A stretch of DNA of 64,000 nt from a bacterium. GTDB lineage: Bacteria; UBA8248. The position numbers and the translations under genes are program-made. The first letter of the stretch is position 1; every line of letters starts with the position of its first letter. The notes under the pieces are model-generated. The model searched no databases. It saw only the letters and a program-made list of their open reading frames with translations, and was not told where the DNA came from. This document shows positions 1 through 64,000 of the stretch, in pieces. The DNA is taken from contig OY843592.1 in NCBI GenBank assembly GCA_963692865.2, forward strand, positions 3,136,001 to 3,200,000. Direction: 5' to 3'.

Positions 1-809
1 CGGGCGCGGCCATCGGCGCCGCGCTTTGCGGCATGCGGCCCGTGGTGGAGTTCCAGTTCGCCGATTTCGTCACCGAATCCTACAAGATGATCGTGGATTT
101 CGCCGCCGGCAACCACTACCGGCAGATGGGGCCTGTGCCCATCGTCCTGCGCCTGCCCGCCGCCGCGCTCGTGAGCGCGGGGCCGTTCCACAGCCAGAAC
201 CCCGAGATATGGTTCTTCGGAACGCCGGGCCTCAAGATCGTCGCCCCCACCACCGCCCGCGACGCCAAGGGGATGCTCAAGGGAGCGATAAGAGACCCCA
301 ACCCCGTCATCTTCATGGAGTACAAGAAGTTCTACAACTACCCGGTGGACGAGTTGCCCGAGGTGCTGAGGCCAGAGATTCCAGAGGACGACTACACCGT
401 GCCCTTCGGCCAGGCGAAAACCCTGCGCGAGGGGGACGACGTATCGCTCATCACCTTCGGCACCACCGTGCTGGAAGCCCTCGAAGCGGCGGAGGTGCTC
501 GAGGGTGACGGCGTGTCGGTCGAGGTGGTCGATCTCAGAACCCTGGTGCCGCTCGATAAAGAGGCCATCCTCGAAAGCGTGAAGAAGACGGGGAAAATCC
601 TCTTCCTGCACGAAGCGAGAAAACGGGGCGGCGTGGGCGGAGAGCTGGCCGCCATCGTGAGCGAGGAGGTCTTCGAGTACCTCGACGCCCCCGTCCGCCG
701 GGTCGGCGCGCCCGACGCCCACGTGCCGCTCAGCCCCCCGCTCGAGCGCGCCTACCTGCCCAGCACCGAGAAGGTGGTGAGCGAACTGCGCGATCTCGCC
801 GCGTTCTAG
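1..809 (+). CDS. 2-oxoacid (pyruvate/branched-chain) dehydrogenase E1 beta subunit, 5'-truncated by window
   Basis: Frame is open from base 3 (GAAIGAALCGMRPVVEFQFADF); GPFHSQ, DPNPVIFME and VDLRTLVPLD transketolase-C/E1-beta motifs. Confidence 0.93.
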   Translation, partial: GAAIGAALCGMRPVVEFQFADFVTESYKMIVDFAAGNHYRQMGPVPIVLRLPAAALVSAGPFHSQNPEIWFFGTPGLKIVAPTTARDAKGMLKGAIRDPNPVIFMEYKKFYNYPVDELPEVLRPEIPEDDYTVPFGQAKTLREGDDVSLITFGTTVLEALEAAEVLEGDGVSVEVVDLRTLVPLDKEAILESVKKTGKILFLHEARKRGGVGGELAAIVSEEVFEYLDAPVRRVGAPDAHVPLSPPLERAYLPSTEKVVSELRDLAAF

Positions 810-821
810 CCGCCGCCTCAT

Positions 822-1169
822 GGGGCTGTTGAAAAAGTCCTCCTTTTAGGGGGTAAAGGGGACGCCCCTCTCGACCGGAAAAACACCCCCCTACCCCCTT
901 TGACGGGGGGGATATGAAAAAGCAATGCGCTCCCCGCCGAGGCGATAACTCCCTCCTCGGTCGGTTTTGACCCCTGTCAAAGGGGGTGGAGGGTTGATTT
1001 CGAGCCGAGGCAGGGCACGCGGTCCTTCCCGCCGGCATTCAAACAAAGAGTCCGCCGATCTTGCAGCGGACAGGCTCCCGCGCCTGTCCGGCTAAGCAAA
1101 ACGAGACAGGGTTGCAGGGGCGGACCCTTGTGTCCGCCCACCCGTGCAACAGGCTTCTTCAACAACCCC
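822..1169. repeat. Left MITE-like unit with REP-like hairpin
   Basis: Ends GGGGCTGTTGAAAAA / TTCTTCAACAACCCC; internal CCCCCTTTGACGGGGG and CCCCTGTCAAAGGGGG inverted pair; GCAGGGGCGGACCCTTGTGTCCGCCC hairpin; 1082-1169 closely matches 22024-22111. Confidence 0.75.
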
Positions 1170-1280
1170 GGCAGGGGAGCGGCTTGAAGTGGTTTAGGCG
1201 CGTGGCGGCTCTTGTGTGGCGGGTCACTTTCGGTAAAGATGCGACTCGACTTGTTTCCCCTGCTCGTTCAGGACTTATCC

Positions 1281-1886
1281 ATGCCCATCATCCGGCAGAC
1301 GCCCGATATCTCGAAATTCAATCCCGACATCGAGTTGCCGTATCAGCTTCGACGGGATGATTTCATGCTGGTCATGCAAGACGTCTACGATTTCTTTTTC
1401 GACGTAAACACGCATTTGTTCGATAAGGGCATCAAGCGCCTGGATGAAATGCTTCGACCCGCCGCCATGTCCGGGCTGATCTCCGACATGATTTCGGCGA
1501 GCATGGCGCAACACTCCCGTACCTTAGTCGAGAACCGCTATCACAACGGTCATCCGGACCTCATCGTGAACGCTATATATCCCAATGATTCAGTGAAGGC
1601 CGGAGAGGAAGGCGTCGAGGTGAAAAGCACGCGAAAGCCAGGCGGAGCGGTCGATACGCACGGTGCGAGGGAACAATGGATGTGCGTCTTCGTTTATCGG
1701 GTCGACAACAAGACGGAACCCGCCGTGGATCGCGCCGCAATGAAATTTTCAGAAGTCTATCTCGGCTACGTCACCGTGGATGATTTTCGAAAAAATCCGC
1801 GAGGCGAACTCGGGACCAGAACGGCTACCTTGAACAGAGAGGGCATTCGAAAGCTCCGGCGCAGTTGGGTGTATCTGGACACCTGA
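1281..1886 (+). CDS. Putative type II restriction endonuclease (PD-(D/E)xK)
   Basis: HNGHPDLI...GVEVKST nuclease motif; convergent with and overlapping a DNA methyltransferase; ATG at 1281 follows AGGA. Confidence 0.7.
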   Translation: MPIIRQTPDISKFNPDIELPYQLRRDDFMLVMQDVYDFFFDVNTHLFDKGIKRLDEMLRPAAMSGLISDMISASMAQHSRTLVENRYHNGHPDLIVNAIYPNDSVKAGEEGVEVKSTRKPGGAVDTHGAREQWMCVFVYRVDNKTEPAVDRAAMKFSEVYLGYVTVDDFRKNPRGELGTRTATLNREGIRKLRRSWVYLDT

Positions 1887-2787
1887 TCGCCTGGAGCTTC
1901 GGTATGGCCTGTTCCGCGAGTTCCACGTATCGCTCCGAGGATTCGACGCCGATGCTTCGGTAGCCGATGTGATTGGCGGCGGCGAGCGTCGAACCCGAAC
2001 CTGAGAACGGGTCGAGTATCACGCCCTTTTCCAGCGGCAGGGCGGCGCGGACCAATTGCCGCAAAAACGCCTGTGGCTTCAGGGATGGATGCGGCGCCAG
2101 GCGTTTCTCCGATGTCCTGGTCGGATGCGACGAGATGACATCGCCGAATGGTTTGTCGTTTGAGATTCGTCGGAGTCCGCCGGTTCCCCATTTTCGCAAA
2201 TTGTCCTGAACGCGACCCTCCAAGGGTTTGCGGAACAACAACCATGGTTCGGCCATCGAGCGAGGCATCACCGTGACGCCCGAGAATTCTTCGTGCGCGT
2301 TCTTCGGGCGGTCGCCGCCGCGCATCGTCATGACGAGTCGAGTGATGACGCCCCGGGTTTCCAGGCCCGCGGCGTCGAGCGCGGATGCGACGATGTGAGA
2401 GACCAAGGGATTGGACGCCATGAAGACATGAGCGCCGGGCACCATGGCTTTCGATGCGCTACGACCGAAACGCTCGAAAAATTCATACATGTTTTCGAGA
2501 TCGGAAGCGCTCAAGGTAGTGAAGCGAGGAAGTGGTGAACGCCGGCAACCATCGAAGGATGGCGGCATTCTCCAGACCCCGCCTTTGCCCTTGAGAAGCT
2601 TGCGTTGCTCTTTTTCCGTGTATTCGACCAAGCCATAGGGCGGGTCCGTCACGATAGCGTGAATGCTGTTCTCGCGGCAGCTTTCCAACCATTCGAAACA
2701 ATCTTCATGATATAAAGCCGCTTTGCCGTGAACGAATATGGGTTTGGCTACTTCACATGTTTTCTCGACAATGGAGGCCATGCTCAT
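1825..2787 (-). CDS. Site-specific DNA methyltransferase, N6-A/N4-C, beta-class motif order
   Basis: IVTDPPY precedes HPSLKP and ILDPFSGSGST; start codon uncertain (2787, 2779 region or further upstream). Confidence 0.9.
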   Translation of the reverse strand: MSMASIVEKTCEVAKPIFVHGKAALYHEDCFEWLESCRENSIHAIVTDPPYGLVEYTEKEQRKLLKGKGGVWRMPPSFDGCRRSPLPRFTTLSASDLENMYEFFERFGRSASKAMVPGAHVFMASNPLVSHIVASALDAAGLETRGVITRLVMTMRGGDRPKNAHEEFSGVTVMPRSMAEPWLLFRKPLEGRVQDNLRKWGTGGLRRISNDKPFGDVISSHPTRTSEKRLAPHPSLKPQAFLRQLVRAALPLEKGVILDPFSGSGSTLAAANHIGYRSIGVESSERYVELAEQAIPKLQAIRCPDTPNCAGAFECPLCSR

Positions 2788-3072
2788 CAGTTTCGCATTC
2801 AAGCTGGTGGCGACTATGCCCGGGGCGTTTGAACGTGTGGGGTTATTATTACAGATGGGCGAACAAAAGTCAAAATAATGGGTTGCTTTTGCTTCTGTCG
2901 CATTTACATTCTTGAATAGAAATATCACCATCCACCCCATTCAGGCAAGCAGTCGTTTCGTCTTGCGTGGCGGCGAGAGAATATTTCTCGAGTTGAAGTT
3001 CGCAAGATGCGCATCACTTCCCTTCTGGGGTAGGGATTGACCTTACTCAATTGGAACAATCCCTCTCTATCC

Positions 3073-3303
3073 GGGGCTGTTGAAACAGCGAAAAGGCGCC
3101 CCCGATGAGAGGGAAACCCCATCAAGGTACCCCCCTACCCCCCTTGACGGGCCTGTTGAAAAAGGCCCTCGACGCAGGAAAACCACCGTCATTCCGGCGA
3201 AAGCCGGAATGACGACGGTGGCCGGCTTCGGCCGGTGAGGAAGGTCGAACCCGATTGATGAATGAGGGTTCGACCGAGCAAGGAGGATTTTTTCAACAAC
3301 CCC
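3073..3303. repeat. Right MITE-like unit (two nested left-type ends, one right end)
   Basis: GGGGCTGTTGAAAC at 3073, GGGCCTGTTGAAAAAG at 3149, TTTTTCAACAACCCC ending 3303; ACCCCCCTACCCCCCTTGACGGG shared with ~884-907; hairpin CGTCATTCCGGCGAAAGCCGGAATGACG. Confidence 0.7.
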
Positions 3304-3377
3304 CTCATCTGGCGCATTTCCGGTTTTTCGAGTAAAACGGATTTTCGATTTTCTCCATCACGTTCGAGGAAGCATCC

Positions 3378-4652
3378 ATGTACACCGCGCGCATCAGAAT
3401 GCCCCGCATGGGAACCAGCGTGCACGAGAGCACGGTGGTCGAGTGGAAGAAGGCGGTGGGCGAGAAGGTGGCGAAGGGCGAGGCGCTCCTCTCCGCGGAG
3501 AGCGACAAGGTGGAGTTCGAGGTCGAGGCCCCCGCCGACGGCGTGATTACGGAGATTTTGGCGGAAGCGGATCAGACGGTACCCGTGGGCGAGGTGCTCG
3601 CGACCATGGAGACCGAAACCGAGGTCGCGGACGAGACGCCCGAGGCGGATTCGGGCGCGAGCGACTGGGCGGCCCCGGTCGCGCCGCTCAAGCCGAGGGA
3701 GAAGCCCGTCATCCCGGCGGCCCGTGTGGAAAAAACGCCGCGCCCCTCGGGAGAGGGGAAAACCTGGCTCTCCCCGCGCGTTCAGAGCCTCGCCGCCGCG
3801 CACGGCGTCGGGCTGGGCGTAATCGCGGGAATCGAGGGCACGGGCGCGGGAGGGAGGATAAGCGCGCGCGACGTGGAGGCGTTCATCACAGGCGGCGGCG
3901 CGCCGCCCAGAATCGAGATGTCCCGGGAGCCGCTGAGCGAGGATAAAGAAGAACGCACGGAACCCCTCGGCAGGGTCAGGAAGCGCATCGCCGAGAACCT
4001 CACCCGCTCGGTGCGCGAAATTCCCCAGGTCACAAGCTGGCTGGAAGTCGACATGAGCGGGGTATCGGCCTTTCGGGATGCGAACAAGCAGGCGTTTCGC
4101 GAAAAACACGGCGTGAACCTCACCTACACGCCCTTTTTCATCATGGCCATCGTCCACGCCTTGAGAAGCGAAGAAAACGAACGCTTCAACGCCACTTTTC
4201 AGGACGACGCCCTTACGGTAAAGCGCTACCTGAACCTCGGCGTCGCCGTGGACTCCCCGGGCGGCCTGGTGGTGCCCGTCTTGAAATCCGCGGATTCGAT
4301 GAACCTGGTGGAGCTCTCGGCCCGGCTCGACAATATGGCGGCCCGCGCGCGCGAGGGCGCGCTCACGCCAGAGGACGTCCGGGGCGGGACGCTCACGCTC
4401 ACCAATTTCGGCGCTTCGGGCGCATTGGGCGGAAACCCCATCATCAACCCGCCCGAGGTCGCAATTATCGGCACCGGCGCCATCGCGCTCCGCCCCGTGG
4501 CGCTCCCGAACGGCGCGACCTCGGTTCGGCCCGTCATGATACTGGCGATCACCTTCGACCACCGCGTGAACGACGGCATGGCGGCGGGCCGGTTCGTCTC
4601 GGACGTCCGCGCGGCGCTCGAGAACATGGATTTATCCCTTTTGGAATACTGA
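3378..4652 (+). CDS. Dihydrolipoamide acyltransferase (E2)
   Basis: Lipoyl domain ESDKVEFEV, subunit-binding GTGAGGRIS, catalytic DHRVNDG. Confidence 0.93.
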   Translation: MYTARIRMPRMGTSVHESTVVEWKKAVGEKVAKGEALLSAESDKVEFEVEAPADGVITEILAEADQTVPVGEVLATMETETEVADETPEADSGASDWAAPVAPLKPREKPVIPAARVEKTPRPSGEGKTWLSPRVQSLAAAHGVGLGVIAGIEGTGAGGRISARDVEAFITGGGAPPRIEMSREPLSEDKEERTEPLGRVRKRIAENLTRSVREIPQVTSWLEVDMSGVSAFRDANKQAFREKHGVNLTYTPFFIMAIVHALRSEENERFNATFQDDALTVKRYLNLGVAVDSPGGLVVPVLKSADSMNLVELSARLDNMAARAREGALTPEDVRGGTLTLTNFGASGALGGNPIINPPEVAIIGTGAIALRPVALPNGATSVRPVMILAITFDHRVNDGMAAGRFVSDVRAALENMDLSLLEY

Positions 4653-4724
4653 ATACGGAAACCCCGACACTTTCGTTCCTTTGCTTCCGGCAAGAGACCA
4701 AGACGACAAGGAGTAAGAAATCCC

Positions 4725-5639
4725 ATGGCCAGACCAGACATCGACACCCCCTTGCGCTCCATGCTCTTCATCCCCGGTTCGAGCGAGAAGATGGTGGGCA
4801 AAGGCCCCGCCGTCGAGGCGGACGCCGCCCTGTTCGATCTCGAGGACTCCGTCGCCCCCCAGATGAAGGAAGCGGCGCGCGAACTCGTGCGCGCCGGCAT
4901 CGCGGAGACTTACGAAGCGCCCGGCGGACCCTCCACGGTTCTCGTGCGCGTGAACGACGTGGAATCGGGCATGCTCGAAGAGGACATCGACGCCATCATG
5001 ACGGAGGGACTCGACGGCATCTTCCTGCCAAAGCCCGAGAGCGCGGCGGACGTGCGGACGGCGGACGCGCTCTTGGCGAAATACGAGCGCGAGCGCGGGC
5101 TGGAAGAAGGCGGTATCGGCATCATCGCGCAGATAGAGAGCGCCTCGGGCGTGGTGCACTGCTACGACATCTGCAAGGCGGCGGATCGCGTGGTGGGCGT
5201 GAATCTGGGGAGCGCGGAGGATGCGGACCTCTGCCGCAGCCTGGGAGCCACCTGGACCGAAGACGGCACGACGCTCCTCTACACGCGCAGCAAGGTGCTC
5301 GTCGAGGCGCGGGCGGCGCGGCTGCCCCACCCCACCGACGGCGTCTACATGCGGTTGCAGGACGACGAGGGCTGCCGGGCGGACGCGGAGTTCGCCAAAA
5401 AACTCGGCTACACCGGCAAGGCAGCCATCCATCCCAGACAGGCGCCGATTTTCAACGACGTCTACTCGCCGGGCGAGGCGGAAATCTCCTACTACACCGA
5501 GATGGCCGAAGCCTACCGCGAGGGCGAGGCGCAAGGGCTGGGCGCCGTCTCCTTCCGGGGGAAGATGATCGACGTCGCCATGGTCAAGCACGCCGATAAC
5601 GTGCTCGCGCGCGCGCGCGCCATCGCCGAAAGAGCATAG
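4725..5639 (+). CDS. CitE/HpcH-family CoA ester lyase
   Basis: RSMLFIPG, DLEDSV, GYTGKAAIHPRQ, GKMID motifs. Confidence 0.9.
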   Translation: MARPDIDTPLRSMLFIPGSSEKMVGKGPAVEADAALFDLEDSVAPQMKEAARELVRAGIAETYEAPGGPSTVLVRVNDVESGMLEEDIDAIMTEGLDGIFLPKPESAADVRTADALLAKYERERGLEEGGIGIIAQIESASGVVHCYDICKAADRVVGVNLGSAEDADLCRSLGATWTEDGTTLLYTRSKVLVEARAARLPHPTDGVYMRLQDDEGCRADAEFAKKLGYTGKAAIHPRQAPIFNDVYSPGEAEISYYTEMAEAYREGEAQGLGAVSFRGKMIDVAMVKHADNVLARARAIAERA

Positions 5640-5649
5640 GCGCAAGCAA

Positions 5650-6675
5650 ATGGCGGACGCGACAGACCCCGCCGAGCATTTCTTCGCGCAGCCCTGGTCC
5701 GACGGCCTGCCCGTCGTGGTCCCGACCGAAGAACATCTGGCGGACATGCTCGCCGGCCACGCGCCGGATAAACTCATCGGCCACGTGCCGCCCGCGAACC
5801 ATCCCGCGACGATGGAAGCCGTCGCGCTCCACGCCGTGATGGCGGGTTGTAAGCCCGAATATCTTCCCGCGCTCGTCTGCGCCCTCTCGTGCATTCTCGA
5901 CGCGCGCTTCAACATGAACGGCATCCAGGCGACGATGAACCCGGCAGGCCCCCTCATCGTCATGAACGGCCCCTACCCGCGCGAGATAGGCGTGCACGGC
6001 GGCACGGGCTGCCTGGGGCCGGGATTTCGCGCCAACGCGACCATCGGCCGCGCGCTCAGGCTCATGCTCCTGAACCTGGGAGGCGGGATTCCCGGCGTGG
6101 TGGACATGAGCACCTTCGGCAGCCCGAGCAAGTTCGCCTATTGCCTGCGCGAGAACGAGGAAATCAGCCCCTGGCCCTCGCTGGCCGAGGAGCGCGGATT
6201 CGGGCGGGAAAAAAACGTCGTCACCGCCTGCGCGGGAGAGGGTCCGCGCGTCGCGCTCGATGATTCGAGCGATCACGCAGACGGCGTGCTCACCACGATT
6301 GCGAGCACCATCGCCACCATGGGCACGCGCCACGCCTACTCGCGCGTGGGACTCACCGTCGTCATGGGGCCGGAGCACGCGCAACTCCTCGCCGACCACG
6401 GATACAGCCGCGAGGATGCGAAAAAAGGCCTCGCGGAACGCGCCGGCCTGCCCGTGGGCCTGTTAAAGCGCGGCGGCCGCTACCGGGGGAAAGAGAAGAG
6501 CGAGTGGCCCGCGTGGGTGGATCACGACGACGACGATTGCATGGCGCCCATGATCAGAGAGCCGGAAGACGTCACCCTCCTGGTGGCGGGCGGCCTGCCC
6601 GGGCCCTCCTCGTTCATCATCCCGGGATGGAACGACACCAGCCGCCCCGTCTCGAAGGCGTTCGTCGTGGAGTAG
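5650..6675 (+). CDS. Conserved hypothetical protein (family often linked to UGSC-type thioredoxin-like selenoproteins)
   Basis: DGLPVVVPT, AVMAGCKPEY, GPGFRANATIGRA, LLVAGG motifs; family link recalled, not searched. Confidence 0.6.
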   Translation: MADATDPAEHFFAQPWSDGLPVVVPTEEHLADMLAGHAPDKLIGHVPPANHPATMEAVALHAVMAGCKPEYLPALVCALSCILDARFNMNGIQATMNPAGPLIVMNGPYPREIGVHGGTGCLGPGFRANATIGRALRLMLLNLGGGIPGVVDMSTFGSPSKFAYCLRENEEISPWPSLAEERGFGREKNVVTACAGEGPRVALDDSSDHADGVLTTIASTIATMGTRHAYSRVGLTVVMGPEHAQLLADHGYSREDAKKGLAERAGLPVGLLKRGGRYRGKEKSEWPAWVDHDDDDCMAPMIREPEDVTLLVAGGLPGPSSFIIPGWNDTSRPVSKAFVVE

Positions 6676-7016
6676 ATAAAGGGAAAATCTCGTCGACTTG
6701 ATGCGGAGATCAGCATCATCTCCAAATTAGAGATTTAGGCTCCTCTTTCCCATCACTTGACAAACCAAAGCATCCTCTTTGACAATACTCCTTGCCAGAT
6801 AATCCATAGATTGACCTGCTAGTCGGGTCGCCCGCGGAATAAAAGACCGCTTTCTTGCGGGAATACGCGGGAACCCACCAAAGAATCTGTGGATTGTCTG
6901 GCAACCGGCCCGAGTTAATCGGGGCGGGCAGAATGCGTTTGCTCACCGGGCAAAAGCAAAATGAAAAAACGGGAATGAAATTTACGACCCTCCCTTCAAT
7001 GCAAAAGGAGTCTACC

Positions 7017-9296
7017 GTGTTCCCAAAAACCATTAGATTCTCGTCTTTTGCAGGAACAATGGCGTTGGTGGCCGCATTATATGCTTGCGGCGGAGGTGGC
7101 GGCTCCGGCAAGGCGCCGGCGCCCATGCCTACGCCGACGCCGACGCCTACGCCGACCCCCAAGGAAGTGACCCACCTGCGTCAAGCGGCAAGGGCCGTCC
7201 CGCAACTCGGAAGAAGAAGCGTCACGCAATCCACCAACACCGACAGCAACAACGTCACAACGGACACGGCCGAGGCCGTGTTCGATTACGGACAAATGAC
7301 GTTGACCGTGAAGCGGCAGGATGGAACCAGCTTTTCACTCGACAGCAGCACGGATACGCTTGGGACCTCCCCGGCTACTCCGGTTCGGAGCGGGCAGAAC
7401 GCCCGCGAGTGGTCGCTGCGAAAAAGTTATCCCAATGCCGCCGCGCAAGCCCGTGTTCACGGCGAGGCGCCGACCAATGAATTTCCATTACGCGCCATTC
7501 ACGCTGCGGGGAATTGGGCAACGAACTCGGAGGCTGCTCAAGCTTGGGAAGCCAGTGACCGGAAGGATCCTCTGGTGCCTCTGGATCATATCGCGTACCT
7601 CAAAAGCTTGAACGTAAACCGGGTTGGACTCTCGGTCGCTCTTCATTACGACGACAGCATGGACAGCACGGTGGAGCGCGTGTATTCCGGCGTAGAGATT
7701 CCTACTTTTACTGATGACGCTCTCAGGCAATTCATAAGAGAATTCAGATCTCACGGTATCGACGTGTACCTGACCTTGGCATTCGAGGCTCATGAGGCCG
7801 AAAAAGCCGAGCGCCCCGTGCGCAGATGGCAACTCGGGGATCCGGGACATTCGGAAACGGGCGTTCCGCCTGACGACCCGAATGTCTTCGGGCGGATATC
7901 GAAAGATTTTTGGCCCTGGAATCCAAACCACCCGGATCACCAGCGGTTTGTCGCCGAGTTCTTCAAGACCTTGGCGGATCAGGCGGTGCATTTCGCCCGG
8001 ATCGCACAAGAGGAAGGCGTGAAATTGTATTCGTTGGGAACGGAGACCGAACGACTTTTCCGGACCCGTTCGGGAGGTTATTTCACCAATGATTTCAGGC
8101 GGGAACTCGAATCGATGGTGGCCAGAGTACGCGCCGTATACACCGGCGATTTGACCTATGACATGCACTATACGGCGCTCACGGCTCCTGACTTCTACGG
8201 GCCGGGTTCAAACCATCTATGGGAAGATTTGGATCTCGATATCGTGGGCGTCAGCGCGTATTTTCCTTTGGCGGATTCTCCTCCGTCCACCGTCATGAGT
8301 GTCGAAAGTCTTCAGGCAACATGGGAGAAGATATTCAAGGAGCGCCTCATTCCTCTTGCGCAAAGAAACCCTGGCCGCCCGGTTGTGTTCCTCGAACACG
8401 GCGCTCCTGACATTGTAGGAGCCCCTGGCTCTCCGGGCACGCCGTATCTCGGAGCATCCGTATTTACGGACACGAACGGCAACGGACTGGATGACGGCCA
8501 GGAAACCCAGGCCAACATGTACCAAGCGCTGCTCAACACCATGAAGAAATACCCCGGCGTCGTCGATGGCGTCTTCTGGTGGGATAACTGGATAGCCAGT
8601 GATTCTAAGTGGGCAGCATATTGGGCAACCCATCGCGGTTACGATATCCGTGGAAAGCTTTCAGAGGACGTCGTTCGATCTACTTACGAGTCTTGGGCCG
8701 ATTGGCTGACTGGCGGCTATTGGATGCACGTCTCCGACAATCTGGATTTGGTTGACGCGGGCGCGTTTGTCGATGGGCCGGAACTAAGCGGAACCCCGGC
8801 GCTGCCATCCCTCGGCGCCGCCACCTACCAAGGATTCGCAACCGGCGGGTTCGCCGCCGTATACGGCACAGACTATCCCGATGTAACCGCAGGATCGCAT
8901 GAAGTCGGAGAATACGAGGGGCAATTGCGGCTTACGGCCGACTTTGAGGCGCGGCGCATCAGCGGGCAAGTCACTTCGATATCCGTGAGCGGCATTCACA
9001 CCCCAGCAGGGGGAGGATCACGCCCGTTCGCCGACATTTCCGTGCCGTATGAGTTCAATCTTGAAGCAACCAGTTTCGACACCAGAGGATTTACGGGAGC
9101 AACGACCGTGGCATCGACGGACCCGGGAATCGGGATTGCCGATTCAGGCGGCTCCTGGGGCGGAAAGTTTTCCATCGTGCCCGATGGTGACGGCAACCCG
9201 CGAGTCGTGGCCGGAACGCATGGCGAGGAGTTCACTACGACCGGGGGCACCAAGGCCGGCTTCATCGGAGCGTTCATGGGGGCTACCGGGCGATAG
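7017..9296 (+). CDS. Surface lipoprotein with central GH113/GTA-like TIM barrel and C-terminal TbpB-like beta barrel
   Basis: AAGGAG then GTG at 7017; lipobox ALYA-C-GGGGG; Pro-Thr linker; SLGTE, DIVGVSAYFPL, VFLEHG and GVFWW clan-A GH-like motifs; C-terminal LTADF, GSWGGKF and GAFMG. Confidence 0.65.
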   Translation: MFPKTIRFSSFAGTMALVAALYACGGGGGSGKAPAPMPTPTPTPTPTPKEVTHLRQAARAVPQLGRRSVTQSTNTDSNNVTTDTAEAVFDYGQMTLTVKRQDGTSFSLDSSTDTLGTSPATPVRSGQNAREWSLRKSYPNAAAQARVHGEAPTNEFPLRAIHAAGNWATNSEAAQAWEASDRKDPLVPLDHIAYLKSLNVNRVGLSVALHYDDSMDSTVERVYSGVEIPTFTDDALRQFIREFRSHGIDVYLTLAFEAHEAEKAERPVRRWQLGDPGHSETGVPPDDPNVFGRISKDFWPWNPNHPDHQRFVAEFFKTLADQAVHFARIAQEEGVKLYSLGTETERLFRTRSGGYFTNDFRRELESMVARVRAVYTGDLTYDMHYTALTAPDFYGPGSNHLWEDLDLDIVGVSAYFPLADSPPSTVMSVESLQATWEKIFKERLIPLAQRNPGRPVVFLEHGAPDIVGAPGSPGTPYLGASVFTDTNGNGLDDGQETQANMYQALLNTMKKYPGVVDGVFWWDNWIASDSKWAAYWATHRGYDIRGKLSEDVVRSTYESWADWLTGGYWMHVSDNLDLVDAGAFVDGPELSGTPALPSLGAATYQGFATGGFAAVYGTDYPDVTAGSHEVGEYEGQLRLTADFEARRISGQVTSISVSGIHTPAGGGSRPFADISVPYEFNLEATSFDTRGFTGATTVASTDPGIGIADSGGSWGGKFSIVPDGDGNPRVVAGTHGEEFTTTGGTKAGFIGAFMGATGR

Positions 9297-9401
9297 ATGC
9301 GACCGCCTGGTGAAATGCCTGAATAGGTAATTGTTCAAAAATTTTCGATTGGAGGAAACCCCAATGAAAAAAAATGCACCCGACTGACGCGGAAAACAGC
9401 G

Positions 9402-9812
9402 ATGTGTATTGGCATTATAGGCGGCGCTCTTGTAGGCTCGCCAACCTTTCTGTTTGTGGGGGACATCTCAAATATAGTGAACAATTTCGATGTCTTCGTA
9501 TTGTTAGGCATCATCATCCGAATGGGGGGATTTGCGCTTCTTGGATCGCTCTATGCTTTTGTTACACCTCTGCCGGTAGATCGATGGTCGGCATTGGAGC
9601 GTGGGATAATGGCACCGATAATCTTGGCGACTTTGATCTCGACCTATGCGCCGAATAGCAACAATCTTGACAAGCGCTTTAATTCAAGTTCACTAGTGAG
9701 CGTAGCGTATGCGAGCACTGCAACAAAAGGCGGTAACAAGAAAACAAAAGGCGGCACCACGAAAAATCCTTCGCCGATTCGTCAAATCATTCGGGGAATC
9801 TTGGGGAAATAG
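9402..9812 (+). CDS. Small membrane protein, possibly frameshifted from the ATG at 9364
   Basis: Three hydrophobic segments and a basic tail; AT-rich; strong GGAGGA RBS serves an out-of-frame ATG upstream of an A8 tract. Confidence 0.55.
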   Translation: MCIGIIGGALVGSPTFLFVGDISNIVNNFDVFVLLGIIIRMGGFALLGSLYAFVTPLPVDRWSALERGIMAPIILATLISTYAPNSNNLDKRFNSSSLVSVAYASTATKGGNKKTKGGTTKNPSPIRQIIRGILGK

Positions 9813-9950
9813 CCTAATATCACAACCCGCGTAGACCGTTGTTACAACGGCTCTGTTGCGAAGCTAGTCCCTACTGGGAGGAAGAAAGTCCCTAAGGGCG
9901 ACAAGCGACTGAGCAAATCAAGCAGTTGCGTAACATGCCCGGGCCATAAC

Positions 9951-10149
9951 CCCCTAACACCCGTAGGCCTTACCCTCTTGGGGGGTGAGGCGCTTCCAGG
10001 CCGTCGCGAGTTCGGCGAGAATCCGCACGCCCACGCCGGCGCCGCCCTCGGGGCGGTAGGGTTCGGCCTTAGAAGCGTGGGACGGCCCCGCGATGTCGAG
10101 GTGCACCCAGGGCGTCTCGCCGGCGAAATACTGAAAGAACGTGGCGGCA
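9951..10149 (-). pseudogene. Diverged duplicate of the pepA 3' end
   Basis: Encodes FAGETPWVHLDIAGPSH...KRLTPQEGKAYGC*, a near copy of 11193-11391 with no upstream pepA sequence. Confidence 0.88.
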
Positions 10150-10348
10150 TGCTCGTTCCGTCGCATCGGCCGCTGACGGCCCCTTCGGATGAATAGAGGA
10201 ACGCCGGCCCGGACAAACTCTTTCACCGATACAGAAAGCCTTATACTCTCCATGGGGACCGACAGAGCCGGTCCGGTTGGCCTTTACAGGATTTCGTCTT
10301 CCGGCGGGGGCGTCGGGACCGTCTCGAAGACCATCGACAGGAGTCGTC

Positions 10349-11104
10349 ATGCCGCCGGATCAAGCCACCTCGCTGCTCTACGAACTGTTCAGTGGACTGC
10401 CCCGGCAGGGGCCGGGAACGGCAGCGAGCACGCGCCGGGCCCTCGGGTTCGTCCCGGACGTCGGGCCGCGGACCCGCGTGCTCGACGTCGGCTGCGGGAC
10501 CGGCGCCCAGACATTGGTTCTGGCGGACAGTTCGCCGGCGCACATCGTCGCCGTCGACATCCACCCCCCGTTCATCGACGCGCTGAACCGCAAGGCGCAT
10601 GGATTGGGCATGGCGGATCGACTGGAAGCCCGCGTGGCGGACATGCGCCGACTCGAATTCGCCGACGGTTCCTTCGACCTGATCTGGTGCGAAGGCGCCA
10701 TCTACAACATGGGTGTCGAAGCGGGCCTGCGCGACTGGCGCCGGTTGCTGCGGCGAGGCGGGCGCGTCGCGCTGACGGAGGTGTGCTGGCGGAAGCCCGA
10801 ACCGCCCGCCGCATGCGCAGCGTTCTGGAACCGGGAGTATCCGGCCATCCGCGACGTCCCCGCGCTCCTGGAAGCCATCGAGGCGTGCGGCTACGAGACG
10901 GTCGGGCACTTCCCGCTCCCCGCGTCGGCGTGGTGGGACGACTACTACCGGCCACTGCAAGACAACGTGACCAAGTTCCGCAAGCGTCACCACGACGCGC
11001 CGGACGCACGGGAGCTAGCGGACCATTGCCAGAGGGAAATAGACATCTGGCATGCCTACTCGGAATTCTACGGCTACGAGTTCTTTGTGCTCCGCGCCCG
11101 TTGA
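10349..11104 (+). CDS. Class I SAM-dependent methyltransferase
   Basis: LPRQGPG, VLDVGCGTG, FDLIWCEGAIY; AGGAG RBS before ATG 10349. Confidence 0.9.
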   Translation: MPPDQATSLLYELFSGLPRQGPGTAASTRRALGFVPDVGPRTRVLDVGCGTGAQTLVLADSSPAHIVAVDIHPPFIDALNRKAHGLGMADRLEARVADMRRLEFADGSFDLIWCEGAIYNMGVEAGLRDWRRLLRRGGRVALTEVCWRKPEPPAACAAFWNREYPAIRDVPALLEAIEACGYETVGHFPLPASAWWDDYYRPLQDNVTKFRKRHHDAPDARELADHCQREIDIWHAYSEFYGYEFFVLRAR

Positions 11105-11195
11105 ACGAACCCCAACGCGCCCGGGTATTCGATCGACTCGGAATCGCGGTGCGTACGACCTCACACGGTTTATTCTCACAACCGACGATGGACCC

Positions 11196-12719
11196 CTAAC
11201 ACCCGTAGGCCTTGCCCTCCTGGGGGGTGAGGCGCTTCCACGCCGTCGCCAGTTCCGCGAGAATCCGCACGCCCACGCCGGTGCCGCCCTCGGGGCGGTA
11301 GGGTTCGGCCTTCGAGGTGTGCGAGGGCCCCGCGATGTCGAGATGCACCCAGGGCGTCTCGCCGGCGAAGTGCTGCAGGAAGGCCGCCGCGGTGTTCGCG
11401 CCCCCCCAGCGGGCGCCCGAGATGTTGCACATGTCGGCGATCTTGCCCTTCATCGCCTCGCCGTATTCCGGGAAAAGCGGCATGTGCCAGACGCGGTCGC
11501 CGGTGCGCTCCCCCAGATCCCGCACGCGCGCCAGCAACTCGTCGTGCGTTCCGTACATGCCGGTCACCTTCTGGCCGAGCGCCACCATGCACGCGCCCGT
11601 CAGGGTGGCGAGATCGATCATGCACTGGGGCTTGTACTTCTCGCGCGTGTAGTGGAGCGCGTCGGCCAGGACGAGCCTGCCCTCGGCGTCGGTGTTGTGG
11701 ATTTCGACCGTCGTTCCCTTCATCGAGCGCACGATGTCGCCGGGCCGCGTGGCGTCGCCGTCCACCATGTTCTCCACGAGGCCCGCCACGCCCACCACGG
11801 GCACGCGGGGCTTGAGGCGCGCCACGGCGAGCATCGCGCCCAGCACGGCGGCGGCCCCGCTCATGTCGGTCGTCATGAGTTCGAGACCCCCGCTCGGCTT
11901 GATGGATACCCCGCCGGTGTCGAACGTCACCCCCTTGCCGACGAAGGCGACGGGTTTCGTCCGCGCGCCCTGGGGCCTGTACTCCAGGATGACCATGCGG
12001 GGCGGTTCGCTGCTGCCCCGGCCCACCGAGAGGAGCGCGCCCATCTTCATTCTTTCCATCTGCTTCTCGTCCAGCACGCGGCAGCGAAGACCCTCGCGCC
12101 GCGCCATCGCGCGCGCCGTATCGGCCAGCGCGGGCGGGCGCTTCTCGTTGCTGGGCGTGTTGATGAGGTCGCGCGCGTAGTTCGTCCCCTCGCACAGCGC
12201 GCGTCCATGGCGCGCGCCGCGCCGCATGGCGCTCAGGCTCCCCCCCGGCCCTCCGCAGAGAACGGCGCTCGAAACGTCGCTCTTCTCCTCCTTGTCGCCC
12301 GTCTTGTACCTGTCCATCCGGTAGAGGCCGAGGCCCACGCCCTCCACGACCGCCTGGGCCGCCCCGCGCGCGTCGAGGCCCTCATTCACGAGGGAAGAAG
12401 CCGAGACGGCGATGCTCCCGAGCCTCTCCGCGCGCGCGCGCTTCGCCGCCAGCGCGGATGCGCAGCGAACCGACTCCGGCGACGCCTCATCGCCCAGGCC
12501 TGCGAGAATCATGAATTTGGGCGCTCCGCCCCCCTCGGGCATGGGCAGGACGGCGACCTGCCCCTCCTTGCCCTCGAACACCTTGCGCTCGCGCAAGGAG
12601 GCCAGCGCGCCGCCCGGAATTTTTTCGAGTCGTTCGTCCTTCTCGTCTTTCTTCATGAGGCGAACCAGGGCGTCCGTCCCCTGGTCGAAACCATCACCGC
12701 CCGCAACGGAGAACCGCAT
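11196..12719 (-). CDS. pepA: Leucyl aminopeptidase (M17)
   Basis: VGKGVTFDTGG, DMSGAA, NTDAEGRL, DLATLTG, WVHLDIAG; GAGGAG RBS. Confidence 0.95.
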   Translation of the reverse strand: MRFSVAGGDGFDQGTDALVRLMKKDEKDERLEKIPGGALASLRERKVFEGKEGQVAVLPMPEGGGAPKFMILAGLGDEASPESVRCASALAAKRARAERLGSIAVSASSLVNEGLDARGAAQAVVEGVGLGLYRMDRYKTGDKEEKSDVSSAVLCGGPGGSLSAMRRGARHGRALCEGTNYARDLINTPSNEKRPPALADTARAMARREGLRCRVLDEKQMERMKMGALLSVGRGSSEPPRMVILEYRPQGARTKPVAFVGKGVTFDTGGVSIKPSGGLELMTTDMSGAAAVLGAMLAVARLKPRVPVVGVAGLVENMVDGDATRPGDIVRSMKGTTVEIHNTDAEGRLVLADALHYTREKYKPQCMIDLATLTGACMVALGQKVTGMYGTHDELLARVRDLGERTGDRVWHMPLFPEYGEAMKGKIADMCNISGARWGGANTAAAFLQHFAGETPWVHLDIAGPSHTSKAEPYRPEGGTGVGVRILAELATAWKRLTPQEGKAYGC

Positions 12720-12969
12720 AAAAACATCTCCTCTTGATAAACACATCAGATGAATAGCGATTTTCACCGAGTGTATCCCACAGCGGCGCGCGCGGCTATG
12801 CGGATCGGGGTCTCCCGCTCTTTTCGCGCGGGCAGACAGGCTTGCGAATTGTCTTATTCCCCTCCCTCCCCCTAGAATGCCTGGGCAGAAAACGAGCGGG
12901 TCGGGCGCACCGAGGCCCGCCATGCCCGAAAGCAATTACTATCTTCCCTCTCACGCGAAGGAACAGGCC

Positions 12970-13407
12970 ATGAGTTTCTACAATTGGGATATGCTCCCCT
13001 TGAGCCACGACCGCCCCGGCGTCGCGCACAGGCGGATTTTCGGCGACAACATCCAGATGCAGCACCTGATCACCGAGCCGGGCGGCACGCCCTCGAAACT
13101 GCACAACCATCCCGATCACGAGGAGTTCTTCTACATCCAGGCGGGCGAGTGGGAGTTCACGCTCGAAGACGAGGTGCGGCGTATCGGGCCGGGCGACGTG
13201 GTGCACGTCAAGGCGGGCGCGATGCACACGTTGAGGCTCGTGAGCGACGAGCCGGGAATGGCGCTCGAGGTGTTCTACCCGATGTGGAACCCCGAACTCG
13301 CAGGCGACATGAAGGATTTCACGATTGACGCCATCAAGGGCCGCATGGAGTTCGCCGAAGAACCCGACGAGATGAACAGGGGCCGTCCGCCGGGACACGG
13401 GGAATGA
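12970..13407 (+). CDS. Cupin domain protein
   Basis: HNHPDHEEFFY and GDVVHVKAGAMH cupin motifs. Confidence 0.85.
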   Translation: MSFYNWDMLPLSHDRPGVAHRRIFGDNIQMQHLITEPGGTPSKLHNHPDHEEFFYIQAGEWEFTLEDEVRRIGPGDVVHVKAGAMHTLRLVSDEPGMALEVFYPMWNPELAGDMKDFTIDAIKGRMEFAEEPDEMNRGRPPGHGE

Positions 13408-13479
13408 CGGGGGAGATACTCTAGTTGACGCAGCGTCTCTCGGGTGACGGATATGCTTGAAATTTCCGCTGTCGTTCAC

Positions 13480-13519
13480 AAAAAAACAGGCGGCGCCCTT
13501 AGACGCCGCCTGCCGTTTT
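13480..13519 (-). terminator. Intrinsic terminator (minus strand, possibly bidirectional)
   Basis: CAGGCGGCG...CGCCGCCTG stem followed by T7 on the minus strand. Confidence 0.75.
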
Positions 13520-13565
13520 CTGGATTTCCCTCAATGTCCCGTTTCAGGTAACACCAAGGGGTTGT

Positions 13566-13661
13566 TTAGGGTTTCTTGAGAACCCTCTTTCGGGAGTGAG
13601 CCGTTTTCAGGACCCTCCGGAAAGATGTGTCAAGGGCGGTTACTATCAATCGTCTTACCAT
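13566..13661 (-). CDS. Putative 31-aa basic small protein MVRRLIVTALDTSFRRVLKTAHSRKRVLKKP
   Basis: GAGAGGAGG RBS before ATG; own sigma70-like promoter and downstream terminator. Confidence 0.55.
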   Translation of the reverse strand: MVRRLIVTALDTSFRRVLKTAHSRKRVLKKP

Positions 13662-13700
13662 GACAGCCCTCCTCTCACTGCTTACTATTTGTGCTCCAAA

Positions 13701-13729
13701 ATCATATTCAAAGGCGGGTGCCGTGTCAA
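13701..13729 (-). promoter_or_regulatory. Sigma70-type promoter
   Basis: Minus strand TTGACA-17 nt-TATGAT. Confidence 0.7.
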
Positions 13730-13844
13730 GCATTTTTTGTCCCAAAAACGCCATGAAAAATTCAAGGCCTTACGTTTCAAGGCGTTACATGAAAATTTTC
13801 ATGACGGAGACTCACCGGCTCTCCCGGTCCGCTACATCGCTCAG

Positions 13845-14951
13845 CTAGGCCTCGATGATGGCGGCGACCACGCCTCCGCCCACCGGGCCCTGGTGGAACA
13901 CGAGGCCGGCCGAGACGTAGACCGCCGGGTCCTGCACCACCGAGGCGATGACGGCGTTCGCCACCGCGCGCACGGGCCGCGTGCCCAGAACGGAATCGGT
14001 AAGCAGCGTGACGCGCTTGCCCAGGAGCCTGCCGTCCCAGGGCGCGCCCGCCTTGGCGAAGGCGTGCACCACCCTGTTCAAATCCTCCGCGCCCGGGAGG
14101 CCGTCGAAGGATAATCCAGCGTTTCTGAGCGCCTGCCTCACGGCGTCGGCGTCGATCAGGTGCCGCATCACCGCCCGGCCGATCTTGTAGCGGCTCACGG
14201 ATTGGGAGGAATTCGCCAGGACGACGACTTCGGAGCGCATGAGCTCCACGCCCGCCGAGCAGGAGATCATCTCCGAATACAGGTCGCCGCGGCTGCACAC
14301 GTCGGATATCTCGAACGAATCGCGGGCAATCTCCCCGATTCCCACCGCCGCGCCCAGGGCCGAGCAGCCGTTCGAGAGGCTCATCGAGCGCGTCGTGTCC
14401 GTGCTCACCACCTTCTTGCCGCGCGAGGCCGCGTCGTTGATGCGGTCCGAGGTGAGCAGCGGGCACTTCACCTGCACGTAGCCCACGTCGTCGAGCGAAT
14501 CCACGCCCGCTTTATCGAGCGCCTCCGCCGCCGCTTCGGCCACGAGGTCCACCTGCGCCATCGTGCCCAATTCCTCAGGCAAGAGCTCTCTGGTGAAGGC
14601 GACCCCCATGGAGAGGCGCTTCTCTCCGGGACTTTCGGCCTCGCCCACGTCGGTCTTGGAAATGGCCACCGCATGGGGACTCATCACCCCCTCGCACCCG
14701 CCCGACATCACCATCGCGCACATGCCCTGCACCTCGGCGCGGGTGAGACCGAGCTTTTCCATCATGTAGTCTTCGAAGGAATGGAGCGCGTAGGGCCTCG
14801 AATAGTCGTTCACCCGCCCGTTGCCCTCCGTCTTGGCGATGACGGCCTGAATGTCCGCCGCCCGGATGCGGCCTTCCGCCACAGCCTCCGCGAGGCCCGA
14901 TACGTCCTCGGGCCCCGACATCTGAAACTTCACCACCTGGGTATCAAACAC
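13845..14951 (-). CDS. Ring-opening amidohydrolase (cyanuric acid hydrolase/barbiturase, AtzD family)
   Basis: KTEGNG, VMSGGCEG, VQVKCPLLT, SCSAGVE, YVSAG, HQGPVGGG. Confidence 0.9.
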   Translation of the reverse strand: MFDTQVVKFQMSGPEDVSGLAEAVAEGRIRAADIQAVIAKTEGNGRVNDYSRPYALHSFEDYMMEKLGLTRAEVQGMCAMVMSGGCEGVMSPHAVAISKTDVGEAESPGEKRLSMGVAFTRELLPEELGTMAQVDLVAEAAAEALDKAGVDSLDDVGYVQVKCPLLTSDRINDAASRGKKVVSTDTTRSMSLSNGCSALGAAVGIGEIARDSFEISDVCSRGDLYSEMISCSAGVELMRSEVVVLANSSQSVSRYKIGRAVMRHLIDADAVRQALRNAGLSFDGLPGAEDLNRVVHAFAKAGAPWDGRLLGKRVTLLTDSVLGTRPVRAVANAVIASVVQDPAVYVSAGLVFHQGPVGGGVVAAIIEA

Positions 14952-15073
14952 GAGTCCACCTCCTCCGTATTTGTCTGAGACTTAAGCATAGTCGCGCCTG
15001 CACAAGAGCGAGCAGACGCCGAAACCATCAAACCTCCTTATTCACCAAGGGCGCAGGATGCACGAACGCCGCC

Positions 15074-16477
15074 TCAAGCCCCGGGAACCATCAGGCCCGC
15101 GCGCTCGACGATGGCCGCGGAGGCCGCCTGCGCCTCCTCCCGAATCGCGCGCTCCTCATCTTCGCTCACGTTGGCGAGACGCCCCGCCTCCATGAGCGGT
15201 TCGCCGTCCACCCAGACCCAACGCGCCTCCGTCCCGTGGGTCTGATACGCGAGCACGGAGGGCAGATGATGATTGGGGTGCATGTGGGGGCCGCTCATGT
15301 CGAGCAGAATCATGTCCGCCCGCTTGCCCGCCTCGATGCTCCCGATTTCATCCTCCAGGCCGAGCGCGCGCGCGCCGTTCCGGGTGGCCATGTCGAGCAC
15401 CTGCTGGGCCGTGATGGCGGCGGGGTCCTGATTCACCCCCTTGTGGAGCAGGCAGGCAAGCCTTATCTCCCAGAACATGTTGGCGAGGTCGTTGCAGTTC
15501 GCATTGTCCGTGCCCAGGGCCACGGGAACCCCGTAGCCCAGCATACGGGGCACGGGCGAGACGCCCGAACCGAGATACATGTTGCTCGAGGGCAGATGCA
15601 CCACCTGCGTCCCCGATTCCTTCAAGAGCCGGACATCCTCCTCGCTCAGGTGGATGCAGTGGCCAGCGACGAGGCGCTCGGAGAGCAACCCCCAGGCCGC
15701 GAGATGCTGCACGACGGGAAGGCCGCCTACCTCCGATTCCATCGGGTCTTCCGAGACGTGCGTGGAGACGCGAAGGCCGCGGGCTCCGGCCCACTCATCC
15801 ACCTCGCGAAAAGTCTCGGGCTTCACGTAGACGGGGATGTTCGGCCCCGGCCAGACGAGAACGCGGCCACCCGAGCGGCCGTGGTACTTGTCCACCAGAT
15901 AGGAAATCTCCTCGAACACCTCATCCCGCGTCTTGAGACTCGGCGGGAAAGTCTTCCCCCAGGCGGCGATGTGGGAGTGCGCCCGCTCGGCGAGTTTTCC
16001 CTGCGGCGACATTTCGTTGAAGCTCAGGGCGAACACGCTCCGCATCCCCGAATCATCCATGGCTTGTATCATCGCCTCGGCCAGCGGAACGGGGATGCGC
16101 TCGTTCGTCACCACCGCCGTGGTGCCCGAGCGAATCGCCTCGCACGCGAAGAGCTTGACGGAGAGCGCCGCGTCCTCGGGCGTATAGGCCACCTGGCCGG
16201 GCGCCATGACGTTCAGTCGCCAGTCCATCAGCCGCCTGTCCGCGCCCAGACCGCCCCTCAGCAGAATGCACATGATGTGGCTGTGGGCGTTCACCAGCCC
16301 CGGCATGAGGGCCATGCCCTCGCCGTCGACAACCTGCGCCGCGCCCGCGTCTATCCTGGAGCCTGAAATCTCGGCGACCCGGCCATCCTCGACCAGCACC
16401 GACGCGCGGGGAAGCGCCTCGCGCGCATCGTTTTGCGTGAGGACACAGGCGTTTTCGATCAAGAAGCGACCCGCCAT
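15074..16477 (-). CDS. Metal-dependent amidohydrolase (TRZ/ATZ, SAH-deaminase-like)
   Basis: PGLVNAHSH, THVSE, GHCIH, LGTD, GSIEAGKRAD; GGAGG RBS. Confidence 0.9.
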   Translation of the reverse strand: MAGRFLIENACVLTQNDAREALPRASVLVEDGRVAEISGSRIDAGAAQVVDGEGMALMPGLVNAHSHIMCILLRGGLGADRRLMDWRLNVMAPGQVAYTPEDAALSVKLFACEAIRSGTTAVVTNERIPVPLAEAMIQAMDDSGMRSVFALSFNEMSPQGKLAERAHSHIAAWGKTFPPSLKTRDEVFEEISYLVDKYHGRSGGRVLVWPGPNIPVYVKPETFREVDEWAGARGLRVSTHVSEDPMESEVGGLPVVQHLAAWGLLSERLVAGHCIHLSEEDVRLLKESGTQVVHLPSSNMYLGSGVSPVPRMLGYGVPVALGTDNANCNDLANMFWEIRLACLLHKGVNQDPAAITAQQVLDMATRNGARALGLEDEIGSIEAGKRADMILLDMSGPHMHPNHHLPSVLAYQTHGTEARWVWVDGEPLMEAGRLANVSEDEERAIREEAQAASAAIVERAGLMVPGA

Positions 16478-16621
16478 GGGAAATCCTCCGGTTCGGTGTT
16501 TTCCTGAGGATACGCCAATCGGGCGGATTTGAGTATCCCCGGCGCAAGCCGCGCCTTGCCAGATAGGGAAAAGAGCATTATTAGTGTGAGGGAAAATCCG
16601 ACAACCCGAGGAGAGACGCCG

Positions 16622-17017
16622 ATGTCCAAAATCAAGTTCCTGCAGCACTTCAGCATCTATTGCCGGGATTTGCCGACCATGCACGAGTTCTACAACGAAA
16701 TCCTGGGTCTCCCCGAAATGCCGCGGCCCCACTTCCCCTTCCCGGGCTACTGGTACGAGGCGGGAGCGGACCACCAGATCCACCTCGCCAAGGTGAGCGA
16801 CACGCACGTCCGGCACTCCATCAGCGACAACGAGGACGGCTACATGGACCACCACTTCGGGATGGTGACCGATGATCTGGAGGGGATGAAGGAGAGGCTC
16901 AAGGCGCGCGGCATCCCGTTTCACGACGAACCTTACGGCTATCCCCAAATCTTTTTCAGAGACCCGGAGAACAACCTGATCGAGGTCGCGTCCACGGCGA
17001 TGTTCGACATGGAATAA
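16622..17017 (+). CDS. VOC/glyoxalase family protein
   Basis: QHFSI, FYNEILGL, DHHFG, FFRDPENNLIEV. Confidence 0.88.
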   Translation: MSKIKFLQHFSIYCRDLPTMHEFYNEILGLPEMPRPHFPFPGYWYEAGADHQIHLAKVSDTHVRHSISDNEDGYMDHHFGMVTDDLEGMKERLKARGIPFHDEPYGYPQIFFRDPENNLIEVASTAMFDME

Positions 17018-17146
17018 CCGGCGCGCGGACAAGCGCCCGGCTCGCCGTGACTCCTCATCCGCATCGGGCCGGAAGTTTCATCCAAAGGGTTTCGCAGCGC
17101 AATCACCGCCTCATCGCGGTTTTCACCGACTTCCGGAGGCCAGGCC

Positions 17147-17557
17147 ATGTCGTTCCAAAAATTCCACACCACGCAGGTGACCGCAGGCGCCGGGAGCTAC
17201 TCACAGGGCCTGCTGGCGGGCCGGACGCTTTATCTCGCGGGCCAGACCGGCGAGGGACTCGACGGCGCGCCGCCCGCGCGAGGCGACGCCGCCGCCCAGG
17301 CCCGCCAGGCGTGCGAGAACATCCGCCGGCTTCTCGAAGAAGCGGGCGGCAACCTCTCCCACGTCGTGAAGCTCACGAACTACATCACCGACAGGGCGTA
17401 CCGAAAACCCGTCTACGCGGTGATAGCGGAATACTTCGGCCCCCATGCGCCCGCGAGCACGGGCGTCATCGTGGACGGACTGGCTTCAGAGGATTTTCTC
17501 GTGGAAATCGACGCCACGGCCTATATCCCCGAGGCCGGAGCGGCAAACGAGGATTGA
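17147..17557 (+). CDS. RidA/YjgF family protein
   Basis: YSQG, LYLAGQ, APAST, LVEIDATA. Confidence 0.88.
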   Translation: MSFQKFHTTQVTAGAGSYSQGLLAGRTLYLAGQTGEGLDGAPPARGDAAAQARQACENIRRLLEEAGGNLSHVVKLTNYITDRAYRKPVYAVIAEYFGPHAPASTGVIVDGLASEDFLVEIDATAYIPEAGAANED

Positions 17558-17647
17558 GAAATGCGCCTTAACAAGGCAGAATAGGAGCACATTCAGACCA
17601 GTTCGTAAGCAGCCCGTGAGGCTGAGTCCTTTCAGAGGAGAGGGATC

Positions 17648-19234
17648 ATGACCGAAACTTACGATGGATTGTTCGTCGGCGGCGGGCACAACAGCCTGGT
17701 ATGCGCCGCTTATCTGGCGAAAGCCGGGAAAAAGGTAGCCGTTCTGGAACGCTCCGGCGTCGCCGGCGGGGGCTGCTCCACGCACGAGGTCACGCTGCCG
17801 GGCTTCAAGCACAACCTGCATTCGAACTACTACGTCGGTCTGGACAGAAGCCCCATTCTGCGCGACCTGGAACTCCACGAATACGGATTCAGCCTCATCT
17901 TCCCGGAGTTTCAGCAGGGCTGCGTCTTCGGCGACGGCACGGCGTTCGTCATCCACCGCGACGTGGAGAAGACCGTCAAGTCCATCGAGCGCATCAACAA
18001 GAACGACGCGAAGACCTACCGCGACCTCCACGTCAAATTCACCGAGGGGATGCTCGACATCATCACCTCATTCATGTACTGCGCCCCCCTGACGCCCGAA
18101 GAACTCAAAGAGCGCTTCGCGGGGCCGCTGGGGCGCGAGTTCCTGAGCTACGCGAACCTCAGCATGTACGAGGCGGTGGACCAGCACTTCGAGGACGACA
18201 AGCTGCGCGTGCTCTTCAAGCTCTTCCTGGGCTCCTTCACCCTGGAGAACACGCCGACGACGGGCATCTTCTTCCCCAGAATCTTTTCGCGCATCGCGAG
18301 CTTCGCCCTGCCCGTGGGCGGGTCGGTGAACTTCACCCGCGCGCTGGAGCGCGTGGTCGTGCGAGGCGGCGGACAGGTGTTCACCAACGCGGAAGTCCGC
18401 GAGATCACGGTCGAAAGCGGCGACGCCACCGGCGTCATCCTGGATGACGGCGCCCGCATCGAGGCCACCGAGTTCGTGGCGAGCGGGGTGAACTGGCCGC
18501 TCACGGTGCGTCTGGCCGGGGAGGACTACTTCGGCGGCAGGCTCGCAAGAGCCGCCCTCGAGTTCCAGTGGGCGAGCCACGGGCTGTGCACCATCCACCT
18601 CGCCCTCAAGGAAGCGCCCGACTTCGCGGCCGCGAAATACGAGCCCGACATCAACAAGACGTTCAACATCTTCTGGGGCGCGGACTCGACCGAGGAGATC
18701 AACGAGTGTTTCGAGACGATCCACGAGGGCGAACTGCCCAGGCTCATGGGCAACGGCGGCAGCAACAGCCACTTCGATCCGACCTACTCGCCCGACGGCA
18801 CGCACGTGGGCTACTGGTGGCCGTTCGCGCCCTATGAGCTCAAGGACGGCGGGGCCGAGGCGTGGGACGCGCGGCGCGAGGAGTACACCCAGCACTTCAT
18901 CGACTCCTGGACGCCTTATGCGCCCAACATCAACCACGACAACATCATGGGCAGCTATCTCTACACGCCGCTCGACATCGTGCGCATGAACCCGAACTTC
19001 GTCCGCGCGAGCCACCACGTGGGCGCCTACATCCCCGAGCAGTTGGGCCACAACCGCCCGCACCCGGACGTGAGCGACTTCCGCACGCCGATAGGGAAGC
19101 TCTATCTTTGCGGTTCGAGCTCGCACGTGGGCGGCGCGGTAACGGGCGCGCCCGGTTACAACTGCGCGAACGCTATCGCCGAGGATCTGGAAATCGACCG
19201 TTTCTGGGCGCCCGTAGAGACCATGATGGCCTGA
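17648..19234 (+). CDS. FAD-dependent oxidoreductase (phytoene desaturase-like)
   Basis: GGGHNSLVCAAYLAKAG; RTPIGKLYLCGSSSHVGGAVTGAPGYN. Confidence 0.88.
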   Translation: MTETYDGLFVGGGHNSLVCAAYLAKAGKKVAVLERSGVAGGGCSTHEVTLPGFKHNLHSNYYVGLDRSPILRDLELHEYGFSLIFPEFQQGCVFGDGTAFVIHRDVEKTVKSIERINKNDAKTYRDLHVKFTEGMLDIITSFMYCAPLTPEELKERFAGPLGREFLSYANLSMYEAVDQHFEDDKLRVLFKLFLGSFTLENTPTTGIFFPRIFSRIASFALPVGGSVNFTRALERVVVRGGGQVFTNAEVREITVESGDATGVILDDGARIEATEFVASGVNWPLTVRLAGEDYFGGRLARAALEFQWASHGLCTIHLALKEAPDFAAAKYEPDINKTFNIFWGADSTEEINECFETIHEGELPRLMGNGGSNSHFDPTYSPDGTHVGYWWPFAPYELKDGGAEAWDARREEYTQHFIDSWTPYAPNINHDNIMGSYLYTPLDIVRMNPNFVRASHHVGAYIPEQLGHNRPHPDVSDFRTPIGKLYLCGSSSHVGGAVTGAPGYNCANAIAEDLEIDRFWAPVETMMA

Positions 19235-19279
19235 AGATAGAGATTTGATTCGCGTTTCACGAGGAAAGGATAAAATTTC

Positions 19280-19990
19280 ATGGAACTGATCGACCTCTCA
19301 CAGACTGTGGCGGCGGGTGGATTCGAGCGCCCGTTCCACCCCAAGGTGGCGATTGAGCCGATGATGACGCACGAGGAGTCTTCCAAAAGATTTCTCGGGA
19401 AATTCTCCTTCGCGGCCATGAAGCTCACGCTTTCGGATCACACCGGAAGCCACGTGGACGCCCTGAACCACTACGTGCCCGGAGACGCCCCCTCCATCGA
19501 CCGGTTGCCGCTGGAGCGCTTCTATTCGAGCGCGATCTGCGTGGATTTCTCCGACGTCGCGCCCAAGACCTACATCGAAACCGAACACATCGAGCGCGAA
19601 CTGGAAAAACACGGGCTTACCATCGAGGAGGGCGACGCCTTCTTGTACCATACGGGCCATTACGAGAAGTGCTTCAAGAACCCGAATCCCGATGTATGGT
19701 GGAAGGAATTCGCGGGCCTGAGCCGGCCCGCCACCGAGTATCTCGCCGATCGCGGGGTGCGCAACATCGGCTGTGAGGCGTTCACGATAGAAAACCCCAC
19801 GCAGATGTTCCCCGAATCGGAGGAGCCCTACCCCTCGCATCAGGTGTGCAAGGAGCGGGGGATGCTTAACACGGAGAATCTGGTGATTCCCAGGCGCCTG
19901 GTGGGCAAACGCTTCACCTTCCTGTGCCTGCCCATCAAGCTGAAGGACGCCACCGGCTCGCCCGTGCGCGCCGTGGCGGTACTGGACTGA
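19280..19990 (+). CDS. Cyclase / kynurenine formamidase family hydrolase
   Basis: DHTGSHVDA, ENL, GSPVRAVA. Confidence 0.88.
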   Translation: MELIDLSQTVAAGGFERPFHPKVAIEPMMTHEESSKRFLGKFSFAAMKLTLSDHTGSHVDALNHYVPGDAPSIDRLPLERFYSSAICVDFSDVAPKTYIETEHIERELEKHGLTIEEGDAFLYHTGHYEKCFKNPNPDVWWKEFAGLSRPATEYLADRGVRNIGCEAFTIENPTQMFPESEEPYPSHQVCKERGMLNTENLVIPRRLVGKRFTFLCLPIKLKDATGSPVRAVAVLD

Positions 19991-19991
19991 T

Positions 19992-20882
19992 CTAGAGGCC
20001 GAAGCCGAAGAGAGCGTTCGCGTTGCCGAAGGCGGCTTTTTCAATCTCCGCCTCGGTGACCCCGCCCCTGCGCATGGCGCGGATCGCCCGGGGGATGCAG
20101 TAGAGGTCGTTCGACGTGTAGGGGATGAGGTCGGAGTTGAGCATCATGCGCCCCGCCCCGTGACGCCGCACACACTCCACGACGGCGGCGGGGGGAATCG
20201 GCCGAAGGCGGCTGCCGAGGCTCGTCGCGCACCATGCGCCCGTTTCTTCGTGAACGAAATCCACTATCGTCGCATCGGCGTGGTCGATTACGAGCAGTGA
20301 GTGGTCCAGACCTGCGGCGTCGATGACTTCCAGGTCCATCTTGAGGTAATGGAGCCTGAACGCTTCGGGCGAAACCGCGCCTTGCGTGTCCACGCCGCCC
20401 AGGAATTCCTTCGGGTTCTTGTAGGTGGGCGTGTGGAGAATCAGGGGCTTTTTCAGTTCCTTTGCGATGAGCGCCTGCGCTTCGAGGCACCTGGCCTGAT
20501 CTTCCAGATCCCAGGAAAAGCCGAAATACTGCCCCGGGTCCAGGCCCACCTCCCCCAGGGCGGCCACCCGATCATTCTCCAGATAGCCGGGGAGCGCGTC
20601 GATGAGCCGCTCCCAGCCGTCCACGCGCGTCATCGAGCTGACGCCCACGGCGCACATCGCGCGAATGTGGTGTTTGGCCTCGGCCGCTTCGGCCATTCTC
20701 AAGGGACTCTCCCAAAGCCTTCGCACGTCTTCGGGTCCGGGCGCGCGCTTCCATATCTCACGGTGCACGTGGGGGTTCCCGCAGGAGAGGACGGAACCCG
20801 CCATCCCGCACATGCCCTGGAGTTCCCAGTCGTCGAAGCTGAATCCATGCAGGTGGTTGTGGCAGTCGATGAACCTGTCCAT
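19992..20882 (-). CDS. TatD-family hydrolase
   Basis: IDCHNH, GEVGLD, ILHTP, IDH, LNSD. Confidence 0.8.
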   Translation of the reverse strand: MDRFIDCHNHLHGFSFDDWELQGMCGMAGSVLSCGNPHVHREIWKRAPGPEDVRRLWESPLRMAEAAEAKHHIRAMCAVGVSSMTRVDGWERLIDALPGYLENDRVAALGEVGLDPGQYFGFSWDLEDQARCLEAQALIAKELKKPLILHTPTYKNPKEFLGGVDTQGAVSPEAFRLHYLKMDLEVIDAAGLDHSLLVIDHADATIVDFVHEETGAWCATSLGSRLRPIPPAAVVECVRRHGAGRMMLNSDLIPYTSNDLYCIPRAIRAMRRGGVTEAEIEKAAFGNANALFGFGL

Positions 20883-20883
20883 T

Positions 20884-21675
20884 CTAGGCCCCTGGTTTTC
20901 TCGCCAGAAAGGCGTAGCGGTTGAGACTGAAAAAATACTCACCGCGCTCGCCCAGCGCCGTCAAATCCTCCGCCCAGGCCTTTGCCTCTTCGCTCGCCAC
21001 GCCGCCCTTGCGGATGACGAAGGGCACGATGACGCTCACCATGCCGTGGCTGTAATTCTCCGCAGGATACTCCGTATTGAGAAGAGGCAAAACCCTTGAG
21101 TCTGTAATCTCGAAGCCGACGCCGCGCAGGAGCGGCGACAACCTCCTCGGTAGATGGGGGTCGGCCAGATGCGCGTCCCACGCCCTGAAAATCCGCTCCG
21201 CCCGCTCGGCGTCCTGCGCCCTCCACACGAGCGAACCCCAGTCGGTGTCCATGATGAGGGCGCGGCCGCCGGGCCGCAGCACGCGGAAAAGCTCCGCCAG
21301 GGCGGCCTCCATGTCGGTGACGTATTCATACACCTGGGAGACGATGGCCGCATCGAAACCACCGTCCTCAAATGGCAGGCTCAGCGCGTCGGCCTCGCGG
21401 AACGACACTTGCGGCTGCGAGGCGCAGCGATCCTTGGCGAGTTCAAGCATCGGCGCGCTCTTGTCCACGCCGAAAACGGCGCCTCCCTCCCCCACCATAA
21501 GACCTGCTTCCAACGCCATGAAGCCGGGACCGGAACCCAGATCGAGCACGCGCTCGCCCGGCCGGGGAGACACCATCTCCATTAAAATCTCTCTCTGCGC
21601 GGCCACGTCCGCCGTCGTGTAGACGGCCTCAACGCGCCGGGCCGCTTTTTCATCGAAACCGGGAGGCTGGCCCAT
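20884..21675 (-). CDS. Class I SAM-dependent methyltransferase (UbiE-like)
   Basis: PGERVLDLGSGPG, LPFEDGGFD, RVLRPGG, DTDW. Confidence 0.88.
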   Translation of the reverse strand: MGQPPGFDEKAARRVEAVYTTADVAAQREILMEMVSPRPGERVLDLGSGPGFMALEAGLMVGEGGAVFGVDKSAPMLELAKDRCASQPQVSFREADALSLPFEDGGFDAAIVSQVYEYVTDMEAALAELFRVLRPGGRALIMDTDWGSLVWRAQDAERAERIFRAWDAHLADPHLPRRLSPLLRGVGFEITDSRVLPLLNTEYPAENYSHGMVSVIVPFVIRKGGVASEEAKAWAEDLTALGERGEYFFSLNRYAFLARKPGA

Positions 21676-21780
21676 GCGTCGTTCTCTCCTCCTCGCATTG
21701 CCTTTTCCGTTGAAACCGATTCAATTCAGTTTGTTCTTAGCATAAAAGCGGACGGGATGTCCGGTGCAGGGGACGCATGT

Positions 21781-22365
21781 GGGGTTTTTGAAAAAGTCAT
21801 CCTCGGTCGAAATTCGCCTCTCCCGCATCCCGAATAGGCCCTGTAAACCACGCCGCAACTCCACCCTCATCCTGAGCAGGCGCGCAAGCGCCGTATCGAA
21901 GGATGGGAGGCGCTTCTCCCTCCGAAGCAAGAACTTCGCCCTTCGATACGCCGCCTTCGGCGGCTACTCAGGGTGAGGAAGGTGGGGGGAACGGGGGAGC
22001 TTACCCCGAGCGAAGTCGAGGGAGCCTGTCCGGCTACGCAAAACGCGATGGGGTTGTAGGGGCGGACCTGTGTGTCCGCCCGCTCGCGAAACAGGCTTTT
22101 TCAACAGCTCCTCTTCGGTCGAGTTTGCCCCCCACGCATCGGCTTCCGCCCGTAGGGACAGGCCCCGTGCCTATCCGACATCCACGCCGGCCTGTCGACC
22201 TTGTAGGGGCCGTTCGCGAACGGCCCCTGCGGTCTATTCGGGGTGCAGGGGAAAACCTGCGTGTTCTCTCACGCGGAGGAGGCCGACGTGAAATCGGGCG
22301 GCCACGGGGGCAGCCCCTACGATGGAATCCCGATCGACCCGCAAGGGTTTTTTTTCAACAACCCC
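21781..22365. mobile_element. Cargo-free modular MITE with REP-like hairpins
   Basis: GGGGTTTTTGAAAAA / TTTTTCAACAACCCC ends; ATGT on both flanks; internal end at ~22097-22111; several GTAGGG hairpins. Confidence 0.7.
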
Positions 22366-22480
22366 ATGTATGCGTTCCTCTGTTTTCGTACGCGGCGTTC
22401 GGACGGAAAATCCCCCGTCGGCGAGACCTCACGACCCAGGAGAGCGCCCTCGTCTTTTCGCGCGCATAAACCACCCGCCA

Positions 22481-22510
22481 TTGACGCGCGTTTTCCCCAG
22501 AACCTATAAG
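22481..22510 (+). promoter_or_regulatory. Possible sigma70 promoter for the MFS pair
   Basis: TTGACG-18 nt-TATAAG upstream of 22557. Confidence 0.35.
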
Positions 22511-22556
22511 CCTAAGCAAAGGTGTATCCCGCGTTCCCGTCATCTATGGAATCTCC

Positions 22557-23753
22557 ATGGCCCCATCGAAGATATTCAACCTTTTCGCGATTGCGGGCAG
22601 CCACGCCGTCAACGCCTTCTACACCCAGCTTCTCATCCCCGTGCTCCCGCTCATCGTCGCGGAATTCGAACTCAACTACGTCCAAGCCGGCCTCATCGTC
22701 ACGACCTATTCGGTGGCGAACAGCGTATTCCAGTTCCCTCTCTCCTTCATATCGGATTACACGCGGCGCTGGCGGACGGTTCTCGCCCTCTCCCTGCTCA
22801 CCCAGGCGCTGCCCGTTCTGCTCTACGGCTACGCGGCGAACTACTCCCTTCTGCTGCTGTTCGTCTTCATCGGCGGCATCGGAAGCGCGGCCTATCATCC
22901 GCCTGCCGTGGCGCTCATCACGCGCGAACTGCCCGAACGGCGCGGGTTCTGCACGGGCCTGTTCAACGGCGGCGGCGAAATGGGGAACATCATCTCGCCC
23001 GCCATCGTGGGTTGGCTCGCCGTCTATCTGGCGAGTTGGCGACTTGCGGCGCAGTTCTACGTCATACCCGGCGTCATATGGGCCGCGCTCATCTGGTTCC
23101 GCTTTCAGGATCAACTGGGAGAGCGCCTCCCCTTGCGCCAGGCGGCGAGGTCCACTTTCGGCGCGTTGTTCCACAACAAGTCTTTGATGCTGCTGATCGC
23201 CCTCTCCTCTTTCAGGATCATGGGCTTTCGCGGTTTCATGGCCTTTTTGCCGCTCCTTCTGGCGGAGCAATTCGGTTTCGACACCAAAGGGGTGGGCTGG
23301 CTGCTCAGCATCTATTTTCTCATCGGTTCGACCACGTCCATCATCATCGGCAGGTGGTCGGACTACGCGGGCAGGACCAAGCTCATCGTCGTGCTCACCT
23401 TCATGTGCGCCGCCGCCATGGCTTCTCTTACCTGGGTCGCCAGCGTGACGACGCTCTTGCTCGCGCTTTTCGCCGTCGCCTGCATCCTCACGCCGGTGCC
23501 GAGCCTCGTCCTGGCAATCGGTACGGAACTCGTGGACGAGCGGGTGCGCTCGAGTTCGGTGGGAATGATCTACGGCTTCAACGAGGCCGCAAGCGCGCTT
23601 TCGCCGCTCGTCGGCGGCCTCGTGGCTGAAGCGATGGGGCTTCAAGCGGCGTTCAGCTTCTACGCCTCGATGTTCTTGATCGGCGGCTGCATCGCCGTCT
23701 TCCTGCACAGGGAAAGCGCCCTTCAGCCCCAGGCGCAGGGGAGCAAGACATGA
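22557..23753 (+). CDS. MFS transporter (Fsr-like)
   Basis: About 12 TM segments; GSAAYHPP, GRWSDYAGR. Confidence 0.88.
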   Translation: MAPSKIFNLFAIAGSHAVNAFYTQLLIPVLPLIVAEFELNYVQAGLIVTTYSVANSVFQFPLSFISDYTRRWRTVLALSLLTQALPVLLYGYAANYSLLLLFVFIGGIGSAAYHPPAVALITRELPERRGFCTGLFNGGGEMGNIISPAIVGWLAVYLASWRLAAQFYVIPGVIWAALIWFRFQDQLGERLPLRQAARSTFGALFHNKSLMLLIALSSFRIMGFRGFMAFLPLLLAEQFGFDTKGVGWLLSIYFLIGSTTSIIIGRWSDYAGRTKLIVVLTFMCAAAMASLTWVASVTTLLLALFAVACILTPVPSLVLAIGTELVDERVRSSSVGMIYGFNEAASALSPLVGGLVAEAMGLQAAFSFYASMFLIGGCIAVFLHRESALQPQAQGSKT

Positions 23754-24952
23754 GCCGGGCGGAAGAAATCGAAACGGGGGTGGCTGCACAAGATCCGGCG
23801 CAGGATATCCCCTGGGGGGCGCTCGCCATCCTGTTCACCGCCCACTTCGTGGTGGACGGCACGGTGAATTTCATCGCGCCGCTCCTGCCCCTGATTCGCG
23901 AGCAATTCCAGGTTTCCCTCTCAACGGGCGGCCTGCTCCTCACCTTCGTCTCGATGAGCGCGGCGATCTCCCAACCCGTGACGGCGATTCTGGTGGATCG
24001 CTGGCCGGGCCTCCCCTGGCTCGCCGCGGGGATGGTGGGCAGCGCGCTCTTCATCACCTCCATCGGCTGGGCGCCCAACTTCACGACGCTCACGATCATG
24101 GTCGCGGTCGGCGGCGCGATGGTCGGCTTGTGCCATCCGGACATGGCGTCGCGCGCGGGCGCGCTCTCCGAACGACGCAAGGGGCTGGTGGTGAGCGTCT
24201 TCATCGCCGGAGGACGCGTGGGCCACGGCCTGGGGCCCGTCATCGCCATCGGCATCGTCTCGCTCGGGGGCATGAAATGGCTGTGGGCGTTCACTCTCGT
24301 CGCCGTCGCTATGGCCCTGGCTGTCAAATATGGTCTCCCTGAACCCGAATCGCCCCCCACGAGCGGCGAGAATAAGGCTTCCATCTGGGATTTCGTAACA
24401 GCGCTGCGCCAAGCGGGCGCGCCGCTGCTTCTGCTCTCGGGCGTCACGATTTGCCGCGCCGTCGTGAACATCAACTTCATCAGCCTGATTCCCTCGCTAT
24501 ACGCCGAACACGGCATGGGCATCTGGAGCGGTGGGGCGGCCAGCGCCATCATGCTGACCTCGGGCGCAGTGGGCGTCCTGGCGGGCGGGGCCTTGGGAGA
24601 TCGCTTCGGGAAAAAGGAGCTTATCGTCGGCGGCATCGGACTGGGCGCCCTGTGCGTATGCGCTTTTCTGGTAGCGCCGCCCGAGTGGGGCTTCGTATTG
24701 CTGGCCTTCCTGGGCGTCGCCACCTACCTGCCGATGGGGGTGACGATGGCCTTCGCCCAGCAGTTGATGCCCCACAACCGGGGGCTGGCAAGCTCCATCA
24801 CGCTCGGCCTCTCGTGGTTCATCGCGAGCTTTTCGGTCTATCCGATGTCGGTTCTCGGCGAGTGGTTCGGCCTGGCGAACGCCTTCTGGGCGCTGCCGGG
24901 ATTTTTCGTCGCCGCGTGCGCCTTCGCGTGCTTCCTGCCGAAAGTCCGTTGA
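23750..24952 (+). CDS. MFS transporter (Fsr-like)
   Basis: About 12 TM segments; AHFVVD, GALGDRFGKK; ATGA overlap with previous gene. Confidence 0.88.
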   Translation: MSRAEEIETGVAAQDPAQDIPWGALAILFTAHFVVDGTVNFIAPLLPLIREQFQVSLSTGGLLLTFVSMSAAISQPVTAILVDRWPGLPWLAAGMVGSALFITSIGWAPNFTTLTIMVAVGGAMVGLCHPDMASRAGALSERRKGLVVSVFIAGGRVGHGLGPVIAIGIVSLGGMKWLWAFTLVAVAMALAVKYGLPEPESPPTSGENKASIWDFVTALRQAGAPLLLLSGVTICRAVVNINFISLIPSLYAEHGMGIWSGGAASAIMLTSGAVGVLAGGALGDRFGKKELIVGGIGLGALCVCAFLVAPPEWGFVLLAFLGVATYLPMGVTMAFAQQLMPHNRGLASSITLGLSWFIASFSVYPMSVLGEWFGLANAFWALPGFFVAACAFACFLPKVR

Positions 24953-24965
24953 TTCGCGCCAGCAC

Positions 24966-25004
24966 AAAAAAAGACGGCCCCGAAGAGCCGCCCTTTTTTC
25001 TTTT
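24966..25004. terminator. Bidirectional intrinsic terminator
   Basis: A7-GACGGC...GCCGCC-T-rich between convergent genes. Confidence 0.65.
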
Positions 25005-25012
25005 CGTTTCGC

Positions 25013-25651
25013 TCACGCAGTAACGGCCTGCTCGGCGAGCAATTCATCGAGCACCCGGTCGACCCTGGGCTGCTCCGTCCAACTCGCCTTGTAGGCGATG
25101 TTCCCCTCCTTGTCGATGACGAAGACCATGTTCGGCATGCGCCCGTAGGCGTTCACCACCGCCTCGTCGATGTCGTCCACCAGTACGGGTATCTTCATGC
25201 CGAATTCCGCCACCAGTTCCTTCGCATAGCCCATCTTGTGCTCGAAAGAGGTGTGCTGGGTATACTTTTTGAAGTACTTGCGCTCCTGCGCGTGGGGTTC
25301 CTTGGAGTAGACGACGAAGAACTCAACGTCCTTCTCCTTGTAGCGCTCATACAACTCGTCCATGCCCGGCACCTGCCGGCGGAAGGGGGGTCACGTGATG
25401 GCGCCGAACTCGAGAACCACGTTCTTCTTCCCGCGAAAATCGGCCAAGTCCACGGTTTCGCCCGAAGTGCTCTGGAGCTTCACCGGAGGGGCGGGCCGGC
25501 CGGGCCTTAACTGTTCCTCGAAAGCCTTGTGGCGGACTTTTCTGAACCCGCTGAGCTCACGCTTGATCATCAGAAACGGGTCCAGATACCACATGCTCCA
25601 CAAGCCCCCCAGGGGGCCGGGCGGCCTGTCGATATAATCTTCTTTCTGCAT
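25013..25651 (-). CDS. Deiodinase/peroxiredoxin-like selenoprotein (UGA=Sec at 25391-25393)
   Basis: ORFs 25391-25651 and 25013-25372 share one frame: VVLEFGAIT-UGA-PPFRRQVPGMDELY...VYSKEPH...AYGRMPN; downstream hairpin. Confidence 0.85.
25366..25379 (-). promoter_or_regulatory. Candidate bacterial SECIS
   Basis: CCGGC-AGGU-GCCGG hairpin starting 11 nt after the UGA. Confidence 0.65.
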
Positions 25652-25768
25652 CTATCAATCTCCTATAATGATGAATGGCGAATATGGAAAACTAGTTCAT
25701 TTTCTAAGTTTTGTCGATTCTGGGTAGGAGAAACCGTCTCTCTCGCACGGGAGCATCGCGAGTCAGGC

Positions 25769-26536
25769 TTAAGCCTCGCGCCTTTCAAACGCGCTCCAGT
25801 AGACGTCCATCACTCGCTTGAAGCCTACGCTTTCGAACACGCGCTCGGACGCCTCGTTTCCCTCCACGATGTAGCAATACGCCTCGCGTCCCCTGGCGAA
25901 TTGCGCCTCGACCAGGGCGGACACGACCACGCGCGCGAGCCCCTGGCCCCGGAAGCGATCCGTCGTGTGCAGCATGCCGATGGAGCCGTTCGCATGAACC
26001 ACCATGTAGGAGGCGAGGTCTCCGCCGACCCGTATCGCCGCGGTGGGCGCGTTTCGGATTCTCGCCAGGGCGTATTCCTCCCCCTGGTCGTAGGGTGAAT
26101 TCTCGGCCAGCGTCTTCGCATCCTCGGTAGTCAGGCTTTCAATCCGGTGCGTGCTGAAGACGGGCCTGAAATCTTTTTTCTCGAGAATGAACATGCCCAC
26201 GGGGGATGCGCGGATGAGTTTTCTTCGCCTTTCGAGCGCCTTTTGCGCCTCTTGCGAGACGGAGGAGAACTTGAGATAGCCCTCACTCTCCTCCATCTGC
26301 GCGGAGAGCCGCTCCATCCCTTCCAGTTTTGCGAGTATCGCCTCGGGCCGCCCCAGCGGCGCGAGCCAGCCGCGCCCGGTGTTCACAACCATCCGGGGCG
26401 CAGTGAGATTATCGACCCAGAGAGGGACGTCCCCTCCTCCCTCCGCGATGGTTTCCGTAAAGCGCACCTTGAGCGGCCCCTGCGCGCGCAGGAATTTCTG
26501 GAAAGATTCGCTTTGCGGGTTCTCCAACCGAAACAA
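25769..26536 (-). CDS. GNAT N-acetyltransferase (FR47-like C-terminus)
   Basis: LHTTDRFRGQGLA, NEASERVFESVGF; start uncertain. Confidence 0.8.
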   Translation of the reverse strand: MFRLENPQSESFQKFLRAQGPLKVRFTETIAEGGGDVPLWVDNLTAPRMVVNTGRGWLAPLGRPEAILAKLEGMERLSAQMEESEGYLKFSSVSQEAQKALERRRKLIRASPVGMFILEKKDFRPVFSTHRIESLTTEDAKTLAENSPYDQGEEYALARIRNAPTAAIRVGGDLASYMVVHANGSIGMLHTTDRFRGQGLARVVVSALVEAQFARGREAYCYIVEGNEASERVFESVGFKRVMDVYWSAFERREA

Positions 26537-26654
26537 TTTCCGCTACACTCCCATGCCGATAACGAATACCGCCTCTCTGGAGGTGTGATTATACCCACTG
26601 ACCCCCACGAATGAAGAGGCGGCGCGCAAAAATCAAACCACGACAGGAGTGAAA

Positions 26655-27728
26655 ATGAAGGAATACCGGATCATCACCATCCCGGGAGACGGAATCGGCC
26701 CCGAACTCATGGAATCCACAATCGCCGTGCTCGAAGCCGTTCAGGAGGTGGGCGGGGCCTTGAAACTCAACTTAGAAGAACACGAAGCGGGAGCGGGCCG
26801 CTACGCCAAGTACGGAAAACGCATCAGCGATGAAACCCTGCAAGCCTGCCACGAGGCGGACGGCATCCTCAAGTCGCCCGTGGGCGACCCGGCCGTGCGC
26901 ACGCCGGAGGGCACGGAGGGCGGGCTTCTGGGCGGCGTGCTCAGAACGAGCCTCGACGTCTTCGCCAACATGCGGCCGGTCAGGCTCTATCCCGGCATCC
27001 GGAGTCCGCTGGCGGGTTATGCGCCCGGCGGCATCGACTACGTCGTAATTCGCGAGAACACCGAGGGCCTCTACGCCTCGCGCGACAAGGGGGTCGGCGG
27101 CCCCGAAGCCGTGGCCGACACCCTGATCATCACCCGAAAAGGGACGGAGCGCGTGGCGAGGTTCGCCTTCGAACTCGCGCGCAAAAGAAACGGCGCGCCC
27201 GAGGACGGCGTGCGGCGCGTCACTTGCGTGGACAAGGGCAACGTCCTGCGATCCCTGGCGTTTTTCCGCGAGATATTCTACGAAGTCGCCGCCGATTATC
27301 CCGACATCGAGGCGGAAGCCCTGTACTCGGACGCCTGCGCCTACAATCTGGTGATTCGCCCGGAGCACTACGACGTGCTGGTGATGGAGAACATGCTGGG
27401 AGATATGCTGAGCGATTTGGGCGGCGCCACGGCGGGCGGCCTCGGCATGTGTCCCTCGGGGAACATCGGGGAGAAGTTCGCCTTTTTCGAGGCGGTCCAC
27501 GGCTCGGCCCCCGACATCGCCGGAAAGGGTATCGCCAACCCGCTGAGCCTCATCCTCTCCGCCGCGCTCATGTTCGCCCACATCGGGGAGAACGAGGCCG
27601 CAAACCTGATAGAAACCAGCGTTTGGGAAGCGCTCGAGGCCGGGGAAATTCACCTGGACGACAAGGGACGCTCGGTTGACGGCAGCCGGGCCATCACAGA
27701 GGCGGTTTGCGCCCGCGTGCGGGGATGA
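26655..27728 (+). CDS. Isocitrate/isopropylmalate dehydrogenase family
   Basis: PGDGIGPE, RENTEGLY, ENMLGDMLSD, FEAVHGSAPDIAGKGIANP. Confidence 0.92.
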   Translation: MKEYRIITIPGDGIGPELMESTIAVLEAVQEVGGALKLNLEEHEAGAGRYAKYGKRISDETLQACHEADGILKSPVGDPAVRTPEGTEGGLLGGVLRTSLDVFANMRPVRLYPGIRSPLAGYAPGGIDYVVIRENTEGLYASRDKGVGGPEAVADTLIITRKGTERVARFAFELARKRNGAPEDGVRRVTCVDKGNVLRSLAFFREIFYEVAADYPDIEAEALYSDACAYNLVIRPEHYDVLVMENMLGDMLSDLGGATAGGLGMCPSGNIGEKFAFFEAVHGSAPDIAGKGIANPLSLILSAALMFAHIGENEAANLIETSVWEALEAGEIHLDDKGRSVDGSRAITEAVCARVRG

Positions 27729-27729
27729 T

Positions 27730-28449
27730 TCAGGAAAATCGCTCGCGCAGGAGCGTCCACACGGCGATGAAGCCGTCCCGCCACGTTATCTTCTTGCCCT
27801 CCGCGTAGGTGCGGCCGTAGTAGGATATCGGCACCTCGTAGATGCGCCATTTGCCGGGTTTCAGGATTTTCGCGGTGAACTCCGGCTCGAAATCGAACCC
27901 CCTGGCGCGGATTTTCATGTCCTTCACCACCTCGCGGCGGAACATCTTGTAGCAGGTTTCCATGTCGGTGAGCGTGCAGTTGAACAGCAGGTTCGCCAGG
28001 GTGGTCAGCATCCAATTTCCCACCTTGTGCCAGAACATGTGCACGCGCTGGGGCTTTCCGCCGAAGCGCGTGCCGTAGACAACGTCGGCGGCCCCCCGGC
28101 GAATGGGGTCGTAGAGTTCGGCGTATTCGGCGGGGTCGTATTCCAGGTCCGCATCCTGCACGACGATCACGTCTCCGTTCGCCGATGCGAAGCCGTCGCA
28201 CAGGGCGGCTCCTTTCCCCTCGTTTTTCTCACGGTAGATGACGCGCGCTCCGTTTTGTTCGATCTCGGCCAGGATGTCGCGGGTGCCGTCCGTGCTGCCG
28301 TCGTCCACAATGATGATCTCGATGTTCATCGACAACGCCTGGACTCTGGCGACGATTTCGCGAATCGTGTCCCGTTCGTTGTAGCAAGGCATGACCACGC
28401 TCAATAAATCCGGCATCCGGCCGTCATCGTTCACCGCAGTTCTCTCCAT
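27730..28449 (-). CDS. Glycosyltransferase family 2 (DPM1-like)
   Basis: PCYNE, VDDGSTDGT, QDADLEYDP, TDMETCYK. Confidence 0.92.
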   Translation of the reverse strand: MERTAVNDDGRMPDLLSVVMPCYNERDTIREIVARVQALSMNIEIIIVDDGSTDGTRDILAEIEQNGARVIYREKNEGKGAALCDGFASANGDVIVVQDADLEYDPAEYAELYDPIRRGAADVVYGTRFGGKPQRVHMFWHKVGNWMLTTLANLLFNCTLTDMETCYKMFRREVVKDMKIRARGFDFEPEFTAKILKPGKWRIYEVPISYYGRTYAEGKKITWRDGFIAVWTLLRERFS

Positions 28450-28630
28450 CCGAGTGTCGGGCGCCTCATTCGCTAAAGAGGGCGTCGCGCCGAAGCCTAC
28501 ATGCTCCCCCCTGCATGGTCAATTTATTTCAAGGGCCGAGGCTCTCCGGCTTGGCAAGCGCCGCCCCCACGTGAGAGTATTGCCGCGCTCGAGATTTCAT
28601 CGAAAACGACAACAGCTTCGGGATTGTGAA

Positions 28631-29758
28631 ATGCCATCGCCTCTGCTCGATAGAATGAGGACGCTGTGCTCCCTGCCCGGCCCGCCCGGTCATGAGGGCG
28701 CCGTGCGCGACGCCATCGTGGATATGCTGAAAGACAGCGCAAGCGAGTTGCGGCGCGACCCCATCGGGAACCTCATCGCCCGCCACGAAGCCAACGAGGC
28801 GGCCCCGCACATTCTCCTGGAATGCCACATGGACGAGGTCGGCCTCATCGTGACGAAAGTGGAGGCGGGCGGCGCGATTCGCTTCGAGAAAGTGGGACTC
28901 GTGGCGGATTCGATTTTCCCGGGGCGCGAGGTCGCACTCCTGACGCTGGACGGGAATCTCCACCGGGGCGTCGTGAACGTGCGCAGTGGGCATCTGCAAT
29001 CCTTACAGGGCCAGGAACACCCCGGCGTCGATGAGATGTGGATAGATTTGGGCGCTTTGGACGATGCGCCGATTCGCGCGCTCGGCATCGAGGCGGGCAC
29101 GCCGGGCGTATTCCACAGCCCCTTCACGCAGCTTCCCGGCGGAGCATGGAAGTCGAAAGCCGTGGACAACCGCTCGGGCTGCGCCCTGTGCGTGGAGGCG
29201 TTCATCAACACGGCCAACTCGCTCTCGGACAGACTCCGCCTGAGCGCCGCCTTCTGCGCGCAGGAGGAAATCGGCGGGCGCGGCGCTTCGGTGCTTTCCG
29301 TGGATGAAGGGGGGAGCGACACGCCCTCTCTCGCCATCGTGCTCGACAACGTGCCCTCGGACGGCCCGGGCCGTTCCGACGCGCGGGGGGCGAAGATCGG
29401 CGCGGGGCCGGTATTGCGCAGGTACGACCACCAGCCCATGAGCCTCTACGGCTACATCACCCCGCCCGAACTGATCCGGTGGGTGAAGGACGTGGCGAGC
29501 GACGCACATGTGCCCCTGCAGGAAGACGTGTTCGTGGGCACGTTTCTCGATTCCGCCACCTTGAGCAAATCCGGGGCGGGCGGACTGCCCGTCGCGCCGA
29601 TCAACATGCCCAGGCGCTATTCCCACTCTCCGGTGGAGACGTTCATGGAATCGGATCTGGAAGCCACCGCAGCGCTCATCGGCGCTCTCTTGCGCTCCGC
29701 CGCCGAGGGGGGAGCGCCCGACTTGAGGCGGGACTATCTATCGCCGGCAGGCGCGTGA
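28631..29758 (+). CDS. M42 family metallopeptidase
   Basis: HMDEVG, KAVDNR, QEEIG, RYSHSP. Confidence 0.88.
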   Translation: MPSPLLDRMRTLCSLPGPPGHEGAVRDAIVDMLKDSASELRRDPIGNLIARHEANEAAPHILLECHMDEVGLIVTKVEAGGAIRFEKVGLVADSIFPGREVALLTLDGNLHRGVVNVRSGHLQSLQGQEHPGVDEMWIDLGALDDAPIRALGIEAGTPGVFHSPFTQLPGGAWKSKAVDNRSGCALCVEAFINTANSLSDRLRLSAAFCAQEEIGGRGASVLSVDEGGSDTPSLAIVLDNVPSDGPGRSDARGAKIGAGPVLRRYDHQPMSLYGYITPPELIRWVKDVASDAHVPLQEDVFVGTFLDSATLSKSGAGGLPVAPINMPRRYSHSPVETFMESDLEATAALIGALLRSAAEGGAPDLRRDYLSPAGA

Positions 29759-29793
29759 AACCCGCAAAACCCTAACCTGGAGAAACGAAGCCC

Positions 29794-30645
29794 GTGTCGA
29801 AATTCATTCGCGTCGCCCATAGCCCGGATTCGGACGACGCCTTCATGTTCCACGCCCTGGCGAACGGGAAGATCGCGCAGGGAGAATATGAATTCATCCA
29901 CGAACTCCACGACATCGAAACGCTGAACCAGGCCGCCTTCGAGGGCAAATACGAGGTGAGCGCCGTCAGCTTTCACGCGTATTGCCACCTGGCGGATCGC
30001 TACGCCATTTTGCCGCACGGGGCGAGTTTCGGGGAGAATTACGGCCCCGTCATCATCTCGCGCGAGCCGATGACGCCCGAGGCGCTCCGGGACGTGGAAA
30101 TCGCCATCCCGGGTCTTCTCACGACGGCCTATCTCACGCTTCGCCTCTATCTGGGGGGCGAGGAGCCCGAACACCGCGTGGTGCATTTCGACCAGATCAT
30201 GGACGAGGTGAAAAAAGGAGTCTCTCCGGCGGGGCTTCTCATTCACGAGGGCCAGCTCACTTACGAGGATGAGGGTTTTCATCTCGTGGAGGATCTCGGC
30301 AAGTGGTGGATGCGAGAAACCGAAGGTCCCCTGCCCCTGGGCTGCAACGTCATCCGAAAAGATTTGGGACCCGAGGTCGTGAGTGAGGTGAGCCGTCTGC
30401 TTCACCAGAGCATCGTCTACGCGCTCGAGAACCGGGACGAGGCGCTCGACCACGCCATGGCCTACGCCAGGGATTTGCCGCGTGAGAAGGCGGACGTATT
30501 CGTCGGCATGTACGTGAACGAATGGACGCGTTCATACGGCGAAGCCGGGCGGAAGGCCGTTTCCACGCTGTTGAACCGCGCCGCCGAGGCGTGCATTATA
30601 CCGGAGAAAATTGAGCCGGAATTCGTGTCTTCCCCCAGCGGCTGA
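29794..30645 (+). CDS. mqnD: 1,4-dihydroxy-6-naphthoate synthase (futalosine pathway)
   Basis: HSPDSDDAFMF, LIHEGQLTY, PLPLG, MYVN. Confidence 0.85.
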   Translation: MSKFIRVAHSPDSDDAFMFHALANGKIAQGEYEFIHELHDIETLNQAAFEGKYEVSAVSFHAYCHLADRYAILPHGASFGENYGPVIISREPMTPEALRDVEIAIPGLLTTAYLTLRLYLGGEEPEHRVVHFDQIMDEVKKGVSPAGLLIHEGQLTYEDEGFHLVEDLGKWWMRETEGPLPLGCNVIRKDLGPEVVSEVSRLLHQSIVYALENRDEALDHAMAYARDLPREKADVFVGMYVNEWTRSYGEAGRKAVSTLLNRAAEACIIPEKIEPEFVSSPSG

Positions 30646-30662
30646 CGAGCGGAGGCGGATTC

Positions 30663-31046
30663 ATGCTGGAAGGAATGCACCACATATCCATCAGCGTCGA
30701 TGACCTCGAAGAAGCACGCGATTTCTACGCCGGACTCCTGGAACTCGCGGAAATCGACCGTCCGAATCTGCCGAACCCGGGCTACTGGTTCCAGGCGGGG
30801 GCCTGCCAGCTTCATCTCACGGGACGCCGGGACCGCGCGAGCGAAACGAGCGTTCCGGGCACCGGGGCCGGGGAAACCCACTTCGCCTTCGCGGCGTCGG
30901 ACTTGGAACCAGTAAAGAAAAGGCTCGAAATTGCGGGCGTGGACGTAAAAGACGGGGTCAACGCCGGGCTGGGACTACGGCAACTGTTCTTCAGAGACCC
31001 CTCGGACAACCTCGTGGAAGTGTTCTGCACGCTCGAAGAGTCATGA
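30663..31046 (+). CDS. VOC family protein
   Basis: HHISI, HFAF, FFRDPSDNLVEV. Confidence 0.88.
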   Translation: MLEGMHHISISVDDLEEARDFYAGLLELAEIDRPNLPNPGYWFQAGACQLHLTGRRDRASETSVPGTGAGETHFAFAASDLEPVKKRLEIAGVDVKDGVNAGLGLRQLFFRDPSDNLVEVFCTLEES

Positions 31047-31070
31047 TGGAAACCGCGAAAGACCCATCCG

Positions 31071-32147
31071 ATGCCGAAACCCGATAATTATTCATCCGGC
31101 TTCTCCCGCCGATCCTTCCTCTTGGGCCTCGGCGCGGCGGCCCTGAGTTTCTCGCCTCGAAGCGCCTGGAGCACGGAAGAGAAAAAGCTGAATTTCTATA
31201 ACTGGGACACCTACATCGGCGAAACCACGCTGGCCGATTTCAAGGCCGCAAGCGGAATCGAAGTGAAAATGGATCTGTTCGCCGACAACGATGAACTGTT
31301 CGCCAAACTCCAAAAAGGCAACCCCGGCTATGACGTGATCGTGCCGACCAACAACTACGTCGAACGCATGATCGCCGCCGGCTTACTGATGCCGTTTGAT
31401 CATTCCCTGATCCCCAACAGGATGAATATCGACCCGGTTTTCCGGGACGCCGCCTATGATCCGGGCCGCAAGTACTCCCAGCCCTACATGTGGGGCACGG
31501 CCGGCGTCGGCTATCGCAAATCCCGCGTCGAGGGCGTGCCGGACAGCTGGAAATGGCTGCTCGCCTCGGATAAATACAAGGGCCGCATCTCCCTCCTGGG
31601 CGATAAGAGCACTACGATTCAGATGGGCCTCAAACTGCTGGGCCATTCCCTGAACGCCACCGACCCCGCCCTGATAAAGCGGGTCGAGGAGATGCTCATC
31701 CGCCAGAAACCCCACGTGAAGGCGTTCGCCGATGACGACGGGCAAGATTTGCTGCTCGCGGGCGAAGTCGATCTGGCCATGGAATGGAACGGCGACATTC
31801 TGCAGGTCATGAAGAAAGACGCCGACATCGGCTACGTCGTGCCCAAAGAAGGCGGATTGTTGTGGCAGGATTGCCTGTGCATTCCCAAAGGCGCGCCGCA
31901 TCCTGAAAACGCGCATAAGTTCATCGATTTTCTTCTGAGAGCCGACATGGGCGCCTCTATCGCCGATTTCATCCAGTACGCCACCCCCAACGCGGCGGCG
32001 AAAGCCGGAATGCCGGCCGCCTACCGGAACAACCCGGCCATTTTCCCGCCTCCAGAAACCATCAAAGCATCGGAGTTTCCGGTGTATCTGGGCGAGGACT
32101 ATGAGCGCCTGCTAGACGAAACCTGGGCGCGGATTCAGGCGGCCTGA
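31071..32147 (+). CDS. Spermidine/putrescine ABC substrate-binding protein (PotD/PotF-like) with Tat signal
   Basis: SRRSFL Tat motif; YNWDTYI, PYMWGT, PKEG. Confidence 0.88.
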   Translation: MPKPDNYSSGFSRRSFLLGLGAAALSFSPRSAWSTEEKKLNFYNWDTYIGETTLADFKAASGIEVKMDLFADNDELFAKLQKGNPGYDVIVPTNNYVERMIAAGLLMPFDHSLIPNRMNIDPVFRDAAYDPGRKYSQPYMWGTAGVGYRKSRVEGVPDSWKWLLASDKYKGRISLLGDKSTTIQMGLKLLGHSLNATDPALIKRVEEMLIRQKPHVKAFADDDGQDLLLAGEVDLAMEWNGDILQVMKKDADIGYVVPKEGGLLWQDCLCIPKGAPHPENAHKFIDFLLRADMGASIADFIQYATPNAAAKAGMPAAYRNNPAIFPPPETIKASEFPVYLGEDYERLLDETWARIQAA

Positions 32148-32166
32148 TAGATATAGGGACAACACC

Positions 32167-32595
32167 ATGAAGCAAAACAGATTTCATCTGGCCGGGGCCG
32201 TGCCTTGGCGCAAAACCGAAAACGGGCTGGAAATACTGCTCATCACGACGCGAGACAAACCCTTGGACGACGACTATCCCTGGTGGATAGTGCCCCAGGG
32301 CGGTGTGGAGCCGGGGCAGACCGCCCAGGAGGCCGCCATCGCCGAGACCTGGGAGGAAGGCGGCGTTCGCGGAGTAGCGTCGGAGGCGCCCATTGCGCGT
32401 TATGAATACGACATCGGCGCAGGCAGGTGCAAAGTCGACATCTTCGAAATCGAGGTCGAAGTCGTCGAGGACAACTGGCCCGAGAGTCACGAGCGAAGGC
32501 GCGTCTGGCTTTCCCCCGGGGACGCCCTGGAGACCATTTCCGGACATACGCTCAAAAACATCTTGAGAGAATTTTTGAAGAGAATGGAGGACTAG
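32167..32595 (+). CDS. NUDIX hydrolase
   Basis: GGVEPGQTAQEAAIAETWEEGG Nudix box; WPESHERRR. Confidence 0.88.
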   Translation: MKQNRFHLAGAVPWRKTENGLEILLITTRDKPLDDDYPWWIVPQGGVEPGQTAQEAAIAETWEEGGVRGVASEAPIARYEYDIGAGRCKVDIFEIEVEVVEDNWPESHERRRVWLSPGDALETISGHTLKNILREFLKRMED

Positions 32596-32664
32596 GACCT
32601 CCGCGCGGCGTTCACCGCGCCCCGATTCCGGGCGAAACCCCCAATCCCCGGGCGTCTTTCGTCA

Positions 32665-34041
32665 TCAAGCCGCTCTGCACGCGTTCACCAGGGCGGCTGC
32701 GTCCGGCGCGGTTTCGAACGCGAGGGCGGCTTCCACAGCGGCATCGACCTTGCTCTCGGGCAGGACGCGGCCCGCGTTCCCCCGGAACTTGGCCTCCACG
32801 TCCGGCCATTCCATCGGGTTTTCGGGGTTGCCCCAGTTGATGGGTTCATCGCGCTCCAGGACGCGGCCATCCCTGAGCGTCATCCGCACGCCGCCGTGCA
32901 GGTATTTGGGAAATCTCTCCGAATCCACGCCCGAGCACCTCACCTTCCCGGCCAGTTCGAGCACCTGCGCATCGTCCAAGTGTTCTTCTTCGAAATCATC
33001 GAGCGTGGCCCTGCCCTTCACCACGTTGACCGCCACACAATAAGGCAGGCTGAAAAGCGCCGCATACTGCGTGTTGGGCCTTCGCTTGTGCTCGATGGGT
33101 TCGCAAACGATGTGGAGAATCGGCTCGGGCGTGATGGTCTCGACCTCCACGATCTCATCAATAGATATCCCCGCTTCGCATACCAGGTTCTTCGCCGCAT
33201 CCATCGTCGCGTGATTGAAATGGCAGCATGGATAGGGCTTGAAGGATATCCGCAGCGTCTCCCATCGCTCACCGAGTCCGCCCGCCAGAATTTCCGCGTC
33301 GTAGGACGGATCGCTCAAGTGCGTGGCGTAAAGACCGAACCTGCCTTCCAATACCTTCCGGGGACCCATGAACCCGTGGCCCGCCATTTGCGCGGCGGCG
33401 ACGCCCGCATGAGAGGCCCAACCCGGATGAAAGCGCTTCACCCAGCTCCCATCGTCCAGAAACTCCTGAATTCCCGCCGCCTGGCTCCCGCAAACGCCGA
33501 AGGCGTTGGCGATGGCCTCCGGCGAGTGGTTCATCAGGCGTCCCATGATGGCCGCTGCGCCGAAGGCGCCGCAGATCGGCGTGGCGTGATAACCCTCGGC
33601 GTGAAACGCCCCCGGCACAGCGCCCCCGATTCTGGCGATGACCTCATAGCCCGCCACCATCGCTGTCAATATCTCCCGTCCGCTTGCGCCCGCAGCTTCG
33701 CCGGCGGCCAGGGCAGTGGGCACCACACAGGCGCTCATGTGGGTGATGGAATCGGTATGCGTGTCGTCGAAATCGAGGCCGTGCACGTAGCTTCCGTTCA
33801 CCATGGCGGCGTGCGCGACGGGTAGTCTGTCGCCGTAGCGCCAGACGGTGGCCTGGGATTTGCCACCCCAATCGCGCGCCGTTTTCGTCACCGCGTCTGC
33901 GTAGGGCTCGCGCGTCGCAGCCAAGCCTATCCCTAATGCGTCCAATAGATGAAGCTTCGCCTTTTCGATCACCTGCCCGGGAATGTCCTCGTAAGATAGG
34001 CCGGCGGCGAAACGCGCCAGTTTGTCGCTCATCGTTTCCAT
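32665..34041 (-). CDS. MmgE/PrpD family protein
   Basis: HGLDFDDTH, KRFHPG, FKPYPCC. Confidence 0.9.
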   Translation of the reverse strand: METMSDKLARFAAGLSYEDIPGQVIEKAKLHLLDALGIGLAATREPYADAVTKTARDWGGKSQATVWRYGDRLPVAHAAMVNGSYVHGLDFDDTHTDSITHMSACVVPTALAAGEAAGASGREILTAMVAGYEVIARIGGAVPGAFHAEGYHATPICGAFGAAAIMGRLMNHSPEAIANAFGVCGSQAAGIQEFLDDGSWVKRFHPGWASHAGVAAAQMAGHGFMGPRKVLEGRFGLYATHLSDPSYDAEILAGGLGERWETLRISFKPYPCCHFNHATMDAAKNLVCEAGISIDEIVEVETITPEPILHIVCEPIEHKRRPNTQYAALFSLPYCVAVNVVKGRATLDDFEEEHLDDAQVLELAGKVRCSGVDSERFPKYLHGGVRMTLRDGRVLERDEPINWGNPENPMEWPDVEAKFRGNAGRVLPESKVDAAVEAALAFETAPDAAALVNACRAA

Positions 34042-34073
34042 GTTCGTCTCCTGCTCCTGAATCCGGCCCGGCT

Positions 34074-35444
34074 CTATGCGAGATGGGCCACGAGAGCGCC
34101 CATCGTCTCGATATCATCCAGAGCCGAGGCGGCCTCCACCAACGCGTCCTGTGCATCGGACGGAATCACGCCGCCCGTAATCTGTCTGAATTTCCCCGCC
34201 ACCATGTCGAAATCCATCGGGTTCTGGGGCGAGCCCTTAGGACCCTCGACACGGCTTTTGAACTCGCGTCCATCGCGCGTGCGAATCGCCACCTTGGCCG
34301 GGAAAGTCTTTGGATAGAGTCGTTCGATTTCCGGGTCCACCGTGAAGCGCGCCCGCCGCGCGAGCGCCACCAGTTCGGGATCGACGATGCGCTCGGGCGT
34401 GAACTGCCCGGGTCCCGCCTCCCCGTCGGTGAGCGCAACGGCCGCGCAATACTCGATGTTCATCTGCGCGCGCAGAGAACTCACGGGTTCGTAAGACCAC
34501 GAGCACTGTTGTTTCACCACGCTGTGGTTCATGATCTCCATCTCCTGCACCTCATCGGGCGCAACGTTATGCTCTCTGCGCAGAGCAAGAACGGCGTCGA
34601 TGGTCGAATGCGTGCTCCCGCAGCAGCAATAGGGCTTGAAGGAAACGCCCGCCGCCTCCCAGTGTTCTCCCAAATCCCTCGTCAGAGGCTCAGGCTCCCC
34701 GCAGCCGCTGAACGCCCGAATGAACCCGCCGTCCTCAAACTCGAAAATCTCCTTGGGGCCGGTATACCCACCCTCGGCCAAAGAGGCGGCCATTAGGCCG
34801 CTTTGGGCCGCGCGGCCCGCGTGAAAGCGCTTCGTCTCCGAGCCGTCGCACTGAAAGGCCCATGTGCCCGCCCCTTGGGCGCCCGCCAGTCCCAGCGCGT
34901 TGGCCGTCTGCTCTGACGTCAGGCTCAACAAATTCGCCGCTGCAGCCGCCGCGCCGAATGGCCCGCACAGGCCCGTCAGATGAAACCCCCGCCTGCGCAC
35001 CTCCAGGGAGTCTGCGGCGATGCTCGCGCGGATCATGGTTTCATAGCCGACTGCGCAGGCGGTCATGAAAGTCTTGCCATCGACCTCCATCTTCTCGGCG
35101 AGCGGATACGCGGCGGCGAACACCACCGCGCCCGGATGGAGCTTGGCGCCGCTGTGGTAGTCATCGAGTTCGAACGCGTGCATCCAGGTGCCCAGACAAA
35201 GCGCGACGGGCCCCACCGGCCCGCGCCAGGTGGTTTTCCAGAGGGCCGCTTCCGCGCTCCCGCCCTGCTCCTGGGCGAAACGAGACAGGATTCGCCCCGA
35301 CTCGGTAGTTGTGCCGTAGAGGCCGCAACCGACGGCGTCCAGGAAATACTTGCGCATGCACTCACGCAGGTTGGCGGATAAGTCGCTATAGGAAGTCTCG
35401 CTGATGAATCGCGCGAGTTCGCGCGTGTGGCCGTTCATCTTCAC
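34074..35444 (-). CDS. MmgE/PrpD family protein
   Basis: HAFELDDYH, KRFHAG, FKPYCCC, GSPQNP. Confidence 0.9.
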   Translation of the reverse strand: MKMNGHTRELARFISETSYSDLSANLRECMRKYFLDAVGCGLYGTTTESGRILSRFAQEQGGSAEAALWKTTWRGPVGPVALCLGTWMHAFELDDYHSGAKLHPGAVVFAAAYPLAEKMEVDGKTFMTACAVGYETMIRASIAADSLEVRRRGFHLTGLCGPFGAAAAAANLLSLTSEQTANALGLAGAQGAGTWAFQCDGSETKRFHAGRAAQSGLMAASLAEGGYTGPKEIFEFEDGGFIRAFSGCGEPEPLTRDLGEHWEAAGVSFKPYCCCGSTHSTIDAVLALRREHNVAPDEVQEMEIMNHSVVKQQCSWSYEPVSSLRAQMNIEYCAAVALTDGEAGPGQFTPERIVDPELVALARRARFTVDPEIERLYPKTFPAKVAIRTRDGREFKSRVEGPKGSPQNPMDFDMVAGKFRQITGGVIPSDAQDALVEAASALDDIETMGALVAHLA

Positions 35445-35445
35445 C

Positions 35446-36321
35446 TCACCGCCTGGGCAGATATTCCGCTTCTATCGCGTGATAGGCGTCATAATCCAGA
35501 AGTTCGTAGAGTTCCTTACGCGTCATCATCTTGTCCAGATAATCACCCATCGTGCCTTTTTCTTTCAGTTCTTCGAGCAGCAATTCGCCCGCCCTGAGCA
35601 TCGCGCGCATGATGCTCACAGGGAACAGGACGAGTTTATAGCCCATCTTCTCGAAATCGGCTTTGGAGATATGGGGCGTCTTGCCGAACTCCGTCATGTT
35701 GGCCAGCAAGGGGCCCGGGCAGCACTCGGCGTATTCGGCGAACTCATCGCGCGTCTCGAGCGCTTCGATGAAAACGACGTCCGCCCCGGCTTCGAGCGCG
35801 GCATTGCCGCGTTCGACGGCCTCTTCCATCCCGTGGACGTACTTGGCGTCGATCCGCGCCATGACGGCGAAATCCGGATCCTCTCGATAGGTCACGGCGG
35901 CGCGGATTTTTCCGATAAACTCCTCACGGCTCACCACCTGTTTGCCGTCCAGATGGCCGCAGCGCTTGGGCAGCACCTGATCTTCAATTTGGATACACGC
36001 AACGCCCGCTCTTTCGAAATCGCGCACAGTGCGCACCACGTTCACCGCGTTGCCGTAGCCGGTGTCCACGTCCACCACGAGCGGGATGTCCACGGCGTCC
36101 GCCATGTACCTCGCGTTCATGAGCACCTCGCTGAAAGACGCCAGACCGTTGTCGGGCAACCCCGCCAGAGCGTTCACCACGCCCGCCCCCGACATGTAGA
36201 CGGCCTCGAATCCCTTGGAAGCGATGAGCCTGGCCGTCAGCGCGTCGTGCGCGCCGGGGATGATGGTCGCCCCCGGTCGCTCGATAATTTTTCTGAATTT
36301 TTTTCGCACCGAATCGGGCAT
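35446..36321 (-). CDS. prpB: Methylisocitrate lyase-like (ICL/PEPM family)
   Basis: IEDQVLPKRCGH, LANMTEFGKTP, MMTRKELY. Confidence 0.8.
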   Translation of the reverse strand: MPDSVRKKFRKIIERPGATIIPGAHDALTARLIASKGFEAVYMSGAGVVNALAGLPDNGLASFSEVLMNARYMADAVDIPLVVDVDTGYGNAVNVVRTVRDFERAGVACIQIEDQVLPKRCGHLDGKQVVSREEFIGKIRAAVTYREDPDFAVMARIDAKYVHGMEEAVERGNAALEAGADVVFIEALETRDEFAEYAECCPGPLLANMTEFGKTPHISKADFEKMGYKLVLFPVSIMRAMLRAGELLLEELKEKGTMGDYLDKMMTRKELYELLDYDAYHAIEAEYLPRR

Positions 36322-36561
36322 GCTCCCTTCCTTCCCGTATATATTGCTGCGCACAATCGACATCGCCCTCTCGCCGAACATCATCTTCTTGTTGATATAC
36401 AAGAACTTATTCGCCGCCCTCAATTCCAGGCAAGCGCGCTCTATTCTTTCACATCACCCGGCGGCGTCGCCATAGGCCTGAGCCGATTTTCCCTTGACAA
36501 GCGCTTGAACAAAAGTGGCATAATTGAATTTATATGGGGTTCGCTCCCGGAGAATTTTTCG

Positions 36562-37098
36562 ATGACCGATGAATTCGAAGACGGCAGTTTCGACAAAAAA
36601 TACGAAGATGAAGCCAAGGTCAACTCCGACCTCAAGCGCGCTCTGGATCTTTTGAATCAAGGCGGCGTCGCCCACGCGAAAGGAAACCTCGACAAGGCCA
36701 TCGAGTTGTACCGCGACTCCATCGCATACTACCCCACAGCGGACGCGCACACCTATCTCGGCTGGATGTACAGCAAACAGGGCCGCCTCGAGGAAGCCAT
36801 CGAGGAGTGCCACATGGCCATCGAGGTCGACGATGAGTTCGGAAACCCCTACAACGACATCGGCTGCTATCTCATGCAGTTGGGCGAACTCGACGAAGCG
36901 GCCGAATGGCTCGAGAAGGCGAAGTCCGCGCCGAGATACGAGCCGCGTCATTTCCCCTACATGAATCTGGGCCGCATCTACCTTCAGAAAAAAGAGTACG
37001 GCAAGGCGCAGGGCGAGATTTACGAGGCCATCAGGCGCGCACCTGAAGTGGAGGGCCTGAAAAAGAATTTTCTGGAACTGGTGTCGATGCTCAACTAG
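36562..37098 (+). CDS. Tetratricopeptide repeat protein
   Basis: TPR helices; PTADAHTYLGW, GNPYNDIG. Confidence 0.85.
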   Translation: MTDEFEDGSFDKKYEDEAKVNSDLKRALDLLNQGGVAHAKGNLDKAIELYRDSIAYYPTADAHTYLGWMYSKQGRLEEAIEECHMAIEVDDEFGNPYNDIGCYLMQLGELDEAAEWLEKAKSAPRYEPRHFPYMNLGRIYLQKKEYGKAQGEIYEAIRRAPEVEGLKKNFLELVSMLN

Positions 37099-37111
37099 GA
37101 ATCAACCCACG

Positions 37112-37148
37112 AAAAAAGCCGGCCGCGAGGGCCGGCTTTTTCTTTTTC
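37112..37148. terminator. Bidirectional intrinsic terminator
   Basis: AAAAAAGCCGGCC-GCGAG-GGCCGGCTTTTT between convergent genes. Confidence 0.8.
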
Positions 37149-37157
37149 GCTCAGCGC

Positions 37158-37610
37158 CTAGCCGGGAATCTTGTCCCTGCTGTCCTCTTCCATCCACTCG
37201 TTTTCCACATAAATGGTTCTGGCGGCGTCGCGGTTCGGACAATTGCCGTATGTGAAGACGAGTTCGGCGTCCTCGGTTTCGCTCGGGTTGTAGAGGCCGT
37301 GGATTTCGCCGGCTGCGCAATAGACGAACGTGCCCGAGGGCACCGTGTGCTCTTCCCTGTCCTCTCCCATCCAGACGATGATCGGGCCCTTGACGATGTA
37401 GAACGTCGCGTCGCACACGTGGTAGTGCCTCTGGTTGCGGCCCTTGGGGGGAATGATGGTGCGCCCCATCGTGATGGTCTGCGTGCCGGTGGAATTGCTG
37501 TCCACGCCCCATGCGATGATGAGGGGCGGCTCGTATTTCTTGTCCACGCCGATGGCCGTCGAATCAATGAGACACCAGCGCTGTTTGGTAGGTGCGGATA
37601 TAGCTGACAT
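37158..37610 (-). CDS. Cupin domain protein
   Basis: RHYH, GEIHGLYN. Confidence 0.82.
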   Translation of the reverse strand: MSAISAPTKQRWCLIDSTAIGVDKKYEPPLIIAWGVDSNSTGTQTITMGRTIIPPKGRNQRHYHVCDATFYIVKGPIIVWMGEDREEHTVPSGTFVYCAAGEIHGLYNPSETEDAELVFTYGNCPNRDAARTIYVENEWMEEDSRDKIPG

Positions 37611-37721
37611 GTATGCTCCTTTGAATTGGAAACGATACCAAAATTCCCTTTCTCTCGAAGGTGGCCTAATCTAGTCGTTCGCTTCGCAGAGCGCAAGAGC
37701 AGAGTCGATATGTGTAAGGAT

Positions 37722-38735
37722 TCATCCTTCCAGGAACAGTTGAACCTCGCTCAAGAGCTCCATCCTGCGCTTTTCCAGTTCCATGAAATGCGTGCCGTCG
37801 TTGATGATGACGTAGCGTTTTCCCCGGCTGTTGCGAAGCGCCTTATACAGACCCCAGGCTTCCGGGTCGGCCGAGGCGCCGTCCTGGTCTCCTCTGATAA
37901 GGAGCACGGGACACGTTATCCTGCTCGCGTCGTAGAGGGGTATGTTCCTCGCCCTGTCATACAGATCCGCCAGGGAGCCGTTCGCCAGCCGGAACGCGGG
38001 CGTCTTGCGCCCGGCGCCTCCCGGGTCATAACGAAGCAGTTCCCGAAAATACGTCCTGGGCACCCTGGGTTCGCGCCATTTGTGATGTGCGTCACCGGGT
38101 ATGTGGCCCCACCAGCGATGGCGCACGTCTTTTTCCGTACACCAGGACCACGCGCCTCGCCTCGCGTCGAATTCCCCGGGCCTTCGGGGGTCTTCCATCT
38201 GCTTCGCGCGGGCGGGATTATCATAGGCGTAATACGGCGCGTAAAGAACGAGCTTGTGCACCTGCTTCATGTTGTCGGCGGCATACGCAGGCCCCGTCGT
38301 CGAGCCCCAGGAGCGGCCCAGAATGCCGAGCTTGCTCACCCCCCGCTGCTCGCGGATGAAATCGACCGCCGACTTGATATCCCTCACGGCTACCTTCCCC
38401 GGTATCGCGGGTGGCTTGCCCCTGGGGCTTGCGAGCATCTCCTGCGGCCACGTCGATTCCCCGAAACCCCGAATCGAGAGCGCGAAGACGTCGAACCCGC
38501 GCGATGCGATGTAATCCATCCAGGAATAGCCGGGAACCGGCAGATCATAGGCCACGGGGCCGGGCGCCATCCGCCCTTGCACCATGAGGAGCGTGGCCTG
38601 ATCTTCAAATTTCTTCTTGCCCCTGGGGCGTTTTTCCCTAAGGTGCAGCGTGATGCCGGGATCAAGAGAGGCGACGTAGTGATCGAGCCGCTCCACTCTT
38701 TTCTGAGTCGTATGCTTTCGCGCTGAAGCGCTCAA
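37722..38735 (-). CDS. Alpha/beta hydrolase
   Basis: RGFGES, GRSWG nucleophile elbow, GTHF. Confidence 0.85.
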   Translation of the reverse strand: MSASARKHTTQKRVERLDHYVASLDPGITLHLREKRPRGKKKFEDQATLLMVQGRMAPGPVAYDLPVPGYSWMDYIASRGFDVFALSIRGFGESTWPQEMLASPRGKPPAIPGKVAVRDIKSAVDFIREQRGVSKLGILGRSWGSTTGPAYAADNMKQVHKLVLYAPYYAYDNPARAKQMEDPRRPGEFDARRGAWSWCTEKDVRHRWWGHIPGDAHHKWREPRVPRTYFRELLRYDPGGAGRKTPAFRLANGSLADLYDRARNIPLYDASRITCPVLLIRGDQDGASADPEAWGLYKALRNSRGKRYVIINDGTHFMELEKRRMELLSEVQLFLEG

Positions 38736-38747
38736 ATCCCGATCACC

Positions 38748-39695
38748 CTAATTTTTCAGATGTGAATAATCTCGATCATACGCGGGCGGAAGCGCGCCTC
38801 CCTGGCCTTGAATGACGTGGAGCTTGCCCCACCCCCGCCCCGAATTGCGAAATCCGCGCTGCGCGCCCGCAGGCGCCCAGCACATATCCCACGGCCCGAG
38901 CACCGCCTGTTGCGACTCCCCTCTCTCGTCCGTCCAGAACACAGTCCAGTCACTCTCCAGCGGAATAAAGGCCTCCTCCAGGTCGGGGTGATCGTGCAGC
39001 GGAGCGCCCGAACCCACCCGGTTTTCGTTAATGACGAAGGAAAACTCTCCCTCCGACAGGGCCGGAGGCGGACCAACGCCCTCGAGTTCGCCGCCCACGT
39101 GGCCTATATATCGGCGTATCCCACGAACTCCTTCGGGAAGCGAGGATTCATGATAAACTTGGAAATTCTTGGGGCAATCATCGTAACGAACCACCTGGGT
39201 GAGAGGATCGGCGAAAGTGGCGCCATCGACGGCCGACCCTTTTCCTTCTCCCTCGAATACGGGCGGCTCGTACGCCCCGCGACCGTGAATGTAGTAGAGG
39301 AATCCATCCTCACCGCCCGAGTTTCTGTAACCGCGCATGACGCTCGCCGGCATCCGGATGGCGTCGTAAAGACCGAGTTCCACGCTTTTTCTCTCTCCAT
39401 CGCGCGGGTCGACCCAGAAGACCTCGAACGCGCCATGCCACACCATGAAAACCTCTTCGAACCCGTGGCTGTGCAGCGGCGCGCCGTTTCCGGGGGGCGC
39501 CATCACGATTCCGTTGGCGAACTCCCAGCCGGGGAGCGCCGCTTTGGGCTCCTTCTCGCGAGGGCCTCCGATATAGCGGTAAACGGCCCGGTGACGCCCT
39601 TCTTCGCGGGCGTCGGGCGACGAGTCCCAATCGGGCATGATCTCGGCGAATCGGATAATCGTGGTGGGTACGGCTCTTGAGGTATGTGTGGTCAT
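38748..39695 (-). CDS. Tandem (bi-)cupin protein
   Basis: Two repeats: GAPLHSH..EE and GAPLHDH..EE. Confidence 0.8.
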   Translation of the reverse strand: MTTHTSRAVPTTIIRFAEIMPDWDSSPDAREEGRHRAVYRYIGGPREKEPKAALPGWEFANGIVMAPPGNGAPLHSHGFEEVFMVWHGAFEVFWVDPRDGERKSVELGLYDAIRMPASVMRGYRNSGGEDGFLYYIHGRGAYEPPVFEGEGKGSAVDGATFADPLTQVVRYDDCPKNFQVYHESSLPEGVRGIRRYIGHVGGELEGVGPPPALSEGEFSFVINENRVGSGAPLHDHPDLEEAFIPLESDWTVFWTDERGESQQAVLGPWDMCWAPAGAQRGFRNSGRGWGKLHVIQGQGGALPPAYDRDYSHLKN

Positions 39696-39720
39696 CTTCA
39701 AGCCCCTCACCGGTATAAGG

Positions 39721-41076
39721 TTATGGAAGCGTCGCGCCTCGATACACGCCTTCCGCCTCATACGCCTCATCGAGCAGGACCACGGGATGCGCCACCCGAA
39801 GGTCCATGCCCCGCTCGCGGGCGCCGAACGCGATTTGAATCTGACAACCGGGGTTGCCCGTGCACACCACGGGCGCGCCCGAGTCTTTCACGTGCCCCAT
39901 TTTCCTGTCGAGAAGCTGCATCGAAATCTCGGTTTGCGTGAGATTGTAGCTGCCTGCGGAGCCGCAGCACCAATCGCTCTCCTTGAGAGGCGCCGTCTCG
40001 ACGTTGCGGATCGCGGAAAGAACCTCGAGCGGCTCCTTGCGGACCTTCAGCGCGTGAAACAAATGACAGGGGTGGTGATACGCGATTTTTTGGGGTGAGG
40101 GGTGATGCGCTTCTCTTACGCCGATTCGGGAAAGAAACACGGTGACGTCCATCGCCTTCTCGCTGAACGTCTCCGCGCGTCTCGCGTAGGCGGGGTCATC
40201 CGCGAGCAAATCCTTGTATTCATGGAGCATGGCCCCGCAGCCGGAGACGGCCAGGATGACGGCGTCGAACTCGCCCGCGTCGATGGCGTCCAGGTTCTCG
40301 CGCGCGAGGATTCTCGCCGCCTCCCTGTCTCCGGCATGGGCCTGCAGCGCGCCGCAGCATGTCTGCGCGGCGGGAAACACCACGCGCACCCCGTTTGCGG
40401 CCAACGCGCGTATGGCGGCACGGTTCACGTCGCCGAACAGGGTGGACTGGATACACCCGCCGAAGAAGGCGACGCGGTATCTTTCCTCCCCGATGGGCGC
40501 GACTTCGGGGGGCAGGGCCCTCATCGAGGATATGGGCGGGGCTTCGGGCATCATGGGTTCGAGTTCGGCCAGTTTTTGGGGCAACAGACCCAAACCCTTC
40601 ACCACGTTTTTCAAAAACGTGGCCTGATACAACCTCGTGGCCGCGCCCGCCAAATTGAGCAGCGTCCTGTTCGGCAAGAGCCACCGAAAGAGGAATCTTC
40701 TGAAAATCCGCACCGGGAGGGGGCGTTTTCGCACCTTTTCGAGTCCCTCGCGCGCCGCCTCTATCAATGAACCGTAGGGCACGCCGGATGGACATGCCGT
40801 TTCACAGGCGCGGCAGTCCAGGCAGCGATCGAGGTGTTTCATCACCGTCTCGTCAGGCGCCATCTCGCCGTCCGTCACCAGGCGCATGAGGTAGATTCTG
40901 CCGCGTGGGGAGTCCATCTCGTTGCCGAGCAGCGTGAAGGTTGGGCAACTCGTGCCGCAGAACCCGCAATGGATGCAACGCTGAATCATCTCCCTGTCGG
41001 GAGCGTCCGGGCCGACGAAGGGGTTCTCGTATTCGGGAAGAACCTGCGCGAAACCTGCTTTTTGGTCCGTGGCCAC
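39721..41076 (-). CDS. glcF: Glycolate oxidase Fe-S subunit-like
   Basis: CIHCGFC...CP, CLDCRACETACP, two CCG domains. Confidence 0.85.
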   Translation of the reverse strand: MATDQKAGFAQVLPEYENPFVGPDAPDREMIQRCIHCGFCGTSCPTFTLLGNEMDSPRGRIYLMRLVTDGEMAPDETVMKHLDRCLDCRACETACPSGVPYGSLIEAAREGLEKVRKRPLPVRIFRRFLFRWLLPNRTLLNLAGAATRLYQATFLKNVVKGLGLLPQKLAELEPMMPEAPPISSMRALPPEVAPIGEERYRVAFFGGCIQSTLFGDVNRAAIRALAANGVRVVFPAAQTCCGALQAHAGDREAARILARENLDAIDAGEFDAVILAVSGCGAMLHEYKDLLADDPAYARRAETFSEKAMDVTVFLSRIGVREAHHPSPQKIAYHHPCHLFHALKVRKEPLEVLSAIRNVETAPLKESDWCCGSAGSYNLTQTEISMQLLDRKMGHVKDSGAPVVCTGNPGCQIQIAFGARERGMDLRVAHPVVLLDEAYEAEGVYRGATLP

Positions 41077-41090
41077 TTGACCCTTTCCTC

Positions 41091-42470
41091 CTACATCCGG
41101 CCCACGAAGCGGCCGGGACTCAAAATCCCTTTGAGGTCATAGGTTTTCTTGATGTTGCGCATCACCTGCAGCGCGGCGGGTTCGAGCGCGTCCTCTCCCC
41201 ACACGTAGATTTGCTCTTTCAGCGAGTCCGGCCCCGAATCCATGCGGAGGTGAACAGAGCGGGATTGCGCTTCATCTCTACCCTCCCTGCAAAGAGAGGA
41301 GAAAACGCGCCACGCCTCGAGCGGAAAAGATTCCTCATCCTCGGGCGCGAGCCAACAGCGCAGCACGCCGCTTCCCGCGTGGGACGAGATGGCGCAGCGG
41401 TATTTACCGGACTCTGCGGCTCGTCTCGCAGCTTCCGCGAAACGGGGGAGTTGATCGAGGCGACCCGATGCCCTGAGAGCGAGCGCCTCGGAATCTGAGA
41501 ACTCCCCACCCGGCGGATCGGCGAGAACGCGGCCCAGGCGAGCGGTTTCCCCATCTTCAAGACACAAAATATCATCTGCGCCCTCTTTCGCGAGAATTTC
41601 CTCGAAGCGGGTCAGTTGATCGTTCAGCCCTTGTTCGAAGTCTCCAAAACAAGCCGCCAGATTCACGGGGCCGGGCAAGGCGACGCCTCCTTCCGACGCA
41701 AGCGAAGCTATGCGCGCTTCGTCCACAACTTCCACCCAAACGGGCATGAGAGGCGAGGCCATCAAGGCGCGAGCGGCCTTGAGCGCGGCGTCTGTGGATG
41801 GAAAAGAGGCTGCCCTCGCTCCAATGCAATCTGGCGCCTTGTACAGGCGAATCGCCAACTCGGTGACGACGGCCAGCGTCCCCCAGCTTCCCGACAAGAG
41901 GCGGTTCATGTCGTAGCCGGTGACGTTTTTCACCACCAGCGCGCCGTAGGTGTGGGTCGCGCCGTCGGACAAAGCCACCTTCATGCGCATCACGCGGTCG
42001 CGCGCCTTGCCCCAACGCACCCGCATGGGTCCCGAACGGTCCGCGATAACGGTTCCCCCCACGGTAGAGGTTCCCGGATGCGGGGGGTCGAGGCCCGCCG
42101 TCTGGCCCTCTGCCCCCGTCAATCTATTGAGATCCTCGACGCACATGCCCGCTTCGACAACAGCCGTGAGGTCGTCTTTCAGAAATTCGACCCCATTGGA
42201 CATGCGCTCCAGAGAGAGCGCCACGTCGTACCTTTCTGGCGCATACCCCATCCTTCTGCCCGTGCCTCCTCCCCAGGGAAATACGGCAAGATTCGCTTCG
42301 CTCGCGCGAGAAAGAACTCGGCAAAGAGCTTCGTGATCGGCGGGACTCGCCACCACAGAGGGCGTTATGCCACCCAGCTTGAAAGACTCCGCCCTTTCAT
42401 CCGATAACAGAACGGAGTCGCCTGAATCTGCTTCAATGGACTGAGCGAACGAATCGAGTTTGAGAGCCAT
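41091..42470 (-). CDS. glcE: Glycolate oxidase FAD-binding subunit-like
   Basis: VVKNVTGYD, GSWGTL, ILSPGRF. Confidence 0.82.
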   Translation of the reverse strand: MALKLDSFAQSIEADSGDSVLLSDERAESFKLGGITPSVVASPADHEALCRVLSRASEANLAVFPWGGGTGRRMGYAPERYDVALSLERMSNGVEFLKDDLTAVVEAGMCVEDLNRLTGAEGQTAGLDPPHPGTSTVGGTVIADRSGPMRVRWGKARDRVMRMKVALSDGATHTYGALVVKNVTGYDMNRLLSGSWGTLAVVTELAIRLYKAPDCIGARAASFPSTDAALKAARALMASPLMPVWVEVVDEARIASLASEGGVALPGPVNLAACFGDFEQGLNDQLTRFEEILAKEGADDILCLEDGETARLGRVLADPPGGEFSDSEALALRASGRLDQLPRFAEAARRAAESGKYRCAISSHAGSGVLRCWLAPEDEESFPLEAWRVFSSLCREGRDEAQSRSVHLRMDSGPDSLKEQIYVWGEDALEPAALQVMRNIKKTYDLKGILSPGRFVGRM

Positions 42471-42477
42471 GGGTATC

Positions 42478-43923
42478 CTATTTGGTCATCCCCCCGCCCA
42501 TACGGGCGATGGCGCCGCTGTGAGCAACCGGGAACACGTTCTCCTCATCGGGTATGAGTTTACCGGGGTTCATCAAGCCGTCCTCGTCGATGGCGTCTCG
42601 CACGCGCTCCATGATTTCGAGGGTAGGCTCATCGAACTGATCTTTCATCTCCCTGATCTTCTCGATGCCGATGCCATGCTCGCCCGAGAGCACGCCCCCT
42701 GCGCGTATGCACGCGCGAAGCACCTCGGCGCCGCACTCTATCGCCCGTTCGGTCTCCCCGGGAACGCGGTCGTCGAACAAGACGTTGGGGTGCAGGCTCC
42801 CGTCTCCGGCGTGGAAGACGTTCGTGATGCGCAAATCGTAGCGAGAGGCGATTTCGTCAAATTCCTCGAGCACCTGCGCCAGCTTCGAGCGGGGAACCGT
42901 GCCGTCGAGACAATAGTAACTCGGAGCGATCACCCCGAAGGCGCCGAAGGCCTTTTTCCGGCCCATCCACAGGCCCTCACGCTCTTCTTCCGTCTGTGCG
43001 ATACGGAACGACGAGCAGTTGTTCTTCTCGCTTATATCGCGAATCAGGGTTTCGAGCGGCCGGATGGAAGACGGCAGGCCGTCCAGTTCAATCAGCAATA
43101 CGGCCTCGGCGTCCTTGGGATAGCCCGCCTGGACCACCGTCTCGACCGCCTCGATGGTGTAGCGGTCCATCAACTCCATCGCGGCGGGCACGGCCCCTGC
43201 CGCAATAACGTCGCTCACCGTCCGGCACGCATCTCCCACTTGAGAGAAACACGCGAGCATGGTCCGTACGCTCTCGGGGTTGGGCGTTAGCCGTACGGTG
43301 AGTTCCGTGATGACGGCGAACGTGCCCTCCGATCCGATAAAGAACCCGCGCAGGTCCAGACCCGGCGTATCCTCCCCGTCCGCGCCCAGATGCGCCACCT
43401 CGCCCGAGGGCAGGACGACGGTCATCTCCATGATGTGATTCGTTGTCATTCCGTATTTGAGGCAGTGCGCGCCGCCCGAGTTTTCCGCCGCGTTGCCGCC
43501 GATGGTGCATGCCGCCTGACTGGAAGGATCGGGCGCGTAATGAAAGCCATGCGGCAGCGTCTCGCGGGAGAGGTGGAGGTTCACCACCCCCGGCTGCACG
43601 CGCGCGAGGCGGTTCTCGTAGTCGAGTTCGAGAATCTTGTTCATCCGCGTGAAGACGATGAGCACGCCGCCCGGCAGGGGCGTCGCGCCTCCCGAAAGGC
43701 CCGTGCCGGTGCCTCTGGCGATCAGGGGCACACTGTATTCGCGGCAGATTTCCACGATTTGGCGGACTTCTTCGGTGCTTTCGGGCAAGACGACGGCCGA
43801 GGGAATGCCCTTGTAGATCGTGAGGCCGTCGCAATCATACGCCCTGAGCGCCACCGGATTGGTGTGGATGAATTCCTCCCCAACCGCACCCGCCAATTTT
43901 TGAATGAACCCGGCGCTGTCCAC
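42478..43923 (-). CDS. glcD: Glycolate oxidase subunit D-like
   Basis: APDPSSQ, GGAHCLKYG, FHAGDG, GEHGIG, NPGK. Confidence 0.88.
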   Translation of the reverse strand: MDSAGFIQKLAGAVGEEFIHTNPVALRAYDCDGLTIYKGIPSAVVLPESTEEVRQIVEICREYSVPLIARGTGTGLSGGATPLPGGVLIVFTRMNKILELDYENRLARVQPGVVNLHLSRETLPHGFHYAPDPSSQAACTIGGNAAENSGGAHCLKYGMTTNHIMEMTVVLPSGEVAHLGADGEDTPGLDLRGFFIGSEGTFAVITELTVRLTPNPESVRTMLACFSQVGDACRTVSDVIAAGAVPAAMELMDRYTIEAVETVVQAGYPKDAEAVLLIELDGLPSSIRPLETLIRDISEKNNCSSFRIAQTEEEREGLWMGRKKAFGAFGVIAPSYYCLDGTVPRSKLAQVLEEFDEIASRYDLRITNVFHAGDGSLHPNVLFDDRVPGETERAIECGAEVLRACIRAGGVLSGEHGIGIEKIREMKDQFDEPTLEIMERVRDAIDEDGLMNPGKLIPDEENVFPVAHSGAIARMGGGMTK

Positions 43924-44021
43924 CTCAAAACCCTCGCGGCGCTTCCTGAATGAACGAAAACCCATTAGAGTAGGGCCATTATACCCATGCTTCGGAAAAA
44001 AACGAAGAGAAAGGCGGCTTC

Positions 44022-45323
44022 TTGAACAAATCCGGCGACTCCCCCCAGGCTTCGGGCCACTCCTCGAGGCGCGGGCGAACAGGCGGTTTATATTATGGGT
44101 GGGTGATCGTCGGCGTATCGTTCACCACCATGGCCTTCCACATGGCGGCCACCTTCTCCTTCTCCCTGTTTCAGGTTCCCCTCATTGAAGAATTCGGCTG
44201 GAGCCGTGGCGCACTGGGCGGCGCATTCGCCTTGAGCATGAGCCTCTACGCCATCTGCAGCCCGACGGCGGGCTCCATCCTGGAGCGGAAAGGTCCGAGA
44301 GCCCTGATCCCGTGGGGCTCTGTGTTGATCGGTGTGGGACTCGCGCTGGGTTTTTTCATTTCCTCCCTCTGGCACGTGTATGTGTTCATCGGCGTCATGA
44401 TCGGCGTGGGCATCGCGATGAGCGGTTTCGTAACGCACAGCGCTCTTCTGCCTCGATGGTTCTTCAGAAACCGTGGACTGGCGATGGGCATCGCCCTCTC
44501 GGGCATCGGCATCGGCTCATTATTCCTGATGCCCACCATCGAGAGACTCATCGCCCTCTTCGGCTGGCGCTATGCCTACCTGATTTTCGGCGCCTCGATT
44601 CTCCTCATCATCCTGCCTCTCAAACTGCTCTTGCTCAGAAATCACCCCTCCGACGTCGGGCAGAACATCGACGGCGCATCAGACGAAGAAGCCGCCGGGT
44701 TCCCAAAACCGCCCCCCTCCCACTCCCAGAAAGTAGGAGAGGTATTCCGGCAGGTAATGCGGGAGAAGAATTTCTGGGCATTGATGATCCTCGTTTTCGT
44801 CATCGGCCTGAATAATAACTCCATCTGGAGCCAGTTGCAGATATTCTTCGTCGACGCGAAATTCAGCACCGCATTCGGCGCTTTTGTTTTCGGGCTCACA
44901 GGCGCCATCCGGATTCTGGGCAGCGTGGTGATGGGTTGGGCAGGCGACCACATGTCGCACAAAAGGGCCCAAGCCATCGCCCTTTTTCTGTCTGGACTCG
45001 GTGTCCTCATCTTGCTTTCCGTGCCACATATGGGTAACGGTGCCGTCCTCGCCTTTTTATTCGCCGCCACCTACGGTTTCGGCGTCGGCGGCATGTCGAC
45101 TTCTTATGCGGCCATGTGCGCAGACGCCTACGGCGGACGCTCGTTCGGCGTCATCATCGGAATACTGGAAATCTGTTTCGGTCTCGGGGGATTCATCGGC
45201 CCCCCGATGGCGGGCTTCATGTTCGACTACACGGGGAGTTACGTCCTGCCCTTCTGCATCGTGGTCATTTTCCAGGTGGTTGCGCTCCTCGTCTGTCATT
45301 TCGTCTACAGCACCGAGAAGTGA
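44022..45323 (+). CDS. MFS transporter (MCT/OFA-like)
   Basis: YYGWVIV, RWFFRNRGLAMG, GPPMAGFMFD. Confidence 0.88.
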   Translation: MNKSGDSPQASGHSSRRGRTGGLYYGWVIVGVSFTTMAFHMAATFSFSLFQVPLIEEFGWSRGALGGAFALSMSLYAICSPTAGSILERKGPRALIPWGSVLIGVGLALGFFISSLWHVYVFIGVMIGVGIAMSGFVTHSALLPRWFFRNRGLAMGIALSGIGIGSLFLMPTIERLIALFGWRYAYLIFGASILLIILPLKLLLLRNHPSDVGQNIDGASDEEAAGFPKPPPSHSQKVGEVFRQVMREKNFWALMILVFVIGLNNNSIWSQLQIFFVDAKFSTAFGAFVFGLTGAIRILGSVVMGWAGDHMSHKRAQAIALFLSGLGVLILLSVPHMGNGAVLAFLFAATYGFGVGGMSTSYAAMCADAYGGRSFGVIIGILEICFGLGGFIGPPMAGFMFDYTGSYVLPFCIVVIFQVVALLVCHFVYSTEK

Positions 45324-45331
45324 GGCCCGGC

Positions 45332-46609
45332 ATGGCGAGTGGGAAAACCACGCGTCCGTGGATATACTACGGATGGATTATCGTGGGCACGTCCTTCACG
45401 GCCATGGCGTTTCATCAAACGGCGCGTTTTTCATTTTCCATCTTTCAGGTTCCCCTGATCCAGGAATTCGGCTGGGGGCGCGGCGCTCTGGGCGGGGCCT
45501 ACGCCCTGATGCTGGGCAGCTACGCGCTGTTCAGCCCCATCATGGGCAACTTGTTCGACAAAAAAGGGGCACGCGCGGTCATGCCTTGGGGTTCGGTTCT
45601 CGTCGGCACAGGCTTCACACTTGCTTATTTCATCAATGAACTCTGGCACGTCTACCTCGTTCCCTGCCTGTTCGTGGGAATCGGAATGGCGCTGAGCGGC
45701 TTTGCGATGCACAGCGCCCTCATGCCTCAGTGGTTCCAGAAAAAACGGGGCCTCGCCACGGGACTGGCTCTCTCGGGCAGCGGAACAGGCATTCTGCTTT
45801 TTATCCCCCTCATCGAGTGGCTGATCGGCACGTATGGCTGGCGACAGACCTATCTGATTTTCGGCCTGGCAGTGCTCTTCATTGTCGTCCCTCTCACGGC
45901 GCTTTTACTCCGTAGAGGCCCCGAAGATGTGGGGCAGTACATCGACGGGGAACCCGATCCGCCCGGCCATTCACCTCCCAAGCAAAAGGAAAAATCGTCC
46001 AGCCCTTCCTTGATCGAGGTGTTTCGCCAGGTTTGCAGGCAGAAAAATTTCTGGACGCTCCTCATCGTCGTCTTCTTCATGGGGCTGAACAACAACTCGA
46101 TATTGAGCCAACTCCAGCTCTATCTGGTCGACGCCGAGTACACCACGGCTCTGGCGGCTTTTTTCTTCGGGATGCTGGGCGCGATCCGGATGCTCGCCAC
46201 GTTTTCCATGGGCTGGCTGAGCGATTTCATCGGCAGGCAGCGCGCCCAGGCGCTCTCTTCGTTCATTACTGTTTGCGGAATCGCGATTCTGCTGTCCATC
46301 CCTCATATGTCGCCGAAAATTCTGATGGGATGGGTCTTCATATTCGTGTATGGAATGGGCCTCGGCGGAATGAGCGTATGCTACTCCTCCATGTCCGCCG
46401 ATGCGTTCAAAGGCCCCTCGTTCGGAGCCACTATCGGATTGCTCGAAATTTTCTTCGGCCTCGGGGGGTTCATCGGCCCCCCACTGGCGGGCTTTATTTT
46501 CGACTATACGGGAAGCTACATGATTCCCTTCGTTGGGATAGCTTTCGGTCTGGTGTGCTGCATCTTCATGAGCTTATTCGTCTATGAAACGCCTAAAGAA
46601 ACTGCCTGA
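45332..46609 (+). CDS. MFS transporter, tandem paralogue of the previous gene
   Basis: YYGWIIV, QWFQKKRGLATG, GPPLAGFIFDYTGSY. Confidence 0.88.
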   Translation: MASGKTTRPWIYYGWIIVGTSFTAMAFHQTARFSFSIFQVPLIQEFGWGRGALGGAYALMLGSYALFSPIMGNLFDKKGARAVMPWGSVLVGTGFTLAYFINELWHVYLVPCLFVGIGMALSGFAMHSALMPQWFQKKRGLATGLALSGSGTGILLFIPLIEWLIGTYGWRQTYLIFGLAVLFIVVPLTALLLRRGPEDVGQYIDGEPDPPGHSPPKQKEKSSSPSLIEVFRQVCRQKNFWTLLIVVFFMGLNNNSILSQLQLYLVDAEYTTALAAFFFGMLGAIRMLATFSMGWLSDFIGRQRAQALSSFITVCGIAILLSIPHMSPKILMGWVFIFVYGMGLGGMSVCYSSMSADAFKGPSFGATIGLLEIFFGLGGFIGPPLAGFIFDYTGSYMIPFVGIAFGLVCCIFMSLFVYETPKETA

Positions 46610-46621
46610 GCGTAGCGTGCT

Positions 46622-47443
46622 TCAAAAAGGCCGACTCAAGACATCCAACACCAGGGCGGCCTTCACCTTATCGCCCTCGATGCGGAGGCGGCCTGTTCTT
46701 TCCTTGTCCTCCAGACTCGCCCGCCCCGTGGTGAGCAGAACGAGGTCGCTTCCATCGCATACAACGCGCGCGTCGCAATCCCCATGATCGGCATACACGA
46801 TTTCAGAATGCCCCTCCTGGATGCGCATGGCCCATATCCGTCCAGGCTCTTTCGTCTCGAAACAGATGGTCCCGCTGAATTCCCTGTCCCCACGGGCGCC
46901 GAAGAAGATGGGGAATCGCTCGGGGAGACAATCCACGGCGATGGGAAGCGATGGGGCATGCAAAGCGACATCCGGCTGATTCCGAATATCCCAGTCATGG
47001 AGAATTAATTCGTAGAGCCTTTGCCCGGGAAACGTACGGACCGGACACGGCGCGAGCCAGTGCCAGGCATGTTTGTCGAGATCATCGGGCCGAACTCCGT
47101 CGAAGACTTCCTGCAGTCCCCATACGGCCTCGGCGAAGACTTCTATCCGCTCATCGGCTGATAGGGCGACAAGTTCATCCCCCACTTTTTTTCGATACGC
47201 CCAGAACGATTCCAGATCCGAAGCGCCGAAAGGCATCTCCAGTCGCCCGGCGGCGCCCGCGGGAATGACGTGCGCGTAAAAACGCGCGCCAAGCGTCATG
47301 TGCGCCACCACTTCGGCCACACACCAGTTCGGACAAAAAGTCGGTGCGCGCCACTCCTGCTCGCTCAAGCCCCGCAAGATCCCGATGAACCTGCGGTTTT
47401 CCTTTTCCACCCAGGATACGACGCGCTCGAAAAAATCCGCCAT
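46622..47443 (-). CDS. MDMPI/DinB-like metalloenzyme with SCP2-like C-terminus
   Basis: PTFCPNW..AEVVAH, ELILHDWDI. Confidence 0.8.
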   Translation of the reverse strand: MADFFERVVSWVEKENRRFIGILRGLSEQEWRAPTFCPNWCVAEVVAHMTLGARFYAHVIPAGAAGRLEMPFGASDLESFWAYRKKVGDELVALSADERIEVFAEAVWGLQEVFDGVRPDDLDKHAWHWLAPCPVRTFPGQRLYELILHDWDIRNQPDVALHAPSLPIAVDCLPERFPIFFGARGDREFSGTICFETKEPGRIWAMRIQEGHSEIVYADHGDCDARVVCDGSDLVLLTTGRASLEDKERTGRLRIEGDKVKAALVLDVLSRPF

Positions 47444-47462
47444 TACACAATTGCCGCCTGAA

Positions 47463-48515
47463 TCAGACGGGCATCGCCACTTTGAGTTCTTCTGCGATTT
47501 CCGTCACCTGCTTCCAAACGCCATCACCGACTGGGATTCCTTCCCGCAACCTCCTTTCTTTTTCCCTGAAACTGCGCTCCCCGGGCACGCGAATTTCCTC
47601 CACGCCGAGGGCCTTGCGCGTGTTCTTTACCTCGGCGACGTGCGCCTCCACCATCTCACGGAACACTTGCGGATCCCCGAAGGCGGAAGGATCGATGGCG
47701 ATGAACAAATCCCCCTTGTCGTAATGTCCCTCTTGCACCGATTGGCTGAGCGGCTTGCCGACCTTGGCTCCGAGCAAAGGCCCCGCCAGAAGACCAATCA
47801 ACAGGCACAGGCCGTAACCCTTGTGGCCCCCGAAAGGCGCGACCGCGCCCGCCGCGGCGGTTTTGGCGTCCGTCGTCGGCTCGCCATCCGGCCCCACCGC
47901 CACGCCTTCCGGAATCGGTTCTCCCGTAACGCTCGCCTTCAGGATCATCCCGAATGGAATCGCGCTCGTCGCAAAATCGAGAAGTACGGGTTCGTCCCCG
48001 CTCCTTGGAACGGCGATCGAAAAAGGGTTCGTGCCCATTAGGCGCTCCACGCCCCCGAATGGATGAACGAGCGGCTGCGTGACGCCCGCGACGATTCCCA
48101 CACAGCCGGCGCGGGCGATGCGCTCCGCGTAATAGCCCGTCATACAGATATGATCGCTGTTCACGACTCCCACGGCGCAAGAACCCGCTTTTTCCGCTTT
48201 CCTGGCCGCGAGGCTTGCGCCATAGGTCGCGCCCACGGGTCCCATGGCGCGATCGCCCTCCACCAGCGCGGACCCCTCCCGCTCATGCACGACGTGGGGC
48301 CTGGCCTTGGCGTTGATCATCCCGCTCTGGATTCGCCTGATCATGTTCGGCAGGCGGATGAGGCCGTGGGTGGAATAGCCCCTGAGGTCGGCTTCTATCA
48401 ATACGTCGGCCGTCGTCATCGATTGCTCGTGCGAACACCCCGCGGCCGCCAGGATGCGCTCCATCAAATCGCGCAGGGCGTCCGCGTTGACGATGCGCTC
48501 TTCGTTTTGGCTCAT
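47463..48515 (-). CDS. Ldh_2 family oxidoreductase (malate/lactate/sulfolactate dehydrogenase-like)
   Basis: ADLRGYSTHG, GTNP, DFATS, GGHKGYGL. Confidence 0.9.
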   Translation of the reverse strand: MSQNEERIVNADALRDLMERILAAAGCSHEQSMTTADVLIEADLRGYSTHGLIRLPNMIRRIQSGMINAKARPHVVHEREGSALVEGDRAMGPVGATYGASLAARKAEKAGSCAVGVVNSDHICMTGYYAERIARAGCVGIVAGVTQPLVHPFGGVERLMGTNPFSIAVPRSGDEPVLLDFATSAIPFGMILKASVTGEPIPEGVAVGPDGEPTTDAKTAAAGAVAPFGGHKGYGLCLLIGLLAGPLLGAKVGKPLSQSVQEGHYDKGDLFIAIDPSAFGDPQVFREMVEAHVAEVKNTRKALGVEEIRVPGERSFREKERRLREGIPVGDGVWKQVTEIAEELKVAMPV

Positions 48516-48532
48516 GTGCGGGAAAACCTTTC

Positions 48533-49042
48533 TTACAGATCGGGGTTGGGTGCGGAAACGCTCGGCTTGGTGACGCGCATCATCCAGCAATAGATTTCTA
48601 TCCGGTTGCCGTCTGGGTCGAGAAAGTAGAATGCATGGCTGCCGCTTCCACCGATGAAACCGTTCTCATCCAACCCTTCATGCGCGTGAACATATGGGCC
48701 CGAGACGAACTCGACGCCGCAGGATTTCACGTGTTCCTGGGCGAGAAGCCAATTTTCACGGTCATCCACCTCGAAGGCGATATGGTGGAGTCCCACGTCC
48801 GTACGATGCTCAGAGTCGGTCGTCGTAAGGCCCGCTTTCACGGCATCTTCGGGCAACTCGAACAACACCAGGGTGTGATGTTTCTCCGCGCAGCGCATGA
48901 AACAAATCGGACGAAAGAAATCCGGCGGGCCCCATTTACCTGTCAGCTTCAGCCCCACAACGTCACGATAGAACTCGATGGAGCGCTCCACGTCACTCAC
49001 ATGGATTCCCATGTGGCCAAGCCGTGCGACATTACAACTCAT
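48533..49042 (-). CDS. VOC family protein (extradiol-dioxygenase-like domain)
   Basis: GHMGI, HHT, HHIAF, YFLDPDGNRIEI. Confidence 0.85.
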   Translation of the reverse strand: MSCNVARLGHMGIHVSDVERSIEFYRDVVGLKLTGKWGPPDFFRPICFMRCAEKHHTLVLFELPEDAVKAGLTTTDSEHRTDVGLHHIAFEVDDRENWLLAQEHVKSCGVEFVSGPYVHAHEGLDENGFIGGSGSHAFYFLDPDGNRIEIYCWMMRVTKPSVSAPNPDL

Positions 49043-49185
49043 TCCTTTACCTCCCAGAGCGAATGTAATTAAAAAAATGCGTTTGCCTTAAAAGGTGCGC
49101 CATCTTACCATGCGAAGGCGTGGTTGGCGCACGCGAGTCCAGTTTGTACCTAAGCCGCTTCATACCCCAATGAAAGAGGATTCGA

Positions 49186-50013
49186 ATGTCGAAAAAAGCG
49201 GGTTTCCTTACCATATTGTTCGTTGGCGTCATCATCTTCTCTGGTGTTTTCCTGCTCCCATCCGCGAATAGCCAGAAAGAGAAAAAATCCGCTGTCGCGC
49301 TCGCCTCCAAAGAAGCGAAGCCGAAAGCGGTGCCCGTTCCCACCCTCGTGGCGCAAAACCTCGACAAGAAGCAAATCGAGAAAATCATCAGAGAATACCT
49401 CATCAACAATCCCGAAGTGCTTGAAGAAGCCATACGAGCCCTGCAGGCAAAGCGGGAAGCAAGGCGCGCAATGGCGGCCCGGGCTTCTATCCAGAAAAAC
49501 AGGAAACAAATTTATGCGGACCCCGAAGACCCCGTGGGGGGCAACCCCAACGGGGACGTGACGATTGTGGAGTTTTTCGATTACCGATGCGGGTATTGCA
49601 AGCGGGTGGCACCCGTCGTGGAGAAAGCGCTCGCAAAAGACAAGAAAATCCGCCTCGTCTACAAGGAATTCCCTGTCCTGGGCCCCAATTCCGTATTGGC
49701 GGCCCGGGCGGCGCTCGCCTCACGCGCGCAGGGCAAATATCTGGCGTTTCACAAGGCTCTCATGAAGGCCAAAATCTCTTATGATGAAGCGAGCATCATG
49801 AAAATCGCAGCCTCGTTGGGTATCGACACGGCGCGCCTGAAAAAAGACATGCGAGCGCCCGGCATCCGAGCCCAACTAGCCAAGAACCACGCTCTGGCGC
49901 GCTCGCTGGGCATACGCGGCACGCCCGCCTTCATCGTCGGAAAACAAATTTTCCCGGGTGCGCTTACCTCGGCCCAACTCGCAGGCATGATTCAACAGGC
50001 GAGAAAAAAATAA
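49186..50013 (+). CDS. DsbA family protein
   Basis: EFFDYRCGYCK, GIRGTPAF; N-terminal signal/TM. Confidence 0.92.
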   Translation: MSKKAGFLTILFVGVIIFSGVFLLPSANSQKEKKSAVALASKEAKPKAVPVPTLVAQNLDKKQIEKIIREYLINNPEVLEEAIRALQAKREARRAMAARASIQKNRKQIYADPEDPVGGNPNGDVTIVEFFDYRCGYCKRVAPVVEKALAKDKKIRLVYKEFPVLGPNSVLAARAALASRAQGKYLAFHKALMKAKISYDEASIMKIAASLGIDTARLKKDMRAPGIRAQLAKNHALARSLGIRGTPAFIVGKQIFPGALTSAQLAGMIQQARKK

Positions 50014-50022
50014 ACCGATAGG

Positions 50023-50049
50023 AAAACCCCGGAGATTATTCTCCGGGGC
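50023..50049. terminator. Hairpin between convergent genes
   Basis: CCCCGGAGA-TTAT-TCTCCGGGG preceded by an A run. Confidence 0.6.
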
Positions 50050-50068
50050 ATTCCTATCGCCAGCTAAC

Positions 50069-50521
50069 CTAGTCTACCGTCACCGAGCCCATCAACATTC
50101 TGCGGTAATCCCACCATTTCCACTTCTTGGGCACCATGGTGATGCGCACACGTATTTTCTGCGCGATGGGCGTGTTGACGTAATTCGCCCACATCTCCGG
50201 CCCGAAGAAATGATCCACCACGCTTTTGAGCCCCTCGTGGTCCGTTCCCATGACTTCTGAAACCTGCGCCTCCCCTTCCACGACAACGGCGCGGAAAGGA
50301 GCTTCATCGTCGTCGATGCAAATGGAAAATGCCGGGTTCCGCTTCAAATTCCTCACGGAAACGGAATCCTCGCCCGTGCTGATGAAAAAGCTCGCATCCT
50401 CGGGATTGAACAGATACAAAAGCGGCACGACGTGCGGCGAACCATCCGCATTCGTTGTGGCGATCCTCGCCATGTGGGGTTCCTGCAAAAATTCATCCAT
50501 TTCGGTCGGGCGCTCGGCCAT
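50069..50521 (-). CDS. Pyridoxamine 5'-phosphate oxidase-like protein
   Basis: IATTNADGSPHVVP, RNLKRNP, VVVEGEA. Confidence 0.85.
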   Translation of the reverse strand: MAERPTEMDEFLQEPHMARIATTNADGSPHVVPLLYLFNPEDASFFISTGEDSVSVRNLKRNPAFSICIDDDEAPFRAVVVEGEAQVSEVMGTDHEGLKSVVDHFFGPEMWANYVNTPIAQKIRVRITMVPKKWKWWDYRRMLMGSVTVD

Positions 50522-50601
50522 TTTCCATCTCCTTTCGAAAAATCATGACGTCATGAATCATTCCCGTAATATCGCTCCAAAAATGATACAGTAGTCCTCC
50601 A

Positions 50602-53211
50602 TCACTTCACAATCAGATTAACCAGGCGGCCCGGAACGACAATGTGCTTCACGATCTCTTTATCCCCCAAGTAACCTGCCGTTACGGCTTCCGCCTTTTG
50701 CTTCAATTCCTCCTCGGGCGCATCCGGCAGCGCCATGAACGTGCGTCTCGTCTTGCCGTTCACCTGGACGGCGAACTCCTTCTCCTCGGCTGCAATGGCT
50801 CCCTCGTCGACCTCCGGCCATGCCTCCCGGAACAGACTTCCTTCTCCCTTGCCTCCTCCGAGGGCCTGCCATAGCTCCTCCGCCACGTGGGGGGCCATGG
50901 GCGCCATGCAACAAAGGAGAATCCCGGCCGCCTCACGCTGCACCGCATTCTCGGCTTCGGCTTCCGCGCGAAGCGACGTAGCCAGTTCCATGATGCGCGC
51001 CACCGCCGTGTTAAATGAGAAGGAGTTTTCATAGACTTCCGTCACCGCCTTCAGAGTGGCGTGAACGTCACGCCTGAGTTTTCTTCCCGAGGCGGATAAT
51101 CCACTCCCATCTCCAGAATAGGCTTTTGTTTCTCGCCAGCCCTCAAGCCGCTCGCTGAACGTGCTCCAAAGTCTTTGCAGGAACCGGTGCACTCCGATAA
51201 GGCCGTCGTCCCGCCATTCCTTGGAACGCTCGGGAGGACCGATGAAGAGAGTATACAACCGACCCGCATCCGCTCCGTATTTTCCGGTGCAGTCTTCAAT
51301 CGAGACCCCGTTCATCTTGGACTTGCTCATCGAGGCCATCTCGGCGAGCACCTTATGGCCGGCCTCGTAGCCGCTGCCGCTGGGGCCGTCCGTCGTAACG
51401 ACCAGGGATTCCTCGTCCACGTCCTGATACGGCACCCAGACGCGGCCGCGCGCATCGGCCACATAGTAGGCCATCCTGCAAACCATGCCTTGCGTGAAAA
51501 GATTCTCGAACGGCTCCTCGAAAGAGACGAGGTCCAGGTCGTAGAGCACTTTTGTGAAAAACCGCGAATACAGCAGGTGCATGACGGCGTGTTCCGCACC
51601 TCCGATGTACTGCGTCACGGGCAGCCAGCGGTTTACGTTTTCCGACTGGAACACGGCACAATCGTCGCGGGGGCTGACGTACCGCAAATAATACCAGGAC
51701 GAATCCACGAAAGTGTCCATCGTGTCCGTCTCACGGCGCGCGGGCCTGCCGGTTTTCGGGCTGATGACGTTCACGAAATCTTTACTCTGGGTCAAGGGGT
51801 TCCCGCCACGGCCCGTGAACTCGACATCGCGCGGGTGCATGACGGGCAGATGATCGTCCGGCACCGGCGTGATGCTGCCGTCTTCTTCATAGATGACGGG
51901 TATCGGCACGCCCCAATATCGCTGGCGTGAAATGAGCCAGTCCCTCAGCCGCCAGTTGATGGTCTTGTCGCCGAAACCTTTTTCGGCGAAATAATCGATC
52001 ATCTTGGGATACGCTTCGCGGTTCGGCTGCCCGTCGAACGGACCGGAGTTCTCCATGACGCCGTCTTCGACGTAGGCCTCCTCCATCGTGTCGCCATCGA
52101 GCCCGCCCTCGGGATGCTGGATGACCACCTTGACGGGGATGCCGTATTTTCTCGCGAAAAGAAAATCACGCTGGTCGTGCGCGGGCACGCCCATGACGAT
52201 GCCCGTGCCGTATTCCATCAGCGCGTAATCGGCCACGAGCAGGGGTACGCGGTCTCCATTGACGGGATTGATGATAAAATGACCCGTCTCGACGCCCGTC
52301 TTCTCACTCTCCTCGCTCATGCGTTCCGCGGCGCTTTGGGCCTGCATGGCTTCCACGGCCTTGCGGATGGAATCCGCTTGGGGATTCCCCTCCAGCAACT
52401 GATCGATAAGGGGATGCTCAGGCGCGCAGACCATGAAGGTGACGCCATAGACCGTATCCGGCCTTGTAGTGAAAACCGAGAGCGTTTCGCCGGTCGTTTC
52501 GAGCCTGAAATCGATTCGCGCACCCTCGCTGCGCCCCAGCCAGTTTCTCTGTTGCTGCTTGACGTGTTCGGGCCAGCCGACGAGGCCATCGAGATCGTCG
52601 AGCAAACGCTGCGCATAGTCGGTTATCTTCAAGAACCACTGGCTGAGCCAGCGTTTTTCCACCTTGGCCCCGCTGCGCCAGGCGATGCCGTCGTGAATTT
52701 GCTCGTTCGCGAGAACCGTGCCATCCACCGGATCCCAGTTGACGAGGGCTTCGCGCTTATAAGCCAGGCCGTTCTCGAGCATCTTGAGAAAAATCCACTG
52801 CGTCCATTTGTAATAGCCCGGATGCGCGGTGGAAATCTCGCGCGGCCAGTCATAGGCGAGGCCCGCCATGCGAAGTTGGCGCCTCATGTTGTCGACGTTT
52901 TTTTGCGTCCAGGCGGCAGGGTGGACACCGGCATTGATGGCGGCGTTTTCCGCAGGCAGTCCCAAGGCGTCCCATCCCATCGGGTGTAAGACCTCGAAGC
53001 CGCGCATCTTCCGGTATCGGCTGATGGCGTCGCCCATCGTGTAGTTACACGCATGGCCCATGTGCAGATCGCCCGATGGATAGGGGAACATCATCAGGGA
53101 ATAATAGGTGGGCTTATCACCGGGGTGGTCGGAGGTTTCGAAAATCTTCTCTTCCGCCCAATGATTCTGCCACTTCGCTTCATAACTGGATGGACTGTAT
53201 TCGCCGAGCAT
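50602..53211 (-). CDS. leuS: Leucine--tRNA ligase
   Basis: MFPYPSG.LHMGH, FTTRPDT, ISRQRYWG, SMSKSK, VQVNGK. Confidence 0.97.
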   Translation of the reverse strand: MLGEYSPSSYEAKWQNHWAEEKIFETSDHPGDKPTYYSLMMFPYPSGDLHMGHACNYTMGDAISRYRKMRGFEVLHPMGWDALGLPAENAAINAGVHPAAWTQKNVDNMRRQLRMAGLAYDWPREISTAHPGYYKWTQWIFLKMLENGLAYKREALVNWDPVDGTVLANEQIHDGIAWRSGAKVEKRWLSQWFLKITDYAQRLLDDLDGLVGWPEHVKQQQRNWLGRSEGARIDFRLETTGETLSVFTTRPDTVYGVTFMVCAPEHPLIDQLLEGNPQADSIRKAVEAMQAQSAAERMSEESEKTGVETGHFIINPVNGDRVPLLVADYALMEYGTGIVMGVPAHDQRDFLFARKYGIPVKVVIQHPEGGLDGDTMEEAYVEDGVMENSGPFDGQPNREAYPKMIDYFAEKGFGDKTINWRLRDWLISRQRYWGVPIPVIYEEDGSITPVPDDHLPVMHPRDVEFTGRGGNPLTQSKDFVNVISPKTGRPARRETDTMDTFVDSSWYYLRYVSPRDDCAVFQSENVNRWLPVTQYIGGAEHAVMHLLYSRFFTKVLYDLDLVSFEEPFENLFTQGMVCRMAYYVADARGRVWVPYQDVDEESLVVTTDGPSGSGYEAGHKVLAEMASMSKSKMNGVSIEDCTGKYGADAGRLYTLFIGPPERSKEWRDDGLIGVHRFLQRLWSTFSERLEGWRETKAYSGDGSGLSASGRKLRRDVHATLKAVTEVYENSFSFNTAVARIMELATSLRAEAEAENAVQREAAGILLCCMAPMAPHVAEELWQALGGGKGEGSLFREAWPEVDEGAIAAEEKEFAVQVNGKTRRTFMALPDAPEEELKQKAEAVTAGYLGDKEIVKHIVVPGRLVNLIVK

Positions 53212-53280
53212 GAATTTCCTCAACTTTTCGGTATATGTTCCTGAAATCTCCGTATAGACGTTTTGCCTGCTTCAAAAAAT

Positions 53281-53712
53281 TTACGCTGCTTGTATGTGCG
53301 GACCCTCTGTGATGGGCGCAGCCTCTTCTCTCATTTTCTCGAGAATTTCTGGTGGAATACGCTTGGGCTTTCCGTCCGCATCGGTTCTCGCATGAAACGT
53401 ATAGCCTTCCACCAGAATACGTCCCTCCTGTTCCACGAGATAATCGATCCGCACGCGCACGCCCTCGGGCTCTCTGAGCCAGCCGGTAACCCTCACCTCG
53501 CCGTCATACCGCGCGCCTTCTTTATACCGGCAATGGCTCTCCACCACGGGGAAGAAAACGCCCTGTTCTTCGAGTTGCCCATAGGGAAATCCGATTTGGC
53601 GGAAATACTCCGTTCTAAGTTGTTCAAACCATACATAATAGACCGAGTGATGCACCACGCCCATCTGATCGGTTTCGGCATACCTTATCCGAAAATCAAT
53701 GGAAAGAGCCAA
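53281..53712 (-). CDS. Acyl-CoA thioesterase (YbgC/4HBT family)
   Basis: RYAETDQMGVVHHSVY..WFE. Confidence 0.9.
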   Translation of the reverse strand: MALSIDFRIRYAETDQMGVVHHSVYYVWFEQLRTEYFRQIGFPYGQLEEQGVFFPVVESHCRYKEGARYDGEVRVTGWLREPEGVRVRIDYLVEQEGRILVEGYTFHARTDADGKPKRIPPEILEKMREEAAPITEGPHIQAA

Positions 53713-53733
53713 GCCGGATGAACCTATGAGCAG

Positions 53734-55101
53734 TTACGTGAACAGAAACAAGCGGGCGATGTTAAAGTAAATCAAAAGTCCCAGCACATCGACTCCGGTC
53801 GTCACGAAAGGTCCCGTCGCTACGGCCGGGTCCACGCGAAACCGATGAAGCACGAGCGGCAGAACCGATGCGAGAAGAGCGGAGAACATCATCACGACGC
53901 AAATCGCAAGACCCACGACGAAGCCCAGCCACGCCACTGAGGCGAATTGGTAAGTCGCCAACAACCCCAACAACAAGCCATAGCTAATGCCAAGGAGCGT
54001 TCCGACGGCCACCTCTTTCGAGATGACGCGAAGCCATGATTTGGGATCGATGCGTCCTGTCGCCAAACCACGCACGACAATGGTCGCGCTTTGGGTGCCC
54101 ACGTTGCCCGCCATGCCGATGATCACCGGCATGAACGCGGCGAGCGCCACGATTTTGCTCAATTGGTCTGAGTATTGATGAATCAATTGAGCGGCGAGAA
54201 TGCCGCCCAGCCAACTGAAAAACAGCCAGGGCAAACGAATCCATGCGAGGCGTCTGGCGGAAAGCGACGTCACCTCATCCTGATAGGAGTGCGTACCCGC
54301 CATCTTGAGGATATCCTCGGTCGCTTCCTCTCTTATGACGTCGAGCACGTCATCCACCGTGATGATTCCGACCAGTACGTTATCATTGTCTACAACGGGG
54401 ATGGCCAGAATGTTATAGCGGGAAACGACGCGCGCGACGTGCTCCTGGTCGGCATGAACGTTTTCACTCCAGACGTTGGTGGTCATGACCTCGGACAAGA
54501 GCTTGGACGGGTCGGCCAGCAAGAGTTGGCGCAGGGTAATCACCCCCCGCAAGCAACCATTGGAATCTATGACGTACACATAGAAGATGTAGTCCACCTC
54601 GCCGGCTTTTCTCACCCGGGAGATAGCCTCATCAACTCTGAGCTCTTCATGAAGGGCCACGTAAGAATCCGTCATGATGGCGCCTGCCGTTTCCGGCAAA
54701 TACGCCATCATGTCCTGTATTGCCTCTGTTTCCGGCGCGTCGAGAAGCGCAACGATTTCCTGGGATCGTTCCTCGGGCAGGGTTTCCAGAATGTATCTTG
54801 CGTCGTCGCTGTCGAGTTCCTTGATCAAAGGAATCACGTCCTCGTTCGGCACGGGATCCAACAGTTCGCGAACGATGTGAGAGTCCGATTCCGTCAGGAT
54901 GGAGGCGCGGTGCTGCTGGTTTCGAACGAGGACGAACGCCTCCTGTCGTTCTTCGGGCAGGAAATGCTGAAAAATCTGCGCCACTTCAGCCGCGTGCATT
55001 TTCTCCAGCGCATTGGAAAGATTGGCGTCGGCCTTATGCCTCAACAACCGCCGCACCATGTCTTCTACGCGGAGAAGTCTCGGATCGTGCTCGTTCACCA
55101 T
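53734..55101 (-). CDS. mgtE: Magnesium transporter
   Basis: CBS pair, RLPWL, MAGNVGTQ, DPAVATGPFVTT..D. Confidence 0.95.
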   Translation of the reverse strand: MVNEHDPRLLRVEDMVRRLLRHKADANLSNALEKMHAAEVAQIFQHFLPEERQEAFVLVRNQQHRASILTESDSHIVRELLDPVPNEDVIPLIKELDSDDARYILETLPEERSQEIVALLDAPETEAIQDMMAYLPETAGAIMTDSYVALHEELRVDEAISRVRKAGEVDYIFYVYVIDSNGCLRGVITLRQLLLADPSKLLSEVMTTNVWSENVHADQEHVARVVSRYNILAIPVVDNDNVLVGIITVDDVLDVIREEATEDILKMAGTHSYQDEVTSLSARRLAWIRLPWLFFSWLGGILAAQLIHQYSDQLSKIVALAAFMPVIIGMAGNVGTQSATIVVRGLATGRIDPKSWLRVISKEVAVGTLLGISYGLLLGLLATYQFASVAWLGFVVGLAICVVMMFSALLASVLPLVLHRFRVDPAVATGPFVTTGVDVLGLLIYFNIARLFLFT

Positions 55102-55243
55102 GGCGGATGCCCCAATAATCAAGCATGCACAGTGTTTAGAGGGCGTGAGTCTATGGGACGCCTTGGGCAGTGTCAATCATCTTGTATTGCGTGTAAACTT
55201 GGCATATTGTGATAGCGGGTTGTTGGATGAGCCGCCGGGAATT

Positions 55244-57013
55244 ATGTCTCATGCAGCCTTCAAGATACCGTCCATTCGCTCTGGGGAGTACCACACAATC
55301 GCTAGACTCCATGGCTCGCTTACTGGGCTCAAGCCCAAGCAAATCAAAGTCTTGGAAAGGTTGTACCGACGGAAGATACCCCCTGGTCAATTCGTTCACC
55401 TGGAACTCGGGCGTGAGTTGGCCCTTTTGTCGTATGAACTCTCGTGTCAGATCGGGTTGCTCATAGATCGGCAAGGTATAGTGCGCTACGTGATCATCGG
55501 TGATGCGCGGGGAATTGAAATCCCGGAACTAGGCCGCGCTCGTGCCGGAATGGCCAGACTCAGAGGCCTTCGGTGCGTACACACGCACTTGAACGCCTCC
55601 CCGTTGTCCCAAGAAGACCTCACGGACATGGCTCTCCTACGCCTCGACGCCATGGGGGTCATCGAAGTAGTGGAAGACGGAAACGCGGGCCGATTCCACT
55701 TCGCCCACATCAAGCCCCGACCCAGCGATGAAAATACGCAAGCCAACGGCCATTCGACATTCGTAGAAAATCGTACTCCCTGGGAAACCCAGTCGTTTCC
55801 AAATCTCGAATCGAATCGGGTAAATATCGAGGCGCTCATCAACTCTCTCGAGAGTGAGTTCGCCCGCCTGCAAAAATCATCAATTGAATTCGACGAGGGA
55901 GAGCGCGCCTTGCTGGTGCATCTCGATACCGGGAAAACCTCAAATCGCACTCCCGATACCGAGTTTGAGGAGTTGTCCCTCCTCACGCGCGAAGCCGGTT
56001 TTGTCCCCTGCGGGCAAATATTACAACGTCGAAAGAAGCCGGATCCTCGTTTCGTTATCGGCAAGGGCCGCCTGGCGGATGTTCTGATGAATTCGATGCA
56101 GGTGGGAGCCGAAGCCCTGTTCTTCTCCAACGAGTTGACGCCATCCCAAATAAAGAACTTATCTGTATTCACCGATCTGAAAATCCTCGACCGGACGCAA
56201 ATCATCCTCGACATTTTCGCCCAGAGAGCCAAGAGCCGCGTGGGAAAACTTCAGGTCGAGTTGGCGTTGCTCCGATACACGCTGCCTCGCATCTCCTCCC
56301 AACATACGGCCTTGAGCAGACTTACCGGCGGCATCGGCGGCAGGGGACCAGGCGAGACTAAACTGGAGATTCACCGCCGCCGCGCATTCGAGCGCATTCG
56401 CAGGGTGGAGAAAGAACTCGGAAACTTGCAGAAAAAACGTTCTCAGGGCAGACGGCTCCGCCAGCGCCGCCAAGTGCCGGTTCTTTCCTTGGTGGGCTAC
56501 ACCAACGCGGGGAAATCCACGCTGCTGAACGCCCTAACGAATAGCGAGACCCTGGCCGAGGACCGACTTTTCGCCACCTTGGACACATCGAGCCGAAGGC
56601 TCAGACTCCCGCGCGAGCAGGAAGTCATCATTACGGATACTGTCGGTTTCATTCACGACCTCCCCCAGGAGTTGATAGGAGCCTTCCGCTCCACGTTGGA
56701 GGAATTAAGCGAAGCGGACCTTCTCCTTCACGTGATTGACGCCTCATCTCCGCATTGTGAGGAAAACCTTTTTTCCGTAGAGAAAATCCTCGATGAGATC
56801 GGACTGAAAGACACGCCTCTCATTCGGGTATTCAATAAAATGGACCGGACGGATGATATCCGTCTGGCCAATCTATGCCGTCGATTCAACGGCATCGCCG
56901 TGAGCGGCGTAGACCCTGAAAGCCTTGTGCCTCTTGTGGAGGAGGCAGACCACCGCCTATTGAGCATGGACAAGCAAGATGAGACGCAAGAATACGAACA
57001 AATCGCAAACTAA
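55244..57013 (+). CDS. hflX: GTPase HflX (long N-terminal form)
   Basis: GYTNAGKST, FATLD, DTVGF, NKMD, GRGPGETKLE; start uncertain. Confidence 0.93.
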   Translation: MSHAAFKIPSIRSGEYHTIARLHGSLTGLKPKQIKVLERLYRRKIPPGQFVHLELGRELALLSYELSCQIGLLIDRQGIVRYVIIGDARGIEIPELGRARAGMARLRGLRCVHTHLNASPLSQEDLTDMALLRLDAMGVIEVVEDGNAGRFHFAHIKPRPSDENTQANGHSTFVENRTPWETQSFPNLESNRVNIEALINSLESEFARLQKSSIEFDEGERALLVHLDTGKTSNRTPDTEFEELSLLTREAGFVPCGQILQRRKKPDPRFVIGKGRLADVLMNSMQVGAEALFFSNELTPSQIKNLSVFTDLKILDRTQIILDIFAQRAKSRVGKLQVELALLRYTLPRISSQHTALSRLTGGIGGRGPGETKLEIHRRRAFERIRRVEKELGNLQKKRSQGRRLRQRRQVPVLSLVGYTNAGKSTLLNALTNSETLAEDRLFATLDTSSRRLRLPREQEVIITDTVGFIHDLPQELIGAFRSTLEELSEADLLLHVIDASSPHCEENLFSVEKILDEIGLKDTPLIRVFNKMDRTDDIRLANLCRRFNGIAVSGVDPESLVPLVEEADHRLLSMDKQDETQEYEQIAN

Positions 57014-57644
57014 TTTCTATCCCGACAAAAAGTTCTTTTTTTTCTACGCCTTGTTGCTGAGCATTCTGGCCGGAGGTTGTGGATGGGAGAATACAAACGC
57101 CGCCTTCCGGTCCGCATACTTCAAAACCCAGCGGGCCGTTACGAACACCTTCATCTCCATCGGGAAATATCAGCGAGACCACGCATACGGACGACAAGAC
57201 ACTGGAGAAACACAAACCAAGGCCGATAAACGTCCCGAAGTCGCAAATAGCCCCACCGTCCACCCTTCTGAAACACCACGCTCGCAAGACCGGTTTCCAT
57301 CCAGAACTTCTGCGCCGGTGGAAGAAGACCTGAACTCCGGGGAGTCCCGGAAAAGCGCCAAGGCCATAACGCGAGGAGAACCCTCAAAAGAAATGCCTGT
57401 GGCGCCGCGCACAACGATGACTCTCCAAGAATTGCGACAACGCATTCGAGAAATCGAACGACAGCGAATCCATTCAAGAAATCCCGCAGAAAGACGCGGG
57501 TTGGCTGATGAACTGAGACAATTGGAGCGAATTTTGCTCACATACCAAAAAGAAGAAAACATCATCGAGGAAATGACCCAATTGCGCCGTCGGTTGAGAA
57601 AACTACAAGAAGATTTGCTCAAAATCCAAAAAACCAGCCCTTAG
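56979..57644 (+). CDS. Hypothetical lipoprotein with C-terminal coiled coil
   Basis: Hydrophobic signal ending LAGGC; heptad-rich C-terminus. Confidence 0.55.
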   Translation: MRRKNTNKSQTNFYPDKKFFFFYALLLSILAGGCGWENTNAAFRSAYFKTQRAVTNTFISIGKYQRDHAYGRQDTGETQTKADKRPEVANSPTVHPSETPRSQDRFPSRTSAPVEEDLNSGESRKSAKAITRGEPSKEMPVAPRTTMTLQELRQRIREIERQRIHSRNPAERRGLADELRQLERILLTYQKEENIIEEMTQLRRRLRKLQEDLLKIQKTSP

Positions 57645-57659
57645 AGAGCGAGTCCGTTT

Positions 57660-60401
57660 TCAAGAGTTGCTCGATACGACCACCAGGCATTCTTTACTCG
57701 GCTTCATGAAATGGCGCGCAGCTTCTCTGACGGATTGCATATCCACCCGCTCAATCTGCCGCTTTGTTTCTTCAAGCGTTTCCCATCCCAATCCATGGAC
57801 GAATCTACCCGCCAGGTCGGCAGTTCGCGCAAAGGCCCGCTGATGGCTACGAGATAACCCGCCGACAAGATAAGCCTTCGCCCGTTGGAATTCCTCCTCA
57901 CGCAGACCCTTCGCGCTCACGCGGGCAATTTCTTGCCGTATGAGGTCAATAGCGAGCTTTTCCTTGCCCGCAGGCGTGGCGGCATAAATCGAAATGGGGC
58001 CTGGGTCCAGAGACTCGTGAGAGGAAACGCTCACATCGTAAGCGAGGCCGCGCTTTTCCCTCAGTTCGAGGAAGAATCCTCCACCCTGACTCCCCAAGGC
58101 CGCAGTTATAATTGCCAGCGCATACCGCGCCGGCTCATGAAAAGTCGTTCCCAAAAACGACATTTGGATGTGGCTTTGCGACGCTCCATCGAGCACGTAT
58201 GAACGAAAACGCTTTCTTCCGGGAGCTCTTGGCAAGGCGGGCTGAAGGACGGTCGTTTCTCGAGGAGCGCTTTGGACCCAGGGCCTCAGCATTTTCGGGA
58301 GATGTTCTTCCAGATACGAGACGTCGAAATTGCCGGCCGCCGCGATGACAAGATTCTCAGGCGTCGCCCTCTTGCGCCATTCCCGCTTCAAGACATTTCG
58401 GTTGAAAGCGGCCATCGTCCCGGCTGTCCCGAGTGGATGACGACCCAGCGGGTGTTTGCCATACAAGAGCTGATAACCCTTGAACCGGCACCATTGCCCC
58501 AAGTCGTCGAGTTCGCTGTCGCGCTCCGCATTAAGCTCCGCACGAGCAAACCCAACATCATCCTTGTCAAAAGCGGGCGCAGACACGACTTCCACGAATT
58601 TCTCCAAAACTTTGGGCAAAACCGCGCTGAGGCCGAACGCGGTCAGACCAAAAGTATTTCTTCCAGAAAATCCATCAATGCCGGCACCCAAACCCTCCAC
58701 CTCCTTGGTATGGATGAGGGATGGACAATTCTCGGTCGCCATGGGAGCCACGGACATCATCAGAGCGTGCAGCCCGGCCTGACGGGCGGATTCGTTTCTT
58801 TGTCCTCCCGGGAAAACGGCCCGTAAAGAGAAAAGCAACGGGCCGCCGTCGGGCAGCATGACCAATCGTCCGCCACCCGGAAGTTTTATCTCTATAGGTG
58901 TGTTCTTGACTCTGGAGCGCCTTTTATTTTCCAGATGCCTTCTTTTTCGTGAAACAAAGCGGGTGCGATTGGATACGTCCGCTTTTTTCACTTCTCCCCG
59001 GTTTCGATTCGTGGCGTTTCGTTTTTGCTCAAGATTGTTTTCGAATCCGTTCCATATCGCCTTGCGAATTCTTCGCACATCGATTCGCGGCGCTTCTCCC
59101 TTGGGGGAAAATACGCCAGCGGTCATTCGTGAAGGCACCAAATATCGCCTCGCCACATGCGAGACATCATCCGCGTCTACCTCCATCACCATTTTCGTAT
59201 ACTTCAGATGATAATTCGGGTCTCCGGTAATCAACTCGGAATAGCCCGCCACACGAGCACGGCCCGTCATGCTTTCGCGCCGAAACTCCAAACCGGTCAG
59301 ATAATTCACGCGCACTTTTTCCAACTCACTCGGGGTAAGCGGCCTGTCTTCAATAATTTGTTTAGCCACTTGGAGGATTTGCTCAGCGGCTTTTTCGACA
59401 TTTTCCGGTGCCGTATACCCGCCCAAGAAAAACAGCCCTGGCCCGCCACAGAGATAGACATCAGCGGAAACGTCAAACATCAGCGACTCGTTCATGCAAA
59501 GATGCTCATACAGGCGGGAGCTTTCGCCCGCTCCGAGAACGATGCCGAGCACTTCAAGCGCGGGAGCGTCTATGTGTATTAAAGGAGGAATTTCAAAAGC
59601 GATTTCCAAGTGCGCCGTTCCTGAGCGGCCACGCCGAACGACGATGCGCGGTCCTGCGTTCGAAGGAGTTGCTCGGGGGACTTTCGGCATCTTTCTGCGT
59701 CCGGGATTCGGCCATTTTGTGAACAAATCTTTTCGTCTTTTTCTCAAAATGGATTTGACCTGCAAAACGTCAAAGGCTCCGGCAAACACCAGGATGGCCG
59801 ATGAAGGTGCATAGAATTTCGCGTGATAACTTTTTAATTCTCCCGCACCGATATTCTTGAGGGTCCGCCGCGTTCCCAGAATGGCGCGCCCAAAAGGATG
59901 CCGGGGGCCGTATGCTTCGCGATAAAGGTGATATTGAAGCACTTGGTCGGGTTGCTCATAGGTGCGATTGAATTCCGAGAGAATGACCTGGCGTTCCTGG
60001 CGAACCTCGTTCTCGTCGAATCGCGGCCGCCAAAGCGCATCGAGAAGCGCGTCCAGACACCTTTCGAATTTATCCGGCATTGACACCAGATCGTAATGAG
60101 TGGATTCGTTCGTCGTGTAGGCGTTGATGTCGCCGCCGGAAGATTCGGCCAGCGAAGCGAGTTCCCCCACCTCCAGATTTTTCGAACCCTTGAATATCAT
60201 ATGCTCCAGGAAATGGGAGATGCCCGCGAGCGGGTCCGTTTCTGTCAGGCTACCGACGCGAAACCATGCTTGCACGCTTACGGCAGGAGCCGTGGAATCT
60301 GGCAGAAAAAGACAGGTGGGACCACTCTTCATTCGGTAAATGAGAGGTTTTATATCTTCGGAGAACGCTTCGCTCGCGTCGCTTGGAAATTTCTTAATCA
60401 T
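57660..60401 (-). CDS. M16 family zinc peptidase (fused two-subunit form)
   Basis: HFLEH..FKG, INAYT, LREKRGLAY. Confidence 0.9.
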   Translation of the reverse strand: MIKKFPSDASEAFSEDIKPLIYRMKSGPTCLFLPDSTAPAVSVQAWFRVGSLTETDPLAGISHFLEHMIFKGSKNLEVGELASLAESSGGDINAYTTNESTHYDLVSMPDKFERCLDALLDALWRPRFDENEVRQERQVILSEFNRTYEQPDQVLQYHLYREAYGPRHPFGRAILGTRRTLKNIGAGELKSYHAKFYAPSSAILVFAGAFDVLQVKSILRKRRKDLFTKWPNPGRRKMPKVPRATPSNAGPRIVVRRGRSGTAHLEIAFEIPPLIHIDAPALEVLGIVLGAGESSRLYEHLCMNESLMFDVSADVYLCGGPGLFFLGGYTAPENVEKAAEQILQVAKQIIEDRPLTPSELEKVRVNYLTGLEFRRESMTGRARVAGYSELITGDPNYHLKYTKMVMEVDADDVSHVARRYLVPSRMTAGVFSPKGEAPRIDVRRIRKAIWNGFENNLEQKRNATNRNRGEVKKADVSNRTRFVSRKRRHLENKRRSRVKNTPIEIKLPGGGRLVMLPDGGPLLFSLRAVFPGGQRNESARQAGLHALMMSVAPMATENCPSLIHTKEVEGLGAGIDGFSGRNTFGLTAFGLSAVLPKVLEKFVEVVSAPAFDKDDVGFARAELNAERDSELDDLGQWCRFKGYQLLYGKHPLGRHPLGTAGTMAAFNRNVLKREWRKRATPENLVIAAAGNFDVSYLEEHLPKMLRPWVQSAPRETTVLQPALPRAPGRKRFRSYVLDGASQSHIQMSFLGTTFHEPARYALAIITAALGSQGGGFFLELREKRGLAYDVSVSSHESLDPGPISIYAATPAGKEKLAIDLIRQEIARVSAKGLREEEFQRAKAYLVGGLSRSHQRAFARTADLAGRFVHGLGWETLEETKRQIERVDMQSVREAARHFMKPSKECLVVVSSNS

Positions 60402-60600
60402 TATCGAAACAGGCTCACCTCAGGTCATGGCGACCTATCCGCCTGCCCTGAATTCGAAAGCAGCGAATCCCTTGACTTCTAGTGAGCGGAGCGTATCATC
60501 CCCTTCTGGCAAAGTCATGCGGAGATGACGCCGATAGACTGTGAGACCTCGCCCGGGAAAATCCATAAGAGATTACCCATAATCCAAAAAGAGGATAATT

Positions 60601-60942
60601 GTGGAACACATCAAAAGACACGTTTTCGTCTGCATCAACCAACGTCCGCCGACTCATCCGATGGGCTGTTGCCAGAGCAAGGGCAGCATCGAAGTCGCGC
60701 AAGCGATTACGGAGGCAATCGGCTCGAACGACGAACTCGCTGCGGATACGGCCATGGCGGGCGCCACTTGCCTGGGTCCGTGCACGATGGGACCCACCTT
60801 GGTCGTTTACCCCGAGGGCGTCTGGTACACGGGCGTAAAGGTGGAGGATGTTCCCGAACTCATAGAGGAACACCTGAAAAACGGCCGCCCCGTCGAGCGG
60901 CTGCGCCTGAGGCTGCCCGGAAATGTCGGAAGCGACGACTAG
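60601..60942 (+). CDS. Thioredoxin-like (2Fe-2S) ferredoxin
   Basis: HVFVC, CLGPC..GP..VVYPEGVWY, EHLKNG. Confidence 0.9.
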   Translation: MEHIKRHVFVCINQRPPTHPMGCCQSKGSIEVAQAITEAIGSNDELAADTAMAGATCLGPCTMGPTLVVYPEGVWYTGVKVEDVPELIEEHLKNGRPVERLRLRLPGNVGSDD

Positions 60943-60963
60943 TATGAATATGGAGGCCATACG

Positions 60964-61236
60964 ATGAGCCGTGGACTGGTGATGCACTCGAAAGACAACG
61001 TGGCCACGGTGCTTGAGGACGTCTCCCCCGAGCAAAACGTGGAAATAGAAGGCGGCGAGAAATCACTTACGATTTCGGCGACGGAAGCGATTCCTTTCGG
61101 GCATAAAATCGCGCTGCGAAAGATCCGCTCAAACGCAAAAGTGCTCAAATACGGCGAAATCATCGGCACCGCCACACAAGAGATATCCTCAGGCAGTCAC
61201 GTTCACGTCCACAACATCAAAAGCACCAGAGGCTAG
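60964..61236 (+). CDS. UxaA/SuyA-like SAF domain subunit
   Basis: DNVAT, IPFGHKIAL, KYGEIIG, HVHVHN. Confidence 0.88.
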   Translation: MSRGLVMHSKDNVATVLEDVSPEQNVEIEGGEKSLTISATEAIPFGHKIALRKIRSNAKVLKYGEIIGTATQEISSGSHVHVHNIKSTRG

Positions 61237-61238
61237 CC

Positions 61239-62417
61239 ATGGCCCGGAAAAAAGCGACCTCCACTTTTTGGGGACACAGAAGGCCAGAGGGTCCTCCGGG
61301 CGGACGGAATCATCTCGCCATCGTCAGCGGCATGGACAATTCCAACCCTATAGTCCGCAGAATCGGCTCCCTGGTGCGAGACGCCACTCCCGTCAACACT
61401 TCGTTCGGTCGCGCACTGATGGGCGAGGACGAGGCGCAACATTGGCGGGTGATGGGCCATACCGCCGCCCACCCGAACGTAGGAGCCGCGATAATCGTGA
61501 GCCTAGAACCCAAAAGCGCCAACGCCATCGCGGAAGTAGCCGCCAGAACATCTCCCTGGATGCCCATTGAAGCCGTGAACATACAGGAGATTGGAGGCAC
61601 GCTCAGCACCACTTCGCACGTGGTGGAAATTGCAACGAAACTTTCCGCCCATCTCGCATCCGCCAAACGCGTCCGCTGTGAAATGGGCGAACTCACCATC
61701 GGGGCCGAATGCGGAGGATCGGATACGACCAGCGGCGTCATCTCGAACCCCGTGACGGGCATGGTCGCCGACAAGGTCGTGGAAGCGGGAGGTTCTGTCA
61801 TCTTTTCCGAAACGCTCGAAATCGTCGGAGCCGAGCATCTTCTCGCCCGTCGTGCCTCGGACAGGAAAACGGCGCGGAGAATCATCGATTCCGCAAGGCG
61901 CGCCGTCCATTACGCCGAAAGCATCGGCGTCGACTTCATCGGCTCGAACCCGGCGCCGGACAATATCCGGGGAGGACTCTCGTCCATAGAGGAGAAAAGC
62001 CTGGGGGCCATCAAAAAAGCGGGGAGCCACCCCATCGTCGAGGTCGTCGGCGTGGGAGAACGCCCCTCGAAGAAGGGCGCCATCTTCGCCGACGCTCCCT
62101 GCGCGGGCGTGGAGAACATCTCCTCGCTCGCGGCCAGTGGAGCGCAGGCGATTATATTCTCGACCGGAATCGGCAATCCCATCGGCCATCCCATCTCTCC
62201 CACAATCAAGGTGACCGGAAACCCCCGAACCGCGCGGACGATGGCTGAGAACATCGACGTGGACATCAGCGGCGTCATGGAAGGGACGATGCGCATCGAC
62301 GAGGCGAGGGATTTGCTCGAAAAAGAACTCCTCGCCGTTATGAGCGGAAAACTCACGACTTCGGAACTTCTGGGAGAAACCGAACTCACGGTAAGCCGGG
62401 CCGCGCTAAGCCTCTGA
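61239..62417 (+). CDS. UxaA/GarD/SuyB-like dehydratase or lyase large subunit
   Basis: ECGGSD, SNP, EEKSLG, FSTG.G, PTIKVTGN. Confidence 0.88.
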   Translation: MARKKATSTFWGHRRPEGPPGGRNHLAIVSGMDNSNPIVRRIGSLVRDATPVNTSFGRALMGEDEAQHWRVMGHTAAHPNVGAAIIVSLEPKSANAIAEVAARTSPWMPIEAVNIQEIGGTLSTTSHVVEIATKLSAHLASAKRVRCEMGELTIGAECGGSDTTSGVISNPVTGMVADKVVEAGGSVIFSETLEIVGAEHLLARRASDRKTARRIIDSARRAVHYAESIGVDFIGSNPAPDNIRGGLSSIEEKSLGAIKKAGSHPIVEVVGVGERPSKKGAIFADAPCAGVENISSLAASGAQAIIFSTGIGNPIGHPISPTIKVTGNPRTARTMAENIDVDISGVMEGTMRIDEARDLLEKELLAVMSGKLTTSELLGETELTVSRAALSL

Positions 62418-62438
62418 AACTACTTCATTTCCTTTCAC

Positions 62439-62951
62439 TCAAAATCCCATTCCAACGATCAGGCGATTCCAGGCGTTGATGAGCGCGATGGCGCCTAAGA
62501 GTTCCACTATCTGTGCTTCAGAATAGTGCGCTTTCAGCGCTTCGAAAGTCTCATCCGAAACACTCACCCCCTGCGTGCTCTCCTCACACAGGCGAAGCGC
62601 CGCTTTTTCCTTTTCATCGAAGACGTCGCTGGATGAGCCCTCCTGCGCGGCTTTCGTCTTCTCATCCCCCACCTTGTGCATGCGCGCCATGTTGGAATGC
62701 ATGTTGGCGCAAAAATGACACCCGTTGAGCACCGATGCGCGAATGTTCAGGATTTCCTTGAAGCCGACGTCGATTTCCCCCGGGCCGTCCGCCACCGTTG
62801 TCAGGCTCAGCAAAGAGCGCAAAAAATCCGGTTTGTGGGCCAGCGCCTTCACGGGCGGAATCACGACGCCGAACTGTTTTTGCAGATTCTCCATGATGCG
62901 TTTTGCAGATGCTTCCGCCTGCTCGGGTTCTAACAAGGAAATCCGTGGCAT
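62439..62951 (-). CDS. Carboxymuconolactone decarboxylase/AhpD family protein
   Basis: SVLNGCHFCANMH, INAWNRL. Confidence 0.88.
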   Translation of the reverse strand: MPRISLLEPEQAEASAKRIMENLQKQFGVVIPPVKALAHKPDFLRSLLSLTTVADGPGEIDVGFKEILNIRASVLNGCHFCANMHSNMARMHKVGDEKTKAAQEGSSSDVFDEKEKAALRLCEESTQGVSVSDETFEALKAHYSEAQIVELLGAIALINAWNRLIVGMGF

Positions 62952-63204
62952 TTCATGCTCCTTCGATAGATTCGAGTGGGTATATACACATTAACAAGAG
63001 ACAATTTCTGCTGAGTGATATTTACGCCACCCCAAGGCTGTCGGTCAATGAATACGCCCAAACTACTCTTTTCCCCGGAAGAACTTGTATGAGCGCAAGC
63101 GCAAAACATCTACTTTTGCTAAGATATGCACCATGATTTCTGATTCCCGCTACATGCGCCGATTCTCGCTACATGCGCCCCAACCGAATGGATGGTAACT
63201 GCCC

Positions 63205-64000
63205 ATGAGCAAACAAATTTCCTTACGAGAAGCCGCTTCTCTCATTGAAAAAGGAGACGCGATTAGTCCCGGCGGTACTCTTTTGCACAGAACGCCCGCC
63301 GCCCTGATACGTGAAATTGCGCGCGCGGGCCTTCGGGACCTCACGCTCATCAAGCCGTCTCCCGGTTACGACGCCGACCTCCTTTGCGCCGCAGGGGCCG
63401 TTAAGAGAATCATCAGCGGAATCGTTACGTTCGAGGCGGAATTCGGACTGGCGCCTCACTATCGAAAGGCGATTGAGAAAGGATTGGCCGGCCTCACCGA
63501 GCACGCCTGAGCCAGCGTTCTGGCCGGGCTGCGGGCCGCAGCCTACGGTGTTCCCTTCCAGCCTATTCGTGGATTTGGCGGGAGCGACATTCCTGAGCAA
63601 AGCGGTATTTTCACTTTCGAGGACCCCTACACGAAAGAAGAACTCCATGCGATTCCCGCCCTCAAGCCGGACTGGGCGTTGATCCACGTCCAGAAATCAG
63701 ACACGCAGGGAAACGCCCAAATACTCGGCAACCAGCAATTCGACGTTGAAATGACGCGCGCGGCGCAAAAAGGAGTCATACTCACAACCGAGAAAATCGT
63801 TGACCCAGAACAAATCGCCGTAGAGCCGGAGAGAACCACCATTCCGGGCTTTCTGGTCAAGGCGGTCGTGGAAACGCCGGGCGGGGCGTCTCCTTGCAGT
63901 TGCCATCCATACTATGGGGTCGACAAAACAGAAATGAGGCGCTACATGACCTTGACCCAGAGTCAAGACGGACTTCGGGAATATCTGGCAAGCACCGATA
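63205..64000 (+). CDS. Family I CoA-transferase subunit A (GctA-like) with in-frame UGA at 63508-63510 (probable Sec); 3'-truncated by window
   Basis: The frame continues past UGA with no stop to the window end: ASVLAGLRAAAYGVPFQP...DPY...PALKPDWALIHVQKSD..GN...IPGFLVKAVV..PGGASP. Confidence 0.82.
63524..63548 (+). promoter_or_regulatory. Candidate bacterial SECIS
   Basis: CCG-GGCUGCG-GGC-CGCAGCC-UA-CGG stem-loop starting 13 nt after the UGA. Confidence 0.55.

What the first reader, a model, noticed from the sequence alone, without database searches (positions are those of the whole stretch)
63205..64000. Candidate new selenoprotein: CoA-transferase A subunit with in-frame UGA and SECIS-like hairpin
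Seen: the 101-aa ORF ends ...LTEHA-TGA. The same frame then continues about 163 codons without a stop and encodes the rest of a glutaconate-CoA-transferase-A-like fold (AGLRAAAYGVPF, PALKPDWALIHVQKSD, PGGASP). A G-loop hairpin (63524-63548) follows the UGA. Established: bacterial Sec insertion needs UGA plus an immediately downstream stem-loop. Family I CoA-transferases use a catalytic Glu in the B subunit, and I do not know them as selenoproteins. Inference: Sec sits in a non-redox fold near the substrate site, so the chemistry may be new. The second UGA gene in this window suggests the genome uses Sec.
Basis: partly seen in the sequence, partly recalled or inferred. Interest (0 to 1): 0.88.

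Follow-up and report, generated by a model that had tools for sequence, protein, structure and literature searches.

The report
New selenoprotein in CoA-transferase fold
This gene very probably encodes a real, previously unlisted selenoprotein: one subunit of a CoA-transferase-like enzyme in which selenocysteine sits at a catalytic position, a fold not known to use selenium.

Summary
The ORF starting at 63205 has an in-frame TGA at 63508-63510. Read through, it gives a 275-aa GctA/IpdA-like alpha subunit, followed by a beta subunit.

**Evidence for selenocysteine**
- The genome has selA, selB, selD and tRNA-Sec.
- The TGA is kept in 34 of 51 genomes of the phylum (Nitrospinota by record titles).
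- It also appears at the same column in 30 further loci labelled Burkholderiales/Betaproteobacteria, Chloroflexota or Thermomicrobiaceae.
- Every stop at this column is TGA (88 of 88 loci).
- The other close homologues carry Cys (motif EHAC).
- A hairpin 16-35 nt downstream has no synonymous variation in 22 Sec orthologues. The same codons vary freely in 23 Cys paralogues from the same genomes.
- Other lineages keep the hairpin through wobble and compensatory changes.

**Likely role of the Sec**
- The Sec column aligns with Glu105 of IpdA, the residue changed in the PDB entry titled E105A.
- The beta subunit lacks the canonical catalytic Glu.
- So the enzyme is probably not a classical CoA transferase. 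I infer that it transforms an acyl-CoA, with Sec/Cys as the catalytic residue.

No review, NCBIfam model or full-text search I ran lists this family as a selenoprotein. Selenium incorporation and the reaction are untested.

The parts
63205..63507 (+). Codons 1-101 of the alpha-subunit gene (start ATG at 63205; ends ...LTEHA)
   Evidence: Conserved at 64-95% protein identity across the TGA in 34 genomes of the phylum. Part of the Pfam PF01144 match covering residues 6-223.
63508..63510 (+). In-frame UGA, codon 102, read as selenocysteine
   Evidence: TGA in 22 of 22 orthologues, in 12 of 12 further ones, and in 88 of 88 loci that have a stop at this column. The remaining homologues of the EHAC subfamily carry Cys. 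The column aligns with Glu105 of IpdA.
63511..64000 (+). Codons 103-265 of the same gene. The gene ends 32 nt beyond the window (275 codons in all). The beta-subunit gene starts 2 nt after its stop, outside the window.
   Evidence: The next standard start codon in this frame is at 63679, so codons 103-158, which are conserved as protein, can only be made by reading through the UGA.
63523..63549 (+). SECIS-type hairpin. Upper stem 63527-63533 pairs with 63537-63543, loop GGC at 63534-63536. Lower stem 63523-63526 pairs with 63546-63549, with a 2-nt bulge.
   Evidence: The six codons forming the upper hairpin show no synonymous variation in 22 Sec orthologues. All six vary in 23 Cys paralogues from the same genomes. 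The upper helix is 100% paired in 37 distinct sequences, with one compensatory pair and two wobble pairs. The hairpin sits at the same place in the Burkholderiales and Chloroflexota forms.
62439..62951 (-). Divergently oriented neighbour gene: CMD/AhpD-like protein with a CxxC motif. This is context only; no functional link is shown.
   Evidence: Pfam CMD, E 7.8e-15. Found beside the Sec gene in 22 of 24 Nitrospinota-type loci.

Best explanation
The gene is a genuine selenoprotein gene. UGA codon 102 is recoded to selenocysteine by the standard bacterial route, in which SelB with Sec-tRNA(Sec) is held by a stem-loop in the mRNA just downstream. The product is the 275-aa alpha subunit of a two-subunit enzyme with the family I CoA-transferase fold (GctAB/IpdAB/AibAB type).

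Shown by comparison:
- The Sec, which is Cys in paralogues and in many other bacteria (motif E-H/N-A/S-C/U), sits at the N-terminal end of a helix.
- It occupies the alpha-subunit column that holds Glu105 in IpdA, Gln in glutaconate CoA-transferase and Gly in AibA.
- The partner beta subunit lacks a Glu at the canonical nucleophile column.

Inferred from this:
- The enzyme does not run the classical glutamyl-anhydride CoA-transfer cycle.
- Like IpdAB and AibAB, it binds an acyl-CoA made by another enzyme and transforms it by C-C cleavage, hydrolysis or decarboxylation.
- Sec acts as the catalytic nucleophile or acid-base residue.

My odds: real Sec insertion about 0.9; Sec/Cys as a catalytic residue at the acyl-CoA site about 0.55; not a classical transferase about 0.5.
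For: **Sec machinery in the genome.** selA 505 bits; selB 392 bits, adjacent to selA; selD 335 bits, itself with one TGA; tRNA-SeC.

**Conservation of the TGA.**
- 34 of 51 genomes of the phylum carry the orthologue with exactly one in-frame TGA, in 5 genera, at 64-95% identity.
- 54 of the 80 best genome-contig loci have TGA at the column. Of these, 30 carry non-Nitrospinota labels.
- 88 of 88 stops at the column are TGA; none is TAA or TAG.

**Cys homologues.** Cys in 76 of 96 hits, 26 of 148 representatives and 26 of 80 loci.

**Hairpin.**
- No synonymous change in its six codons in 22 Sec orthologues. All six vary in 23 Cys paralogues from the same genomes.
- The 7-bp upper helix is paired in all 37 distinct sequences. 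One pair changes C-G to A-U; two pairs change to wobble.
- A hairpin lies at the same offset in the Burkholderiales form.
- Mean folding energy is -14.8 kcal/mol (62 Sec) against -10.8 (52 Cys).

**No restart.** No start codon lies between the TGA and 63679.

**Multiple transitions.** The tree needs at least 3 Sec/Cys changes.

**Fold.**
- PDB sequence hits: AibA 6.4e-31, IpdA 3.4e-30, GctA 6.8e-30.
- Model pLDDT 89.9, with residue 102 at the start of helix 102-113.
- TM-score 0.89-0.90 to IpdA and GctA.

**Active-site column.** 6co6/6co9 and 6coj differ E versus A exactly at the column aligned to residue 102. 6coj is titled 'IpdAB E105A COCHEA-CoA complex'.

**Beta subunit.**
- The canonical Glu column carries Val or Ile in 75 of 75 A/B pairs of the C/U type. 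It carries Glu in 4 of 4 His-type paralogues. It aligns with Cys56 of AibB.
- Precedent: IpdAB lacks that Glu and has no CoA-transferase activity (passages of PMC5380842).

**Context.** Burkholderiales clusters carry their own family III CoA-transferase, an acyl-CoA ligase and an enoyl-CoA hydratase beside the A/B genes.
Against: - There is no experimental evidence of selenium in the protein, and no RNA data.
- Every Sec-type carrier I saw is a metagenome-assembled genome.
- The hairpin's folding energy is not exceptional against shuffles (z = -0.35).
- Covariation is thin because the hairpin hardly varies. Only 1 of 11 pairs has a two-sided change, in 2 sequences, and 152 of 500 shuffles reach that count. 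The lower stem is unpaired in 9 and 16 of 37 sequences at two of its pairs.
- One of five non-Nitrospinota Sec genomes tested gave only a partial SelA match (G061, 41 bits). Its completeness is unknown.

On the mechanism:
- The Nitrospinota beta subunit has a Glu one residue before the canonical column (LIEVAG). That Glu could still serve as the nucleophile.
- Placing Sec at the active site rests on about 30% identity alignments and a predicted model. No distances were measured.
- The role of Glu105 in IpdA is recalled from a paper I could not read. Only the PDB title and the sequence difference were seen.
- No substrate is known for any member of the EHAC subfamily.
Confidence: 0.85

Rival explanations
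1. It is a selenoprotein, but also a true CoA transferase. The Glu at position 61 of the Nitrospinota beta subunit, one residue before the canonical column, forms the acyl-anhydride and CoA-thioester intermediates. Sec102 then plays an auxiliary role, for example polarising the thioester as Gln does in classical enzymes, or acting as a redox switch.
For: - The Nitrospinota Sec-type beta subunits all carry E at column -1: 22 of 22 and 32 of 32 among the G-handle loci.
- The glycine-rich loop of the beta subunit (LPGGGGGA) is kept.
- GctA has Gln at the Sec column.
- Redox-type neighbours, a CMD/AhpD-like CxxC protein and a 2Fe-2S ferredoxin, lie upstream.
Against: - All 53 other A/B pairs of the same C/U subfamily have no Glu at column 0 or -1. 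Column -1 holds N, T or S, yet they keep the invariant Cys/Sec.
- Two independent alignments put the canonical Glu on Val, not on Glu61.
- Burkholderiales clusters supply separate CoA-activating enzymes.
Confidence: 0.25
2. The TGA is a true stop. The locus encodes two separate polypeptides (a split alpha subunit) or a decaying pseudogene.
For: - Gene callers in public databases call it this way. They report a 101-aa N-terminal piece (P0104) and C-terminal pieces of 166-170 aa (P0007, P0035, P0082, P0089).
- In the Burkholderiales form an ATG directly follows the TGA.
Against: - In the window no ATG, GTG or TTG lies in frame before 63679. Codon 105 is GTG in only 2 of 22 orthologues.
- Codons 103-158 are conserved as protein.
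- The stop is always TGA: 88 of 88 loci, never TAA or TAG.
- Full-length Cys forms exist, some with Met at position 103.
- Nucleotide-level constraint on a hairpin is not expected for a split gene or a pseudogene.
- Sec forms with Ile at position 103 also exist.
Confidence: 0.03
3. The UGA is read through without selenium, for example as Cys or Trp by a near-cognate or suppressor tRNA, or under an alternative genetic code.
For: Sequence alone cannot exclude this. Homologues have Cys at the column.
Against: - TGA serves as an ordinary stop elsewhere in the window. The deiodinase-like gene ends at the TGA at 25015.
- The full Sec machinery is present.
- A hairpin conserved at the SelB-type distance is not needed for plain suppression.
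- No homologue has Trp at the column.
Confidence: 0.03
4. Sequencing or assembly error in this one genome.
For: None found.
Against: The same codon appears in 34 genomes of the phylum and in 54 loci of independent public records. Contigs of three runs agree with the window.
Confidence: 0.005

Closest known systems
IpdAB, COCHEA-CoA ring-cleaving hydrolase of steroid catabolism (PDB 6con, 6co6, 6co9, 6coj)
   Same: - Two-subunit family I CoA-transferase fold. It is the best structural match: TM 0.89-0.90, rmsd 1.9-2.9 A, 30-32% identity. Sequence E-value 3.4e-30.
- The beta subunit lacks the canonical Glu (PMC5380842 passages).
- The alpha residue changed in the E105A entry falls on the Sec column.
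   Different: - IpdA has Glu there; this family has Sec or Cys.
- No steroid-pathway neighbours occur in the Nitrospinota loci.
- The reaction and substrate of this family are unknown.
AibA/AibB, 3-methylglutaconyl-CoA decarboxylase of Myxococcus xanthus (PDB 5mzw and others)
   Same: - Best sequence hit for both subunits: alpha 6.4e-31, beta 6.3e-34.
- CoA-transferase fold re-used for a reaction that is not CoA transfer.
- The canonical beta Glu is replaced (Cys56B; PMC7756340 passages).
   Different: AibA has Gly at the Sec column. The beta subunit here has Val at the Cys56 column.
Glutaconate CoA-transferase GctAB of Acidaminococcus fermentans (PDB 1poi)
   Same: Same fold and subunit layout: E 6.8e-30, TM 0.90. 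It is the name most databases give to homologues.
   Different: GctB keeps the catalytic Glu (the Glu54 column), which is Val here. GctA has Gln at the Sec column.
Cys-type 'EHAC' homologues annotated 'CoA transferase subunit A' (own genome C1:1065385-1066191; Achromobacter, Comamonas thiooxydans, Piscinibacter sakaiensis, Streptomyces and others)
   Same: - Same subfamily, 44-55% identity.
- Same motif around the column.
- The beta subunit also lacks the canonical Glu.
   Different: - They carry Cys instead of Sec and have no conserved hairpin.
- None is characterised as far as I could find.
Established bacterial selenoproteins (FdhA, SelD, deiodinase-like protein and others)
   Same: - UGA followed by a downstream stem-loop.
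- Cys-containing homologues exist.
- Repeated Sec/Cys exchange on the tree.
- The same genome holds a Sec-SelD and a deiodinase-like selenoprotein.
   Different: - The family (PF01144) is not in the family tables of the 2022 and 2026 reviews.
- No NCBIfam model reaches its cut-off.
- The fold is not a redox fold.

Membership tests
Bacterial selenoprotein (SelB/SECIS-dependent UGA recoding) | In-frame UGA conserved among orthologues | tested here: met
   34 of 51 genomes of the phylum carry the orthologue, each with exactly one TGA. 54 of 80 genome-contig loci have it. 88 of 88 stops at the column are TGA.
Bacterial selenoprotein (SelB/SECIS-dependent UGA recoding) | Homologues with Cys at the same column | tested here: met
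   Cys in 76 of 96 hits, in the 5 nearest paralogues and in 26 of 80 loci.
Bacterial selenoprotein (SelB/SECIS-dependent UGA recoding) | Stem-loop shortly downstream of the UGA, under selection as RNA | tested here: met
   The upper stem starts 16 nt after the UGA and the loop 23 nt after it. None of its 6 codons varies in 22 Sec orthologues; all 6 vary in 23 Cys paralogues. It is paired in all 37 sequences, with 1 compensatory and 2 wobble pairs. The distance and G-in-loop rules of bSECIS predictors are recalled; no predictor was run.
Bacterial selenoprotein (SelB/SECIS-dependent UGA recoding) | selA, selB, selD and tRNA-Sec in the genome | tested here: met
   Also SelA in 4 of 5 non-Nitrospinota Sec genomes tested.
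Bacterial selenoprotein (SelB/SECIS-dependent UGA recoding) | Selenium shown in the polypeptide | not testable with these tools
   Needs 75Se labelling or mass spectrometry.
Family I CoA-transferase, two-subunit type (PF01144; GctAB, PcaIJ, AtoDA) | Fold and domain match in both subunits; adjacent alpha and beta genes | tested here: met
   PF01144: alpha 1.4e-20, beta 1.7e-18. The beta gene starts 2 nt after the alpha stop. TM 0.67-0.90 to solved transferases.
Family I CoA-transferase, two-subunit type (PF01144; GctAB, PcaIJ, AtoDA) | Catalytic Glu of the beta subunit (E-x-G motif; Glu54 of GctB) | tested here: not met
   The column holds Val or Ile in 75 of 75 A/B pairs of the C/U type, against Glu in 4 of 4 His-type paralogues. 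Caveat: the Nitrospinota form has Glu one residue earlier.
Family I CoA-transferase, two-subunit type (PF01144; GctAB, PcaIJ, AtoDA) | CoA-transfer activity | not testable with these tools
   Needs an enzyme assay.
IpdAB-type acyl-CoA hydrolase | Glu at the alpha-subunit catalytic column (Glu105) | tested here: not met
   Sec or Cys occupies that column. It works perhaps like IpdAB but is not a member.
IpdAB-type acyl-CoA hydrolase | Steroid (HIP) catabolic gene context | tested here: not met
   The Nitrospinota neighbours are RraA-like, CMD, ferredoxin and UxaA-like genes. The Burkholderiales clusters hold an enoyl-CoA hydratase and an acyl-CoA ligase but no recognised steroid genes.
AibA/AibB decarboxylase | Cys56 in the beta subunit at the former Glu column | tested here: not met
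   Val at that column.

The most novel reading that the evidence does not exclude
This would be the first selenoenzyme of the CoA-transferase superfamily, and one in which Sec does non-redox covalent catalysis on an acyl-CoA. A selenolate at the alpha-subunit active-site column would attack a carbonyl of the bound thioester substrate. That would form a selenoester or tetrahedral intermediate leading to C-C cleavage or acyl transfer, taking over the role of the lost beta-subunit glutamate. The whole EHAC subfamily, both Cys and Sec forms, would then be a third re-use of this fold beside IpdAB and AibAB.
Probability: 0.35. Interest if true: 0.85.

Novelty: new member of a known kind. Interest (0 to 1): 0.72.

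Why it matters
Nearly all known selenoproteins are redox enzymes, many of them with thioredoxin-like folds. The 2026 review I read lists more than 110 prokaryotic families, and none has a CoA-transferase fold.

This Sec sits at the column that carries the catalytic residue of a CoA-thioester hydrolase, in a family whose usual nucleophile is gone. That gives a directly testable case of selenium used for carbonyl or acyl chemistry rather than redox chemistry.

It also matters for annotation:
- The gene is currently split into fragments or left as 'hypothetical protein' in public records.
- It occurs in Nitrospinota and in Burkholderiales, Chloroflexota and Thermomicrobiaceae MAGs.
- Recognising it corrects the annotation and defines an uncharacterised Cys/Sec enzyme subfamily that lies in acyl-CoA catabolic clusters.

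Tried and rejected
- **Folding energy.** Window 63500-63570 gave z = -0.35 against shuffles, which is not informative. Its minimum-energy fold also used a small hairpin right at the UGA (63511-63524). That hairpin is mismatched in most orthologues, so I dropped it.
- **Mann-Whitney p of 1.4e-10.** This is overstated because the sequences are related. I use only the means.
- **Shuffle control.** It is weak for the pair and type counts (152 of 500 shuffles reach them) because the hairpin barely varies. I rest on synonymous-site conservation instead.
- **Burkholderiales hairpins.** These 25 distinct sequences were left out of alignment A2 (37 of 62 distinct segments used), because their 3' arm lies one codon earlier and would not align without gaps.
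- **Tree.** HSPs under 200 residues were dropped and identical rows merged (147 rows to 123). The quick method was used. Column 102 was not removed (U counts as a gap, Cys stays).
- **Genome-contig scan.** Only the best 80 of 303 relatives were kept, so the other 223 were not examined.
- **Neighbour analysis.** It used a crude ORF caller that also picks antisense ORFs in GC-rich DNA. Only clusters later named by Pfam were used.
- **RNA evidence.** No RNA holder is listed. X4 left 63502-63717 uncovered.
- **Not run.** No bSECIS predictor or Rfam search was run. Complex prediction, the metagenome scan and the protein atlas were not used.
- **Papers.** The IpdAB structure paper (Crowe et al. 2018) is not held, so the catalytic role of Glu105 is recalled. 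The role of Gln in SCOT-type transferases is also recalled.
  - Four full-text searches for a Sec-containing CoA transferase gave only unrelated papers. I checked PMC7176365 by passages, and its Sec enzymes are formate dehydrogenases.
  - Supplements of the selenoproteome papers are closed and could list the family.
Full report
**1. The observation**

The window shows an ATG at 63205, then 101 codons ending ...LTEHA, then TGA at 63508-63510. The same frame stays open to the window end. In the whole genome (the window is G000:C1:3136001-3200000) the read-through frame is 275 codons. A 250-codon gene starts 2 nt after its stop.

Pfam CoA_trans matches residues 6-223 of the read-through product, that is, across the TGA (E 1.4e-20). 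It also matches the downstream product (E 1.7e-18). The two genes are therefore the alpha and beta subunits of a family I CoA-transferase-fold enzyme.

Contigs of three public runs from one study cover 63447-63759 without a difference. These runs may include the source sample.

**2. The genome decodes Sec**

- selA scores 505 bits and the adjacent selB 392 bits. selD scores 335 bits and itself has one in-frame TGA. tRNA-SeC is present.
- The window holds a second selenoprotein gene, deiodinase-like, at 25016-25651 on the minus strand. It has the motif GAIT-U-PPF and matches PF00837 at E 6.3e-20.

**3. The TGA is conserved and pairs with Cys**

- Of 51 genomes of the phylum held, 34 carry the orthologue (64-95% identity over the full length). 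Each has exactly one in-frame TGA. They fall in five genera of one family (first seen).
- In an alignment, 22 of 22 orthologues have TGA at codon 102. The five nearest paralogues (46-53% identity) have Cys in the motif EHAC, and more distant paralogues have His.
- Of 96 database hits, 76 have Cys, 12 Glu, 3 His and 1 Ser. Four are pieces of 166-170 aa that start just after the column, which is what a gene caller produces when it stops at a TGA.
- Among 148 representatives of the wider family, the column reads E 66, C 26, N 15, G 14, H 6 and others.

**4. The hairpin**

In 22 Sec orthologues the six codons at +6 to +11 (window 63526-63543) show no synonymous change, while the codons on both sides vary. 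In 23 Cys paralogues from the same genomes all six homologous codons vary, with 3-4 codons each, and no common hairpin forms.

Twelve more orthologues from other genera add only two substitutions, and both keep pairing (U-A to U-G, and G-C to G-U).

On 37 distinct sequences the 7-bp upper helix is paired in every cell. One pair changes on both sides (C-G to A-U, in the Thermomicrobiaceae/Chloroflexota form, along with Leu-to-Met and Ala-to-Ser changes). The four lower pairs are less regular.

The stem starts 16 nt after the UGA and the loop 23 nt after it. As I recall, this is within the range used by bacterial SECIS predictors.

**5. Beyond this phylum**

A scan of one genome per species found 303 relatives, of which the best 80 were kept. 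Record titles name the window's relatives Nitrospinota or Nitrospinaceae; some say Candidatus Tectomicrobia.

- Column 102 is TGA in 54 of the 80 loci. That is all 24 Nitrospinota-type loci plus 30 others. Of those 30, 26 are labelled Burkholderiales or Betaproteobacteria (two carry odd labels), 2 Thermomicrobiaceae and 2 Chloroflexota. The other 26 loci have TGC or TGT.
- Over all loci fetched, 88 of 88 stops at the column are TGA.
- The Burkholderiales form has its own hairpin at the same offset: a 7-bp stem with tetraloop CGUG, and the 3' arm one codon earlier.
- Full-length SelA is present in 4 of 5 such genomes tested. The fifth gave only a partial match.
- In a sample of 301 genomes from the order of one such genome, 11 have a homologue at E <= 1e-60. 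Seven of them have the TGA, two being genomes already known.
- A quick maximum-likelihood tree of 123 rows needs at least 3 Sec/Cys changes. The Burkholderiales Sec clade (26 rows) is sister to a Cys clade (20 rows).
- In one Nitrospinota genus the Sec pair lies in tandem with a Cys pair.

**6. What the protein is**

The nearest solved structures by sequence are AibA (6.4e-31), IpdA (3.4e-30) and GctA (6.8e-30). An AlphaFold2 model has pLDDT 89.9 and places residue 102 at the first position of helix 102-113, right after strand 96-99. The model superposes on IpdA and GctA at TM 0.89-0.90 and on AibA at 0.84.

In the HMMER alignments, residue 102 falls on Gln of GctA and Gly of AibA. It also falls on the one position where 6co6/6co9 (E) differ from 6coj (A). 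6coj is titled 'IpdAB E105A COCHEA-CoA complex'. So the Sec column is Glu105 of IpdA. As I recall, Glu105 is the proposed catalytic base, but that paper is not held.

**7. The beta subunit**

The canonical nucleophile is Glu54 of GctB. It is seen as E in the His-type paralogue aligned to 1poi_B, and it corresponds to Cys56 of AibB. That column is Val in the window's beta subunit (LIEVAG).

Across 75 A/B pairs of the Cys/Sec type the column is never Glu. In 4 of 4 His-type paralogues it is Glu. Only the Nitrospinota Sec form has a Glu one residue earlier; the others have Asn, Thr or Ser there.

IpdAB likewise lacks this Glu and shows no CoA-transferase activity (PMC5380842, passages).

**8. Gene context**

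- In Nitrospinota the conserved neighbours are an RraA-like aldolase/decarboxylase-family gene downstream (21 of 24 loci) and a divergent CMD/AhpD-like CxxC gene upstream (22 of 24). In the window's genus, a 2Fe-2S ferredoxin and a split UxaA-type dehydratase are also nearby.
- In Burkholderiales the A/B genes sit with an IclR regulator, a family III CoA-transferase, an enoyl-CoA hydratase, an AMP-forming ligase, a CDO-like cupin, TctC receptors, and a Lyase_1 or Zn-dehydrogenase gene.
- Separate CoA-activating enzymes beside the pair fit an enzyme that acts on a ready-made CoA ester.

**9. Reading**

Shown:
- A conserved UGA with Cys counterparts.
- An RNA-level constrained hairpin at the right place.
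- The Sec machinery in the genome.
- The fold, the identity of the column, and the missing beta Glu.

Inferred:
- Sec is the catalytic residue.
- The enzyme is not a classical transferase.

Rivals:
- Function (a true transferase using Glu61 of the beta subunit): about 0.25.
- Recoding (split gene, suppression without selenium, sequencing error): about 0.07 together. The evidence against them is the exclusive use of TGA, the absence of a restart codon before 63679 and the hairpin constraint.

**10. Novelty**

- The family tables of two reviews, from 2022 and 2026 (the later one citing more than 110 families), contain no CoA-transferase entry. Terms searched in the text were CoA, PF01144, glutaconate, AtoD, oxoacid, ketoacid and COG1788.
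- Four full-text searches found nothing relevant.
- No NCBIfam model reaches its cut-off on the protein.
- NCBI records hold only fragments.

I therefore file this as a new selenoprotein family that uses the known recoding system, in a fold and at a site that make new selenium chemistry plausible but unproven.

Noticed in passing
window 25016-25651 (-): A 212-aa ORF with one in-frame TGA (25393-25391) and the motif GAIT-U-PPF. It matches Pfam T4_deiodinase (E 6.3e-20), Redoxin and AhpC-TSA. This is a deiodinase-like selenoprotein, a family already listed in the 2026 review.
   Followed up: partly
window 62439-62951 (-): A CMD/AhpD-like protein with a CxxC motif (Cys form). Its best NCBIfam match is 'YciW-related (seleno)protein', at 83 bits against a cut-off of 310. 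It lies beside the Sec gene in 22 of 24 Nitrospinota-type loci.
   Followed up: partly
window 60601-62417 (+): A 2Fe-2S ferredoxin (60601-60942), a 90-aa SAF-domain protein (60964-61236) and a 392-aa UxaA/GarD-type dehydratase (61239-62417) lie upstream. This is a split dehydratase of unknown substrate, present beside the Sec gene in the window's genus but not in the other genera.
   Followed up: partly
G000:C1:65915-66877 (-); tRNA-SeC at C1:1207500-1207596 and C4:29715-29811: selD of this genome is itself a selenoprotein gene, with one in-frame TGA. Two tRNA-SeC copies lie on different contigs. The genome's contamination estimate is 6.69%, so one copy may be foreign.
   Followed up: no
L040, L077, L079, L080 (one Nitrospinota genus): The Sec-type alpha-beta pair is followed about 0.8 kb downstream by a Cys-type alpha gene on the same strand. 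This tandem arrangement fits an origin by duplication.
   Followed up: partly
L116, L121, L122, L131, L155 (Cys type); L118, L145, L156 (Sec type): Burkholderiales clusters hold IclR, a family III CoA-transferase, an enoyl-CoA hydratase, alpha, beta, an AMP-binding ligase, a CDO-like cupin and TctC. In L145 and L156 a UDG-superfamily gene and an EamA transporter gene lie between the alpha and beta genes. The pathway is unknown.
   Followed up: partly
L117, L119: Two Sec-type loci carry record labels 'uncultured Streptomyces sp.' and 'Chitinophaga pinensis' but sit inside the Burkholderiales Sec clade on the tree. Possible causes are mis-binning, mislabelling or recent transfer.
   Followed up: no
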